Assembly (NCBI GenBank): GCA_963749075.1
Contig: CAVVLJ010000020.1
Location: forward strand, 64,001-128,000
Direction of reading: 5' to 3'
Source of the DNA: an uncultured Pseudomonadota bacterium
Lineage (GTDB): Bacteria; Pseudomonadota; Alphaproteobacteria; JACZXZ01
Length of the DNA: 64,000 bases
In this document: in pieces, positions 1 to 64,000 of the stretch
Layout of the letters: every line of letters begins with the position of its first letter
Numbering within the stretch: the stretch's first letter is position 1
Notes under the pieces: model-generated
What the model was told of the DNA's origin: nothing
The model's input: the letters and a program-made list of their open reading frames with translations, nothing else
The model's database searches: none
Program-made: the position numbers and the translations under genes

Positions 1-91
1 CGACCTCGTCGCCTTCCTTCAGCTTCAGCGCCGCGACGACGGAGGCGGGAAGGCGGATGGCGAGGCTGTTGCCCCATTTCGAGACCTGCAT
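1..91 (-). CDS. AbrB/MazE/SpoVT-family antitoxin, 5' part (runs off the window)
   Basis: Manual translation gives MQVSKWGNSLAIRLPASVVAALKLKEGDEV, with the KWGNSL-IRLP signature. A GAGGAG RBS lies upstream; an alternative ATG is at 97. Confidence 0.85.
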   Translation of the reverse strand, partial: MQVSKWGNSLAIRLPASVVAALKLKEGDEV

Positions 92-104
92 GGCCATGCT
101 CCTC

Positions 105-130
105 AGATATACATAGCGTCTTGTATATCT
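105..130. promoter_or_regulatory. Inverted-repeat operator upstream of the AbrB/MazE antitoxin
   Basis: AGATATACA-N8-TGTATATCT is a perfect 9-bp inverted repeat, AT-rich in a GC-rich context. Confidence 0.6.
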
Positions 131-260
131 AAGCGACGGCAGCGTCAAGAAGTTGGCTGGAACGCAGCGCGGCGGATGAATTGCCCAGACACTCGACTCG
201 GGCCCCGCGATCCGGCATCTTCGCGTCCGTGAGCGTCCTCCAGCATTCCGAGCGCCGGCC

Positions 261-3080
261 ATGAGTGGCGCCGCCAAAGCCGACCGCGAGTTCAAGCCGC
301 GCCACGTCTATCTGGTGGACGGCTCGGGCTACGTCTTCCGCGCCTTCCACGCGCTGCCGCCCATGACGCGGCCGGACGGCACGCCGGTCAATGCCGTCTT
401 CGGCTTCACCAACATGCTGATGAAGCTCCTCTCGGAGACCGACGCGGACTGCGTGGCGGTGATCTTCGATGCCGCGCGCGCCACCTTCCGCAGCGACATC
501 TACCCCGCCTACAAGGCGCAGCGTCCCGAGACGCCCGAGGAGCTCATCCCCCAGTTCCCTCTGGTGCGCGAGGCCGTGCTGGCCTTCAACCTGCCGGCCA
601 TCGAGCAGAGCGGCTACGAGGCCGACGACCTCATCGCCACTTACGCGCGGCTCGCGCGCGAGGCGGGTGCCAAGGTCACAATCGTCTCCTCGGACAAGGA
701 CCTCATGCAGCTCGTGCGCGACGGCATCGAGATGCTCGACCCGATCAAGCAGAAGCCGATCGGCCCCGCCGAGGTCAGGGAGAAGTTCGGCGTGCCGCCC
801 GAGAAGGTGGTGGACGTGCAGGCGCTCGCCGGCGATTCGGTCGACAACGTGCCCGGCGTCCCCGGCATCGGCGTCAAGACCGCGGCCCAGCTCATCGGCG
901 AGTACGGCGACCTCGAGACGCTTCTCAAGCGCGCCGGCGAGATCAAGCAGCCCAAGCGCCGCGAGGCGCTCATGAATTTCGCCGAGCAGGCGCGCATCTC
1001 GCGGAAGCTCGTCGAGCTCGAGGACCATGTGCCGCTCGAGGTGCCGCTCGCGGCACTCACCATGCGCGAGCCCGACCACGAGAAGCTCGTCGCCTTCCTC
1101 AAGGAGCAGTCCTTCCGCTCGATCCTGGCGCGCGTCGAGGGCCAGGCGGCGGCCAAGCCCGCAGCGCCGCAAGCCGCCAGGGACGCGGCGCCGGCGCCGC
1201 GTCCTGCGCCCGTCGCTCCGCCGCCCGCGGGCAAGAGCTACGAGCTCGTGCAGACGGAGGAGGCGCTTGCCTCCTGGGTGGAGCGCGCCCTTGCGGCCGG
1301 CACCGTCGCGGTCGATACGGAGACGACGTCGCTCGATGCGGTCGCGGCCCATCTCGTCGGCGTCTCGCTCTCCCTCGAGCCGGGGGGCGCCTGCTACATC
1401 CCCCTCGCCCACCGGCCGCCCCAGCGCCAGGCGACGCTCGACTTGGGCGGTGACGGCGGCCCGCGGGAGGCGCCGAAGCAGATCCCGCTCGAGCGCGCGC
1501 TCGCCATCCTCAAGCCCATGCTCGAGGACGACTCCACGCTCAAGATCGGCCACAACATCAAATACGACATGGTGGTGCTCGCCCGCTACGGCGTCGCGGT
1601 CACGCCGCTCGACGACACCATGCTGCTCTCCTACGTGCTCTCGGCCGGCCTCCACGGCCACGGCATGGACGAGCTCGCCAGGCTCCACCTCGGCCACGAG
1701 ACGATCAAATACAAGGACGTGACCGGCAGCGGCAAGGCGCAGATCGGCTTCGACGAGGTGCCCCTCGACAAGGCCTGCGACTATGCCGCCGAGGATGCCG
1801 ACGTGACGCTGCGCTTCCACCGGCTCTTGAAGCCCCAGCTCCTCGCCGAGCGCCTCGTCGCCGTCTACGAGAGGATCGAGCGGCCGCTCGTCCCCGTCCT
1901 CGTCGCCATGGAGCGCGAGGGCATCAAGGTCGACCGCGTCGAGCTCAAGCGCCTTTCGGAGGATTTCGCGGCGCGCCTCGTCGAGCTCGAGAAGGAGATC
2001 CACAGGCTCGCGGGCGAGAGCTTCAACGTGGGCTCGCCCAAGCAGCTCGGCGAGATACTCTTCGATCGCATGAGCCTGCAAGGCGGCAGGAAGGGCAAGA
2101 CCGGCGCCTACGTGACCGACGCCGACGTGCTCGAGGATCTCGCTGCCCAGGGCCACGACCTGCCGGCGCGCGTGCTCGACTGGCGCCAGCTCCAGAAGCT
2201 CAAGAGCACCTACGCCGACGCGCTCGTCGAAGAGATCAATCCCGAGACCGGCCGCGTCCACACCTCATACGGCATGGCGATCGCCTCGACGGGCCGCCTC
2301 TCCTCGACCGATCCCAACCTGCAGAACATCCCCGTGCGCACCGAGGAGGGCCGCCGCATCCGCCGCGCCTTCGTGGCCGAGGCGGGCTCCAAGCTCGTCT
2401 CGCTCGACTATTCGCAGATCGAGCTGCGCCTGCTTGCCCACGTCGCCAACATCGCGGCCCTCGAGCGCGCGTTCAAGGACGGCATCGACATCCATGCCTT
2501 GACCGCGAGCCAGGTCTTCGGCGTGCCGGTCGAGGGCATGGACCCGATGGTGAGGCGCAAGGCCAAGGCGATCAATTTCGGCATCGTCTACGGCATCAGC
2601 CCCTTCGGCTTGGCCCGCCAGCTCGGCATCCCGCAAGGCGAGGCGGCCAACTACATCAAGGCCTATTTCGCGCGCTATCCCGGCATCAAGGACTACATGG
2701 AGCGCACCAAGGAGCTCTGCCGCAAGCAGGGCTTCGTCACCACCGAGTTCGGGCGGCGCATCTATCTCAGCGGCATCAAGGACGCCAACCCGGCGCGGCG
2801 CGGCTTCGCCGAGCGCGCCGCCATCAACGCGCCCATCCAGGGCGGTGCCGCCGACATCATCAAGCGCGCCATGATCCGCGTCCCAGCGGCACTCGCCGCG
2901 GCCGGGCTAAAGGCGCGCATGCTGCTCCAGGTCCACGACGAGCTCCTCTTCGAGGTGCGCGAGGCGGAGGTCGAGGCGACGATCGCCGCCGTGCGCAAGG
3001 TGATGGAGGGGGCGGCGCAGCTCAAGGTGCCCCTCGTGGTCGATGCCGGCATCGGCGACAATTGGGCCGACGCGCATTGA
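261..3080 (+). CDS. polA: DNA polymerase I
   Basis: 5'-3' exonuclease (LVDGSGY..RAFHALP), 3'-5' exonuclease (DTETT) and polymerase motifs (DYSQIELR, KAINFGIVYG, LQVHDEL). Confidence 0.98.
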   Translation: MSGAAKADREFKPRHVYLVDGSGYVFRAFHALPPMTRPDGTPVNAVFGFTNMLMKLLSETDADCVAVIFDAARATFRSDIYPAYKAQRPETPEELIPQFPLVREAVLAFNLPAIEQSGYEADDLIATYARLAREAGAKVTIVSSDKDLMQLVRDGIEMLDPIKQKPIGPAEVREKFGVPPEKVVDVQALAGDSVDNVPGVPGIGVKTAAQLIGEYGDLETLLKRAGEIKQPKRREALMNFAEQARISRKLVELEDHVPLEVPLAALTMREPDHEKLVAFLKEQSFRSILARVEGQAAAKPAAPQAARDAAPAPRPAPVAPPPAGKSYELVQTEEALASWVERALAAGTVAVDTETTSLDAVAAHLVGVSLSLEPGGACYIPLAHRPPQRQATLDLGGDGGPREAPKQIPLERALAILKPMLEDDSTLKIGHNIKYDMVVLARYGVAVTPLDDTMLLSYVLSAGLHGHGMDELARLHLGHETIKYKDVTGSGKAQIGFDEVPLDKACDYAAEDADVTLRFHRLLKPQLLAERLVAVYERIERPLVPVLVAMEREGIKVDRVELKRLSEDFAARLVELEKEIHRLAGESFNVGSPKQLGEILFDRMSLQGGRKGKTGAYVTDADVLEDLAAQGHDLPARVLDWRQLQKLKSTYADALVEEINPETGRVHTSYGMAIASTGRLSSTDPNLQNIPVRTEEGRRIRRAFVAEAGSKLVSLDYSQIELRLLAHVANIAALERAFKDGIDIHALTASQVFGVPVEGMDPMVRRKAKAINFGIVYGISPFGLARQLGIPQGEAANYIKAYFARYPGIKDYMERTKELCRKQGFVTTEFGRRIYLSGIKDANPARRGFAERAAINAPIQGGAADIIKRAMIRVPAALAAAGLKARMLLQVHDELLFEVREAEVEATIAAVRKVMEGAAQLKVPLVVDAGIGDNWADAH

Positions 3081-3135
3081 GGCGAAACGGCAAGCCTTCA
3101 CGGCATCTTTCCAGGACGCATGCAAAGCCGTCGTA

Positions 3136-3249
3136 GGTCCTTCGAGACGCGCCCCTTTCGGGGCGCTCCTCAGGATGAGAAAAATCGCGTGTGGCAAAAA
3201 GACTTTAACTCATCCTGAGGAGCGAGCGCAGCGAGCGTCTCGAAGGACC
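3136..3249. repeat. Inverted pair of REP-like palindromic units
   Basis: GGTCCTTCGAGACGC..GCTCCTCAGGATGAG and its inverse CTCATCCTGAGGAGC..GCGTCTCGAAGGACC lie around an AT-rich spacer between convergent genes. Confidence 0.8.
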
Positions 3250-3313
3250 CACCGCAGCCGGTCCGAGGCGCCTTTGGGACGACGGTGCCTGGAGGCGTCG
3301 CAGCTCCGCTCCT

Positions 3314-3898
3314 TCACGCCCCACCGATGCTGCGCGCGGCGACCGCTGCCATGAGCAGCGAGACCCCGAAGAAGACCATGTTGATGCCGACGAGGAGGCC
3401 GATCGCCCACACGGCCGTGCTCGGCCAGCCGCCCCAGATGAGGGCGGCGAGCAAGAGATCGACGAGGCCGCTGAAGAGGGTCCAGCCCCAGTGGCGGAGG
3501 TGCGGGCGGAATTCGAGTGCTATGAGGATGGCGCCGATACCCTCGAAGATGAACAGCACCACCAGCACGATGGTCAGCGTCAAGACGCCCTCGAGCGGCC
3601 GCAGGATGAGCAGCAGGCCCAAGACGAGCGCCAAGAGGGCGGTCAAGAGCGACCACCAATATCCCGGCAGCGCCCGGGCGCGCCACACGGAGAGCGCGCG
3701 CAAGACGCCGCCGATGACGAAGAGCCAGCCGACGAAGAGCTCCACGGCCAGCGTCGCGAGATTGGGCAGTGCCACCGCGACGAGCCCGAGGATGATCATG
3801 AGGATCCCCTGCACGAGGAAGAATTTCCAATGGGCGTGGAGCGCCACTTTGATGTGAACCTGCAGGCTGCCGATATCGGGCTCCGTCTGGTTGCTCAT
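3314..3898 (-). CDS. HdeD/DUF308-family membrane protein
   Basis: Six hydrophobic segments; W..FL..GIL.IILG..A..P and WAIGLLVGIN motifs. Confidence 0.85.
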   Translation of the reverse strand: MSNQTEPDIGSLQVHIKVALHAHWKFFLVQGILMIILGLVAVALPNLATLAVELFVGWLFVIGGVLRALSVWRARALPGYWWSLLTALLALVLGLLLILRPLEGVLTLTIVLVVLFIFEGIGAILIALEFRPHLRHWGWTLFSGLVDLLLAALIWGGWPSTAVWAIGLLVGINMVFFGVSLLMAAVAARSIGGA

Positions 3899-3932
3899 CC
3901 GCCGCCTCCTGCCGTTGCCGCGTGCCGCGCGC

Positions 3933-4301
3933 CTAGAGGCGCCGCAGTACGCGCTCGACCGTCTTGGGCGCACGCTCGATCATGGCGAGGAGGAGACGCG
4001 CCGGCCGGTCCGGCTGGGCGCGGCCCTGCTCCCACTCTTGAACCGTGCGTGTCGAGAAGCCGTATTTGAGCGCGAAGGCCCTCTGGGAGAGCCGCAGCCG
4101 CCGCCGGATCGCCCGCACGTCGACCGCCGCAGGCGGCATCACCAGGCGGGCGTTCTTGAGGTCGCTGGCCGAGAGGGTTGGATGCCCGTCCTCGATCGCC
4201 TGACGCTCGATCTCCTCTTCCGTCGTGGCGTTCACGCGCTTCCAGTCAATTCTCGGTTTTCTCCTCGCGAGGTCCGCTAGCGACATCCTGACGATAGGCA
4301 T
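3933..4301 (-). CDS. XRE-type HTH antitoxin
   Basis: C-terminal DVRAIRRRLRLSQRAFA..YGFS.RTVQEWEQGR..P; overlaps the upstream toxin gene. Confidence 0.8.
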   Translation of the reverse strand: MPIVRMSLADLARRKPRIDWKRVNATTEEEIERQAIEDGHPTLSASDLKNARLVMPPAAVDVRAIRRRLRLSQRAFALKYGFSTRTVQEWEQGRAQPDRPARLLLAMIERAPKTVERVLRRL

Positions 4302-4545
4302 CTCGTTCCCTCCTGTTGGCGATGCGCGCCGAGATGATGCGGCGCGTGCCGCCCCGCCATGTGTACACCACTGCCAGAATGGAGCCGGCGAGCTCGCCAA
4401 TGGCGATGATGCGCCGCTCGCCATAGTCCCGGCGCGTGTCGTCGAACTCGAGGACCGCGCCCTCAAATAGATCGATCGCGACTTCGAACCCAAAGCCGCG
4501 CTCGCGCCGGTTCCGCTCGCTCTTGGCCTCGTCCCATTCGAACAT
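4246..4545 (-). CDS. BrnT (DUF497)-family ribonuclease toxin
   Basis: FEWDEAK...N, DYGERR and RIISAR.AN.RER motifs. Confidence 0.9.
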
Positions 4546-4677
4546 ACGGGATTAACGTATACCAAACGGAGCCTTCCTTGTCGAGCGCCCGCCGCGCGCG
4601 CGCCCCTTCCGCTTTGACCTTTGCCGCCCCTTGTGGTTCATTCGGCCCCCTCAAGGGCAACCCCGCGAAAGAGCGCC

Positions 4678-5913
4678 ATGAGCCAGGCCAAGCCGCGACC
4701 GCAAGACCAGCCGAACACCTACCGTGCCGGTGCCGACGAGCGCGGCCATTTCGGCATTTACGGCGGGCGCTTCGTGGCCGAGACGCTGATGCCGCTCGTC
4801 CTCGAGCTCGAGGCGGCCTACCGGGCGGCGAGTGCGGATCCCGGCTTCGAGCGCGAGCTCAAAGGCTATCTCTCGCACTATGTCGGTCGGCCGAGCCCGC
4901 TCACCCTCGCGGAGCGCCTGAGCGCCGGGCTCGGCGGCGCCCGCATCTATTTGAAGCGCGAGGACCTCAACCACACCGGCGCCCACAAGATCAACAACTG
5001 CATGGGGCAGATCCTGCTGGCGCGGCGCATGGGCAAGCGCCGTATCATCGCCGAGACGGGCGCCGGCCAGCACGGCGTCGCCGCCGCCACGGCGGCAGCA
5101 CTCTTCGGCCTGCCCTGCACGGTCTATATGGGCGCCGTCGACATCGAGCGCCAGAAGCCCAACGTCTTCCGCATGCGCCTCCTGGGCGCCGAGGTGCGCC
5201 CGGTCACCTCCGGCTCCGCCACCTTGAAGGACGCCATGAACGAGGCGCTGCGCGACTGGGTGGCGAACGTCGAGGACACCTATTACCTGATCGGCACGGT
5301 GGCAGGGCCGCACCCCTACCCGACCTTGGTGCGCGACTTCCAGCTCGTCATCGGCAACGAGGTGCGCGAGCAGATCATGGCGGCCGAGGGAAGGCTGCCG
5401 GACACCCTCGTCGCCTGCGTCGGCGGCGGCTCAAATGCGATCGGCCTCTTCCATCCCTTCCTCGACGAGCCGGGCGTCGCCATCCACGGCGTCGAGGCGG
5501 CGGGCGAGGGTCTCGAGACCGGCCGCCATGCCGCCTCCATGAGCGGCGGCCGGCCCGGCGTGCTGCACGGCAACCGCACCTATCTCCTGCAGGACGCCGA
5601 CGGGCAGATCACCGAGGCGCATTCCATCTCGGCCGGTCTCGACTATCCCGGCGTCGGGCCCGAGCATGCCTGGCTCAAGGACACGGGCCGCGTCCAATAT
5701 GTGGCGATCACCGACCGCGAGGCGCTCGATGCCTTCCAGCAGCTCAGCCGCCTCGAGGGCATCATCCCGGCGCTCGAATCCGCCCACGCCCTCGCCCATG
5801 TGGGCAAGATCGCACCCGCGCTTCCCCGCGGCCACCTCATCGTCGTCTGCCTCTCGGGCCGGGGCGACAAGGACATCTTCACGGTCGCCGACCATCTCGG
5901 CGCCAAGCTATGA
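4678..5913 (+). CDS. trpB: Tryptophan synthase beta chain
   Basis: [15 protein letters not shown] (PLP lysine), [24 protein letters not shown]. Confidence 0.98.
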
Positions 5914-6767
5914 GCGGGCTCGCCGGCAACCGCATCGCGAGCCGCTTTGCACGGCTCACGAGCGAGGGCCGCGCCGGCCTCGTCACCTTCATCACCGCGG
6001 GCGATCCCGACCGCGAGAGCTCGCTTAAGCTCCTCGAGGCGCTGCCGGCCGCCGGCGCCGACCTCATCGAGCTCGGCATGCCGTTCTCCGATCCCATGGC
6101 CAACGGACCGGCGATCCAGGCGGCGGGTCTGCGCGCGCTCAAGGCCGGCATGACCCTGGCCGGCGTGCTCGCACTCGTGCGCGGCTTCCGCGCGCGCGAC
6201 GCCGAGACGCCGGTCATCCTCATGGGCTACTACAACCCGATCTACAGCTACGGCAACGAGCGTTTCGTGCGCGAGGCGGCTGCCGCCGGCGTCGACGGGC
6301 TCATCGTCGTCGATCTGCCGCCCGAGGAGGACGCGGAGCTGCGTCCGCTCGCCGAGGCCGCGGGCATTGCCTCGATCCGCCTCGTCGCCCCCACGACCGG
6401 CGAGGCGCGGCTCGCGACCCTCCTCGAGGACGCCGGCGGCTTCGTCTATTACGTTGCCATCACCGGCATCACCGGCACGCGAAGCGCCGTGCTCGGCCAG
6501 GTCGAGGCGGCGATAGCACGCCTGCGCGCGCATACCGAGCTTCCCATCGCCGTCGGCTTCGGCATCAAGACGCCCGAGGACGCCGCCGGCTTCGCGCGCT
6601 TCGCCGATGCGGCGGTGGTGGGCTCGTCCCTCGTGCAGGTCATCGCGTCGGCACTCGATGCCACCGGCAAGACGACGCCGGGTCTGCTGCCCGCGGCACT
6701 CGCCTTCGTGCGGCGGCTCGCGGAGGGCGTGCGCGGTGCGCGGAAAAAGGCCGAGGCCGCGTCGTGA
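5910..6767 (+). CDS. trpA: Tryptophan synthase alpha chain (Asn at the catalytic Asp60 position)
   Basis: [32 protein letters not shown]; ATGA overlap with trpB. Confidence 0.95.
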
Positions 6768-7678
6768 ACTGGCTCACCAACTTCGTACGGCCGCGCATCC
6801 GGGCGCTCGTCCAGAAGGCCGAGGTGACCGACAAGCTGTGGCAGAAGTGCCCGCAGTGCGGCCAGATGATCTTCCACCGCGAGCTCGAGGCCAACCTCAA
6901 CGTCTGCCCGCATTGCGGCCACCACATGCGGCTCGCGGCCGAGCAGCGCCTCGCCATGCTCTTCGACGAGGGCCAGTACCACCGCATCGAGCTGCCCAGG
7001 ACCGCGGCCGACCCCCTCAAGTTCCGCGACGTGAAGCGTTATTCCGACCGCCTCAAGGAGGCGCAGGCGAAGACCGGGCTCGCCGATGCCATCATCGTGG
7101 CGCACGGCCGCATGGGCGGGCTGCCGGTCGTCGTGGCCGCCTTCGAGTTCGCCTTCCAGGGCGGCTCCATGGGCATCGCGGTGGGCGAGGCGCTCGTCGC
7201 CGCGGCCAGGCTCGCCATCCTCCAGCAGGCCGCACTCGTCGCGGTGCCCGCCTCGGGCGGGGCGCGCATGCAGGAGGGCATCCTCTCCCTCATGCAGATG
7301 CCGCGCACGGTGATCGCGGCCGAGCAGATGCGCGAGGCGGGCCTGCCCTACCTCGTCGTGCTCAGCGACCCGACGACGGGCGGCGTCTCCGCCTCCTTCG
7401 CCATGCTGGGCGACATCCAGCTCGCCGAGCCCGGCGCCGTCATCGGCTTTGCCGGCGCCCGCGTCATCGAGGAGACCATCAAGGAGAAGCTGCCCGAGGG
7501 CTTCCAGCGCGCCGAGCATCTCCTCGAGCACGGCATGGTCGACATGGTGGTGCCGCGCGCCGAGTTGCGCGACACCATCGTGCGCATCTTGAGCCTGCTC
7601 ATGAACCGCCAGCCCCCCGCCCCCGTCGTGCCGCTGCCGGCGGCGCAGGCAGGCAAAGGTGCCGCTCCAGCCGAGTGA
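6764..7678 (+). CDS. accD: Acetyl-CoA carboxylase carboxyltransferase beta subunit
   Basis: Zn finger [33 protein letters not shown]. Confidence 0.97.
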
Positions 7679-8957
7679 CCTGGTCCTCGAGCGCCTGCTG
7701 GCGCTCCACCCCAAGCTCATCGACCTCTCGCTCGGGCGGGTCGAGCGCCTCCTCGAGCGCCTGGGCCATCCCGAGCACCGCCTGGCACCCGTCGTCCACG
7801 TGGCAGGCACCAACGGCAAGGGCTCGACGATCGCCTTCCTCTCGGCCATCCTCGAAGCGGCCGGCTACAGGGTGCAGGCCTATACCTCGCCGCATCTCGT
7901 ACGCTTCGCCGAGCGCATTCGGCTCGTGGGCGGCATCATCGACGACCGCCGTCTGACCGCACTTCTCGAGGAGTGCGAGCGCGCGAACGGCGGCGAGCCC
8001 ATCACCTTCTTCGAGATCACCACCGCCGCCGCCTTCCTCGCCTTCTCGCGCGAGGCGGCGGATGCACTCCTCCTCGAGGTGGGCCTCGGCGGCAGGCTCG
8101 ACGCCACCAACGTGGTGAGGACGCCCGAGCTCTCGCTCATCACGCCCATCTCGATCGACCACACCGAGCACCTCGGCGACACCATCGAGAAGATCGCCTT
8201 CGAGAAGGCCGGCATCCTCAAGCCGGGCGTGGGTGCTGCGATCGGGCCGCAAATGGCGGGAGCGATGGGCGTCATCGAGGCGCAAGCCGAGCATGTCGGA
8301 GCGCCGCTCCACCGCCACGGGCGGGAATGGAGCATCGAAGCGGAGGGCGGCGGCCTGCATTACCGCGGCCGCCATTGGCGCCTCGCATTGCCGCGGCCGG
8401 CACTCGTCGGCGCCCACCAGGTCGAGAACGCGGGCCTCGCGGTTGCCGCGGCCGAGCGGCTCGAGCGCTTCCGCATCGCACCCGAGCACTTGGCCGCCGG
8501 CCTGACGCGCGTCCAATGGCCGGCGCGCCTCCAGCGCCTTAAGCGCGGGCCGCTCGTGGCGGCACTACCCGGGCCGGGCTGGGAGCTCTGGCTCGACGGC
8601 GGCAAGGCCAACGCCGCCGCCGGCGAGGTACTCGCCGCCATGGCGCGCGAATGGTGCGACCGCCCGCTCGGCCTCGTGGTCGGCATGCTGAGCAACAAGG
8701 CGGCCGAGCAGTTCCTAGCTCCCCTCGCAGCCTACGCCGCCGTCCTCCGCACCGTCGCCATCCCGGGCGAGAAGAACAGCATGACCGCCGCCGCCGCCGC
8801 CCAGCACGCGCGCGCCGTGGGGCACGGCACGGCGCAACCCTCGGCAGACGCGCTCGCCGCGGTCAAGGAAGTCGCGGCTACGCTTCCGCGCCCGAGCCGC
8901 ATCCTCATCTGCGGCTCGCTCTACCTCGCCGGCCGGGTGCTGGCGGAGAATGGGTGA
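7659..8957 (+). CDS. folC: Folylpolyglutamate/dihydrofolate synthase
   Basis: [37 protein letters not shown]. Confidence 0.96.
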
Positions 8958-8970
8958 GCGGCGGGGCGAG

Positions 8971-9111
8971 CATCCCCTCACCCAACTACGGGTAAGGCTC
9001 GGCTTCGCCTCGCCAACCCTCCGTATCCCTCTCCCCTTAAAAGGGGAGAGGGTTGCGCAGGCTTACCCCCGGGCTTGACCCGGGGGTTAGCCGGAGCTGG
9101 GTGAGGGGATG
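8971..9111. repeat. 141-bp MITE/REP-like element with 17-bp terminal inverted repeats and three internal hairpins
   Basis: CATCCCCTCACCCAACT ... AGCTGGGTGAGGGGATG (one mismatch); internal CCCTCTCCCC-TTAAAA-GGGGAGAGGG and CCCCCGGG-CTTGA-CCCGGGGG. Confidence 0.8.
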
Positions 9112-9113
9112 GG

Positions 9114-10991
<1,878 letters not shown>

Positions 10992-11051
10992 TCATGTCAC
11001 GATACTCGGCGGCTGGCAAACTCCTCGAACGAAGCTACGGCCCCGGCGCTC

Positions 11052-11105
11052 TCAGAGCGCCGGGCCGATAAGAAGGAGTCCGAGCTTCCGGCCGGTTCGC
11101 GACAT
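11052..11105 (-). promoter_or_regulatory. Leucine-rich leader peptide upstream of leuA (MSRTGRKLGLLLIGPAL*)
   Basis: Read manually: ATG TCG CGA ACC GGC CGG AAG CTC GGA CTC CTT CTT ATC GGC CCG GCG CTC TGA. The stop codon sits at the apex of a GC hairpin. Confidence 0.7.
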
Positions 11106-11153
11106 GGCACTTAAGCTAGGGGTGAAGGGGCCGAAGGTCAAGCGTCCTCTCCC

Positions 11154-11618
11154 TTAGCGGTGCAGCGAGAGGCCCTTGAGCACCTTGTCCGCGGCCTTGC
11201 GCTCGGCGCGGAAGGCGATGCCGGCGAGGTTGAGCGCCTCGCGCGGGAAGCGCTTCACCGCGGCCCGATTGTCGTCGTCGTTGCCGGTCGCGAAGAGCTC
11301 TTGCGTGAAAATCGCCATGGGGATGTTGCGCGCAAAGGCGCGCTCGTGGGCGGCGCGCACCCCTTCGGCCGAGCCGGCGAAGACCAGCACGGGCTGGCGG
11401 AACATCGCGAGATAGGCATTGCCCGAGGCGTCGCCGTAGGGGGCACCCATGACGCCCGGCTCGCCTCCTGCTATGGCGCTCGCGAGGAAGGCGGTGACGT
11501 TGAGCTTCTGCCACACCGCGAGGTCCTCGCGGAGCAGAATCGCGATCTTGCTGTCGAACCGCACGCGCGGCACGGCTTCGCTGCCCGCTTCCGCCGCGGC
11601 GTCTTCCTCTCCGACCAT
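11154..11618 (-). CDS. DUF2000-family protein
   Basis: FDSKIAILLREDLAVWQKLNVTAFL, FATGNDDDNRAAV. Confidence 0.8.
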   Translation of the reverse strand: MVGEEDAAAEAGSEAVPRVRFDSKIAILLREDLAVWQKLNVTAFLASAIAGGEPGVMGAPYGDASGNAYLAMFRQPVLVFAGSAEGVRAAHERAFARNIPMAIFTQELFATGNDDDNRAAVKRFPREALNLAGIAFRAERKAADKVLKGLSLHR

Positions 11619-11707
11619 GGCCGTCCTCCGCGCGCTGCCGAGACGCCACTCTGGCATGCGCCGGGAGTCTGGTATTGTACCGCGTTGCGCGATCGAGCGG
11701 CGGGGCG

Positions 11708-12577
11708 ATGGCGGAAGCACCTCCGAGAGCCGCGGTCCGGGACTGGGCGGAATATGTCGTGCCGGCGAAGGGCTACGGCATCGAGCTCCTGCGCGCCCAT
11801 TTCGTGGGCCACGCCTACGACCGCCACAGCCACGATGCTTACGCCATCGGCGTCACCGAGGCGGGCGTGCAGGCCTTCAACTGCCGCGGCGCGCATCACG
11901 TCAGCACGAAGCACATGGTGATAGCCTTAAATCCCGACGAGGCGCACGACGGCCACGCCGGTGCCGCGGGCGGCTTCACCTACCGCATGCTCTATTTCAA
12001 GCCCGAGGCGGTGCGGCGGGTGATGGAGGATTACGGCGACGGCCGGCCGGCAGCGCCGCCCTACGCGCGTGCACCCCTCATCGCCGATCCAGGGCTCGCG
12101 CACCTCATCGCCGCACTCCACCGCGCACTCGCCGGCACCGCACCCAGCCTCGAGTGCGAGGCGCTCATCGATGCGGTGCTGGCGCGTTTTGCCGAGCGCC
12201 ACGCCGAGTGCCGCGTGCCGGGGCCGGCGCGCGCAGCGCAGCCGGGCGACGCTGCCTTGCAGCGGCTGCGCGACTATCTCGAGGACACAGCACTCGCCGA
12301 GGACGTCTCGGCGGATGCGCTCGTGCGCCTTGCCGGCATGAGCCGCTTCCACCTCTGCCGCGCCTTCCGCCGCCGCTACGGACTGCCGCCCCACGCCTAC
12401 CGCCTCAAGCTCCGCCTCGCCGCGGCGAAGCGCATGCTCGCGGCCGGCGAGCCGCCTGCCGCCGTGGCAGCATCCCTCGGCTTCGCCGACCAGAGCCATC
12501 TCCACAAGCGCTTCAAGGGCGCCTTCGGCGTGACGCCGGGCCAGTTCGCCGCCGCGGCACGGGGGCGGCCCGGGTAA
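11708..12577 (+). CDS. AraC-family transcriptional regulator
   Basis: Cupin YDRHSHD..AIG..GVQ; C-terminal SRFHLCRAF and GFADQSHL..F; divergent from the DUF2000 gene. Confidence 0.92.
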   Translation: MAEAPPRAAVRDWAEYVVPAKGYGIELLRAHFVGHAYDRHSHDAYAIGVTEAGVQAFNCRGAHHVSTKHMVIALNPDEAHDGHAGAAGGFTYRMLYFKPEAVRRVMEDYGDGRPAAPPYARAPLIADPGLAHLIAALHRALAGTAPSLECEALIDAVLARFAERHAECRVPGPARAAQPGDAALQRLRDYLEDTALAEDVSADALVRLAGMSRFHLCRAFRRRYGLPPHAYRLKLRLAAAKRMLAAGEPPAAVAASLGFADQSHLHKRFKGAFGVTPGQFAAAARGRPG

Positions 12578-12594
12578 GATGCCGCTTGCGGGCG

Positions 12595-12630
12595 GGATCA
12601 AATGGTCGTATTTGATGGATCATTTGTTCC
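12595..12630. promoter_or_regulatory. Repeated/inverted operator of the Xre-RES operon
   Basis: GGATCAAATG ... CATTTGTTCC, with nested ATCAAAT-N6-ATTTGAT, just before the antitoxin RBS. Confidence 0.5.
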
Positions 12631-12642
12631 TATGAGGCCGCC

Positions 12643-13077
12643 ATGATCGAGCCCCGAGCCATCGCCGCTGTCCTCGGGGGAGAGACGGTGCTGCACAAGC
12701 GCATTCGCTCGGTGGACGATCTGGCGCAAGCGGTGGCCCACGGCTTGCCCAAACGGGCGGCCTTCAACGTCGTCGGTTGTCTCGATGCAACGGTGGAGTC
12801 GCGCGCGCGGCTCTTCGCCTTCATCGCTCCCCCGGCGACACTCAAGCGCCGCAAGGACCGTCTCAAGACGGACGAAAGCGAGCGCACCGAACGGCTCGCC
12901 CGCGTCATTGCGACGGCACGTCACGTGTTCGGGAATGAGGAATTCGCGCGCCGCTTTCTGGTGGCGCCCCACAAGATGCTGCGGGACCGCGCGCCGATCG
13001 AGGCCGCCATGAGCGAGCTCGGCGCCCGCCAGGTCGAGGAGCTCCTGTGGGACGTCTACTATGGCTTCCCGGTCTAA
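12643..13077 (+). CDS. Xre/MbcA/ParS-family antitoxin
   Basis: TLKRRKDRL..DESER..RLARV...A..VFG and GARQVEELL..VYYG; coupled to a RES toxin. Confidence 0.88.
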   Translation: MIEPRAIAAVLGGETVLHKRIRSVDDLAQAVAHGLPKRAAFNVVGCLDATVESRARLFAFIAPPATLKRRKDRLKTDESERTERLARVIATARHVFGNEEFARRFLVAPHKMLRDRAPIEAAMSELGARQVEELLWDVYYGFPV

Positions 13078-13534
13078 GGGGCCGCTTCTCGCCCATCGCA
13101 TTGGCGACAGCCGCTTTCCGCTCTTTGGCGCCGTTGGCTCCCTCAAGCGGCCCGGCCGCTGGCACTCAGGGCGCTTTCCCGTGATCTACGCCGCCGCGTC
13201 GTTCGCCGGCGCCATGCTCGAGCGGTTGGCGCAGACGGGAATAGGCGCGCTTCCCCTCTTCACCGCGGCGATCGTCATCTCCATCCCGGAAGCCGTGGAG
13301 AGCGAGGCGATCGAGGAGGCGGACGTGCCCGGCTGGGAGCGCCCTGACAAGGTCGCCGGCCAAGCCTTCGGCGATCGCTGGCTCCGGGAGCGGCGCACCG
13401 CGGTGCTCACGGTCCCCTCGGTCGTAGCCCGGCTCGAGCGCAACGTGCTCATAAACCCGGACCACGCGGATTTTCGCGGGATCACGGCAAGCGAGCCGGT
13501 TCCCGTCGTCTGGGATGCGCGCCTGTTTCGCTGA
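13061..13534 (+). CDS. RES-domain toxin (NAD+-consuming/ART-like)
   Basis: HRI, GRW, YAA...AMLE, VPSVV, NVLINPDH, WDARL. Confidence 0.9.
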   Translation: MASRSKGPLLAHRIGDSRFPLFGAVGSLKRPGRWHSGRFPVIYAAASFAGAMLERLAQTGIGALPLFTAAIVISIPEAVESEAIEEADVPGWERPDKVAGQAFGDRWLRERRTAVLTVPSVVARLERNVLINPDHADFRGITASEPVPVVWDARLFR

Positions 13535-13677
13535 GCGATTGGACGAATAGCCGAGTCCTTCTTTCTTTCCGCCGGCCCCTGATATGTACGCCCGCTTCGA
13601 CTGGTCCAATTTTATGAGGCCGGAGCAAAGGGTCGATCGCGTCACGGAGACATGACGGCTGCGGGCGCCGCCGCGCC

Positions 13678-14718
13678 CTAGGTTCGGCGCGGGGCGCTGT
13701 GCGGCGGTGCTGTGGTGTCCCTGAGGATCAGCTCGGCTTCGAGCTCTTGCGATGCGGTGCATGGTTGAGAGTTGATGCAGCCGATCAGATACTCCGCGGC
13801 AAGGCGGCCCATCGCCGCGCAGGGGACCCGCATGGTGGTGAGCGGCGGGATCATGTGGCAGGCGAGATCAAGATCATCGAAGCCGGTGAGCGAAACGCGG
13901 TCCGGGACTTTGATGCCGCTTGCCTGGCATTCGAGGAGTGCACCGATTGCCAGGACATCGTTGCCGCAGATCACCGCGGTCGGCGGCCGTGCCGACCGCA
14001 TGAGCGCGCGCAACGCCGAACGCCCCTCGCCGATCTCGTATGGACGCTCCAGAAGCCGCTCCGGCGGCAGTGCCAAGCCGCGCGCGGCGAGGGCGTCGCG
14101 CACGCCGCCGATGCGCTCGGCGGCGCGGTCGTTGTGGCGCGCGATGCCGGCGATCATGGCGAACTCCCGGTGACCGAGGTCCAGCAGATGCGCCGCGATC
14201 TTCGCCGCCGCCCGGCGGTTGTCGAAGCCGACGCAGGGATGGCCGCCGTCGGCGTCGTAGATCCAGGTGTTGACGTAGGGCACCCTCTTCGCCGCCAGCC
14301 GCTCGTAGAGGGCCGCTTCGTGATCGGCGCCGATGAGCATGATGCCGTCGACTCCGCGCTCGATCAGCGCATCAAGCTCGGCAAGCTCGCGGTCCCGCAC
14401 ATATTCGGTGCTGGCAAGCAAGAGCACGAAACCCGCGGCATTCAGCCGGCGCTGGAGGGCATCGATCCCTTTCGCGAAGATGGCGTTGTCCAGCGTCGGC
14501 ACGATGGCACCCACGGTGTTCGAGCGCCGCGACGCCAGCGCGCGCGCAACGCCGTGCGGCACGTAGCCGAGGCGCGTCACCGCGATCTGCACCCTGGCGC
14601 GCAGCTCCTCGCGCACGTTGCCGGGCCGGTTCAGCACCCGCGAGACGGTCGCCGGCGAGACGCCGGCGGCCTCTGCCACGTCATCGAGCGTGACCGTGCC
14701 GAGAGCTCTTATCTGCAA
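13678..14718 (-). CDS. LacI-family regulator (HpsR-like)
   Basis: TLDDVAEAAGVSPATVSRVLN HTH, ICGNDVLAIG, TGFDD, PPLTT. TTG start after AGGAG is chosen; divergent from the ABC-hpsN operon. Confidence 0.9.
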   Translation of the reverse strand: MQIRALGTVTLDDVAEAAGVSPATVSRVLNRPGNVREELRARVQIAVTRLGYVPHGVARALASRRSNTVGAIVPTLDNAIFAKGIDALQRRLNAAGFVLLLASTEYVRDRELAELDALIERGVDGIMLIGADHEAALYERLAAKRVPYVNTWIYDADGGHPCVGFDNRRAAAKIAAHLLDLGHREFAMIAGIARHNDRAAERIGGVRDALAARGLALPPERLLERPYEIGEGRSALRALMRSARPPTAVICGNDVLAIGALLECQASGIKVPDRVSLTGFDDLDLACHMIPPLTTMRVPCAAMGRLAAEYLIGCINSQPCTASQELEAELILRDTTAPPHSAPRRT

Positions 14719-14827
14719 GCGCTTTCTCCTGGTGCAACCTATGAGGACATATTCTGCCGGATTCGACGCTCGGTTACAACTTACCGTAAAATAAGAGCAA
14801 TGTCCCCCTGAGGGTGCCATAAACCGA

Positions 14828-14882
14828 TTGACAGCCATTTCCCGTCAGGCCCTAATATGCGAAAACCAAGAAAGCGCTTTCT
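14828..14882 (+). promoter_or_regulatory. Sigma70 promoter with LacI-type operator
   Basis: TTGACA at 14828; perfect palindrome AGAAAGCGCTTTCT at 14869-14882. A related site TGCAAGCGCTTTCT at about 14714 overlaps the lacI start. Confidence 0.75.
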
Positions 14883-14909
14883 CAATCGGCGCGCGACGAG
14901 GAATTGCCG

Positions 14910-15701
14910 ATGGCGAGCTCGAACGGTGGTCGCGGCGGCCTCAGACGGTGGCTCGTCGGCGGTGCGACGGTCGCACTCCTCCTTGTCCTCTGGTATGCGC
15001 TGACGACGGCGGCCGGGGTCATCGATCCAGCCCGCTTCCCGCGGCCCTCGGATGTCTGGCAGGCGGCGGAGCAGCTCTCCGGGCGCGGCTATGCCGGGGG
15101 TACTTTGGCCTGGCAAGCCTGGTACAGCTCGCGCCTTGTCATCCTCGGCTTCTTCGTTGCCGCCGGGACGGGCGCGCCGCTCGGTCTTCTCATGGGGACG
15201 AGCCGCCGCGCCGAGGCCTTCATCAACCCCGCTTTTCTCCTCATCCGCCCGATCCCGCCGCTCGCCTGGATTCCGCTTGCCATTCTGTGGTTCGGTCTGG
15301 GCGATCTCGCAAAGATCTTCGTCATCTGGTTCGCCGCATTCGTCCCGGCGCTCATCAATACCTACACCGGGGTGCGCAACGTCGACCGCACGCTGATCGC
15401 CGCCGCGCGCGTCCATGGCGCGTCGAGCTGGCAGGTGCTGACGGACGTCGTCATTCCCGGAGCACTGCCCCTGGTCTTCACCGGCCTGCGCCTGTCGCTG
15501 CAGGCCGCTTGGACCACGCTCGTGGCGGCGGAGCTGGTCGGCGCGTTCTTTGGTCTGGGGCGCGTCCTCATCATCGCGGCGCAGGACATCTATCCCGGCA
15601 TGATAGCCTACGCCATGTTTTGGGTGGCGCTCCTGGGTGCTGCCATGACCGGGGCACTTGCGCTGATCGAGCGCTGGTCGATGCCGTGGCGCGCCGCATG
15701 A
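14910..15701 (+). CDS. NitT/TauT-family ABC permease 1
   Basis: RPIPPLAWIPL..LWFG, EAA-like loop, LVAAELV. Confidence 0.9.
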   Translation: MASSNGGRGGLRRWLVGGATVALLLVLWYALTTAAGVIDPARFPRPSDVWQAAEQLSGRGYAGGTLAWQAWYSSRLVILGFFVAAGTGAPLGLLMGTSRRAEAFINPAFLLIRPIPPLAWIPLAILWFGLGDLAKIFVIWFAAFVPALINTYTGVRNVDRTLIAAARVHGASSWQVLTDVVIPGALPLVFTGLRLSLQAAWTTLVAAELVGAFFGLGRVLIIAAQDIYPGMIAYAMFWVALLGAAMTGALALIERWSMPWRAA

Positions 15702-16501
15702 CCGCCAGCGGCCCGCCCGTGTCGACCGAGGGAAAGAGGGAGCCGCCGCTTTGGCTCTACGCGGCGGCAGGATTCGTAACGCTCTTCGCGCTCTGGCTGG
15801 CGCTCGCCCGCTCAGGCGTGATGCCGGAACGGGTGCTGCCGGGTCCGGATGCCGTGGTGGCGGCGTTTCTCCGCCTCACCGTCGAGCCCTTCGCCGGCTT
15901 CACCCTGCAGCAGGACCTTCTCTCCAGCGCCATCCGTTTCGCGCTGGGCTTTCTCCTGGCCGCATCGTGCGGCATTCCGCTCGGCCTGCTGATGGGCTGG
16001 TTTCGCTGGCTCGACGATATCGTCTCGCCGCTCTTCGAGGGCTTGCGCTTCGTAGCGCCGATCGCATGGGTTCCGTTCGCGGCCTTGTGGTTCGGCACCG
16101 GCGTCGGCGGGCCGATCCTGATCATATTTTCCGGCGCCTTTCCGCCTTGCGTGATCAATGCCTATCGCGGCGCGCGTCTGGTCGAGCCGCGCTATCTCGA
16201 GGCGGCTCAGACCTTGGGCGCCAGCCATTGGCGCATCATTACGGAGGTGCTGATACCGGCGGCGCTGCCGGCGATCGTAGCGGGCTTGCGCATCGGCGCG
16301 GGCCTGGGCTGGCAATCTCTGATCGGCGCCGAGCTCATCGTCGTCTCGTCGGGCATCGGTTACCTCATCGTTCAGGGCCAGAGCAATCTCGCGACCCCGA
16401 TCGTGATGGCCGGCATGCTGGCGATCGGCTGCGTCGGCTTCGCCATCGACGTGCTGCTGCGCGCCTTCGAGCGGCGCGTGCGGCGCGGCTGGGCGGGCTA
16501 G
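15698..16501 (+). CDS. NitT/TauT-family ABC permease 2
   Basis: APIAWVPF..LWFG, EAAQTLGA, LIGAEL. Confidence 0.9.
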   Translation: MTASGPPVSTEGKREPPLWLYAAAGFVTLFALWLALARSGVMPERVLPGPDAVVAAFLRLTVEPFAGFTLQQDLLSSAIRFALGFLLAASCGIPLGLLMGWFRWLDDIVSPLFEGLRFVAPIAWVPFAALWFGTGVGGPILIIFSGAFPPCVINAYRGARLVEPRYLEAAQTLGASHWRIITEVLIPAALPAIVAGLRIGAGLGWQSLIGAELIVVSSGIGYLIVQGQSNLATPIVMAGMLAIGCVGFAIDVLLRAFERRVRRGWAG

Positions 16502-16505
16502 GAAG

Positions 16506-17345
16506 ATGAGCGGAATCTCGTTCGTCGGCGTGACCAGGAGCTTTACCCGCGGTGCCGAGCCGATCGTGGCGCTCGACGGCGTCTCGCTCGAGATACGGGA
16601 GCGCGAATTCGTCGCAATCGTGGGTCCGTCCGGCTGCGGCAAGACCACGCTCTTGCGTCTGGCGGCTGGCCTCGACTTTCCCACCGCGGGCAAGGTGCTG
16701 GTGGCGGAGCGGCCGGTGCGCGGGCCCGGGCCCGATCGCGCGGTCGTCTTCCAGCAGTTCGCCCTCTTCCCCTGGAAGAGCGTCAGACAGAATATCGGCT
16801 TCGGCCTGAAGTGCCGCGGCGTGCCATCTCGCGAACGCGAGGCCGCCGTGCGGTACTACATCGAAGTGATGGGTCTCGGCGGACACGAGGACGCCTTTCC
16901 CCATCAACTCTCGGGCGGCATGCAGCAGCGCGTTGCCATCGCGCGGTCCTACGTGCTCGATCCCGAAGTGCTGCTGATGGACGAGCCCTTCGGGTCGCTC
17001 GACGCGCAGACCCGCATCGAGATGCAGGAGGAGCTCATTCGGCTGGCACGCGTCAATCCGCGCACGGTGCTGTTCATCACGCACAGCGTCGAGGAGGCGG
17101 TCTATCTCGCCGACCGCGTCGTGGTGATGACCAAGCGGCCGGGACGGATTCGCGAGATCATCGATGTCGCCGGCGTGCGGCGCGACGAGGCCTGGCAGAC
17201 GCGGCCGGTCGAGGAGGTCATGGACCGGGAGTCCTTCATCCACCTCCGGAGCTACATCTGGAAACTGTTGCGCGATCAGCGCGACGAGGGCGCGGGCGTC
17301 GAGCGCCTGGACCTGCGCCGCGCCGTACGAACCAAGCGATCATAA
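16506..17345 (+). CDS. NitT/TauT ABC ATP-binding protein
   Basis: [31 protein letters not shown]. Confidence 0.95.
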
Positions 17346-17370
17346 GCAACGCCACTTAAGGGAGGACAAT

Positions 17371-19792
<2,422 letters not shown>

Positions 19793-19876
19793 GCGGCGGG
19801 AGAGCCCCATGAAGGCGCTTGATATGAACGCCTATGTGGCGTGCATGAGCAGCCGTCAACGACGCGGGGGCGCCAG

Positions 19877-20161
19877 ATGGGTCGAACTGCCGAAGCGAAA
19901 CGGGACCGCATGCACCTGCGCTTGGACGCCAAGACCAAGCGCAAGCTCGAGCGGGTGGCGGCCTATGAGGAAACGAGCGTGAGCGATTTCGTGGTGGCGA
20001 ACGCGGCGGCGGCGGCCGAGCGGGTCATCGATTCGCGCGAGAAGATCGCTCTTTCGGCGATGGATTGGAAAGTCTTCTATGACGCGCTGATCAACCCGCC
20101 GGAACCGAACGAGAAGCTGAAGGAAGCCGCGCGCCGCTATCGCGAGCGTGTCGGTGGATGA
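19877..20161 (+). CDS. DUF1778 (TacA/AtaR-like) RHH antitoxin
   Basis: RMHLRL...K.KLERVA...SVSDFVV...A..VI and F.DALINPPEPNEKL. Confidence 0.88.
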   Translation: MGRTAEAKRDRMHLRLDAKTKRKLERVAAYEETSVSDFVVANAAAAAERVIDSREKIALSAMDWKVFYDALINPPEPNEKLKEAARRYRERVGG

Positions 20162-20899
20162 GCCGCCCCTGGTCATCGGGCCGCTTGGCTCGCACCATGA
20201 CCGGAGCGCCTTCTCGTGCGGGGGGACCCCGCCCTCGACGCCTACCTTCAGCGGCAAGCCTCGCAGGACATACATCGGCGCGCCGCACAGGTGTTCGCCG
20301 CCGTCGGCGAGGCACCTGGAAGGATCCCCGGTTATTACAGCCTGAGCGCCGCGAGCCTCGCGAAGGACGAATTGCCGGCGGCCTCGGCGAAGCGGCTGCC
20401 GCATTATCCCGTGCCGGCCGCCGTGCTCGGCCGCCTCGCCATCGATCGCGAGCAGCAAGGGCGCGGGCTTCGGGAGATGCTGCTGCTCGATGCGATACGC
20501 CGTGCCGTCCGGGTGAGCACGGCGATCGCCGTGCATGCGATCATCGTCGACGCCAAGAACGAGCGCGCGCAAGCGTTCTACGAACGCTACGGCTTTCGTG
20601 CCTTCGCTGGCGCGCCGCGCCGTCTCTTCCTCCCCCTCGAGAGCTTCGAGAAGCTCGGGCTGCAGCTCAGTCCCCGATCACTTGCAGCGTCTCCTTGCGC
20701 GCGGCAGCGGCGAGATCGGCATCGAGAGTGGCGAGCGGGAAGCCCTCGCGACCGGCGAGCTCGAGGTAGCTGGCGTGGTAGACGGAAAGCCGGTGCCGCC
20801 GCGCGAGCGTCAGAACGCCGGTTTCGTCGGGATCGCGGTCGATCGTCACGCCGAGGCGGGAGAGGCTGCGCAAGAAGGTCGATACGTTGGCTTCACTGA
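20148..20899 (+). pseudogene. TacT/AtaT-like GNAT toxin, frameshifted and lacking its expected stop
   Basis: HDRSAFSCG and DPALDAYL..QASQD..LGRLAID..QGRG..VDAKN..FY are in different frames, switching at a G6 run (20220-20225). The second frame reads on antisense into vapC. Confidence 0.8.
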
Positions 20900-21071
20900 G
20901 CCGTCCCCGGCGCTCGTTCACGATGAGCGTGTTGCGGATCTCGAACCACCACAGACTCGGCACCCTCGCCTCGTCGCTGCGGATGCGCTCGAGCGCCAGC
21001 GCGGCCACTGGATGGTCTTCGTCGTCGAACGCCCAGCACGCGGTGACCGAGGCGTCGAGGACAAACGGCAT
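20667..21071 (-). CDS. VapC PIN-domain toxin
   Basis: FVLDASV..W..DE, VP.LW.FE..N, LS.Y(H)ASYLELA, LATLD. Confidence 0.9.
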   Translation of the reverse strand: MPFVLDASVTACWAFDDEDHPVAALALERIRSDEARVPSLWWFEIRNTLIVNERRGRLSEANVSTFLRSLSRLGVTIDRDPDETGVLTLARRHRLSVYHASYLELAGREGFPLATLDADLAAAARKETLQVIGD

Positions 21072-21316
21072 CAGTATTTGTGTCCCTCGTGCCGCGCCGA
21101 GAGAAGCTCGGCAAGCGAAATCCGCCCGGTGCTCCGGCGCAGCGCCTTGATGCCGGCGATCGCCTTGTCGATCTCCTCCTGCCGCCGATGCGCCTCGGGC
21201 ACCAGCCGCGCGATGGCACGGCCGTGGCGCGTGATGACGATGATCTCGCCGCGCTCCACCTCGTCGAGAAGGCGGGGTAGGTGCGTCTTGGCAGCCGATG
21301 CCTGGATTTCGCGCAT
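21071..21316 (-). CDS. Phd/YefM-family antitoxin
   Basis: AKTHL.RLLDEVERGE.I.ITRHG..IARLVP. Confidence 0.9.
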   Translation of the reverse strand: MREIQASAAKTHLPRLLDEVERGEIIVITRHGRAIARLVPEAHRRQEEIDKAIAGIKALRRSTGRISLAELLSARHEGHKY

Positions 21317-21339
21317 GATGGAGTCTTTCAATCGGTCGA

Positions 21340-21353
21340 TTCGACTAGTCGAA
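21340..21353. promoter_or_regulatory. Palindromic operator of the phd-vapC operon
   Basis: Perfect 14-bp palindrome TTCGACTAGTCGAA upstream of phd. Confidence 0.55.
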
Positions 21354-21393
21354 GCATACCGATGCGCGGGTAAAGGGTCAATGGCGGTCAACG

Positions 21394-21420
21394 AAAAACC
21401 CCGCCGGCTGGGCGGGGCTT
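21394..21420 (-). terminator. Intrinsic terminator after trxA
   Basis: Minus strand reads AAGCCCCGCC-CAGCC-GGCGGGGTTTTT. Confidence 0.8.
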
Positions 21421-21446
21421 ACGCTGCGGCTCGGCGTCTGCCGGCG

Positions 21447-21767
21447 CTACAGCACCGACTGCAGCCACTCGTAGAGCTTGCTCTTGGGCAGGCTGCCGAC
21501 CTTCATGGCGGCCACTTGCCCCGCCTTGAAGAGCATCAGGGTGGGGATGCCGCGCACGCCGTATTTCTGCGGCGTCGTCGGGTTCTCGTCGATGTTGAGC
21601 TTGGCTACCGTGACCTTGCCGTCCATCTCGCTGGCGAGCGCCTCGAGGTGGGGGGCGATCTGCTTGCAGGGGCCGCACCATTCGGCCCAGAAGTCGACCA
21701 GCACCGGCACTGCTGCCTTGAGCACGTCGCTCTCGAAGGATGCGTCGGATACCTTGGTCGTCGTCAT
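21447..21767 (-). CDS. trxA: Thioredoxin
   Basis: [17 protein letters not shown]. Confidence 0.98.
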
Positions 21768-21857
21768 TTGTCAGTCCTTTCAAGTAGTCGGACGCGAGAC
21801 GCCAATCCCCTTGCAGCCTTCGCCGCTGCTGAATCTATGGGTTGCCTCGGCCGCCCG

Positions 21858-24800
21858 TCAAGGCGCGTGGGCGTCAAGCAAGCCATCCGGCAGGAGCATG
21901 AGGGCGGGCCCGTCGGTGAAAAGCAGGGCCGCGCGCAGCCGGCGGCCTGGGTAGATGCGCCGGAGGAGCGCGCGATAGGCCGCCATCTGCCTGAGATAGG
22001 CCACGGCCACCTCCTCGACCGCCGCGGGCGGCGCCCGGTTGGTCTTGTAATCGACGACGAGGATCTCGCGCTCGCCCACCAGGAGGCGATCGATCTGGCC
22101 CGAGATCACGCGGCCATTGACCTCGCCCACCAGCGCCACCTCGGCGCGCGAGCCCGGGCCGAAGAGGGGGGCTAACGCGGCATCGGCGAGCACCGCCAGG
22201 GTCTCGCGCGCGATCTCCTCCTGCGCCGCCGCAGCGAGACCGTGGGCCGCGCGCGCGAGGTAGCGCCGGCAGGCCGCCTCGCGCGCGCGAGGAGGCAGCT
22301 CGGGCAGCGCCTCGAGGAGCCGGTGCACGAGGAGGCCGCGGCGGAAGCGGGCGGCCCCATCGGGGCCGAGCGGCGAGCGCGCGGGCGGCTCCTCCTCTTC
22401 CGGGCGCGAGGGGGCCAAGGGGCGGGCCGGGACCGGCTCCGGGGCGGGAAGCGCGCGCGCCCAGGGCGGCAGGGGCTCGCCCGCCGCGTGCGGGGCCTGC
22501 TCCGTCCTCTCGCCCTCGGGGCCGACTTCCTGGGGCGAGGAGAGGCGCAGGCCTTGGCCGCTCCAGCCCTGGGCGATCTCGTGGCTGCAATCGAAGGCGA
22601 AGGGGGCGGCGCTCTCCGCGAGCCCCTCGCGTACGAGGCTCCACCAGGAGTCGGACGGCACCTCGCGCTGGCCGCGCCAGCCGCAGACATAGAGCCGGTC
22701 CGCCGCACGCGTCATGGCGACATAGAGGAGCCTGCGGTACTCCTCGTCCCGCTTGCGCTTGGCGGCGTCGCGCATCTCGCGCGCGAGCCCGTCCTCGAGC
22801 GCGCTGCGCGGCGCCCACAGGAGGCCCTCCTCGCCGCCGTCGAGCCAGAGCAGGCGCGGCGTGCGCTTGGGCGTCTCGACCGTGTCGGGGAGGATGACGA
22901 TCGGCGCCTCGAGGCCCTTGGCGCCGTGCACGGTCATGATGCGCACCTCGTCGCGGCTGGCCGCCTCGGGGTCGCGCTTGATCTGCGCCTCGCCCGCCTC
23001 GACCCAATGGAGGAAACCCTCGAGGGAGGGCACGTGGGCGCGCTCGTAGGCAAGGGCGAGTGCCAAGAACTCGTCGAGCGGCTCCTCCGCCTCGGCGCCG
23101 AGCCGTGCCACCATGCGCTCGCGCCCGCTCGGTGCGGCGGGCGTGCCGCGCCCGGCGAGCGCCTCGGCGAAGAGCTCGTAGGGCGGCGTGAAGTCGACGC
23201 GGCGCAAGAGGCCGGCGAGATAGGCGTGGGCCGCGGCGAAGGCGGCGTCCTCGTCGGCGCGGCGCACGAGCTCCGCCCACAGGCTGCCCTCGCGCCCGTA
23301 GGCGAGTGCGAAGAGCTGGTCCTCGTCGAGGCCTACGAGCGGGCTCTTGAGCAGGCAGGCGAGCGTGAGATCGTCCTCGGGGAGGAGGAGGAAGCGCGCG
23401 AGTGCGATGAGGTCCATCACCGCGAGCTGGTCCGTCAGCACCATGCGGTCGACGCCCGCCACCGCCACGCCGGACTGCTTGAGCGCGCGCACGAGCTCAG
23501 CCACGAAGACGGTGCGCCGGCGCACCAGCACCATGATGTCGCCGGGACGGATCCGCCGGTTCTTCGAGAGAAGCCGCTCGTCCGTGTCGAGCCAGCGCCG
23601 GATGCGGAGGGCGATGAGTGCGGCCAGCCGCGCCGGCGGCGAATCGCCGCGCTCGCGCGTCACGGGCGGTGTCCAGTCCTCAGCAGCCTCGCGCTCGCGC
23701 GGGGTGGCCACGGGCCACAGCTCGACGAGGCCGGCGCGGCCCTCGCGATGGGCGAAATGGCGCACCGTCTCGCCGGGAGCGGCAACGCCTTCGGCGGCTG
23801 CGGGCCGCGCGAAGACGCCGTCGACCGCCGCGAGCACGGCGGGCGTCGAGCGGAAGGAGACCTCGAGGGCGACGCTCCGCCACGCGGCACCGGCTTGCGC
23901 CACCTTGCGCGCGAAATGCCGCCGCATGGCCTCGAAGGCGTCGGGGTCGGCGCGCTGGAAGCTGAAGATCGACTGCTTGGCGTCGCCTACCGCGAAGACG
24001 GTGCGCGTGCCATCGCGCGCCCCCTCGCCCGCGAAGAACTCCTCGGCGAGTGCCGCCACCACCTGCCATTGGTCCGGGTTGGTGTCCTGGGCCTCGTCGA
24101 TGAGGATGTGGTCGAGGCCCTGGTCGAGCTTGTAGAGCACCCAGCCGGCGCCCTGCCGCTCGAGGAGCCGCCGCGTCTCGAGGATGAGATCGTCGTAGTC
24201 GAGCAGGGCCCGGTGCTCCTTGTGGCGCCCGTAGGCTGCGAGCACCGCGGCGCCGAGGCGGAGGAGGGCAACGCTCGCGGCGGCCACGGCCGCGGCCTTG
24301 CGCCGCGCTGCCTCGGCGGCGAGACGCGCCGCCTCGGCGGCAAGCGCCGCCTCGGCTTCCGGGCTCGCCTGGCGCACCGCCTTGGTGGCGAGCGTCTTGC
24401 GCACTTCGTCCTCGGCGGTGAGGAACTGGCGCGCGTATTCGCCGAAGCCCGCCGCGCGTGCCGCCGCGTCGGCGGCGAGCCAGGCGGCGATCGCCTCGCC
24501 GCGCTTGCGGTCCGCGGCCGAGCCCTGCGCGAGCGCCGCCGCCGCAGCCTTGAGTGCCGCCGCCGGGAAGTTTCCGTCGGCCGCGGCGCGCGCCTGGGTG
24601 CGCTCCGGCGTGTCGCCGGGCCGCAAGTCCAGACGGCGGTAAAGCGCTGCCGCCGCGGCCTCGAGACCGCCCGCTTTCCCGAGGAGGCGGGCGAGCCGGC
24701 CGCGCTCGCGCGCGAGCTCTGCCATGAGATCGCCGAACTCCTCCTCGGAAACGTGGCCCGTCACCTCGCGCAAGGCCTCGGCCAGGGCAGCGTCGCGTTC

Positions 24801-25310
24801 CGGCTCGGCCGCGATGAGCACCTCGTCGCGCGCGAGCTCCATGAGCTCGGCGGCGCTGCGCTCGTCGAGCACCTGGAAATGGGGGACGAGGCCGGCCTCG
24901 AGCGGAAAGCGGCGCAAGAGCGACTGGCAGAAGGCGTGGATCGTCGCGATGCGTAAGCCCTCTGGCGCATCCACGACTTGCGCGAAAAGCCGCCGCGCGC
25001 GCTCGAGTGCGTCTGCGGCCGGCGTCGCGTCGGTGAGGTCCGCGAGCCGCTTGGCAAGCGCGCCGTCCGGCACCGTCGCCCAGGCGCCGAGAATGGTGGC
25101 GATGCGGTTCGCCATCTCCGCGGCGGCCGCCTTGGTGAAGGTGAGGCAGAGGATGCGCGCGGGCGGCGTGCCCGCGAGAAGCAGGCGCAGCACGCGCTCG
25201 GTGAGCACCGTGGTCTTGCCCGTGCCGGCCGAGGCCGCGACCCAGACGGAGACCGCCGGTCCTGCTGCGATGCGCTGGTCGAGGCGCGCATCTCGCCCGC
25301 CGACGCTCAC
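21858..25310 (-). CDS. addA: Double-strand break repair helicase/nuclease AddA
   Basis: ASAGTGKT, LTFTKAAA, IDEAQDT, VGDAKQSI, MTVHGAKGLE, YVAMTRA, and nuclease GQIDRL..VDYKT. GTG start overlaps the addB stop. Confidence 0.96.
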   Translation of the reverse strand: MSVGGRDARLDQRIAAGPAVSVWVAASAGTGKTTVLTERVLRLLLAGTPPARILCLTFTKAAAAEMANRIATILGAWATVPDGALAKRLADLTDATPAADALERARRLFAQVVDAPEGLRIATIHAFCQSLLRRFPLEAGLVPHFQVLDERSAAELMELARDEVLIAAEPERDAALAEALREVTGHVSEEEFGDLMAELARERGRLARLLGKAGGLEAAAAALYRRLDLRPGDTPERTQARAAADGNFPAAALKAAAAALAQGSAADRKRGEAIAAWLAADAAARAAGFGEYARQFLTAEDEVRKTLATKAVRQASPEAEAALAAEAARLAAEAARRKAAAVAAASVALLRLGAAVLAAYGRHKEHRALLDYDDLILETRRLLERQGAGWVLYKLDQGLDHILIDEAQDTNPDQWQVVAALAEEFFAGEGARDGTRTVFAVGDAKQSIFSFQRADPDAFEAMRRHFARKVAQAGAAWRSVALEVSFRSTPAVLAAVDGVFARPAAAEGVAAPGETVRHFAHREGRAGLVELWPVATPREREAAEDWTPPVTRERGDSPPARLAALIALRIRRWLDTDERLLSKNRRIRPGDIMVLVRRRTVFVAELVRALKQSGVAVAGVDRMVLTDQLAVMDLIALARFLLLPEDDLTLACLLKSPLVGLDEDQLFALAYGREGSLWAELVRRADEDAAFAAAHAYLAGLLRRVDFTPPYELFAEALAGRGTPAAPSGRERMVARLGAEAEEPLDEFLALALAYERAHVPSLEGFLHWVEAGEAQIKRDPEAASRDEVRIMTVHGAKGLEAPIVILPDTVETPKRTPRLLWLDGGEEGLLWAPRSALEDGLAREMRDAAKRKRDEEYRRLLYVAMTRAADRLYVCGWRGQREVPSDSWWSLVREGLAESAAPFAFDCSHEIAQGWSGQGLRLSSPQEVGPEGERTEQAPHAAGEPLPPWARALPAPEPVPARPLAPSRPEEEEPPARSPLGPDGAARFRRGLLVHRLLEALPELPPRAREAACRRYLARAAHGLAAAAQEEIARETLAVLADAALAPLFGPGSRAEVALVGEVNGRVISGQIDRLLVGEREILVVDYKTNRAPPAAVEEVAVAYLRQMAAYRALLRRIYPGRRLRAALLFTDGPALMLLPDGLLDAHAP

Positions 25311-28270
25311 TCGCCGCCCTCCTCGACCGCCGACCATTCCTTGACGCGCGCGAGATGCTCGTAGTCGCTGTAGGCGGGTGCCGCATCGGGCCGCGGGCGC
25401 GCCGCGTAGGGTGTCGCGGCATCGTCGAAGGCCGCGATGAGGCGGAGGAGCCCCGCGCGCGCCGCCTCCGCGAGCTCGCGAGGAGCGCCCTCTATCGGCT
25501 TCTCCTCGCCCGGCGGGTCGCCGCCCGAGAGCCGCCAGAAGGCGAGCGTCTCGACGGCTGCGGCCTCGAGACCTGGGAAGGCGCCCGCCATCGCCATCGC
25601 CGCCTCGAGGGGAAGCTGCGGGGCGAAGCCGGCTGCGACCTCGGCCGGGCTCGGCACGCGGCCGGTCTTGTAGTCGATGATGGCGAGCCCGCCCGAAGCC
25701 AGGCGGTCGATGCGGTCGGCCCGCGCCTTGAGGAAGAAGGCGCCGCCCGGCGCCTCGAGCGTCATGAGGCCGCTCGCCTCCGTGCGGCTCTCGGCGAGAA
25801 GCGGCCGCCGCAGCCGCTCCTGCGCCACGAACCAGTCGGCGATGCGCACGAAGCGCGGCCACCAGAAGGCGCGCACGCCGGGCCGCTCGAGCGCCGCCCC
25901 GAAGGCCTCGGCGCCGATGGCGAGGAGGCGCTCGACCGCGTCCTCCGGCAGCGCTCCGTCGTGGCGCTGGACGAAGAGGTCGAGTGCGCGGTGGATGAAG
26001 CTGCCGCGCTCGGCCACGCTCGGGTCCGCGTCGAGCGCATCGAGGGCCGCAAGACGCAGCACGTGCTTGGCATAGATGGCGTAGGGATCGCGCATCCAGG
26101 TCTCGATCTCGGTGACCGAGAGCCGCCGCGGCCTTGCCTCGAGCGGCGGGCGCGGCGCCGGTGCTGCGAGCGGCGGCTGTGGCTCCCGCGGCTCGTCGAG
26201 TGCGGCCTGCCAGTGGAGCCGGTCGGGCGCTGCGAGCCGCGCGGGCTCGAGCTCGACCGCGCGCAGCAGGCTGTCGAGGCGCAAGAGCCAGCGCGCCGGC
26301 ACGCTCGGCGTGCCCTCGACCTTGAGCGCGCGGGTCAGCACCACCTCGGGCGCCGCCGCTCCTTGCGCGAAGTCGTGGGCCGAGAGGCCGATGCGCCGCT
26401 CCGCCTCGGGCAGGCCGAACTCGGCGCGCATGGGCCGCGACATCCAGGGATCGACGGGCGGGGCCGCCGGCCAGGTGCCCTCGTTCAAGCCGCCGAGGAT
26501 GAGGAGATCGGCGTGCTGGAGGCGCGCCTCGAGCGGACCCCAGATGGCGAGCCGCGGATGGCGGCCGTAGTGCTGCCGCACCACCCGTCCGGCGAGGAGC
26601 GAGGCGAAGAATGCCGGGTAGGCGCCGGGCGCGAATGAAGTGAGCCTCGCCGCACTTTCCGCAAGCTCTGCCACGAAGCCCGCCGCTTCCTCGCCCAACT
26701 CGCCCGACCACAGGCGCTCGGCCCCCGCTTGCCCGTGCGCCGCCGACAGCGCCTCGGCCGCCGCGACGTGGGCGGCGATGAGCTCGGCCGCCACGGCGGA
26801 GCGCCGCGCCATGAGCTTGAGGAGGGGGCCGAGCGCTGCCGCCAGGCAATCGATGAGCTTGGCAACGACCAGGCGCTCCTCCTCGTGCGCGAGCGAGCGC
26901 GCCGCCGAGCGCAGGCCCTTGAGGCCCGCGGCCGGCCGCGGACCGCGCAAGACCGCGAGCTCGAGGCGGCGGGCGTCGTGGCGGAAGGCGGCGGGCTCAC
27001 GGCCGCCCGCGGCAAGCGGGTGCTTCAGGAGGGCTATGAGGGCGAGCGGGGCGAGCTCCTCGGCCGCGGCCTCGGCAACGAGGCGGAGGAAGCTGCCTGG
27101 CGGCGTCGCGTCGAGCGGGGTGCCCGCCGAATCGTCAACCCCGATGCCCCAGCGCAGGAGCTCGGCTGTGACGCGGCGCGCGAGCGCCCGGTCGGGGGTG
27201 ACGAGGGCGGCACTCCGCCCCGGCGTCTCGAGCGCCTCGCGCATGAGGAGGGCGATGACGCCCGCCTCCTCGCGCGGGCTCGGGCAGTCGATGCGGCTCA
27301 GGCCCTCGAGCGCCTCGGCGGGCAGCCCGCCCAGGCGGCGCCAGGCGTCGGTCGAGCCGGCGGGACGCATGGCCTCGGCGATGAGGGCGGCGCGCGCGGG
27401 GGGCGATGCCGGCAATCCCGCGCACGGCCACTCCTGCACATCGCCGCGCGCGATGCCGATATGCTCGAGGAGGCGCTTCAAGCCGAATTGCGGATGGCTC
27501 GGCTCGAGCATCTCCCAGGCATCGCCGTCGCTCTCCTGGTCGAGGCCGGGCAGCACGACGCGGCCCGTCGGCAGCGTGGCGATGAGTGCCAGAAGATCGG
27601 CGGTCGCCGGGATGCTGCCGGTCGAGCCCGCGGCGATCACCGGATGGGCCGGCGGCCGCTCGCGCCAGAGCGTGGCCTGGGCCTCGATGAGGCGGTTGCG
27701 CCGCTCAGCCGGATCGATCGCCCCCTCCGCCGCGAGCAGCCTGGGCCAATGCTCGGTGACGATCGCGAGGAAGCGAAGTGTCACCTGCCAATGCTCGGCA
27801 TAGCGTTCGGGCACCAGGCCCGCGAGCCGCTCGAAGCCGATGCGCTCGGTCGCCGCCTGGTCGATGAGCCGCCCGAGCTCGGCCGCGAGCTCGACCGACT
27901 GGGCGAGGCTGTGCTGGCCGAGCTTGCGGATGAGCTCGGCGAGCAGCAGGCGGCGGCGCAGCTCCGGGATGGCGGGTGGGATGTCGAGTGCCGCATCGGC
28001 GAGCGGGGCCTCGTCCGCGGCGAAGGCGAGCGCCTCCTCGTCGATGTCGCCGATCGGCGTCATGCGCGGCAGGAGCAACGCCTTCCCGGCGGAGAGTCGC
28101 AGGAAGGCCTCGCGCAAGCTGCGCACCGCGCGCCTGGTCGGCAGCAGCACGGCGATGCGGCTCAATGCCAAGGGATCGCCGGCCGTCTCGCGCAAGAGCT
28201 CGGCGGCGAGCGCATCGACGAAGGCGACGCCCGGCGGGATCGTATAGACGCTCGGCCTGCCGGCGCTCAT
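25307..28270 (-). CDS. addB: Double-strand break repair protein AddB
   Basis: LLPTRRA, AGSTGSIPATA, LSVTEIETW.RDPY, RADRID..IDYKTG. Confidence 0.96.
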   Translation of the reverse strand: MSAGRPSVYTIPPGVAFVDALAAELLRETAGDPLALSRIAVLLPTRRAVRSLREAFLRLSAGKALLLPRMTPIGDIDEEALAFAADEAPLADAALDIPPAIPELRRRLLLAELIRKLGQHSLAQSVELAAELGRLIDQAATERIGFERLAGLVPERYAEHWQVTLRFLAIVTEHWPRLLAAEGAIDPAERRNRLIEAQATLWRERPPAHPVIAAGSTGSIPATADLLALIATLPTGRVVLPGLDQESDGDAWEMLEPSHPQFGLKRLLEHIGIARGDVQEWPCAGLPASPPARAALIAEAMRPAGSTDAWRRLGGLPAEALEGLSRIDCPSPREEAGVIALLMREALETPGRSAALVTPDRALARRVTAELLRWGIGVDDSAGTPLDATPPGSFLRLVAEAAAEELAPLALIALLKHPLAAGGREPAAFRHDARRLELAVLRGPRPAAGLKGLRSAARSLAHEEERLVVAKLIDCLAAALGPLLKLMARRSAVAAELIAAHVAAAEALSAAHGQAGAERLWSGELGEEAAGFVAELAESAARLTSFAPGAYPAFFASLLAGRVVRQHYGRHPRLAIWGPLEARLQHADLLILGGLNEGTWPAAPPVDPWMSRPMRAEFGLPEAERRIGLSAHDFAQGAAAPEVVLTRALKVEGTPSVPARWLLRLDSLLRAVELEPARLAAPDRLHWQAALDEPREPQPPLAAPAPRPPLEARPRRLSVTEIETWMRDPYAIYAKHVLRLAALDALDADPSVAERGSFIHRALDLFVQRHDGALPEDAVERLLAIGAEAFGAALERPGVRAFWWPRFVRIADWFVAQERLRRPLLAESRTEASGLMTLEAPGGAFFLKARADRIDRLASGGLAIIDYKTGRVPSPAEVAAGFAPQLPLEAAMAMAGAFPGLEAAAVETLAFWRLSGGDPPGEEKPIEGAPRELAEAARAGLLRLIAAFDDAATPYAARPRPDAAPAYSDYEHLARVKEWSAVEEGGE

Positions 28271-28995
28271 CGCCGCTCTCGGGCCGCGATGCGCGCGAGC
28301 GACGCCTCGGCAAGGCCGATGCCCTCGAGCGTGCCGACGTGGAAATAGGCGCCCTCGTGCGCGAGGCCGAAGAGGCGGCCCGCGGCGATCGCGCGGTCCC
28401 ACAGCGGGTTGAGCGAGAGCTTGCCCAGGGCGACGCCGTCGAAGAGCCGCGGCGAGAGAAGCTGGACGCCGATGTAGATGAAAGCACCCTCGCTATCCGC
28501 AGCACGCCGCGCGAGCCTGCCGTCGGCAGCGAGGTCGAAATCGCCGCGCCCCTCATAGCCGGGCGCACCCTCGCGCGGTGCCACGAGGAGGAGTGCATCC
28601 ATGCGCCGCTCGTCCCACGCCGAGGCGAGGCGGAGGAGCGTGTCGGCGGCGCCGTCGAGCCAGAGGGCGTCGCTGTTGACCGCATAGAATGGATGCGGCC
28701 CCAGGTGCGTCAGCGCCTTCAAGATGCCGCCGCCGGTCTCGAGGAGCTCGGGCTCGTGGGAGAGGATGATGCGCGGGCGCGTGCGGGAGGCGAGATGGCG
28801 CTCGATCTCCGCCGCGAGATGGTGGGTGTTGACGACCGCCGCCTCGACGCCGGTAGCGGCGAGATGGTCGAGCACGCGGTCGAGGAGCGTGCGGCCGGCG
28901 ACCCGAACAAGCGGCTTGGGCGTGCGCTCGGTCAAGGGGCGCATGCGGAGGCCGAGCCCGGCCGAGAGCACGATGGCGCGCTTGGGCCGCGTCAC
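28267..28995 (-). CDS. murU: MurU-like nucleotidyltransferase
   Basis: AGLGLRMRPLT..PKPL, LETGGG, NSD; adjacent to the amgK-like gene. Confidence 0.85.
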   Translation of the reverse strand: MTRPKRAIVLSAGLGLRMRPLTERTPKPLVRVAGRTLLDRVLDHLAATGVEAAVVNTHHLAAEIERHLASRTRPRIILSHEPELLETGGGILKALTHLGPHPFYAVNSDALWLDGAADTLLRLASAWDERRMDALLLVAPREGAPGYEGRGDFDLAADGRLARRAADSEGAFIYIGVQLLSPRLFDGVALGKLSLNPLWDRAIAAGRLFGLAHEGAYFHVGTLEGIGLAEASLARIAARERR

Positions 28996-30002
28996 GTTCG
29001 CACCCGGCACTCGGGCACGCGCCGCATCTCGGGCGGGATGTGGCGTGCCAGCCACGCGCGCAGCGGTGCGAGCGCCGGCTGCTCGGCCGCGGCCTCGATG
29101 AGGCGCCAGACGCGGGGGATATGGTCGAGGTAGCGGGGCTTGCCGTCGCGCAGGCAAAGCCGGGTGAAGACGCCGACGATGCGCAGGTTGCGTTGCGCGC
29201 TCATGATGGCTGAGGAGCAGGCGAAGGCCGCGGGGTCGAGCGCCGGGAAGGCGGCGAGGTAATGCGCCAGGAGCTCGCACTTGAGCTCGGCGGGCACGTC
29301 GCGCCGCGCATCATCGAGGAGGGACACGAGGTCGTAGGTGACGGGCCCGATCACCGCGTCCTGGAAATCGAGCAGGCCGCAGGCGGCGACGCCCGCGCGG
29401 CCGGCGAGCAGCATCAGGTTGTCGGGGAAGTAGTCGCGCAGCACCAGGCTCGCCGGCACCGCGCGCGCGTGGGGCAGCACCTCCTGCCAGGCAGCCAGAT
29501 ATTCGGCGCGCAAGGGCTCGGGCGTCGCGGCACCCGTGATCGCGGGGAGATACCAGTCGAGGAGGATCGTTGCCTCGCTCAGCATGTGCGCGTCGTCATA
29601 GGCGGGGAGCCGGATGCTGCTCGCGCGCGGGCTGCCGTGGAGCGCTATGAGGGTGTCGACGGCGAGCCGGTAGAGCGCACGCTTGTCGCCCGCGCAATCG
29701 ACGAGTGCCGCCATGTTGGCGTCGCCGAAGTCCTCGATGAGGAGGAGCCCGGCCGCCTCGTCCGCCGCCTCGATACGCGGGGCGGAGAGGCCGAGCGAGA
29801 CGATATGGCGCGCCACCGCGACGAAGGGCCGCACGTTCTCCCGGGGCGGGGGTGCCACCATGAGCACGATGCGGCGTCCGGCACCGTCGGTGAGCCGCTC
29901 GTAGCGGCGGAAGGAGGCGTCGCCCGCAAGCGGGCGGCGTGCGGCGCCCGCCCAGCCGCTCGCCGCAAGGAAGGCCTCGATGGCAGCACCGCGCGCGCTC
30001 AC
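28992..30002 (-). CDS. amgK: AmgK-like anomeric sugar kinase (phosphotransferase family)
   Basis: LAGDASFRRYER, RDY..DNL, LDFQDA, YDLVSLL.D, DGKP.YL. Confidence 0.85.
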   Translation of the reverse strand: MSARGAAIEAFLAASGWAGAARRPLAGDASFRRYERLTDGAGRRIVLMVAPPPRENVRPFVAVARHIVSLGLSAPRIEAADEAAGLLLIEDFGDANMAALVDCAGDKRALYRLAVDTLIALHGSPRASSIRLPAYDDAHMLSEATILLDWYLPAITGAATPEPLRAEYLAAWQEVLPHARAVPASLVLRDYFPDNLMLLAGRAGVAACGLLDFQDAVIGPVTYDLVSLLDDARRDVPAELKCELLAHYLAAFPALDPAAFACSSAIMSAQRNLRIVGVFTRLCLRDGKPRYLDHIPRVWRLIEAAAEQPALAPLRAWLARHIPPEMRRVPECRVRT

Positions 30003-30487
30003 CGCCGCAACTCCGCGAGCCGCGCCGACCAGCCGCCGTGGCCCGCGAGGCGGCAGCGCCGCGCCGCAGGTCCATCGGCGAACTCGAGCGCCACCTCGAG
30101 ACGCTCGCGCGGCAGGAGTGCTGCCAAGCGCTCGGGCCATTCGATGAGGCTCACCCCTTCGGCGAAAGCCTCCTCGATGCCGAGCTCATAGGCATCCTCC
30201 GGCAGCACGAGGCGATAGAGATCGAAGTGGTAGAGCTTGAGCGGCGGCAGCTCATAGAGCTGCACGAGGGTGAAGGTCGGGCTCGGCACCTCCTCGGTGC
30301 CGCCGAGCGCTCGGATGAAAGCGCGCGCGAAGGCCGTCTTGCCGACGCCGAGAGGACCTGAGAGCGCCAGCACGTCGCGCGGCCGCGCAAGGCGCGCCAG
30401 TGCCGCCGCGAGCCGCCCCGTCGCCGCGAGATCGGCGAGCTCGAGCTCGCGCTGTCCGGCGGAGACGTCCGAAACTCCCTGGCTCAT
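29999..30487 (-). CDS. tsaE: t6A biosynthesis ATPase
   Basis: G.LGVGKT, VPSPTFTL, HFDLYRL, IEWP. Confidence 0.95.
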   Translation of the reverse strand: MSQGVSDVSAGQRELELADLAATGRLAAALARLARPRDVLALSGPLGVGKTAFARAFIRALGGTEEVPSPTFTLVQLYELPPLKLYHFDLYRLVLPEDAYELGIEEAFAEGVSLIEWPERLAALLPRERLEVALEFADGPAARRCRLAGHGGWSARLAELRR

Positions 30488-30545
30488 CCCTCACCCTCCC
30501 ATTGCTGCGCAATGGGCCCCTCCCTCTCCCGCAAGCGGGAGAGGG
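30488..30545. repeat. REP-like palindromic unit (same family as 8971-9111)
   Basis: CCCTCACCC...CCCATTGC-TGC-GCAATGGG...CCCTCTCCCGCAAGCGGGAGAGGG. Confidence 0.75.
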
Positions 30546-30585
30546 ATTTCAGGCCATCTTCGAATGGCGAGGAGAGCCCTGCAAG

Positions 30586-32007
30586 CTAATACCGGTAATG
30601 GTCCGCCTTGAAGGGGCCTTCCGGGCTCATGCCGAGATAGGCCGCCTGCTTGTCGCTCAATCTGGTGAGCTTGGCGCCGACCTTGGCCAAGTGGAGGGCC
30701 GCCACCTTCTCGTCGAGGCGCTTCGGGAGCACGTGGACCTTCTTCGCGTATTTGTCGCGCTTGCCCCAGAGCTCGATCTGCGCCAGCACCTGGTTGGTGA
30801 AGGAGGCGCTCATCACGAAGCTCGGGTGGCCGGTGGCGCAGCCGAGGTTCACGAGGCGGCCCTCGGCAAGGAGGATGATGCGCTTGCCGTCGGGGAACTC
30901 GATCTCGTCGACCTGCGGCTTGACGTTGTGCCATTTGAAGTTGCGCAGGCCCGCCACCTGGATCTCGGAATCGAAGTGCCCGATGTTGCACACGATGGCG
31001 CGGTCCTTCATCCGCCGCATGTGCTCGACGGTGATCACGTCGACGTTGCCCGTGGCGGTCACGAAGATGTCGGCGCGCGGGGCCGCCTCCTCCATGGTGA
31101 CCACCTCGTAGCCCTCCATCGCCGCCTGCAGCGCGCAGATGGGATCGATCTCCGAGACGATGACGCGGGCGCCGGCGTGGCGCAGCGAGGAGGCCGAGCC
31201 CTTGCCCACGTCGCCGAAGCCGCACACCATCGCCACCTTGCCCGCCATCATCACGTCGGTCGCGCGCCGGATGCCGTCGACGAGGGATTCGCGGCAGCCG
31301 TAGAGGTTGTCGAACTTGGACTTGGTCACCGAATCGTTGACGTTGATGGCGGGGAAGAGGAGGCGGCCTTCGGCTGCCATCTGGTAGAGGCGGTGGACGC
31401 CGGTCGTGGTCTCCTCGGTGACGCCGCGGATCGACTTCCCGAGCGTCCCATACCAGCCGGGCTTGGCCTTGAGCCGCGTCTTGATGGCGGCGAAGAGCGC
31501 CTCCTCCTCCTCGTTCGCCGGCTTGGCGACGGCGGAAGCATCGCTCTCCGCGCGCATGCCGAGATGGACGAGGAGCGTCGCGTCGCCGCCGTCGTCGAGG
31601 ATCATGTTGGGCACGCCGCCGTCGGACCACTCGAAGATGCGGTGGGTGAAGTCCCAATATTCGGCGAGGCTCTCGCCCTTGTAGGCGAAGACGGGCGTGC
31701 CGGCCTCGGCGATCGCCGCCGCGGCATGGTCCTGGGTCGAGAAGATGTTGCAGGAGGCCCAGCGCACGTCGGCGCCGAGCGCCTTGAGCGTCTCGATGAG
31801 CACGGCGGTCTGGATCGTCATGTGGAGCGAGCCCGCGATGCGGGTGCCGGCGAGCGGCTGCGCCTTGCCGTACTCGGCGCGCAGCGCCATGAGGCCCGGC
31901 ATCTCGGTCTCGGCAATGGCGATCTCGCGCCGGCCCCAGCCGGCGAGCGAGATGTCGGCGACGCGGTAGTCCTCGTGCTTGGCGGCGGCGGCCTTGACGG
32001 CGGGCAT
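30586..32007 (-). CDS. ahcY: Adenosylhomocysteinase
   Basis: [49 protein letters not shown]. Confidence 0.98.
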
Positions 32008-32111
32008 GGCGGTCTCCTCGGGCGATGGCAACGGCCTTGCCGCCGGCGCCTGCGGGCGCCGGGGCGGCACGCGCGTCCTCATAACAGCGCTCCGGTCCCG
32101 CGGCAAGCGAA

Positions 32112-32131
32112 ATATAAAGAAATGTTTATAT
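32112..32131. promoter_or_regulatory. SahR-like operator upstream of ahcY
   Basis: ATATAAAG-AAAT-GTTTATAT near-palindrome; resembles the SahR box as I recall it (ATAAAG-N4-CTTTAT). Confidence 0.65.
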
Positions 32132-32180
32132 CGTTATGTTTGCGTTTGGCTCTGCGGGCTGGTTGCGCGCCGGGGCGCGC

Positions 32181-32981
32181 TCAGAACACGGGGAGGGGCG
32201 GCAGGTCGAGGCCTGTGTACTTCTTGTAAAGCGCCGCGAGCACGCCGTTCTGCGTGTTGAGGAAGATCCAGGTATTGATCCACTGCCTGAGCTCGAAATC
32301 GCCGGGCCGCACGATCGGAGCGTAATAGGCCGTCGTCACGTTCAGCTTGGTCTCGATCTTCTTGTCCGGATTGCCGTCCGCCACGGTCTTGCCGGCAAAG
32401 GACGTCATCGCGACGGCGTCGACCTGGCCCGAGAGCAGCGCCTGGATGGTGGCGCCGATGTCGTCGAACCAGACGATCTTGGTGCCTTCCGGCGCCATCT
32501 TCGGCACGGTCGCCTCCTCGAGCGTAGCGCGGGTGATGCCGATGCGCTTGCCGACGAGATCGGCAGGCGTCTTGATGGCGACGCTCTCTGGCCCGAAGAT
32601 GACGATCGAAAGCGCTCCGTCGGGGTTGCAGAACATCACCGCCTTGGCGCGGTCGGCGGTGACCGAGATCGAGGCGATGGTGACGTTGGCGCGGCCGGCC
32701 AGGAGGGCCGGGATGCGGCCGGTCGAGGGGACTTGCACGAACTCGAGCTCGGCGCCCATGTCCTTCGCCATCTGGCGGGCGACGGCGACATCCGAGCCGT
32801 CGGGCTGGCCGTCCTTGCCGAGCACGCCGAAGGGCGGATTGCCGACATCGATGGCGACGCGGAGCTTCTTCTCCTTGAGGATCCTGTCGAGCGTGCTTTC
32901 GGCCTCAGCCGGTTTGGCCGCCAGCATCGCCGGCATGGCGATGAGGAGCGCCAGTACCACCCATCTCAGAGCGACCTTCAT
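32181..32981 (-). CDS. Polar amino-acid ABC substrate-binding protein (family 3), orphan
   Basis: Signal peptide, TLDRI...LRVA..NPPF, G.DV.VA, RIPAL. Confidence 0.88.
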   Translation of the reverse strand: MKVALRWVVLALLIAMPAMLAAKPAEAESTLDRILKEKKLRVAIDVGNPPFGVLGKDGQPDGSDVAVARQMAKDMGAELEFVQVPSTGRIPALLAGRANVTIASISVTADRAKAVMFCNPDGALSIVIFGPESVAIKTPADLVGKRIGITRATLEEATVPKMAPEGTKIVWFDDIGATIQALLSGQVDAVAMTSFAGKTVADGNPDKKIETKLNVTTAYYAPIVRPGDFELRQWINTWIFLNTQNGVLAALYKKYTGLDLPPLPVF

Positions 32982-33030
32982 GGCATCTACTCCCTCGTTC
33001 AATAGGTTTGTAAGTCGTTGATTCGATGTG

Positions 33031-33072
33031 ATGATAGCGCTTACATTGTAGCAGCTTCTGGGCGCGAGTCAA
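33031..33072 (-). promoter_or_regulatory. Sigma70 promoter with LacI-type operator for the SBP gene
   Basis: Minus strand TTGACT-N16-TACAAT, immediately followed by the near-palindrome ATGATAGCGCTTACAT (33031-33046). Confidence 0.7.
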
Positions 33073-33164
33073 GCGCCCGCGGCGGCGGGTCGTGTCCTAA
33101 TTTGTCGGTCCCCGTTAAAATAGCAGCGACGACAGAACACATCAGCACCTTGGCAGGAGGACTG

Positions 33165-33845
33165 ATGCCTTGTCCCAAGGATTTCTCTCGCATAAATTCA
33201 ACGGGTCGGGCCTATGCCGGAAGCCAGCGGCAAATCCAGACGTACGTGAACGAAAGAACACACGCGCTCAATTCTGCCGTCGCGCAATCCCTGTCGCGGT
33301 GCGACCTCGATGAGAAAGACATTCATTGGGTGTCGCCCCTGGCGGCGGACACGTACTCGGAATACCGAGACTCGGAATTTCTGGAACGCGTCGGACTTGG
33401 CCTTCTCGCGCCCCGGCTTCTAGAGTTCTGGCCGCGAGGTGGACCGTGCTGGGACGCACTGGCACGGATTGAAGGTGGATGCCTCCTCATAGAGGCAAAG
33501 AGCCATGTGCAGGAGATTTATGGTAGGGGCTGCCGAGCCTCTCCTCGAAGCAAGCAGAAGATTCAGGCAGCATTCCAAGCAACGAAGGCTTGGCTCGGGA
33601 TTTCTCCTGATATTGACTGGACCGGACGGCTCTATCAGTCCGCGAATCGATATGCGAGCCTGTACTTCCTGAGAGAGATTGCGGGGGTTCAAGCGTTTCT
33701 GGTCAACCTGTACTTCGTTGGCGACCCGATTGCACCGACGCCGATGACGAGAGAAGACTGGGATACCGAAATCGGGTGCGTCAATCGAGAACTCGGCATT
33801 GTTCGCGAAGTGCCGTACAGCGCGGCCGTCTTCCTGACGGCGTAA
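33165..33845 (+). CDS. Hypothetical protein with a PD-(D/E)XK-like nuclease motif
   Basis: GGAGG RBS; FWP.GGP.WDAL...LIEAK and YQ.ANR; lower GC than the flanks. Confidence 0.6.
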   Translation: MPCPKDFSRINSTGRAYAGSQRQIQTYVNERTHALNSAVAQSLSRCDLDEKDIHWVSPLAADTYSEYRDSEFLERVGLGLLAPRLLEFWPRGGPCWDALARIEGGCLLIEAKSHVQEIYGRGCRASPRSKQKIQAAFQATKAWLGISPDIDWTGRLYQSANRYASLYFLREIAGVQAFLVNLYFVGDPIAPTPMTREDWDTEIGCVNRELGIVREVPYSAAVFLTA

Positions 33846-33953
33846 TGAGCAAGGGCAAAGCACTCCGCTGAGGGACAAGCCGGAGGCAACGTACGCCTCC
33901 AAACGGGACGTCTCGCGCGAGAAGTCCCCATGGAAATGGGTCAGTCGACATGA

Positions 33954-34406
33954 TTATGCGTCTATGGCCTCAGACTCGCGTGTCATCTTCGCACACAGGG
34001 CTTCCATCTTATGGCGTGGGAGCTGGTCAACCAGATATGCCCTGATTAGTGATCCGGCTTCCTTTAAAGACTCTTCGGTTGGAATACATGAAATCGTTAG
34101 GTACTCGATTTCGTCGTCGTACCCTTTCATACCGAAGGTATTCATCCACGCCCTAAATATCAAAGAATCGTCCACTGGCATCACCTGATTGATAAGAATG
34201 CCCTTTCGCAGCCGGCGCGAAACCCGACTGAAAATACCATTGCCGTCGTAAGGTGGTTTGTCGGGAAACCATTCGTTCCATTCAATCTTTGAAGGACCAT
34301 GTACAACAGAATCGAATACGGCATTCCAATGCTTCTGCGCCTTAACATAGTCAGCGTGTTCTGTACGAAAACGAGGAAACATAATACGGGGTTCGGTCTT
34401 CTTCAT
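33954..34406 (-). CDS. Hypothetical protein (possible immunity/antitoxin partner)
   Basis: 150-aa low-GC ORF; ATGA overlap with the upstream 102-aa ORF. Confidence 0.6.
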   Translation of the reverse strand: MKKTEPRIMFPRFRTEHADYVKAQKHWNAVFDSVVHGPSKIEWNEWFPDKPPYDGNGIFSRVSRRLRKGILINQVMPVDDSLIFRAWMNTFGMKGYDDEIEYLTISCIPTEESLKEAGSLIRAYLVDQLPRHKMEALCAKMTRESEAIDA

Positions 34407-34711
34407 GGTACGAAAGCCCGTCCTGCGAAAACTTGGATGTCCACACGTCGGTTATCGCGATCTCCTCTGACCAGACAGGTCTTTGGTCTCACAGGCGCGG
34501 TAACGCCGCCAGCACGCCGACACACGTGTATATAGGTTTCGGCACAATCTATTGCACCAAGTCGTCGATTCAGTTCGTCCGCTGTCAACCGATCGACTAA
34601 GTCATTAAGCATATTTAGGCCCTCGTCTGCAGTAAGGGGCTGATTCCTATCCCACGCCTCCGAATCCTCTACGCCGCCCCCTTGCATTTGGATTCGTCCG
34701 CGATTTTGCAA
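34403..34711 (-). CDS. Small hypothetical protein (possible toxin-tip-like domain)
   Basis: RGRIQMQGGGVEDSEAW..PLT..GL and RVDIQV..G.AF; start codon uncertain. Confidence 0.55.
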   Translation of the reverse strand: MQNRGRIQMQGGGVEDSEAWDRNQPLTADEGLNMLNDLVDRLTADELNRRLGAIDCAETYIHVCRRAGGVTAPVRPKTCLVRGDRDNRRVDIQVFAGRAFVP

Positions 34712-34739
34712 AACCCTTCACCCTTGCCGTGTATCGCCA

Positions 34740-34934
34740 TTATCCCCGGAGCTTTCGCTGTATCTGATTTCGTTCCTCGTAGGGCTGGTGCTCTTCCAGC
34801 AGTTCATCCCGGCGCACACCCAGAAGCCGACAAGTCAAAGAACGAAACCGCTCCATGGGCGCAGCGTCACCACCCGAAATCTCCCGCCTGGCGATTTCAC
34901 GTATCGTCTTGGTCTGATTTGGGCGATGCTTCAT
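34740..34934 (-). CDS. Small helical ORF directly downstream of the IS1595 transposase
   Basis: PMERFRSLT.RLLGV.RDEL; overlaps the transposase 3' end; start uncertain. Confidence 0.45.
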   Translation of the reverse strand: MKHRPNQTKTIREIARREISGGDAAPMERFRSLTCRLLGVRRDELLEEHQPYEERNQIQRKLRG

Positions 34935-35339
34935 GTCCGGTCAGTCGCTCATAGCTGAGGCGCCGTCCTGGAACCGATGATAGCACGGCAGCGAAACGGG
35001 CGTAATCATCTTCGCTGCGCCCATTGAAACGGAAAACCTGTTCATCGAGGTGCCGTTCTTACAATTGGCGATCATCCAGATCGCCGCGAACCACTTGTCG
35101 AGCCCAACCGGACTGTATTCGAAAACCGTTCCGACCTTCGCTGAGAATCGCCGCTTCTCATGGTTCTCCTGGCATTCCCAAACGCGAGGGATTGGGATGC
35201 AGCGAACGTCGATTCTGTCACAGATCGAGCAGCGCATGCCGCTCGGCCACCGCTAGGCAACGATCGACCGCAGGGATACGTCGGGGTCAGCAACATAGCG
35301 GATCGTCCGGAGGAGGGTTTTGGGGGCATGGTCTACCAT
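34897..35339 (-). mobile_element. IS1595-family transposase relic: in-frame stop and deletion of the DDE core
   Basis: N-terminal MVDHAPKTL..ADPD..*RWPSGMRC..C..WEC..RFS.KVGTVFE.S...LDKW..AIW..NCKNG is joined at about 35050, out of frame, to the C-terminal HLDEQVFRFN..RF..GRRLSYERLTG. Confidence 0.8.
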
Positions 35340-35439
35340 CCCCATATCCTAGTGGTGCCCTAACCGTGGACGGTTACGTGGGATTTCGCCGCAGCGCTGC
35401 GCCGCTGCTTGCGCGCGCCGCCTCGTCTCATAGCGCCCG

Positions 35440-36465
35440 CTATGCACGCCGGGACCCGCCAGCGGCGCGCGCCGGTCCGGTCGATTGCCGGATGATGACG
35501 TCGGCCTCGAGCTTGATCTTGCGCGGGCCCGCCCGGCCCGCGATCCAGTCGAGGAGAAAATCGGCGATGCGCGTGCCGATGCGGTCGGCCGGGATGTGGA
35601 CCGTGCTCAGCGGCGGGTCGAGCTCGGCCACGATCTCGAGGTCCGAGAAGCCGGCGACCGAGACATCCTGCGGGACGCGGACGCCGAGCGCGCGGCACTC
35701 GAAGAGCGCGCCGATGGCGAGCGTGTCCGTCGTGCAGCAGATCGCCGTGAGATCGGGATGCTGCGTCAAGAGCGCCCGCGTGGCGCTGCGGCCTGCGACG
35801 ATCGTCTGCGCCACCTCGCGGATTTGCGCGGGCGGGACGGCGATGCCGCGCTCGCCCAAGCAATCGGTGATGCCCTTGAGGCGCGCCGCGATCCTGTCGT
35901 TGAGGCTGGGCGGAGCGGTGACGATGCCGAAGCCGCGGTGGCCGAGCTCGACGAGATGGCGCGTCAGCTCGAAGGACCCGCTGCGATTGTCGAAGCCGAT
36001 GCAGGGATGCGGGTTCTCCCCGTCGAACTGGTAGGTGTTGACATAAGGGAGATTGCGCAAGCGCAGCAGCTCGTAGACCTCCGGCGCATGGCGGTTGCCG
36101 ACCAGTGCCATGCCGTCGACGCCGCGCTCGATGAGGGCACGGACCTGCCGCACCTCCTTCTCCTCGTCGTAGTGGCTGGCGGCGACCAGGAGCTGGTAGC
36201 CGCTCTCCTCGAGGCGCCGCTGCAGCGCCTCGACGCCGACCGCGAAGATGCCGATGCCGAACGTCGGTACGACGTTGCCGATCGTGAAGGAATGGCGCGA
36301 CGCGAGCGCCCGCGCGGCACCGTGGCGGAGATAGTCGAGCTCGCCCATGGCGCTCATGACGCGCTCGCGAACCTCCGGACTCACCTTCGCCGGATGATTG
36401 AGAACGCGCGACACCGACGCCGAGGAGACGCCGGCCCGCCGAGCCACATCGCTGAGAGTAGCCAT
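35440..36465 (-). CDS. LacI-family regulator (paralog of 13678-14718)
   Basis: MATLSDVARRAGVSSASVSRVLN, ARALASR, CIGFDNR, PPLSTV. Confidence 0.92.
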   Translation of the reverse strand: MATLSDVARRAGVSSASVSRVLNHPAKVSPEVRERVMSAMGELDYLRHGAARALASRHSFTIGNVVPTFGIGIFAVGVEALQRRLEESGYQLLVAASHYDEEKEVRQVRALIERGVDGMALVGNRHAPEVYELLRLRNLPYVNTYQFDGENPHPCIGFDNRSGSFELTRHLVELGHRGFGIVTAPPSLNDRIAARLKGITDCLGERGIAVPPAQIREVAQTIVAGRSATRALLTQHPDLTAICCTTDTLAIGALFECRALGVRVPQDVSVAGFSDLEIVAELDPPLSTVHIPADRIGTRIADFLLDWIAGRAGPRKIKLEADVIIRQSTGPARAAGGSRRA

Positions 36466-36545
36466 GAGAGGAACCATAATGGCGGGCGGCGGGAATGGCC
36501 AGACGCCTCTCCGGCTGGAGCCTCGCGCCTTGCGCAGCGGCCGCC

Positions 36546-37205
36546 TTACCCCACCCCTTCGAAATCGTCGAGCAGTGCCGCGATGCGGCCTGAATCCCAT
36601 TGCGTCATGATCATCTCGGCGCGCCTCGTCGCCTCGCGCTGGTCGAGCGCTCTGATGCGCTGCTTGATGCGCGGCAGTGCCGCCGTCGGCATCGAGAGGT
36701 CGCGGATGCCGAGGCCCAAGAGGAGCGGGGTATAGCGCGCGTCGCCCGCCATCTCGCCGCAGAGACAGAGCGGGATGCGCGCGCGCAAGGCGGCACCCGC
36801 GGCGAACTGGATGAGGCGGAGGACGGCCGGGTGGAGGGGATTGTAGAGATAGGCGACCTGCTCGTCGCCGCGGTCGATGGCGAGGGTGTACATGGTGAGG
36901 TCGTTGGTGCCGATCGCGAAGAAGTCGGACTCGAGTGCCAGCGCGTCGGCGGCGAGTGCGGCGCCCGGCACCTCGATCATGACGCCGAGCTTGGGCACTT
37001 CGGCCGCCGCCTTGACGCCCTGGCGCTTAAGGCGGGCGTGCAGCTTGTGCAGGATCGCCTTCACCTGGCGCACCTCGCCGAGCGAGGCGATCATGGGGAG
37101 GAGGATGCGCACCTCGCCGTGGGCGCCCGCGCGCAGCATGGCGGCGAGCTGGGCCTCCAAGAGCTCCGGATGCTTGAGCGAGAGGCGGATGGCGCGCAGG
37201 CCGAG
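36546..37205 (-). pseudogene. Duplicated 3' fragment of ptsI
   Basis: Encodes LGLRAIR..MIEVP..IGTNDL..CGEMAG..FEGVG*; lacks the N-terminal and phospho-His domains. Confidence 0.9.
36556..37205. repeat. 650-bp direct repeat, copy 1
   Basis: Identical by line-by-line reading to 40416-41065 (offset 3860). Confidence 0.95.
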
Positions 37206-37366
37206 CGCCGTGCGACCGCGTAGCTGATCTCGATCCGGCGGCACCAAACGACGTCTGCAATGCGGTAGGACCGTTTCGGGTGTATTCGATTTTGTCGCAG
37301 ACTTGTGAAAAAAAAATCTATAGAGGTAGACGCCGGGTCACGAACAATGTCCGTCGGGGGGGGCAA

Positions 37367-40328
37367 ATGGCACCGCCAAGGGCGATTATCGAACTCGTTG
37401 AGCGGTTTCACGAGCAATTCGACAACTACGTTTCGCCCAAATACAACGAGACCCAAGTCCGGCGCGAGTTCATCGATCCTCTCTTTAAAGCGCTTGGGTG
37501 GGATGTTGACAATACCCAGGGCTTCTCCGAAGCGTACAAAGAAGTTGTTCATGAAGAGGCCATAAAAATTGCCGGCGATCATCGGGCTCCCGATTACAGC
37601 TTCCGCATCGGTGGTGGGCGCAAATTCTTTCTAGAAGCGAAGAAACCCGCCGTCAGCATCAATGATGAGTTCGCCCCAGCATATCAGCTTCGTCGCTATG
37701 CATGGTCAGCCAAGCTCCCCCTATCGGTAATAACGAGTTTCCGCGAATTCGCCGTCTATGATTGTCGTGTCAGGCCAGCTAAAATCGATAGGCCGTCTGT
37801 AGCTCGCATCATGTATCTCACGTTCGATGAGTACGGGGCGCGATGGGACGAAATCGCGGGTGTCTTCTCTAAGGAAGCAATTTACAAGGGTGGCTTTGAT
37901 CGCTTTGTCGACTCGAACAAGCTAATCAGGGGCACAGCTGAATTCGATGACGACTTCCTTGCTGAAATCGAATCGTGGCGCGACGTTCTCGCTCGGAACA
38001 TGGCATTGCGAAATCCGCGACTCGCCCAGGAGGAATTAAATTATGCAGTTCAGTCAACCATCGATCGCATCATCTTTCTTCGAATAGGCGAGGATCGAGG
38101 ACTAGAGCCATACAAGCAGCTGCAGAGCATATCGGTAGGCGACCAAGTCTACGGAGCACTCGTAAAACTCTTCAAAAGCGCGGACGAGCGATATAATTCC
38201 GGCTTGTTTCATTTCCGCCCGGAGACGGGTCGTGCAGAAACTCCCGACACGATCACTCCCAGGCTTATCGTCGATGATAGACCGCTCAAAGGGATTATCT
38301 CGGCTCTCTATTATCCGGAGAGCCCGTATGAATTCTCTGTCGTTGGCGCCGACATCCTTGGTCAAGTTTATGAACAATTTCTTGGAAAAATTATACGACT
38401 TACACTCGGACATCGCGCAGTAATCGAGGAGAAGCCAGAAGTCAAGAAGGCTGGAGGTGTATATTATACACCAACATATATAGTAAATTACATTGTTCGA
38501 CAAACCTTGGGTATATGGCTCAAAGGCAAGTCGGTAGCGCAAACAAAGAAATTGCGGATCCTCGATCCGGCATGCGGCTCTGGATCCTTCCTCATCGCTG
38601 CATACCAATATCTATTGGATTGGCATCTCGAACGGTATTCGAGACAGCCGGAAAATCACAGGAGTCTAATCTATCGTGGTGGGCATGGAGAATGGCGCCT
38701 CACGTCCGCCGAGCGCAAGCGTATTCTCACTACGCATATCTTTGGCGTCGACGTAGATCAGCAGGCCGTCGAAGTGACCAAGCTTTCGCTGATGCTGAAG
38801 GTGCTCGAAGGGGAGTCGTCTGACAGCTTGAAAAAGCAATTGGAGATGTTCCACGAACGTGCGCTGCCAGATTTGGGGACGAATATTAAATGTGGCAATT
38901 CGCTAATTGGTCCGGAATTCTATGCCAATGAGCAATTCGACATGCTGGACGACACAAAGAGAGGGAAGGTAAACCTATTCGATTGGGAGGGAGATGGTGG
39001 ATTTAAAGAGACAATGTCCCGCGGCGGGTTCGACGTGATCGTCGGAAATCCTCCCTACGTCAATGCCTGGATCATGTATGAAACCCACCCTGAAATACGT
39101 AATTATATTAATTCCGCGAAGCTCTACCGCTCCGCAGACAGACATTGGGACGCGTACATTTTATTTCTCGAAAAAAGCCTGATGCTTCTTCGATCTTCTG
39201 GATATTTGTCCTTCATCATTCCATTTTCGTACTGCATTCAGAAATACGCTACATTATCACGCAAGATAATAACCGAGGAATGTACGATTTCGAGCATAGC
39301 TGACCTTCGCACCGTGCGTGTTTTCAAAAATGTCCCGGTAATCACAATTATTCCCGTTGTTATCAGGTCAAAACCTTCTCCTCATCATCGAATTCAGATA
39401 CTCGGACCAGGTCACGGAGCAACGGATCGGCACCCTGGCGATATCGCGCTCCGTCACAAAGTCGCGCAAGGGGTGTTCCGAGATGGGATTGAATGCATGT
39501 GGCGCCTCGATTTGCGCCCTACAGCAGTGTCGGCGTGCGATGCAATAGAGGCAGCTAGTATCACGGTGGGTGATATTTCTTGGGTCAATTATGGCGCTCA
39601 GATGTCCAGTAAAAAGAAAAAAGAGTTTGGAAAGGAGTATGTCTTGCGAGACCGTCGGGCATCGAAGACATGCAAAAAGACGATCTCTGGGCGCGACCTG
39701 TACCGGTACAATATCACGTGGAACGGGCAATATGTTGAATGGGCCCTCGCACCAAAAATGTATGGACCGCGAGAGTCGTGGTTTTTTGAGACACCGAAGC
39801 TAATGATTCGAGATATTACCGGCACTCATCGGTTAGAACTGTCGTTGGACGAAAGCAAGCTCTATTGCGATCACACAGTGTTGTGTTGTTTGCGTATCTG
39901 TGATGCCGCTGGCCATCACAGATTTGATGAGCGCGCCGTTAGGCTCTCCGCCGAATACCCGCTTGAGCTTCTGTTAGGTCTTCTTGCGAGCCGGCCGATT
40001 TCCGCCTTTTACTATTGGAAGTTAACGGGCGAAGGAGTTCGGACGGGCGGTGGGTTCCATACATATCCGAACACAATCCGCGCGCTCCCCGTATTTGATG
40101 TCACTCGCGCATCAAGATTCTCAGGAACATCTCGCAAAGAACATCATAACGCTGGTACGACGGATTCTTGACCTTCGACAGGGAGCGAGCACAGCTAGAA
40201 CCCCCCAATCGCGGACAGCACTCGAGCGGCAAATCTCAGCGCTAGATGATCAGATCGATGCCGATGTGTACAAGATTTACAACCTAAATGCTGAGCAAAT
40301 TCGAATGATCAAGGAAGCTACCAAATGA
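37367..40328 (+). CDS. Type IIG (Eco57I/TaqI-C-like) fused restriction endonuclease-N6 methyltransferase; C-terminal tail frameshifted
   Basis: NETQVRREFIDP..LGWD and PDY..FLEAKK nuclease; GVYYTP, ILDPACGSGSFL, GNPPY. The main ORF stops at 40171, while the tail LERQI.ALD.QID..VY.IY.L (to 40328) is in the +1 frame. Low GC. Confidence 0.88.
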
Positions 40329-40405
40329 CCCGGTAAAAAAAGTTGAGATGAGTTATTCCCGGAAGCAGATTTCCTCCGTGCTAGCAAAATGGTCCCGGCC
40401 TACTT

Positions 40406-42193
40406 TCACCCGAGTCCTTCGAAATCGTCGAGCAGTGCCGCGATGCGGCCTGAATCCCATTGCGTCATGATCATCTCGGCGCGCCTCGTCGCCTCGCGCT
40501 GGTCGAGCGCTCTGATGCGCTGCTTGATGCGCGGCAGTGCCGCCGTCGGCATCGAGAGGTCGCGGATGCCGAGGCCCAAGAGGAGCGGGGTATAGCGCGC
40601 GTCGCCCGCCATCTCGCCGCAGAGACAGAGCGGGATGCGCGCGCGCAAGGCGGCACCCGCGGCGAACTGGATGAGGCGGAGGACGGCCGGGTGGAGGGGA
40701 TTGTAGAGATAGGCGACCTGCTCGTCGCCGCGGTCGATGGCGAGGGTGTACATGGTGAGGTCGTTGGTGCCGATCGCGAAGAAGTCGGACTCGAGTGCCA
40801 GCGCGTCGGCGGCGAGTGCGGCGCCCGGCACCTCGATCATGACGCCGAGCTTGGGCACTTCGGCCGCCGCCTTGACGCCCTGGCGCTTAAGGCGGGCGTG
40901 CAGCTTGTGCAGGATCGCCTTCACCTGGCGCACCTCGCCGAGCGAGGCGATCATGGGGAGGAGGATGCGCACCTCGCCGTGGGCGCCCGCGCGCAGCATG
41001 GCGGCGAGCTGGGCCTCCAAGAGCTCCGGATGCTTGAGCGAGAGGCGGATGGCGCGCAGGCCGAGTGCGGGGTTGACCGAGGGCCCGACGTGGCCGCCCA
41101 AGGAATAGGCGAGCTTGTCGCCGCCGATGTCGAGGGTGCGCATGGTGACCGGGCGGCCCGCCATGCCCTCGACGAAGGTCCGAAGCGCCTCATACTGCTC
41201 GTCCTCGCCGGGCAGGTCGTCGCGGTTCATGAAGAGGAACTCGGTGCGCAGCAGGCCGATGCCCTCGGCCCCCACCGCAAGGGCATGCTCGAGCTCGCGC
41301 GGCAGCTCGACGTTGACCTGGAGCGTCACGCGCACGCCGTCGCGCGTCACCGCCGCGAGCTTGGAAAGGCGCGCGAGCTTGTGCTCCTCGCGCTGGAAGG
41401 CGCGGCGCTGCGCCTCGTACTTGGCGAGCGTGGCGTCCGAGGGATTGACGATGACGCGCCCGCCGGTGCCGTCGATGACCGCGAGCGTGCCCGGTGCCGT
41501 GCCGACCAGGAGACCGCCCACGCCGAGCACGGCGGGGAGGCCCAACGAGCGCGCCATGATCGCGGTGTGGCTCTCGGCACCGCCGAGCACGGTCGCGAAG
41601 CCGCCGATGCGGTCGGGATCGAGGAGGGCGGTGTCCGCCGGCGTGAGCTCCTCGGCGAGCACGACGCTCCCCACCGGCAGCGCCGAGAAGGCCTGGTAGG
41701 GCCGCTGCATGAGGTTGCGCACCAGCCGCGCCGCCACCTCGCGGATGTCGTCGGCGCGGCTCGCGAGATACTCGTCGCCCATGCCGGCGAAGCCCTTGGC
41801 GATCTCGTGCGTCTCGGCCTGCACCGCCGCCTCGGCGTTGATCCCCTCGCCGGCGATGCGCCCGTCGGCGCCGCGCAGCAGGCGCGAGCCCGCCAGCATC
41901 TGGAGATGGGCGTCGAGGAGGAAGCCGAGCTCCTCGCCGGCCGCCCCTCCGAGCGCCATGGCCTTGAGCTTGAGCTTGTGGAGCTGCTTGCGCGAGCGCT
42001 CGACCGCCTCCTTGAGGCGCGCTCGCTCGCCTGCGAGCTGCTCCGCGGGCACGCGGTACTCGGGCACCTCGAGGGCACCCGCCTCGCGCACATGGGCGGG
42101 TCCGATCGCCACCCCCGGCGCCACGCCGAGGCCATGGAACACGCGTTCGCGACCCTCGCTTCCCCGCCTCGCTGGTGCGCCGCTGCGCGCCAT
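40406..42193 (-). CDS. ptsI: PEP-protein phosphotransferase, Enzyme I (no GAF domain)
   Basis: GG.ESHTAIMARS, GIGLLRTEF, RTLDIGGDK, NPALGLR, IGTNDL, CGEMAG. Confidence 0.95.
   Translation of the reverse strand: MARSGAPARRGSEGRERVFHGLGVAPGVAIGPAHVREAGALEVPEYRVPAEQLAGERARLKEAVERSRKQLHKLKLKAMALGGAAGEELGFLLDAHLQMLAGSRLLRGADGRIAGEGINAEAAVQAETHEIAKGFAGMGDEYLASRADDIREVAARLVRNLMQRPYQAFSALPVGSVVLAEELTPADTALLDPDRIGGFATVLGGAESHTAIMARSLGLPAVLGVGGLLVGTAPGTLAVIDGTGGRVIVNPSDATLAKYEAQRRAFQREEHKLARLSKLAAVTRDGVRVTLQVNVELPRELEHALAVGAEGIGLLRTEFLFMNRDDLPGEDEQYEALRTFVEGMAGRPVTMRTLDIGGDKLAYSLGGHVGPSVNPALGLRAIRLSLKHPELLEAQLAAMLRAGAHGEVRILLPMIASLGEVRQVKAILHKLHARLKRQGVKAAAEVPKLGVMIEVPGAALAADALALESDFFAIGTNDLTMYTLAIDRGDEQVAYLYNPLHPAVLRLIQFAAGAALRARIPLCLCGEMAGDARYTPLLLGLGIRDLSMPTAALPRIKQRIRALDQREATRRAEMIMTQWDSGRIAALLDDFEGLG
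40416..41065. repeat. 650-bp direct repeat, copy 2 (within intact ptsI)
   Basis: Identical to 36556-37205. Confidence 0.95.
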
Positions 42194-42507
42194 CACTCTT
42201 CGCCGAACTTGCCGTCCACCAAGGCCGCGAGCGCATCGAGCGCCGCGCGCGCCTGCGGCCCCGCGGCGCTCACCTCGATCGCCGTGCCCGGGCCCGCCGC
42301 GAGCATCATCAGCCCCATGATGCTGAGGCCCGAGACCGTCATGTCCTTCTTGGCGACGGTGATCTCGGCGGCGAACGCCTCGGCGCATTTGACGAAGCGC
42401 GCGGCCGCACGGGCGTGGAGCCCGCGCTGGTTCTTGATGACGAGGCTGCGGCTCTCCGCGCCGGCCGCGGGTGCTGCCGGCCGGGCGCCGCTGGCGCTGT
42501 CGTTCAT
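42193..42507 (-). CDS. HPr/NPr phosphocarrier protein
   Basis: N.RGLHARAA, SIMGLMML. Confidence 0.95.
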   Translation of the reverse strand: MNDSASGARPAAPAAGAESRSLVIKNQRGLHARAAARFVKCAEAFAAEITVAKKDMTVSGLSIMGLMMLAAGPGTAIEVSAAGPQARAALDALAALVDGKFGEE

Positions 42508-42917
42508 CGCTTGTCCTTCTCCTCGGCGAGGAGGGCGGAGGCGACGTTGATGTACTTGCGCCCGGCCTCCTGGGCCGCGGCGACCGCCTGGGGCAGCTTC
42601 TCGCTCTGGCGTACGCTCGCGAGCTTGATGAGCATGGGAAGGTTGACGCCGGCGATGACCTCGACCTTGGCGTTGTCGAGGATGGAGATGGCTAGGTTGG
42701 AGGGCGTGCCGCCGAACATGTCGGTGAGCAGCACGACGCCGGTGCCGTCGTCCACCTGGGCGACCGAGCGCAGGATGTCCTCGCGCCTTTTCTCCATGTC
42801 GTCGTCGGGCCCGATGCAGACGGCGCGGATGCGCTGCTGCGGGCCGACTACGTGCTCGAGCGCCGAGATGAACTCCTGCGCGAGATTGCCGTGGGTCACG
42901 AGCACCATGCCGATCAT
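42504..42917 (-). CDS. PTS EIIA-Man-like component
   Basis: MIG.VLVTHG, TDMFGGTPSN, GVNLPML. Confidence 0.95.
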   Translation of the reverse strand: MIGMVLVTHGNLAQEFISALEHVVGPQQRIRAVCIGPDDDMEKRREDILRSVAQVDDGTGVVLLTDMFGGTPSNLAISILDNAKVEVIAGVNLPMLIKLASVRQSEKLPQAVAAAQEAGRKYINVASALLAEEKDKR

Positions 42918-43891
42918 TGCGCATCCCTGCTGTTTTGCCCGGGGCCGTTATGCTCTTGGCCGTCCGGCGTCCGCTCCATGTCGCGGTGGATGAGCGTCGC
43001 GCGCGCGCCGAGCGCGCCCAGCCACGCCGCGAGCCGTGAAGCTACCACGACCGAGCGGTGCCGGCCGCCGGTGCAGCCGACCGCGATGGTGAGATAGCTC
43101 TTGCCCTCGCGCTCGTAGCGCTGCAGGAGCGGCTGGAGCCAGCCCTCGAGCCCGGCGAGAAAGCCGGCGAAGCTCGCATCGCGCTCGACGAAGGCCGCGA
43201 CGCGCGGATCCTCGCCCGTAAGCGGGCGCAGCTCCGGCACGTAATGGGGATTGTCGAGGAAGCGCACGTCGATCACGAGGTCGGCCTCGCGCGGCAGCCC
43301 GCCGCGATAGGCGAAGGAGAGCACGGTGACGGCGAGAGCGGAGCCGCGCCCGAGCGCAAAGGAGCCGCCGATCACGCGCTTGAGGTCGCCGAGCTTCATG
43401 GCGGTGGTGTCGATCACCACGTCGGCCCGCTCCCTGAGCAGCACCACCATGGCGCGCTCGCGGCGGATGCCGTCGGAGACCGGGCGGTCGTCGGCGAGCG
43501 GGTGGCGCCGGCGCGTCTCGGTGAAGCGCCGCTGCAGCACCTCGTCGTCGCAATCGACGAAGAGCACGCTCACGGCGGCATGCCGCTCCTTGAGCCGGTC
43601 GATCTCGCGCAGCAGCGGGTCGACGGCGAAATCGCGCGTGCGGATGTCGATGCCGATGGCGAGCGGTCGGGCCAAGCGGTCGCCCGGACGCACGAGCGTG
43701 GCGAGGAGCGAGAGCGGCAGGTTGTCGACGGCCTCGTAGCCGAGATCCTCGAGCGCCTTGAGCGCCGTCGAGCGGCCGGCGCCCGAGAGCCCGGTCACCA
43801 GCACCACGCGCGCGGCCGCGGGCCGAGGTACGGGCGGACTCTTGGCGGATGCTGGGGCTTGCGCATCGGGCGAGGCTGCCGCTCTGCTCAT
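42914..43891 (-). CDS. rapZ: RNase adapter RapZ
   Basis: TGLSGAG, DNLP, ETRRRHP, DVRFL.NP, GCTGGRHRSV. Confidence 0.95.
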   Translation of the reverse strand: MSRAAASPDAQAPASAKSPPVPRPAAARVVLVTGLSGAGRSTALKALEDLGYEAVDNLPLSLLATLVRPGDRLARPLAIGIDIRTRDFAVDPLLREIDRLKERHAAVSVLFVDCDDEVLQRRFTETRRRHPLADDRPVSDGIRRERAMVVLLRERADVVIDTTAMKLGDLKRVIGGSFALGRGSALAVTVLSFAYRGGLPREADLVIDVRFLDNPHYVPELRPLTGEDPRVAAFVERDASFAGFLAGLEGWLQPLLQRYEREGKSYLTIAVGCTGGRHRSVVVASRLAAWLGALGARATLIHRDMERTPDGQEHNGPGQNSRDAQ

Positions 43892-44322
43892 GGCGCGGCC
43901 ATTATAGTCCCGCCGAGGCTGCGCACGGCAAGGCGCACTTTGGCCGCCGCCGAGGCCTCGGTGGCGACCAGCCGGACGAGCGGCAGGCGGTGCTCGAGAT
44001 AGCTGCAGAAGCGCTGCTCGGGCAGGCGCTCGACCTCTTCGAGCGGCACCAGATCGACGACGAGGGAAAGCGTCACCTCGGCCAGGGCCGCCACCCTGAT
44101 GATGCCGAGGCCGCGCACCTCGATCTTGCCGGCGATGGGCTTGGGCGAGGAGGCGATGACGGCACCCCCCGCCGCGCGCAGGTTCACCCGGTCGTCGGCG
44201 ACGAGACGGGCGCCGCGGTCGATGAGGCGCAAGGCGAGGTCGGACTTGCCGCGCCCCGACGGCCCGCGCAGCAATACCCCTCGGCCCTCGAGCTCGACGC
44301 AGGATGCGTGAACCTGGATCAT
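43888..44322 (-). CDS. hprK: HPr kinase/phosphorylase (short alphaproteobacterial form)
   Basis: HASCV, G.SG.GKSDLAL, LVADD, IEVRGLGI. Confidence 0.9.
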   Translation of the reverse strand: MIQVHASCVELEGRGVLLRGPSGRGKSDLALRLIDRGARLVADDRVNLRAAGGAVIASSPKPIAGKIEVRGLGIIRVAALAEVTLSLVVDLVPLEEVERLPEQRFCSYLEHRLPLVRLVATEASAAAKVRLAVRSLGGTIMAAP

Positions 44323-44430
44323 CGGCAGCCCCAAGGCGCCTCCAGCATGGTCGGCGCGTTTGCAACCGGCGTGCCTGCAACCGCCAGTGCAACCGCCGGG
44401 CCGGGAGGGTGGCGTCGGCGGTGCCTCCTG

Positions 44431-46173
44431 TCAATGCCGGGGTGAGCCGTTCTCCTGCAGCGCCAGCGGCAGGCCGACGATGAAGCGGGCGCCGGTGACG
44501 CGGCCGGCCTCGTCATGGCGGTTCTCGGCGCGGATGGTGCCGCCGTGGACCTCGACGATCTGCTTGGAGATGGAGAGGCCGAGGCCGGAATGGGTGCCGA
44601 AGCTCTCGCCCCGCGGCCGCTCGCTGTAGAAGCGCTCGAACACCGCCTCGAATTTGCCCTCGGGCAGGCCGGGGCCCTCGTCCTCGACGCGCGTCTCGAC
44701 CATGTCGCCCGCGGCGTGCGCCGAGAGGCTGATGACGCCGCCCGGCGGGCTGAAGGAGATGGCATTCTCGATCAGGTTGCGGAACACCTGCGCGAGCCTG
44801 CCCTCGATGCCGCGCACGACGACATGCTTGGCCTTGAGCGGCGTGAGCCGGAAGTGCACCCCGCGCTCGGCCGGCGAGGCCTCGTAGACCTCGACGAGGG
44901 TGGCAAGGAGGCCGCCGAGCTCGACCGGCTCCGTCGTGGCGCGCGACAGCTCGGCATCGAGGCGCGAGGCGTCGGAAATGTCCGAGATCAGCCGGTTCAA
45001 CCGCCGCACGTCCTCGGCGATGATCGCCATCAGGCGGCGCTGCTGCTCGGGCTCCTTGACGCGCGCCGCGGTCTCCACGGCGCTCTGCAGCGAGGAGAGC
45101 GGGTTCTTGATCTCGTGCGCCACGTCGGCGGCGAAGCGCTCGATGGCGCCCATGCGTTGGCTGAGGAGCTCGGTCATGCGCTTGAGCGCCTGCGAGAGAT
45201 CGCCGATCTCGTCGCCGCGCGCCGCGAAGTCGGGAATCTCGGCGGCACCCAGCTCGCCCGAGCCGATGCGCTCGGCCGCCTGGGCGAGGCGCCGGATCGG
45301 GCGCACGATGGTGCTGCCGAGGTAGATGGAGACGAGGCTCGTGAGGAGGAGTGCGAAGGCGAACGCCTTGAGGATCTCGAGGCGCACCGAGCGCATCGCC
45401 GCGTCGATGGCGGTCGACGACTGGGAGACCATGAGGGCGCCGACCACGCGGCGGTAGCGCTGCACCGGCACCGCGACCGAGAGGATCATGCCCTCGGGGT
45501 CGTTGTCGTAGACGGCGTGCGCCTCGACGCCGGCGAGCGCCTTGGCGGCCTCCGGGTAATCGCTCGCGTGCTGCTCGGGCCGCTCGCGGTAACGCGGCAG
45601 CGCGCCGAGGCCCGGGATGGCGCGCACCAGCCGGTCGTAGGTGCTGTCGAGGAAGTGGCCGATCGGCGACTCGGCGGCCGGCGGCGGCAGCTCCTCGACC
45701 TGGACGGCGCCGCCCGGGCCGGCGAGGTAGCGGCTGTCGGCGATGAGCTCGCCCGACGGGAGGAAGAGCCGCGCGCGCGCGCTCGTCGGCTCGATGAGCC
45801 GGCGCAAGAGAAGGCGGCTCTGCTCGGGCATGAGCGCGAGCGTGTCCTCGCCGTCGCCCACCACGGCACTCTCGCCCAAGGCGCCGGCGAAGATGCGCGC
45901 CTGGGTCATGAGCGATTGGAGCTCCGAGGCGATCAGGCTGCGCTGATACTCGCCGAGATAGGTGACGCCGATGACGAGGATGATGAGGGCCGCGACATTG
46001 AGGAGGAGGATGCGCTGGGTGAGCGGCGAGAGGATGGCGAGGCGCCGGGTGCGCCGGCGCCACAGACGGAAGAGCGCCGGTGCGCTGCGCTGGCGCACGC
46101 GCGCCTCGGCGGCCGGGGCATCGCCGGCCCCGGGCGCTGCCGCGCGCTCCTCGGGACTTGTCTCGACCGCCAT
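44431..46173 (-). CDS. chvG: Sensor histidine kinase ChvG/ExoS
   Basis: Two TM segments, HAMP, FAADVAHEIKNPL, NAISFSP, RFYSERP..FG.HSGLGLSI; conserved position. Confidence 0.92.
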   Translation of the reverse strand: MAVETSPEERAAAPGAGDAPAAEARVRQRSAPALFRLWRRRTRRLAILSPLTQRILLLNVAALIILVIGVTYLGEYQRSLIASELQSLMTQARIFAGALGESAVVGDGEDTLALMPEQSRLLLRRLIEPTSARARLFLPSGELIADSRYLAGPGGAVQVEELPPPAAESPIGHFLDSTYDRLVRAIPGLGALPRYRERPEQHASDYPEAAKALAGVEAHAVYDNDPEGMILSVAVPVQRYRRVVGALMVSQSSTAIDAAMRSVRLEILKAFAFALLLTSLVSIYLGSTIVRPIRRLAQAAERIGSGELGAAEIPDFAARGDEIGDLSQALKRMTELLSQRMGAIERFAADVAHEIKNPLSSLQSAVETAARVKEPEQQRRLMAIIAEDVRRLNRLISDISDASRLDAELSRATTEPVELGGLLATLVEVYEASPAERGVHFRLTPLKAKHVVVRGIEGRLAQVFRNLIENAISFSPPGGVISLSAHAAGDMVETRVEDEGPGLPEGKFEAVFERFYSERPRGESFGTHSGLGLSISKQIVEVHGGTIRAENRHDEAGRVTGARFIVGLPLALQENGSPRH

Positions 46174-46195
46174 CGCGCTTGGCGCCGAGCCTTGC

Positions 46196-46903
46196 TCAGC
46201 TCTCCTTGTAGCGGTAGCCGATGCCATAGAGCGTCTCGATCTGGTTGAAGCCGTCGTCGGCGGCCTTGAGCTTCTTGCGCACGCGCTTGATGTGGCTGTC
46301 GATCGTGCGGTCGTCGACGTAGATGTGCTCGCCATAGGCGGCGTCCATCAGCTGGTCGCGGCTCTTGACGAGGCCCGGCCGCTGGGCGAGCGCCTTCAGG
46401 ATGAGGAACTCGGTGACCGTGAGGTTGACCGCACTGCCCTTCCAGCTGCACAGGTGCCGGCCGGGATCGAGCACGAGCTCGCCGCGCACCACCGTGCCCT
46501 CGCCGTTGCCGCTCTCGCCGGCCCCTTGCGCGAGCTCGCTGCGGCGCAGGAGCGTGCGGATGCGCTCGATGAGGAGGCGCTGGGAGAAAGGCTTGGTGAT
46601 GTAGTCGTCGGCCCCCATGCGCAGGCCCAGCACCTCGTCGACCTCGTCGTCCTTGGAGGTGAGGAAGATGACCGGCATGGCCGTGGTCTTGCGCAGGCGC
46701 GAGAGCAGCTCCATGCCGTCCATGCGTGGCATCTTGATGTCGAGGATGGCGAGATCGACGGGCTGCGCCGAAATCCCGCGCAGCGCCTCGTCGCCGTCGC
46801 TGTAGCTCTTCACGGCAAAGCCCTCCGCTTCGAGCGCCATGGCGACCGAGGCGAGGATGTTGCGGTCGTCGTCGACGAGCGCGATGGTGCGCTTGAGCGG
46901 CAT
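46196..46903 (-). CDS. chvI: Response regulator ChvI
   Basis: [47 protein letters not shown]. Confidence 0.95.
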
Positions 46904-47083
46904 CACGTCCTCTCTTGCGGCCGGGAGGCTCGGGGATTGCCGCGCGGTGGCGCTTGGCTCGTCCCCTCTTGCCCGGATCGTCCGGACATATTGTGTCAAA
47001 GTCGTGGCATTTCCACCACCTCCCGCCGCGCCCTCCGAGAGCGCCCATTGACGGCCGGGACCGCCTGGCCGATTGTCCCTTTC

Positions 47084-47830
47084 ATGGCCGATCGGGGAAG
47101 CGCCGGGACGCCCTCGCCCGGGGACGAAGCGCGCCGGCTCATGCGCGCGGCGGACCGGGCGACGCTTGCCACCAGCCTGCAGCGCGCGGGCCGCGAGGGC
47201 TGGCCCTATGCCTCGCTCGTCATGGCGGCACTGGCGCCCGATCTGAGCCCGCTCCTCCTCCTCTCGGACCTCGCCGACCATGCCAAGAACATCGCCCGGG
47301 ACGCCCGCGTCTCGCTCCTCTTCGACGGCACGGGCGGCCTCGAGGAGCCGCTGACCGGCCCCCGCTGGACACTCCTCGGGCGCGCCCGCGAGAGTGCCGC
47401 GGCCGGGGATAGGGCGCGCTACCTGAGGCGCCATCCGAGTGCCGAAAACTATATGCAGTTCAAGGACTTCCGCCTCTATCGCGTCACCCCGGAGAGCGGC
47501 CATCTGGTGGCCGGCTTCGGCCGCATCCATTGGCTCGAGGCAAGGGATTTCCTGCCCGAGGGCAAGGCGGCTCCGGCCCTTGCCGAGCAAGAGGCCGACG
47601 TCCTCAAGCACATGAACGGGGACCATGGCGATGCCGTGGCCCTCTACGCGCGGAAGCTCCTCGGGCTCGCCGGCGAGGGCTGGGTCATGACCGGCATCGA
47701 CCCCGAGGGCATCGACCTGCGCGCGGGCGGCCGCACGGCGCGCCTCGCCTTCGAGCGCCCGCTCGGCGGCGCCGCGGACGTCCGCCCGGCGCTCGTGGAG
47801 CTCGCCCGGCGGGCCAGGGAAGAGGGCTAG
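47084..47830 (+). CDS. HugZ/PNPOx-like protein with C-terminal DUF2470
   Basis: [34 protein letters not shown]. Confidence 0.85.
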
Positions 47831-47963
47831 CCCCCCGGCTCACGGCCGGCTCATGGCCGTTGCGCGGCCGGGGTGCCGCTTGTATCTTCGCCGCCTGCCA
47901 ACGCGAGGGACCGGCAGGGCGCTTGAAGCGGTCCCCGATGCATCGTCAAGTCGGGAGGAAGCC

Positions 47964-49574
<1,611 letters not shown>

Positions 49575-49712
49575 GGGGCCGAGCCGCGTCTCTCTCGCCT
49601 GCTGACAAGCGCCAGACCGACGAAGCTCTCAGCGGAGGGAACGCCCCGCTTTCCGGCAGGACCTGTCGCCGGACTGAAGGAAACCGCTGCCGCTTGCCAA
49701 CGGCACGACCGT

Positions 49713-50282
49713 TCAGTTTTCGCCTCTGCGCAACCTGATGCGGCTGGTCCGCCATGCGGCCCAGTCGACCGGCTCGGAGTCGAGGACGCTGAGGTCGGCA
49801 GGGGTGAAGCGCTCCGTGAAGATCACGAGGTTCTGGCAATGCCATCGCGCGCTCGGGGCGAGAATTCCATCGAATCCGAGAAACGCGGCGGCATCGCCGA
49901 TCTCCCGGGTCCGCTCGTAATTGAGGCTTCTATAGGAGTCCATCGTCACTCCTAAGGCCTCTATGGCTGCCAGATCGGCGATCCGCAAGGTCCGACTGGT
50001 CCTCACCGAGATGCGATGCAGCACCGACCTGATCTTTGACGGGAAAACCGGCTGGCGGCTGAGGTGGAAGTGCATCTCCTCGAGCGCGCCGTCGCGCTCC
50101 AACGATGTGTAGATCACGTCGAAGGTGCCGGGATCCCATCGCGCCGCCGCAGGATAACCCTCTAACGGGTGGCGCTCCTCGCGAACGACGCGCCAGACAT
50201 GCCCTTCGAAGGCCACGCCCTGATGTGCGTCCAACGCATCGAGCAGGGCCAGATCACGCGCCTGCCGATTTGCCGCTGCCAT
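49713..50282 (-). CDS. RES-domain toxin (second copy)
   Basis: WRVVRE, RWD, YTSLE..GA.EE..FH, APSAR..NLV.F. Confidence 0.88.
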   Translation of the reverse strand: MAAANRQARDLALLDALDAHQGVAFEGHVWRVVREERHPLEGYPAAARWDPGTFDVIYTSLERDGALEEMHFHLSRQPVFPSKIRSVLHRISVRTSRTLRIADLAAIEALGVTMDSYRSLNYERTREIGDAAAFLGFDGILAPSARWHCQNLVIFTERFTPADLSVLDSEPVDWAAWRTSRIRLRRGEN

Positions 50283-50283
50283 G

Positions 50284-50622
50284 TCAAATATAGGCGCCGG
50301 CGTCCAGACGCTCGATCACGGCGAGAACCTCCTCGGTCCGGTCCGCGTTGACGAGGTCGATTGCCCGCTGGTTGTTCAAAAGCGGATGGCGCGAATGGAG
50401 CCAGAGCCGCGTTTCATCGGGGGTATAGAAGTCCGACAGCCGATCGACGACATAGCGTAGGTCGGCGATGACGGTCTGCGTCCGTAGGCTCGGCGACCCA
50501 TTGCCATGCGACCAGCGCGAAACGGTGGCTGTGGACACATCGACAATGTTGGCGATGTCCTTTCCTTGAAGTCCGCCGCGCGATCGCAGATCGTCGAGAA
50601 TTCTGGCAACCGCCGTGCTCAT
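50284..50622 (-). CDS. HTH + Xre/MbcA/ParS antitoxin
   Basis: DIANIVDVSTATVSRW HTH; RLWL.SRH.LL...RAIDL. Confidence 0.85.
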   Translation of the reverse strand: MSTAVARILDDLRSRGGLQGKDIANIVDVSTATVSRWSHGNGSPSLRTQTVIADLRYVVDRLSDFYTPDETRLWLHSRHPLLNNQRAIDLVNADRTEEVLAVIERLDAGAYI

Positions 50623-50791
50623 GGGATCACCGATGGCATGACGCGGCGAGGGATGAGGGCCCGCTCCGGTAAGGACCTCCAATTGAATGCACGATGTTAC
50701 GAAACAGTTTCAAGGCTGTCAAGTCGTGTAATCAAAACGGGCGGCCTCCTCCCCCGAGCATTGCTGCCGTGAAGCCCAAGCTGCCCCCCTT

Positions 50792-51607
50792 TCACTCGAA
50801 CTGGGCGAACTGCTCGGCGCGCCAGGCGAGTGCCGCTTTGAGGCCCTTGCTGCGGCGGATCTCGTCGAAGGTGTCGTTCTCGAGCGTGCCGCCCGCGTGC
50901 ATGAGGCAGGCCGCCTCGGCGCCATAGGCGAGTGCGGAGCGCAGCCCCATGGTCTCGAAGGTGTTGTTGATGACGCGCTTGTTGGTCTGAAGGCAGCTCA
51001 ATGCCACGCGCGACATGCGCTTGGCGATCTTCATGGTTTCGGCGGCGAGCGCCTCCTTGGCGAAGACGCGGTCGACGAGGCCGAGGCGATGGGCCTCCTC
51101 GGCCGTGATGATGTCGCCCGTGTAGATGAGCTCGCGCGCGCGGTTGCCGATGATCCAGGGCATGATCATGGTGACGATGCTGCCCGCGAAGCGCGCCTCG
51201 ACCGCGCCGAAGCTCGAATCCGCCGAGCAGTAGCGCAAGTCGCAGCATTGCGCGAACTCGAGGCCGCCCGCGAGGCAGTATCCGCTGATCATGGCGATCA
51301 CCGGCTTGCTGCAGTTCCAGACGCAATAGGTGAAGTCGAGGTCGCCCTTGAAGCGCGCCGTCCATTCGGCCGCGGTGCGCTTCGGCGCCTCGGCCGACTC
51401 CTTGAGGTCGTAGCCCGCGGAGAACGCCTTGCCGCCGGCGCCGGCGATCACGATGACCCGCACCTCGGGGTCGCCGTCGGCCGCGGCGACCGCCGCCTTG
51501 ATCTCGCGGATGAGGGCGAGGCTGAAGGCGTTGAGCCGCTCCGGCCGGTTGAGCGTGATGACGGCCACCCGGTCGTCCGCCGCATAGAGAAGCTGATCGT
51601 AGGTCAT
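50792..51607 (-). CDS. Enoyl-CoA hydratase/isomerase family protein
   Basis: ITLNRP..LNA, FSAGYDL, KPVIA..G.CLAGGLE. Confidence 0.92.
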   Translation of the reverse strand: MTYDQLLYAADDRVAVITLNRPERLNAFSLALIREIKAAVAAADGDPEVRVIVIAGAGGKAFSAGYDLKESAEAPKRTAAEWTARFKGDLDFTYCVWNCSKPVIAMISGYCLAGGLEFAQCCDLRYCSADSSFGAVEARFAGSIVTMIMPWIIGNRARELIYTGDIITAEEAHRLGLVDRVFAKEALAAETMKIAKRMSRVALSCLQTNKRVINNTFETMGLRSALAYGAEAACLMHAGGTLENDTFDEIRRSKGLKAALAWRAEQFAQFE

Positions 51608-52443
51608 CGTGACCTCCCTGGTTCGAAGGCGTCCCTCGCGCGCCCGGGGCCGAAGCGGCTGCGGACGAGCTCCGCCACGACGAGAATGGCGGTCGAAAGT
51701 GCGATGAGAAGCGTCGAGACCGCGGCGATGGTCGGGCTGATCTCGAAGCGGATCGCCTCCCACATCACGCGCGGGAGCGTCATGGTCTCGGGGCCGGCGA
51801 GGAAGATCGAGATCACCACCTCGTCGAAGGAGATGAGGAAGGAGAAGAGGAGGGCCACCACCACGCTCGATCGGATGAGCGGCAGCGTCACCGCGAGGAA
51901 GGCGCGCACGCGGTTGGCGCCGAGGCCGACGGCCGCGTCCTCGAGCTGGCGGTCGCACTGCTCGAGCGACGCGCCGATCACGACCGTGGCATAGGGAAAG
52001 GCCACCACCATGTGGCCGAGCATGAGGCTCGCGAAGGTGCCGCTCAAGCCGAGCCGCACCATCATGTAGTAAAGCCCGGCCGCCAGCACGATGACCGGGA
52101 CCACGAGCGGCGCCATGATGAGGGCGTTGAGCGCCTGGCGGCCGGGAAAGCGGTAGCGCGTGAGCACGACGGCGGCACCGATGGCAAGCACCGTGGACGC
52201 AAGCGCCACCGCCGCCGCGAGCTCGAGGCTCATCCAGCTCGCGGCGATCCAGCGCGCGCTGCCGAAATAATCGCGGAACCAGCGCAGCGACCACTGCCGC
52301 GGCGGAAACTGCATGAAGGCCGAATTGTTGAAGGCGGTTGCGATCACCATGAGGAGCGGGCCGCCGAGGAAGGCGAGCACGAGGGCGACGAAGGCGCGGA
52401 GCGCCGCCGCCGCCGCGGCGAAGGGATCGAGGAGCGCCCTCAC
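51604..52443 (-). CDS. PotC-like ABC permease
   Basis: FPP..SLRWF, PLVVP, EDAA..LGA, SFDEVV. Confidence 0.9.
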   Translation of the reverse strand: MRALLDPFAAAAAALRAFVALVLAFLGGPLLMVIATAFNNSAFMQFPPRQWSLRWFRDYFGSARWIAASWMSLELAAAVALASTVLAIGAAVVLTRYRFPGRQALNALIMAPLVVPVIVLAAGLYYMMVRLGLSGTFASLMLGHMVVAFPYATVVIGASLEQCDRQLEDAAVGLGANRVRAFLAVTLPLIRSSVVVALLFSFLISFDEVVISIFLAGPETMTLPRVMWEAIRFEISPTIAAVSTLLIALSTAILVVAELVRSRFGPGRARDAFEPGRSR

Positions 52444-53363
52444 TTGACCGCCGCCCTCGACTGGAAGAGGCGGGAGAGGCCGATGCCGGCAAGCGCTAGG
52501 GCGAGGAGTGTGGCCGCCAGCGCCGAGCCGAGGCCCCAGTCGACCGTCTCGGTGAAGTAGGTGTCGACCTGCATGGCGATGGTGATCTCGTGGCTGCCGC
52601 CGAGAAGCGCCGGCGTCACGAAGAAGCCGAGCGCCACCACGAAGATGAGCGTCGCCGCCGCCCACACGCCCGGCATGCTGAGCGGCAGGAAGACCGCGGC
52701 GAATGCCTTGAGCGGGTCGGCGCCGAGGCCCTGGGCCGCCTTGAGCAGGCGGAGGTCGATGCGCTGCATGGCGGTATAGAGCACGAGGATGTTGACCGGC
52801 ACCAGGTAATGGACGAGGCCGATCAGCACGGAGGCGAGGTTGAAGAGAAGCGGCAGCGGCTGGGAGACGAGATGCAGCCAATCGACCAAGAGGGTATTGG
52901 CCGCGCCGTTCTTCTGCAGGATCAGGATCCAGGCGTAGCAGCGGATGAGGACGTTCGTCCAGAAGGGCACCAGGATGACGGCGAGCATGATGCTGCGCGT
53001 GAGCGGGCGCACGACGAGGAGCGTATAGGCGACGGGATAGCTCGCCGCCATGCTCGCGATCGCGCTCAGGATCGCGATCTTGAAGCTGATCCAGAAGACG
53101 AGGCCGTAGACGGGCACCGTCGCGATGCGCCGGTAGAATTCAAGGGTGAAGCCGGGCGCGAGGAAGCTCTGGCGCAGTATGAGGGCGACCGGCACCGCGA
53201 AGAAGACGGTCATGAGAAGGGCGCTCGGCAGTGCCAGGAGCGCCGGCCCCGCCCGCCTGGCGCAGCGGTCGGCGAGGCTCGCTCGCGGCGAAATCGCCCA
53301 GCCGCCGCCTGCGGAGGCCCCTCCGGCCGGCGAGGGACTTGCGGCTATTTCGCGAGCTTCCAC
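52440..53363 (-). CDS. PotB-like ABC permease
   Basis: YPVAY, PFWT..LIR.YAW, KAA..LGA, FFVTPALLGG; start uncertain. Confidence 0.88.
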   Translation of the reverse strand: MEAREIAASPSPAGGASAGGGWAISPRASLADRCARRAGPALLALPSALLMTVFFAVPVALILRQSFLAPGFTLEFYRRIATVPVYGLVFWISFKIAILSAIASMAASYPVAYTLLVVRPLTRSIMLAVILVPFWTNVLIRCYAWILILQKNGAANTLLVDWLHLVSQPLPLLFNLASVLIGLVHYLVPVNILVLYTAMQRIDLRLLKAAQGLGADPLKAFAAVFLPLSMPGVWAAATLIFVVALGFFVTPALLGGSHEITIAMQVDTYFTETVDWGLGSALAATLLALALAGIGLSRLFQSRAAVK

Positions 53364-54409
53364 TGATTGAAGCGCTCGGTCAGCGCCACGATGTTCTCCG
53401 CCCAATAGGCGTCATTCCGCGGGATGAGCTCGCCCTTCTGGAAGTGGTAGGTGGGCAGCGCCTCGCGCGTCTTCTCGTCGAGCAAGTCGAGCGCCTTGAG
53501 GTTCGACGGGCCGATCTGGCTCGCGCGCGCGTGCTCGGCCTGGTGCTGGGCATCGAGCATCCAGCTCATGAGCTTGAAGGCGTTCGCCTTGTGCTTGGCG
53601 CCGTGCGGCACCGAGAGGTAGTCGGTGCTCATGAGGCCGGCCGGGCTCGGATTCCAGATTTGGTAGATCGGCGTCGAGCTGTCCTCGGCGAGGAGCTCGC
53701 GCACCACGTCGTGGGAGGTCTCGGTCGCGACATACTCGCCCGAGGCGAGCAGGCTCGCACCCTGCGGCCACTTGTCCCACCACACGATGTCGCCCTTGAT
53801 CTGCTCGAGACGCTTGAAGGCGCGCTCGACGTCGAGCGGATAGAGCTTGTCCGCCGGCACGCCGTCGGCCATGAGCGCCACCTCGAGCGTCTCGCGCGGC
53901 GAGTTGTACATGCCGCGCTTGCCGGGAAATTTCTTGAGATCGAAGAGATCCGCCCAGCTCGCCGGGCCCTTGCCGGCGGGGAAGGCCTTGGTGTTGTAGG
54001 CGAGCGTCGAGGCGAAGGTCTGCACCCCCACGCCGTATTTGCCCTTGATCGAATCGGGGATGCCGTCGGTCTTCACCGCGCCGTAGTCGATGGGCTCCCA
54101 GAGCGAGCCGCCGGTGGTCGCCTGGTTCTGCCAGAGGCCGAGCGCCTGCACGAGGTCCCATTCGACGTTGCCGCTGTCGACCATGGTCTTGATCTTGGCG
54201 AGGTTGAGGTCGGAGACCTCGACGACCTTGATCCCGGTCGCCTTGGTGAAGGCGTCGAAGTAGTAGGCGCGCTCGGACTTGAGGATGGGGCCGCCCCAGC
54301 CGCCGAAGATCACCACATCGTCCTCCGCCATCGCGGGGAGCGGGAGCGCCAGCGCGAGCGCCGCCGCGGCAAGTCGGAGCGTGCTGCGGCGTCGGATGAG
54401 GTGGGCCAT
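53345..54409 (-). CDS. PotD/family-8-like ABC substrate-binding protein
   Basis: Signal peptide with RRR, GWGG, FTKATGIKV, SWADLFD..FPGKR, ALMADGV..LYPLD. Confidence 0.9.
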   Translation of the reverse strand: MAHLIRRRSTLRLAAAALALALPLPAMAEDDVVIFGGWGGPILKSERAYYFDAFTKATGIKVVEVSDLNLAKIKTMVDSGNVEWDLVQALGLWQNQATTGGSLWEPIDYGAVKTDGIPDSIKGKYGVGVQTFASTLAYNTKAFPAGKGPASWADLFDLKKFPGKRGMYNSPRETLEVALMADGVPADKLYPLDVERAFKRLEQIKGDIVWWDKWPQGASLLASGEYVATETSHDVVRELLAEDSSTPIYQIWNPSPAGLMSTDYLSVPHGAKHKANAFKLMSWMLDAQHQAEHARASQIGPSNLKALDLLDEKTREALPTYHFQKGELIPRNDAYWAENIVALTERFNQWKLAK

Positions 54410-54422
54410 GACGGTTCCTTTC

Positions 54423-56547
54423 CTAGGATGCGCCGGGTGCGGCGCCGCGGCGGACGACGAGCGCATCCACCGCCAGCGCGCGCCCCGTGCGCGGATCGAG
54501 GATGAGCGGGTTGAGATCGATCTCCTCGATCTCCTCGCCGAGCTCGGAGAGGAGATCGTCCAGGCGGAGGAGGAGGGGTGCGAGGACGGAGGCCGCATCC
54601 AAGCGGCACTCGCCCCGCTTCTCGAGGATGCGCCCGAGGGCCGGCACCTCCGCGATCATGGCGCGCGCATCGAGCTCGTCGATCGGTGCCACGCGCAGCG
54701 AGAAGGCGCGGATCGCCTCGACCAGGCCGCCGCCGAGGCCGAAGAGGAGGGTGTGGCCGAACTGCGCGTCGCGCTTGCTGCCGAGGATGACCTCGATGCC
54801 GCCCTCGACCATGGGCTGCACGAGGATGCCCTCGAGGCGCGCCCCTGGTGCTCTGCGGGCGACGGACTCGCGGATGCGGGCGAAGGCGCGGCGGAGCTCG
54901 TCGGCCGAGCGCAGCATCAGCTCGACGCCGCCCGCCTCGGCCTTGTGCGGGATATCGGCGGAGACGACCTTGGCCGCGACTGGATAGCCGAGTGCCTCTG
55001 CGGCCGCCACGGCCTCCTCGGGCGTGGTCGCGAGGCGCTCCGCCACGACGGGGAGGCCATAGAGCTCGAGCAGCGACTTGCTCGCGTGCTCGGCAAGCGT
55101 CCGACCCTGGCCGTCAAGGAGCTTCTGCGCCTTCTCGCGCCGCGCCGCATCGGATGACGGCGGCCTCGCCGCAGCTGCCGGCCGCAGGTGAAAGTCGATG
55201 AAGGCCTTGATCGCGCGCATGCCCGGCCCCATGCCCTGGAGATAGGGCACCCCCGCCTTGGCCAGGACTGCGGCCACCTCGGGATGCGGCGGCCGCGAGA
55301 AGTTGTTGAGGAAGACGAAGCTCTTGTCGCTCTCTTGCGAGAATCTCGGCGATGGCCTGGGCCGAGGGCAGGTCGTAGACCGCGGGGCTGTCCTGGGAGG
55401 CCATGACCACGCCGATCTCGGGCTCGGCCGCAAGGAGGCGGAGCGAGCGGCGGAACACCTCGACGCGGTCGAGATGGCTGCCCGCCACGTCGATCGGATT
55501 CTGCTTGGGGCCGAACCAGGGAATGATCTCGGCGAGCGCCTGCCTTCCCTTATCCGAGAGCGGCGGCACCTCGATGCCGCACTCGACCGCGTGATCGAGC
55601 ACGAGCGCGTTCTCGCCGCCGGAGACGCCGAGGAAGCCGAGCCCGCCCGTCTTGGGCGGCCGGCCGTGGCGAAAGATCTCGATCGCCTCCATCCACTCGT
55701 CGAGGCTGTCGCAAAGCGTGATGCCCTTCTGGCGGAAAAGCGCGCTCTGCACCTCGTAGGAGCCGGCGAGGCTCGCGGTATGGGCGGCGCTGGTGGCGCG
55801 GCCCGCGGCGGTGCGGCCGGCCTTGATGAGGATGATCGGCTTCCCCGCACGCCGCGCGTTCTCCGCGGCCTCGACGAAGCGCTGCGGCTTGTTGACGCCC
55901 TCGAGATAGGCGGCGAGCACGCGGCTCTTGGGATCGTCGACGAAATGCTGGAGGTAGTCGGCCGCGGCCACGCCGACCTCGTTGCCGGAGGAGATGATGT
56001 AGCTGAAGCCGATGGGCTTCTCGCCGCGCACGAGCGCCACCACCACGGTGCCGCTCTGGGCGACCACCGCCACGTCGCCCGGGATGAGGTGCTTGGGCGA
56101 GGTGCTGTGGTAGCCGGCGACGCGGTCCTGCACGTTGATCACGCCGAGGCAGTTGGGGCCGCAGAGCAGCATGCCGCTCGCCTCGATGAAGGCCTTGAGT
56201 GCCGCCTGGCGCTGCCGCCCGACCTCGCCCGCCTCGGCGAAGCCGCTCGACATCACGACCGCGGCCGGCACGCCCGCGGCGTGCGCCTCCTCGAGCACGC
56301 TGAGCACGCGCTCGCTCGGAATCCCCACCACGACAAGATCGACCCGCTCCGGCAGGGCCTTGAGGCTCGGATAGCAGGGCAGATTCATCACGCTCTGGTA
56401 TTTGGGATTGACCGGGTAGATGCCGCCCTTGAACTCGAGCTCGAGCAGGTTGCGGATGGCGCCGTTCACCCGGCCGTCTTTCTGCGAGGCACCGACGATC
56501 GCCACCGACCGCGGAGAAAGCAGCGCCTTGAGATCCGTCTTCGCCAA
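54423..56547 (-). pseudogene. Acetate-CoA ligase (ADP-forming) family protein, split by a 1-nt frameshift at about 55342
   Basis: N-part P.SVAIVGAS, SSGFAE, GPNCLG, QSG, SSGNE, HTASLAG; C-part ATP-grasp GYPV..K..HKAEAGGV, FGLGG, DLNPL in another frame. Confidence 0.85.
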
Positions 56548-56692
56548 TCCCCGACCCGTTCCGTCCGCTTGCGGACTTTCTTTCTTGGTGCGCAGCGGCC
56601 GTTCTCTCGCATGTTCGGCTGAGAGAGTCAATTGCACCGCCGCCGGGCGGCGCGAGCGATCCCGGGCCCTAGATGCGGCCGCCCGACCGCTC

Positions 56693-56711
56693 ACAATTTA
56701 TTTCAAATTGT
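56693..56711. promoter_or_regulatory. AT-rich inverted repeat in a divergent promoter region
   Basis: ACAATTT-ATTTC-AAATTGT. Confidence 0.4.
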
Positions 56712-56850
56712 TACTGGTCATCGCGCGCCGGCTCGTATAAGACCGACCGTGGGGAGCTAGCTGGCCCGATGAGAGGTCAGGCGCACCTCGCGGGGAGTCC
56801 GACAGGGAGCCTCGATCCTGAGAACGAAAAACGTCGCCACAGGGGAGACG

Positions 56851-57432
56851 ATGATGGCGAGGACCGATGAAGCCGGCCGCAGCGGCCGCGCGGGACGTTT
56901 GCAACGGCGCAGCCTGCTCAAGCTCGGAGCCTATGCCGCAGCCCTCCTCCTTCCCATGCCGGCGCTCGCGCGCGCGGCGCCGGGGAGCGCAGAGCGAACC
57001 CTCAAGCTCTACAATCTGCACACCGGCGAGCAGCTCAAGGCCACCTTCTGGGCGGCGGGCAGATATCTGCCCGACGCGCAGGCGGAGATCGACCGCATCC
57101 TGCGCGACCATTATTCCGACGAGGTGACGCAGATCGATCCGGCATTGCTCGATCTCCTCTACCGCATCCAGAGCGGGGTCGGCGCCGCGCGGGGGCTCGA
57201 CGTGGTGTGCGGCTACCGCTCGCCCGCGACCAATGCCGAGCTCGTGCGCGAGGGCCGCGTGCACGCGCGCAACAGCTACCACATCAGCGGCCAGGCGCTC
57301 GACTTCCGGGTCCAGGGCCGCGATCTGCGCGGCGTGCGCAAGCTCGCCATGAGCTTGAGGGGCGGCGGCGTCGGCTATTATCCGCGCTCCCACTTCATCC
57401 ACGTGGACGTGGGGCCGCTGCGCCACTGGTAG
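56851..57432 (+). CDS. YcbK/DUF882 peptidase M15 family, Tat-exported
   Basis: RRSLLK signal, LYNLHTGE, GYRSPATN, S.H..GQA.D, GGVGYYP.S.F.HVD.G. Confidence 0.92.
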   Translation: MMARTDEAGRSGRAGRLQRRSLLKLGAYAAALLLPMPALARAAPGSAERTLKLYNLHTGEQLKATFWAAGRYLPDAQAEIDRILRDHYSDEVTQIDPALLDLLYRIQSGVGAARGLDVVCGYRSPATNAELVREGRVHARNSYHISGQALDFRVQGRDLRGVRKLAMSLRGGGVGYYPRSHFIHVDVGPLRHW

Positions 57433-57461
57433 CGCTGCGAGAGGCTTGCGCGCGGGCCTGG

Positions 57462-58109
57462 TCAGAGCAGCCGCGCCACCGCGAGGAAGTCCGCGATGCG
57501 CGCCGGGTCCTTGTGGCCCGGGCGGTCCTCGACGCCCGAGGAGACGTCGACGACCGTGGCTCCGCTCGTGGCTACCGCCTCCGCCAGGTTCCCGGGCGTG
57601 AGCCCGCCCGAGAGCATCCACGGCTTGGACCAGCGCTGCCCGGCGATGAGGCGCCAATCGAAGCTCAGCGCATTGCCGCCCGGGAGTGCCGCGGTCATTG
57701 CCGCGGGCGGCTTGGCGTCGAAGAGCAGCCAGTCGGCGACGCCCTCGTAGTGCTTCGCCTCGCCCACGTCCTCAGCGGCTGCGATGCGGATCGCCTTCAT
57801 GACCGGCACGGCAAAGCGCTCCCTGATGGCGGCGACGCGCTCCGGCGTCTCGCCGCCGTGGAGCTGCAGGAGCTCGAGGCCTGCGGTGGCGATGGTCTCG
57901 CCGAGCGTGCCGTCGTCGGCATCGACGAAAAGCCCGACGCGCTTGATGGTCGGCGGCAGCCTTGCCGCGAGGGCCGCCGCCGTCTCGGCCGTGACGTGGC
58001 GCGGCGAAGGCGGATAGAAGACGAAGCCCACGAAGGCGGCACCACAGGCCGCGGCGGCGGCCGCGGCGACGCTGCTGTTGACCCCGCAGATCTTGGCTTT
58101 CACGCTCAT
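57462..58109 (-). CDS. trpF: Phosphoribosylanthranilate isomerase
   Basis: KICG, GFVFYPPSPR, LQLHG.E, LFDAK, LSGGL, VDVSSGVE. Confidence 0.96.
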   Translation of the reverse strand: MSVKAKICGVNSSVAAAAAAACGAAFVGFVFYPPSPRHVTAETAAALAARLPPTIKRVGLFVDADDGTLGETIATAGLELLQLHGGETPERVAAIRERFAVPVMKAIRIAAAEDVGEAKHYEGVADWLLFDAKPPAAMTAALPGGNALSFDWRLIAGQRWSKPWMLSGGLTPGNLAEAVATSGATVVDVSSGVEDRPGHKDPARIADFLAVARLL

Positions 58110-58152
58110 GAGGCGCTCTCTATAGCAGAGCGCCGCTGCCCGGCGAAGCGCC

Positions 58153-59094
58153 TCAGCCGCCGGTCCTCTCGAGCACGAGCTCGGCCGCGGCGAGGTCCTC
58201 GAGTGCTGCACCCACGGACTTGAAGAGGGTGATCTCGCCGTCGCTGCCGCGGCCCGGCCGCTCGCCGCGGCAGAGCTGGTAGAGATCGCCGGCAATGGCC
58301 GCCTCGCTGAGGGTGCCATTCGCGAGCGGCTGCACGATGTCGCCGGCCTCCTTGGCGGCGCCCGCGCGGGTGTCGACGAAGACGCGGGCGCGGCGGACCG
58401 CCTCGTCGTCGGCTTCGCGCATGGCGGGCGTGTAGCCGCCGACGAGGTCGAGATGCTGACCGGGCCTGAGCCAGCGTCCGCGGACGAGGGGCTCGAGCGT
58501 CATGGTGGCGCAGGAGATGACGTCCGCTTCCGTGACGGCTCTTTCGAGATCGCCCGCCGCGCTCACGGCAAGGCCGGGCCGCGTCAGGCGCTCGGCAAGT
58601 GCCGCCGCCTTCTCGGGATGGCGGCCCCAGATCGCCACCTCGCGGAGCGGCCGCACCGTGCCGTGGGCGCGCACGAGGTGAGGTGCCAAGGCGCCGGTGC
58701 CGACCATGAGGAGGCGGGCGGCATCCTTGCGCGCGAGATAGCTCGCGGCGAGTGCCGAGGCGCAGGCGGTGCGCTTCACCGTCAGGCTGGGGGCGTCGAT
58801 CAGCGCCAGCACGCGGCCGCTCTCGCCGTCGAGCAGGACGTAGATGCCCGCGACGCTGGGCTTGCCCTTGGCCGCGTTGCCGGGAAAGACGGTGACGAGC
58901 TTGATGCCGATGTGGCGGCCCTCCTGCCAGGCGGGCATGAAGAGGAGCGTCGCATCGGCAGCGCCCGGCACTTTGACCGTCTCGTGGGTGCGCAGCGGCA
59001 TCACGCAGCCGGCGCTGAACATCCGCCGCAGCCGCTCGATCAGGCTCGCCTCCTCGAGTGCCGCCTCGACCTCGGCCGCGGTCACCGTGCGCAT
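58153..59094 (-). CDS. Ornithine cyclodeaminase/mu-crystallin family
   Basis: MPAW, K.VTVFP.N, RTA.ASALA, GTGALA, LFKSVG.ALED. Confidence 0.92.
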   Translation of the reverse strand: MRTVTAAEVEAALEEASLIERLRRMFSAGCVMPLRTHETVKVPGAADATLLFMPAWQEGRHIGIKLVTVFPGNAAKGKPSVAGIYVLLDGESGRVLALIDAPSLTVKRTACASALAASYLARKDAARLLMVGTGALAPHLVRAHGTVRPLREVAIWGRHPEKAAALAERLTRPGLAVSAAGDLERAVTEADVISCATMTLEPLVRGRWLRPGQHLDLVGGYTPAMREADDEAVRRARVFVDTRAGAAKEAGDIVQPLANGTLSEAAIAGDLYQLCRGERPGRGSDGEITLFKSVGAALEDLAAAELVLERTGG

Positions 59095-59121
59095 GGTTTC
59101 GTCTCCCGAGACGGCGCGTGC

Positions 59122-59484
59122 TCAGCCGGCGCGCGGCAGCGCGGGAAGGGTCGCCGAGGGAGAGGCGCCGGGTGCCGCGCCGGATGGAGCGGGCGGGGGC
59201 GGCGGGGCGCTGCGCCGCGCCTCGGCGAGCTCCTCCTTGAGGCGCCGGGCTTCCGCCTCGGCCAGGCGCGCGCGCCGTCGCGTCCGGCGGCCCGCGATCC
59301 AGGCGCCGATGCCGCCGAGGACGAAGCCGAGCACGAGGCTCGCGAAGACCCCGCCGTAGAGCGGCAGCTCGAGGGCGAAGGGGAACGGCTCGAGACGCAA
59401 GCTGACCGGCGCGCGGTTGGAGACGGCAAAGAGCACGAGGACGAGCGCCGTTAGGGCGCCGGCGAGCCAGGAGATCAGCTTCAT
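59122..59484 (-). CDS. LapA/DUF1049-family membrane protein
   Basis: FAVSNR..V.L...P; two TM segments plus a coiled coil; follows ihfB. Confidence 0.85.
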   Translation of the reverse strand: MKLISWLAGALTALVLVLFAVSNRAPVSLRLEPFPFALELPLYGGVFASLVLGFVLGGIGAWIAGRRTRRRARLAEAEARRLKEELAEARRSAPPPPPAPSGAAPGASPSATLPALPRAG

Positions 59485-59526
59485 GACCCTGCCCTCGAGC
59501 AGGTGACGGGGAAGCGCGCGTGTGCG

Positions 59527-59817
59527 CTATTTCTTGCCATTGAGCCGCTCGCGCAGCTCCTTGCCGGTCTTGAAGAAGGGGATGTGCTTCTCGCTCACCG
59601 CCACCGCCTCGCCCGTGCGCGGGTTGCGGCCGAGGCGCGAGCCGCGCTTCTTGACCGAGAAGGCGCCGAACCCGCGCAGCTCGACGCGGTCGCCCGCCGC
59701 GAGTGCCGCCGAGATTTCGTCGAAGATTGTAGAGACGATGCGTTCGACATCCCGCTGGTAGAGGTGCGGATTGCGCTCGGCGATGCGCAGGATCAACTCC
59801 GACTTGGTCATCGACAT
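59527..59817 (-). CDS. ihfB: Integration host factor beta
   Basis: [34 protein letters not shown]. Confidence 0.96.
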
Positions 59818-59997
59818 CGACCCCCCTTCCCGGACCTTGTCTTGACCGAAGCGTGCCAAGTTTTGCGAAGCGTGCCAGAGCGGGCCCCGGCCGTCAAGGG
59901 TAAGTCTCTAAGAATACGAGACTTTTTCGCCTGAGCCGCGGCCGAAATCCGCTCGCATTTGCTCTCGTTTTGTGCAAGGGCGGCGGCTGCGGGCAGG

Positions 59998-60038
59998 CAA
60001 AAGCAAAGGGCGCGCCGCCCGGGAAGGCGGCGCGCCCG
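59998..60038 (-). terminator. Intrinsic terminator after rpsA
   Basis: Minus strand GGGCGCGCCGCC-TTCCCG-GGCGGCGCGCCC-TTTGCTTTT. Confidence 0.75.
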
Positions 60039-60065
60039 ATCTCTCCCGCGCGGTGCCGGCGGACG

Positions 60066-61862
60066 CTATTCCTTGGCCTCCTCCTCCTCCTCCTCGGCGC
60101 CGCCTTCCCCCTCGGCGCTGCCTTCCTCCTCGGCGTCGTCATTGTCCTTCGCCTTGGCGGCGCGCTCCTTGGTGGCGCGCGTGAGCGCCGCACCCAGGAT
60201 GTCGCCGAGCGAGGCGCCGCTGTCGGACGAGCCGTACTGCGCCATGGCCTGCTTGTCCTCCTCGATCTCCCGCACCTTGATCGAGAGGCTGTAGCGCCGC
60301 GTGGCGCGGTCGATGCTGGTCACCTTGGCGTCCACCTTCTCGCCGACCGCGAAGCGGTCCGGGCGCTGGTCGACGCGGTCGCGCGAGAGCTCGGCCTTGC
60401 GGATGAAGCCGGTGGCGCCGTCGGCGACGGCGACCTCGATGCCGCTGTCCATCACCTTGGTGATCGTGCAGGTGACCACGTCGCCCTTCTTGATGGCGGT
60501 GGCCGCGCGCTCGAAGGGATCGTCGGTGAGCTGCTTGATGCCGAGCGAGATGCGTTCCTTCTCGATGTCGACGTCGAGCACCCGCACCTTCACCCGGTCG
60601 CCCTTCTTGTAGTCCTTGATCGCCTCCTCGCCCGGTCGGTTCCAGTCGAGGTCGGAGAGATGCACCATGCCGTCGATCTCGCCGGGCAGGCCGACGAAGA
60701 GGCCGAACTCGGTGATGTTCCTGATCTCGCCCTCGAGCTCGCTGCGCGCCGGGTGCTGCTCGAGGAAGGACTCCCACGGGTTCTCGAGGCACTGCTTCAA
60801 GCCGAGCGAGATGCGGCGCTTCTGGGGGTCCACGTCGAGCACCATCACCTCGACCTCCTGGCTCGTCGAGATGATCTTGCCCGGATGCACGTTCTTCTTG
60901 GTCCAGCTCATCTCGGAGACGTGGACCAGGCCCTCGATGCCGGGCTCGAGCTCGACGAAGGCGCCGTAGTCGGTGATGTTGGTGACGCGCCCCTTGAACT
61001 TGGTGCCGACCGGGTACTTGAGGGCGACGCCCTCCCACGGATCGGCCTCGAGCTGCTTCATGCCGAGCGAGATGCGCTGGGTCTCAGGGTTGAAGCGGAT
61101 GACCTGCACGTCGACGTTCTGGCCGATGTGCAGCGCCTCCGAGGGATGGTTGATGCGGCGCCAGGCGATGTCGGTCACGTGGAGGAGGCCGTCGACGCCG
61201 CCCAGATCGACGAAGGCGCCGTAATCGGTGATGTTCTTGACGACGCCCTTCAAGACCTGGCCTTCCTTGAGGTTGGCCACGAGCTCGGAGCGCGCCTCGG
61301 CGCGCGTCTCCTCGAGCACGGCGCGGCGGGAGACCACGATGTTGCCGCGCTGGCGGTCCATCTTGAGGATCTGGAAGGGCTGCGGCTGACCCATGAGCGG
61401 GGAGACGTCGCGCACCGGGCGGATGTCGACCTGGCTGCCGGGCAGGAAGGCGACGGCGCCGTTGAGGTCGACCGTGAAGCCGCCCTTGACGCGCCCGAAG
61501 ATCACGCCGGTGACGCGCTGGTTCTCCTTGAAGGCCTTCTCGAGCTGGGTCCAGGCCTCCTCGCGCCGCGCCTTCTCGCGGCTCAAGACCGCCTCGCCGT
61601 TCTTGTCCTCGATGCGCTCGACGTAGACGTCGATGCGGTCGCCGATCTCGACCTTGCCGCTTGCGCCGTGGCCGCCGAACTCCTTGAGCGGCACGCGGCC
61701 CTCGGCCTTGAGGCCCACGTCGACCAGCGCATAGTCGCCCTCGACGCCGACCACGCGGCCCTTGACGACGGTATGCTCGAAGGTCTCGGTGCTCTTGAGG
61801 CTCTCCTCGAGAAGGGCGGCGAAGCTTTCCTCGCCTGCCGCACGGGTCATGGTCTCTGCCAT
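60066..61862 (-). CDS. rpsA: 30S ribosomal protein S1
   Basis: Six S1 repeats (VKNITDYGAFVDL, RISLG.KQ), AFLPGSQVD, SLGDILG. Confidence 0.98.
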   Translation of the reverse strand: MAETMTRAAGEESFAALLEESLKSTETFEHTVVKGRVVGVEGDYALVDVGLKAEGRVPLKEFGGHGASGKVEIGDRIDVYVERIEDKNGEAVLSREKARREEAWTQLEKAFKENQRVTGVIFGRVKGGFTVDLNGAVAFLPGSQVDIRPVRDVSPLMGQPQPFQILKMDRQRGNIVVSRRAVLEETRAEARSELVANLKEGQVLKGVVKNITDYGAFVDLGGVDGLLHVTDIAWRRINHPSEALHIGQNVDVQVIRFNPETQRISLGMKQLEADPWEGVALKYPVGTKFKGRVTNITDYGAFVELEPGIEGLVHVSEMSWTKKNVHPGKIISTSQEVEVMVLDVDPQKRRISLGLKQCLENPWESFLEQHPARSELEGEIRNITEFGLFVGLPGEIDGMVHLSDLDWNRPGEEAIKDYKKGDRVKVRVLDVDIEKERISLGIKQLTDDPFERAATAIKKGDVVTCTITKVMDSGIEVAVADGATGFIRKAELSRDRVDQRPDRFAVGEKVDAKVTSIDRATRRYSLSIKVREIEEDKQAMAQYGSSDSGASLGDILGAALTRATKERAAKAKDNDDAEEEGSAEGEGGAEEEEEEAKE

Positions 61863-61885
61863 CAAATTCTCCAATCGTCGTTCAT

Positions 61886-61920
61886 GTTTCCGGCCGGCCG
61901 GTTGCATCCGGCGGTCTTTC
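61886..61920 (-). promoter_or_regulatory. Putative rpsA 5' leader RNA structure
   Basis: AAAGACCGCCGG-ATGCAA-CCGGCCGGCC hairpin; resembles leaders I recall upstream of alphaproteobacterial rpsA. Confidence 0.5.
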
Positions 61921-61986
61921 ACAAGTTGCCTGTGCGCTCGCCCGCGTGCGCGTCGCGGGCGTCTCCGTCATCGAGGCGAGGTCCGC

Positions 61987-62631
61987 TCAGCCTCCGGCGC
62001 CGCACTTGGCCAGCACGTGGCCCAGTGCCGCCTGGAAAGCCTCTTCCGCGTCGAGCGTGCTGGTATCGAGCACGATGGCGTCGGCTGCCGGCTTGAGCGG
62101 CGCTACGCTCCGCGCGGCATCCCGCGCGTCGCGCGTCCTCAGATCCTCGAGCACGCGCGCATATATACTGTCAAGCCCCCGCGTTCGCAACTCCTTATGG
62201 CGGCGCTCCGCGCGCACCTCGAGGCTCGCGGTCACGAAGAGCTTCACCCCGGCATCCGGGCAGATGACCGTGCCGATGTCCCGCCCGTCGAGCACGGCGC
62301 CCTTCTTTCCCCCTGGCGGGGCATGGGCGAAGCCGCGCTGGAGATCGACGAGGGCGGCGCGCACGCCCGGCATGGCGGCGACCGTGGAGGCGGCGTTGCC
62401 GACCGCGTCGCTGCGCAGCGCCGGATCGTCGAGTGCCGCGAGATCGACGGTGCCGGCCGCCGCCTCGGCGAGGCGCTCGTCTTCAGGATCGCCGCCGGCC
62501 TTGAGCACGGCCAATCCGACCGCGCGGTAGAGGAGCCCGGTGTCGAGGTGTGCGAGATCGAAGTACCTCGCGAGCCGGCGCGCGAGCGTGCCCTTGCCCG
62601 AGGCCGCCGGCCCGTCGAGCGCTATGATCAT
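61987..62631 (-). CDS. cmk: Cytidylate kinase
   Basis: [32 protein letters not shown]. Confidence 0.97.
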
Positions 62632-63965
62632 GGCGCCGCGATCCGCGCCCCCAGGCCGTTCATCAGCTGGGCGAAGCCGGGGAAGCTCGTCTCGATCATG
62701 GCGCCGTCGTCGACCGTTACGGCTGCCTTTGCGGCAAGGCCGAGGACGAGGCCGGCCATGGCGATGCGATGGTCCATGTGCGTCTCGACGATGCCGCCGC
62801 CCGCGACCGGTCCGCCCGAGCCGTGCACGATCAGGCTGTCGCCCTCGATCTCCAGCTCGACGCCGTTCCTGGCAAGGCCCGCGGCAATGGCGGCGAGCCG
62901 GTCGCTCTCCTTGACGCGCAGCTCGGCCAAGCCGTCGAAGCGCGAGGTGCCGTGGGCCGCCGCTGCGGCCACGGCGAGGACCGGGTACTCGTCGATCATC
63001 GACGGCGCGCGCGCGGCCGGTACATGCACGCCCTCGAGCCGGCTCCCTGCAACGATGAGATCGGCGACCGGCTCGCCCGCCTCCTCGCGCTCGTTCTCGC
63101 GGCGGATGTCGGCGCCCATCTCCGCGAGGGTGGCGAGAAGGCCGCTCCGCAGCGGATTGACGCCGACGCCCGTGAGCGAGACGCGGGCACCAGGCACCAG
63201 GAGGCTCGCCACCAGGACGAAGGCGGCGGAGGAGATGTCGGCGGGCACGGCCAGGCGCTGCGGCCTGAGCTCGGGCTGGCCCGCGAGCGTCACGCTCCAG
63301 GCGCCGTCATCGCCATGGCCGAGCTCGAGCCTGGCGCCGAAGGCGCGCAGCATGCGCTCGCTGTGATCGCGCGTGCGCACGGGCTCGATCACGGTGGTGG
63401 CGCCCGGCGCGTTGAGGCCGGCGAGCAGCACGGCCGACTTCACTTGCGCGGACGGCACCGGGAGGCGGTAGACGATGGGGAGCGGCTCCGCGGTGCCGAT
63501 GACGGCAAGCGGCATGCGGCCGCCGCTGCGGCTGATCAGGCGCGCACCCATGCGCGCGAGCGGCTCGGCCACGCGCTGCATGGGGCGGCGGCAGAGCGAG
63601 GCGTCGCCGGTGAGAAAACTCGTAAAAGGGTGGCCGGCGAGAAGGCCCATGAGGAGCCGCGCCGCGGTGCCGGAGTTGCCCATGTCGAGCACGCTCGCCG
63701 GCTCCGCGAGGCCGCCCACGCCGCGCCCGTGGACGTGCCAGAGGCCGCTCTCGTCGCGGCGGATCTCGGCGCCGAGGGCGCTGAGTGCCGCTGCCGTGTG
63801 CAGTACGTCCTCGCCTTCGAGCAGCCCCTCCACCACCGTCTCGCCCACGGTGACGGCGCCGAGCATCAAGGCGCGGTGCGAGATCGACTTGTCGCCCGGC
63901 AGCCTCGCGGCGCCGGCAAGGGTTGCGTCGGGGGCTGCGAGCGGCGAGGAGACGAGCGGCTTCAA
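62628..63965 (-). CDS. aroA: EPSP synthase
   Basis: [40 protein letters not shown]. Confidence 0.97.
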
Positions 63966-64000
63966 GGGCGGCGTTCCCTCAGGCGGCAGGCGTGACGGCC

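Follow-up and report, generated by a model that had tools for sequence, protein, structure and literature searches.

Elements that integrate into the 3′ ends of genes and bring a replacement end with them are well known. The insertion of restriction-modification (R-M) units with a long target duplication was reportedly described by Nobusato et al. in 2000. The excerpted text of Furuta 2010 (PMC2853133) treats such events as a class, 'insertion with long target duplication', recognised by R and M genes inside an insert of less than 20 kb, a direct repeat of more than 30 bp and a genome with the empty site, and it places the elements that integrate at gene 3′ ends in a separate class. The same excerpts mention published amplification of repeat-flanked R-M units (discussion, reference 84 of that paper) and an earlier proposal that the life cycle of these units is 'virus-like', and leave the mechanism open; how R-M units and other selfish or defence genes of this sort get into a genome without a mobility enzyme has been a question ever since they were first described. 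According to Johnston et al. 2013 (PMC3784515), transformation can also yield tandem duplications through interchromatid integration of a partly repeated fragment.

In the window (the whole stretch of DNA analysed, 64 kb), the stop codon of ptsI is followed by a 3.2-kb foreign segment with one Type IIG R-M gene, behind which the final 660 nt of ptsI recur as a second, 5′-truncated copy. By the excerpts of Furuta 2010 (PMC2853133) this cassette belongs to the class 'insertion with long target duplication', with the R-M gene inside an insert of 3210 bp, a two-copy repeat of 650 bp and no mobility gene, and the likeness to R-M insertions of Helicobacter pylori that the original prediction had drawn fits the excerpts as well. 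As in that class, long direct repeats of host sequence enclose an R-M gene of foreign composition, with no mobility gene. The differences from the class, as far as it is described in the excerpts, are that the ptsI repeat is perfect and 650 bp long, whereas the left-right repeats there measure 46-423 bp; that a genome with the empty site did not turn up for ptsI; that immediately beyond the identical core the two copies diverge but preserve the coding; and that the source genome (G000) holds several loci of this kind, some with toxin-antitoxin cargo. With Campbell-type or 'ends-in' and with interchromatid integration the locus shares a homologous segment duplicated around the insert, which host recombination produces without a dedicated recombinase, but in the work of Johnston et al. 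2013 (PMC3784515) the repeats are IS copies and the duplications span 100-900 kb, in contrast to the housekeeping gene tail and the units of 2.6-6.5 kb seen here. Like an integrase island, the insert sits right behind a gene end, leaves the gene intact via a replacement end and is flanked by direct repeats; unlike such islands, it has neither integrase nor tRNA, its repeats are hundreds of bases long and four loci compared by eye have no common core. A composite transposon was rejected, as the flanking repeats are ptsI coding sequence and not IS copies.

Structure of the ptsI locus

The features of the locus are as follows.

30586..32106, minus strand: putative ahcY (adenosylhomocysteinase), named from a reading of the translation alone
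32181..33002, minus strand: solute-binding protein (SBP) gene (Pfam SBP_bac_3; 84% nucleotide identity to relative G004)
33003..35400, no strand: second low-GC insert, GC 0.47-0.60 (composition)
35440..36465, minus strand: regulator of the LacI family with host-like GC3, adjoining the orphan (Pfam LacI, Peripla_BP)
36546..37205, minus strand: orphan ptsI 3′ fragment, 5′-truncated, end EGVG*/TAA (Pfam PEP-utilizers_C)
36556..37205, no strand: repeat copy 1, orphan (650/650 identity)
37206..37279, no strand: junction DNA from the truncated end of the orphan to the R-M ORF, not ptsI-like, single copy in the genome
37280..40171, plus strand: Type IIG R-M fusion, 963-aa ORF, low GC, frameshifted (Pfam, PADLOC)
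40050..40328, plus strand: displaced frame with the conserved R-M C-terminal end (...IDADVYKIYNLNAEQIRMIKEATK*), where the homologues run on
40329..40405, no strand: 77-nt low-GC spacer from the R-M end to the ptsI stop codon (sequence)
40406..42388, minus strand: intact ptsI, encoding PTS enzyme I (660 aa in the ORF list; Pfam PEP-utilisers_N, PEP-utilizers, PEP-utilizers_C)
40416..41065, no strand: repeat copy 2, within intact ptsI (650/650 against 36556-37205)

Positions 36556-37205 and 40416-41065 are identical in a single perfect run, 650/650 in an ungapped comparison at offset 3860 and likewise by self-BLAST, which confirms the perfect duplication of the ptsI 3′ end claimed originally. 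The repeat is present in exactly two copies in G000 (BLAST, self-comparison), and a chance origin is impossible. The last 660 nt of intact ptsI are made up of the repeat copy and the tail EGLG*/TGA, and the match of the orphan to PEP-utilizers_C covers profile positions 105-291 of 293. A closer look at the tail edge showed that 6 of the 10 bases beyond the perfect run agree, frame and stop being retained in both copies: the intact gene reads GAA GGA CTC GGG TGA (EGLG*) and the orphan GAA GGG GTG GGG TAA (EGVG*). The four differences within these 10 nt (one synonymous change, Leu to Val via two changes, and TGA to TAA) are all compatible with a working gene end, so that the two distinct, coding-similar ends that had been claimed are borne out. 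All four are derived in the orphan, the intact tail being ancestral-like (CTC GGG TGA, as in G002). This preservation of coding points to two lineages and to recombination that would have taken place inside the ptsI tail. Past both stop codons the similarity of the copies drops to the random level. At the other edge, the claimed pair of Ala codons (GCG and GCA) amounts to two bases agreeing after one mismatch and carries no weight, because the codons further on are unrelated; beyond 37205 identity is nil except for these 2/3 bases, and 37206..37279 has no second BLAST match in G000. A promoter and terminator scan returned nothing above the shuffle expectation.

The 3210-bp insert between the repeats has about 50% GC, with values of 0.44-0.54 over 37200-40400 against 0.67-0.74 in the flanks. 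Its sole real gene is the R-M ORF, which all remaining ORFs of at least 60 aa overlap. Integrase and transposase families are absent from the ptsI cassette and its neighbours (ORF list, Pfam search), and ARAGORN found no tRNA gene in the whole 64-kb window; the low-GC cassette devoid of integrase, transposase and tRNA is thus as originally described. Pfam matches in the R-M ORF are Eco57I (1.8e-32), N6_Mtase, MmeI_Mtase, HSDR_N and TaqI_C, and the best PADLOC model is REase_MTase_IIG (6.1e-181), which places nuclease, methyltransferase and target-recognition parts in one polypeptide. The order is that of Eco57I/MmeI-like Type IIG enzymes, HSDR_N (residues 54-165) being followed by a gamma-type N6-adenine methylase (Eco57I/N6_Mtase, 357-706) and a TaqI_C specificity region (800-917). 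Pattern matching located NPPY at residue 590, DPACGSGSF at 429 and D...EAK, read as R-M motifs. The likely start of the protein is the Met at residue 30 of the 963-aa ORF. A frameshift near 40095-40125 puts the conserved last ~60 residues in another frame, ending at 40328, where the match to homologues 993-1028 aa long carries on. The best 80 of 458 relatives, drawn from 599 stretches, represent many phyla and share no more than 60% identity with the protein; genes for ptsI, LacI, SBP or ahcY are near none of them. In contrast to these homologues, the predicted enzyme has its last ~60 residues out of frame.

The LacI gene next to the orphan lies downstream of ptsI in none of the relatives examined. 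Its 82% orthologues in G004 and G002 are found at contig ends, and in G004 the orthologue adjoins the SBP gene with a gap of 168 nt, whereas here 33003..35400 separates the two genes. The DNA beside the orphan had been called native, and this stands as regards the genus (LacI and SBP genes at 82-84% nucleotide identity to G004) but not as regards the place, the block being located elsewhere in relatives and split here. The ORFs of the second low-GC insert (33018..35237) gave no Pfam, NCBIfam or PADLOC match; the frame at 34941..35237 might resemble the zinc-ribbon N-terminus of IS1595-type proteins, a likeness that the tools did not confirm. Putative ahcY forms the far end of the variable interval and is a neighbour of ptsI in family relatives, adjoining it in G007, G006, G010, G001 and G003 (tblastn, 77-89% identity). 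The plus-strand ORFs 30400..32229 and 32136..33005 were rejected as shadow frames, the real genes lying on the minus strand.

Sister loci in the same genome

Self-comparison of G000 revealed at least three further strong loci of the same architecture, in which a host gene 3′ end is duplicated around integrase-free cargo. Their repeats are direct, two-copy, 335-568 bp long and 96-97% identical, and each ends 0-23 nt beyond the host stop codon. The cargoes (2.2-6.0 kb, GC 0.56-0.58) contain no integrase or transposase and consist of a KaiC-like ATPase, a split m5C methylase and Vsr behind an ABC exporter gene, DUF4238, AbiEi and AbiEii behind an oligopeptide ABC ATPase gene (Dpp), and a truncated m5C methylase, a 391-aa ORF and Vsr behind UbiD, so that an m5C R-M/Vsr unit occurs twice and AbiE once. 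A more sensitive scan added weaker loci behind the genes for YmdB, SecA, a methyltransferase, a 976-aa and a 399-aa protein; the weaker, older loci carry RES-Xre (RES with an Xre antitoxin, at one locus) and unknown genes. Several other repeat pairs were set aside: C22 (an IS pair), C16:1367151 (a paralogous gene pair) and C21:316237 (a multi-copy repeat) are not sister loci, the spacers of C16:176844 (MCP gene) and of C17:801132 (citrate-lyase-like genes) are rich in GC, and at C2:47797 and C17:1158145 the cargo is ordinary genes or a transposase. The count also leaves out C16:469513, C2:153270 and C16:369705.

The differences between copies are mostly synonymous at the ABC (15 of 18 changed codons), YmdB (8/9), UbiD (6/10) and Dpp (5/9) loci; pooled over these four loci of 94-97% identity, 34 of 46 are synonymous, where neutrality would give a fraction of 0.24-0.28 (P about 5e-11). 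At the four loci of at most 91% identity the proportion (22/75) is neutral-like, and the decay of these four old loci, which includes a stop codon in one orphan, is of neutral type; real duplications of this architecture therefore exist in G000. Where outgroups were available, the derived changes divide between intact gene and orphan as 7:11, 4:5 and 6:6. Differences at the ABC locus are spread over positions 24-534 of 555, and those at the Dpp locus cluster on the cargo-proximal side, not beside the downstream gene. The SecA orphan ends CGC GTT TAG against AGG GTC TGA, both read as R V stop. The sister loci carry the two-lineage signature of ptsI more strongly than ptsI itself. Because of the synonymous bias, the derived changes on both copies and the empty sites found at two loci, the sequences favour a reading in which two lineages would have been joined by homologous recombination within the gene tail.

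Comparison with relatives

The empty site of the Dpp locus was found in 5/5 genus relatives and that of the UbiD locus in 3/5. For ptsI itself, orthologues that are 81% identical (aa) and have conserved upstream synteny occur in five genus relatives of other species, and neither an empty site nor an alternative allele was found at the loci of 10 relatives, which are other species with different downstream genes. The proposal that ptsI is a swappable hotspot for defence cassettes found no support in this comparison: a search of 40 further genomes detected no partial ptsI duplicate, and the downstream ptsI regions of 10 relatives all lack a homologue of the R-M gene. Repeats might have escaped notice in three genus contigs, which stop 0.7-1.9 kb behind ptsI. 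In G001 and G003 the annotated genes of the interval have ordinary functions in metabolism or transport. A metagenome scan with a 20-nt pattern of the ptsI end retrieved 35 stretches, of which none is related to ptsI, LacI or the R-M gene.

Origin of the duplication

We propose, with a confidence evenly poised between belief and doubt, that host homologous recombination of the RecA type within the ptsI tail made the insertion and its long duplication. DNA from a closely related lineage, with the cargo already attached to a ptsI end, would have entered the cell, and recombination inside the ptsI tail would have joined the resident gene to it, either through a single crossover of a circular unit of tail and cargo or through 'ends-in' or interchromatid integration of a linear piece. 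The product would be, in order, intact ptsI with the incoming tail, the cargo, the orphan tail and the resident downstream DNA. If the donor was diverged, the repeat should contain differences, but it has 0 in 650; gap repair, conversion or a near-identical donor is therefore needed. Gap repair may have used the resident as its template for most of the repeat. Alternatively, the copies may have been homogenised by later gene conversion, which could not extend into the final 10 nt, where homology ends. The original claim that the cargo arrived with its own ptsI tail is supported by the two distinct coding ends and by the same signature at the sister loci; it falls short of proof, an overwrite on the orphan side also fitting the data. 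The original prediction further had it that RecA could excise a 3860-bp circle or amplify the unit in tandem; for the latter there is the published amplification of R-M units flanked by repeats. A synonymous bias would be equally expected from later core-genome recombination over one copy or from a two-strain chimera, and the failure to find a ptsI empty site, or a close R-M relative among the best 80 of 458, also speaks against the proposed route. A search of G000 (96% complete) for Ku (PF02735) came up empty, and the idea that a random fragment was circularised by end joining therefore lacks support. An addictive cargo, such as R-M or toxin-antitoxin genes, would plausibly help to retain an otherwise unstable duplication.

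A possible, less probable history is that the insertion occurred in situ by a break-related mechanism with long target duplication, the copies being identical at birth, and that an ordinary homologous-recombination tract from another lineage later replaced the orphan end along with the DNA beyond it and brought EGVG* together with the LacI block. A fresh duplication yields the 650/650 identity directly, and the confinement of all derived tail differences to the orphan, with the genus-like CTC GGG TGA kept in the intact gene, agrees with it, as does the position of the LacI-SBP block, which is non-syntenic here and has other locations in G004 and G002; the excerpts of Furuta 2010 (PMC2853133) document the class and leave open how it arises. 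On the other hand, two events are needed where one suffices, the differences at the ABC locus span the whole repeat and those at the Dpp locus do not lie on the downstream side, and the truncated methylase at the UbiD junction suggests that the cargo is an arbitrary fragment of a larger island.

It is improbable that the chromosome has no tandem at all, the assembly being either a chimera of two strains or a composite of an empty chromosome and a free 3860-bp circle. G000, the genome of a soil bacterium, is a metagenome-type assembly with 96% completeness and 5.15% contamination, a point in favour of such a reading; the ends of contig C5 overlap C14 and C16 at 97.8-99.6% and a 7.7-kb block is duplicated at 98%, and a second strain is therefore present. 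Strain chimeras would moreover show allelic, synonymous-biased differences. The read evidence comes from Logan contigs of three runs of one study, which are not independent because they probably represent the source sample. All four junction types fit the short-read contigs of run X1, but such contigs cannot phase over 650 bp, and the four junctions fit an empty site plus a circle too. The X1 pieces (35983-36585, 36556-36899, 40208-40445, 40826-41065 and 41036-41231) have ends that fall on the repeat borders or 30 nt within the repeat; among the pieces listed, there is none over the 37205/37206 junction and none that spans the whole stretch. One contig begins exactly at 36556 with a depth of 15.1, the two junction contigs having 7.5 and 7.9; these are contig depths that by the tool's own warning cannot rank parts of a stretch. 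Contigs of this kind cannot reveal circles, empty sites or amplification, and the uncovered parts in X2 and X3 carry no meaning. Against this reading, the junction of cargo and repeat must be real DNA, and the depth in bins 37006-37407 fits a junction contig; contigs of up to 1.38 Mb without N suggest reads longer than 3.9 kb; and the neutral-type decay at the four old loci, stop codon included, marks real duplications. A 3.9-kb circle would in addition have no replication gene, its only ORF matching restriction and methylase families.

That a site-specific recombinase, be it an integrase, an Xer-like enzyme or another, works in trans to place the cassettes at gene ends is more improbable still: the repeats end at or within 23 nt of the host stop codon at the loci checked, and elements that integrate at gene 3′ ends with a replacement end offer a precedent, but four strong cassettes have no integrase or transposase inside or beside them, repeat lengths (335-650 bp) and periods (2.6-6.5 kb) are variable, cargo ends compared by eye have no common motif, one junction halves a methylase gene and the window is devoid of tRNA genes.

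If homologous recombination on the carried gene tail did operate, the R-M, AbiE and RES-Xre modules of this lineage might, as a tentative and rather doubtful generalisation, be recombinase-free 'homology-armed' mobile units, which would take along a housekeeping gene's 3′ end to use as a portable attachment site, loop out when the two copies recombine, integrate behind that gene in naive relatives through a RecA single crossover or an ends-in event and persist there thanks to post-segregational killing. Such units, if real, would be the missing mechanism of 'insertion with long target duplication'; the open-access literature searched contains no proposal of homologous integration via a carried gene tail for this class. 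The ptsI locus alone is an ordinary example, though unusually long and clean. New are the further loci of the same architecture in one genome, the mostly synonymous differences between copies and the empty sites for two of them. The graded series, with one perfect 650-bp case, four allele-like cases and four decayed ones, provides concrete material for testing host homologous recombination on a carried gene tail.

Organization of the ptsI locus

The 3' end of ptsI (PTS enzyme I) occurs twice in the window, and the perfect 650-bp duplication of the original prediction was recovered: positions 36556-37205 and 40416-41065 form a single identical run of 650 bases, both in an ungapped comparison (offset 3860) and in the self-comparison of the genome (G000). 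The 3210 bp between the copies (37206-40415) have a GC content of 0.50, versus 0.67-0.74 outside, and hold one gene only. The features of the locus are:

40406..42388, minus strand, intact ptsI with all three enzyme I domains
37280..40171, plus strand, R-M ORF of 963 aa with Eco57I/N6_Mtase/MmeI_Mtase, HSDR_N and TaqI_C domains
36546..37205, minus strand, orphan ptsI fragment, 5'-truncated, covering PEP-utilizers_C profile positions 105-291 of 293

The top PADLOC model for the R-M ORF is REase_MTase_IIG (6.1e-181). The cassette occurs once in G000 and, as predicted, lacks mobility functions: family searches gave no integrase or transposase match in the cassette or its neighbours, and ARAGORN placed no tRNA gene in the whole window. 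Homologues of the R-M protein (993-1028 aa) align in one frame to ~40111-40147 and then in a second frame ending at 40328; the gene as assembled therefore carries a frameshift near 40095-40125 that displaces the conserved last ~60 residues, with the methylase and nuclease motifs (pattern match) upstream of it. In X1, a soil-metagenome run containing the stretch, the short-read contigs listed leave 40112-40207 uncovered, one of them stopping at 40111 and the following one starting at 40208; the site may be polymorphic or poorly covered.

The ptsI cassette is an unusually long and clean case of a known kind, R-M insertion with long target duplication, and presents the features used to recognize it in the accessible text of Furuta, Abe and Kobayashi (2010; PMC2853133), a genome with the empty site excepted. 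That text describes such insertions for all R-M types and in several phyla, refers to direct evidence that R-M units flanked by repeats amplify in tandem, and leaves the insertion mechanism open, the term 'homologous recombination' appearing there in a reference title alone. What is added here is a series of such loci in one genome, with copies that differ like alleles.

Just outside the identical core the tails read GAA GGA CTC GGG TGA (intact) and GAA GGG GTG GGG TAA (orphan), the two versions noticed beforehand; the Ala GCG/GCA match claimed for the other edge amounts to 2 matching bases followed by unrelated codons and was given no weight. In genus relatives ptsI ends in ...AALA* or ...AALG*, with the codons CTC GCG TGA or CTC GGG TGA. 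A derived Glu-Gly is common to both G000 tails, CTC GGG TGA is kept by the intact gene, and at each of the 4 differing positions the derived base is in the orphan, the changes being one synonymous, two that turn Leu into Val, and TGA to TAA. Judged from these codons, two functional gene ends would be expected to differ in this way and a pseudogene in decay would be unlikely to, so that the ends apparently stem from two lineages that are close relatives. On that reading, the abrupt border at 36555/36556 would mark a boundary of recombination or conversion.

Gene context of ptsI in related genomes

Synteny upstream of ptsI is kept in 10/10 relatives examined. Downstream, the gene read as ahcY (putative adenosylhomocysteinase) comes next in family relatives, separated from ptsI by 82 nt in G007 and by ~0.75 kb in both G006 and G010. 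The ptsI-ahcY interval measures 2.2 kb in the genus relative G001, with a radical-SAM gene, and 11.3 kb in G003, of the same genus, with transport and metabolic genes. In G000 it is an 8.3-kb patchwork composed, in order from ptsI, of the R-M cassette, the orphan ptsI, a LacI-family gene, a low-GC insert (33003-35400, GC 0.47-0.60), a solute-binding-protein (SBP) gene and ahcY. The insert splits the LacI gene from the SBP gene; their orthologues in the genus relative G004 (82-84% at the nucleotide level) lie 168 nt apart and are followed by further unannotated ORFs, not alignable to the window, instead of ahcY. The DNA beside the orphan, originally taken as native, thus qualifies as native at the level of the genus, though not at this site. 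The insert contains four ORFs, which had no Pfam, NCBIfam or PADLOC family match:

33018..33845, plus strand
33954..34406, minus strand
34403..34711, minus strand
34941..35237, minus strand

The idea of ptsI as a hotspot for swappable defence cassettes found no support in a survey whose relatives are all other species, with three genus contigs ending within 1.9 kb of ptsI: none of 40 other genomes searched has a second ptsI fragment, no R-M homologue lies behind ptsI in 10 relatives, and no defence gene is seen among the annotated ptsI-downstream genes of G001 and G003. Relatives of the R-M protein are spread across many phyla at no more than 60% identity, and neither ptsI nor any other gene of this neighbourhood was seen at their loci (both for the best 80 of 458 matching stretches, 599 searched). 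A 20-nt pattern from the ptsI tail, used in a metagenome scan, retrieved 35 stretches, all unrelated.

Sister loci in the same genome

Self-comparison of G000 (repeats of at least 150 bp and at least 95% identity, at most 40 kb apart) revealed 9 repeat pairs, all direct, among them the ptsI locus and three sister loci.

Repeat-flanked cargoes in G000 (contig and start of each copy; repeat; host gene; cargo)
C20:100556/104416; 650 bp, 100%; ptsI 3' end; 3.2 kb, Type IIG R-M
C16:945005/951549 (span 945005-952116; L154:4006-11117); 568 bp, 96.5%; ABC exporter 3' end; 6.0 kb, GC 0.555, with a 248-aa ORF, an 892-aa KaiC-like ATPase, an m5C methylase split in two ORFs, and Vsr
C20:266729/269815 (span 266729-270265; L155:3730-7266); 451 bp, 96.9%; oligopeptide ABC ATPase (Dpp) 3' end; 2.6 kb, with DUF4238, AbiEi and AbiEii
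C4:47514/50069 (span 47514-50403; L156:3515-6404); 335 bp, 96.1%; UbiD 3' end; 2.2 kb, with the C-terminal half of an m5C methylase cut at the junction, a 391-aa ORF without family match, and Vsr

At all three sister loci the cargo (GC 0.56-0.58) adjoins the intact gene, the repeat stops 0-23 nt past the stop codon, and mobility genes are absent; no common motif could be seen by eye at the cargo ends. The empty site is present in 5/5 genus relatives for the Dpp locus and in 3/5 for UbiD; the ABC gene has a close orthologue in G004 alone, at a contig end. The remaining 5 pairs (an IS pair, paralogous genes, a multi-copy repeat and two high-GC cases) were not counted as sister loci. At C16:176844-179318 (L159), two direct copies of 781 bp (99.1%), set 914 nt apart by high-GC DNA, involve a CHASE3/MCP chemoreceptor gene as well as a second partial ORF; part of a gene seems to have been duplicated here with no foreign cargo. 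Near the UbiD locus, a ~44-nt repeat (L156:3365-3408), found at many sites in the six genus genomes (G000-G005) at 88-98% identity, is probably a REP-like intergenic element.

A more sensitive scan added weaker, older or shorter loci, with two-copy repeats of 113-390 bp (87-94% identity) around 0.6-2.9 kb of lower-GC DNA: C21:70879-72446 (L168), C17:1142769-1143592 (L164), C4:395423-397136 (L170), C20:804457-807877 (L167) and C20:554417-556323 (L166). Their host genes, again represented by 3' ends, are a 976-aa gene, SecA, YmdB, a methyltransferase and a 399-aa gene. A RES toxin and an Xre-type antitoxin make up one of the cargoes; elsewhere the cargo is of unknown kind or a DUF4143 fragment.

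Divergence between the repeat copies

In the loci at 94-97% identity, synonymous changes account for 34/46 changed codons (ABC 15/18, YmdB 8/9, UbiD 6/10, Dpp 5/9), against a neutral expectation of 0.24-0.28 computed on these sequences (binomial P ~5e-11, pooled). The loci at 91% or below are neutral-like (22/75 pooled), with a stop codon in one orphan, and the two groups, defined by identity and not by synonymous ratio, differ with a Fisher P of 2e-6. Where outgroups exist, derived changes are distributed between intact and orphan copies as 7:11, 4:5 and 6:6, the expectation for an orphan decaying in place being a ~fourfold excess of changes, mostly non-synonymous. The synonymous excess together with the derived changes on both copies thus favours, from codon comparison, a scenario in which both copies of the younger loci would have diverged as functional gene ends, each in its own lineage, before being joined. 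The SecA orphan ends in CGC GTT TAG versus AGG GTC TGA, keeping R-V-stop through 5 changes, and resembles the ptsI tails.

Mechanism of insertion

Integration by homologous recombination of a cargo bringing its own ptsI tail, as first proposed, draws support from the coding-preserving tails and the allele-like sister copies; it is not proven, and we give it an even chance. The order observed (intact gene with one tail, cargo, 5'-truncated copy with the other tail, resident downstream DNA) is the one expected if a circular [tail + cargo] unit integrated by a single crossover; a linear piece entering by the ends-in or interchromatid route would yield the identical product. PMC3784515 describes transformation as a source of tandem duplications, which form when a fragment that is repeated in part undergoes interchromatid integration. 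G000 gave no Ku homologue; any circle involved would more likely come from recombination between two copies in a donor already having this structure. The perfect 650 bp may reflect gap repair from the resident copy, or later conversion unable to reach the edge of homology; differences clustered at both repeat edges of the Dpp locus fit conversion, and the UbiD and ABC loci do not. The main rival, in which a primary insertion created the duplication and an ordinary recombination tract later overwrote one of the copies, would place the allele-like differences in that tract and is considered the less probable course, though a tenable one. No paper proposing integration via a carried gene tail for this class was found in the open-access library searched. 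All cargoes that could be identified belong to R-M or toxin-antitoxin modules, and retention of the unstable duplication through post-segregational killing would fit them.

Assembly and read support

The window corresponds to C20:64001-128000 of an assembly of 23 contigs (5.49 Mb, contigs up to 1.38 Mb, no N). The stretch is present in three runs of one soil-metagenome study, probably the source sample, so their support is not independent. Contigs of X1 start or stop at the repeat borders or 30 nt inside (35983-36585, 36556-36899, 40208-40445, 40826-41065, 41036-41231). Repeat piece 36556-36899 has a depth of 15.1, the LacI-side and R-M-side junction pieces 7.5 and 7.9, and the second repeat piece (40826-41065) just 6.0, contig depths being unfit for ranking parts of a stretch against each other. 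A piece bridging 37205/37206 is absent among the X1 contigs listed, and bin depths of 0.6 and 3.8 on either side fit one. These contigs agree equally with the tandem structure and with an empty site plus circle, and an artefactual locus is regarded as improbable.

Elsewhere in G000, the ends of contigs C5, C14 and C16 show overlaps of 97.8-99.6% identity, and C21:729125-737558 and C4:23887-31692 share a 7.7-kb block at 98%, signs of a second strain or a recent duplication in the assembly.
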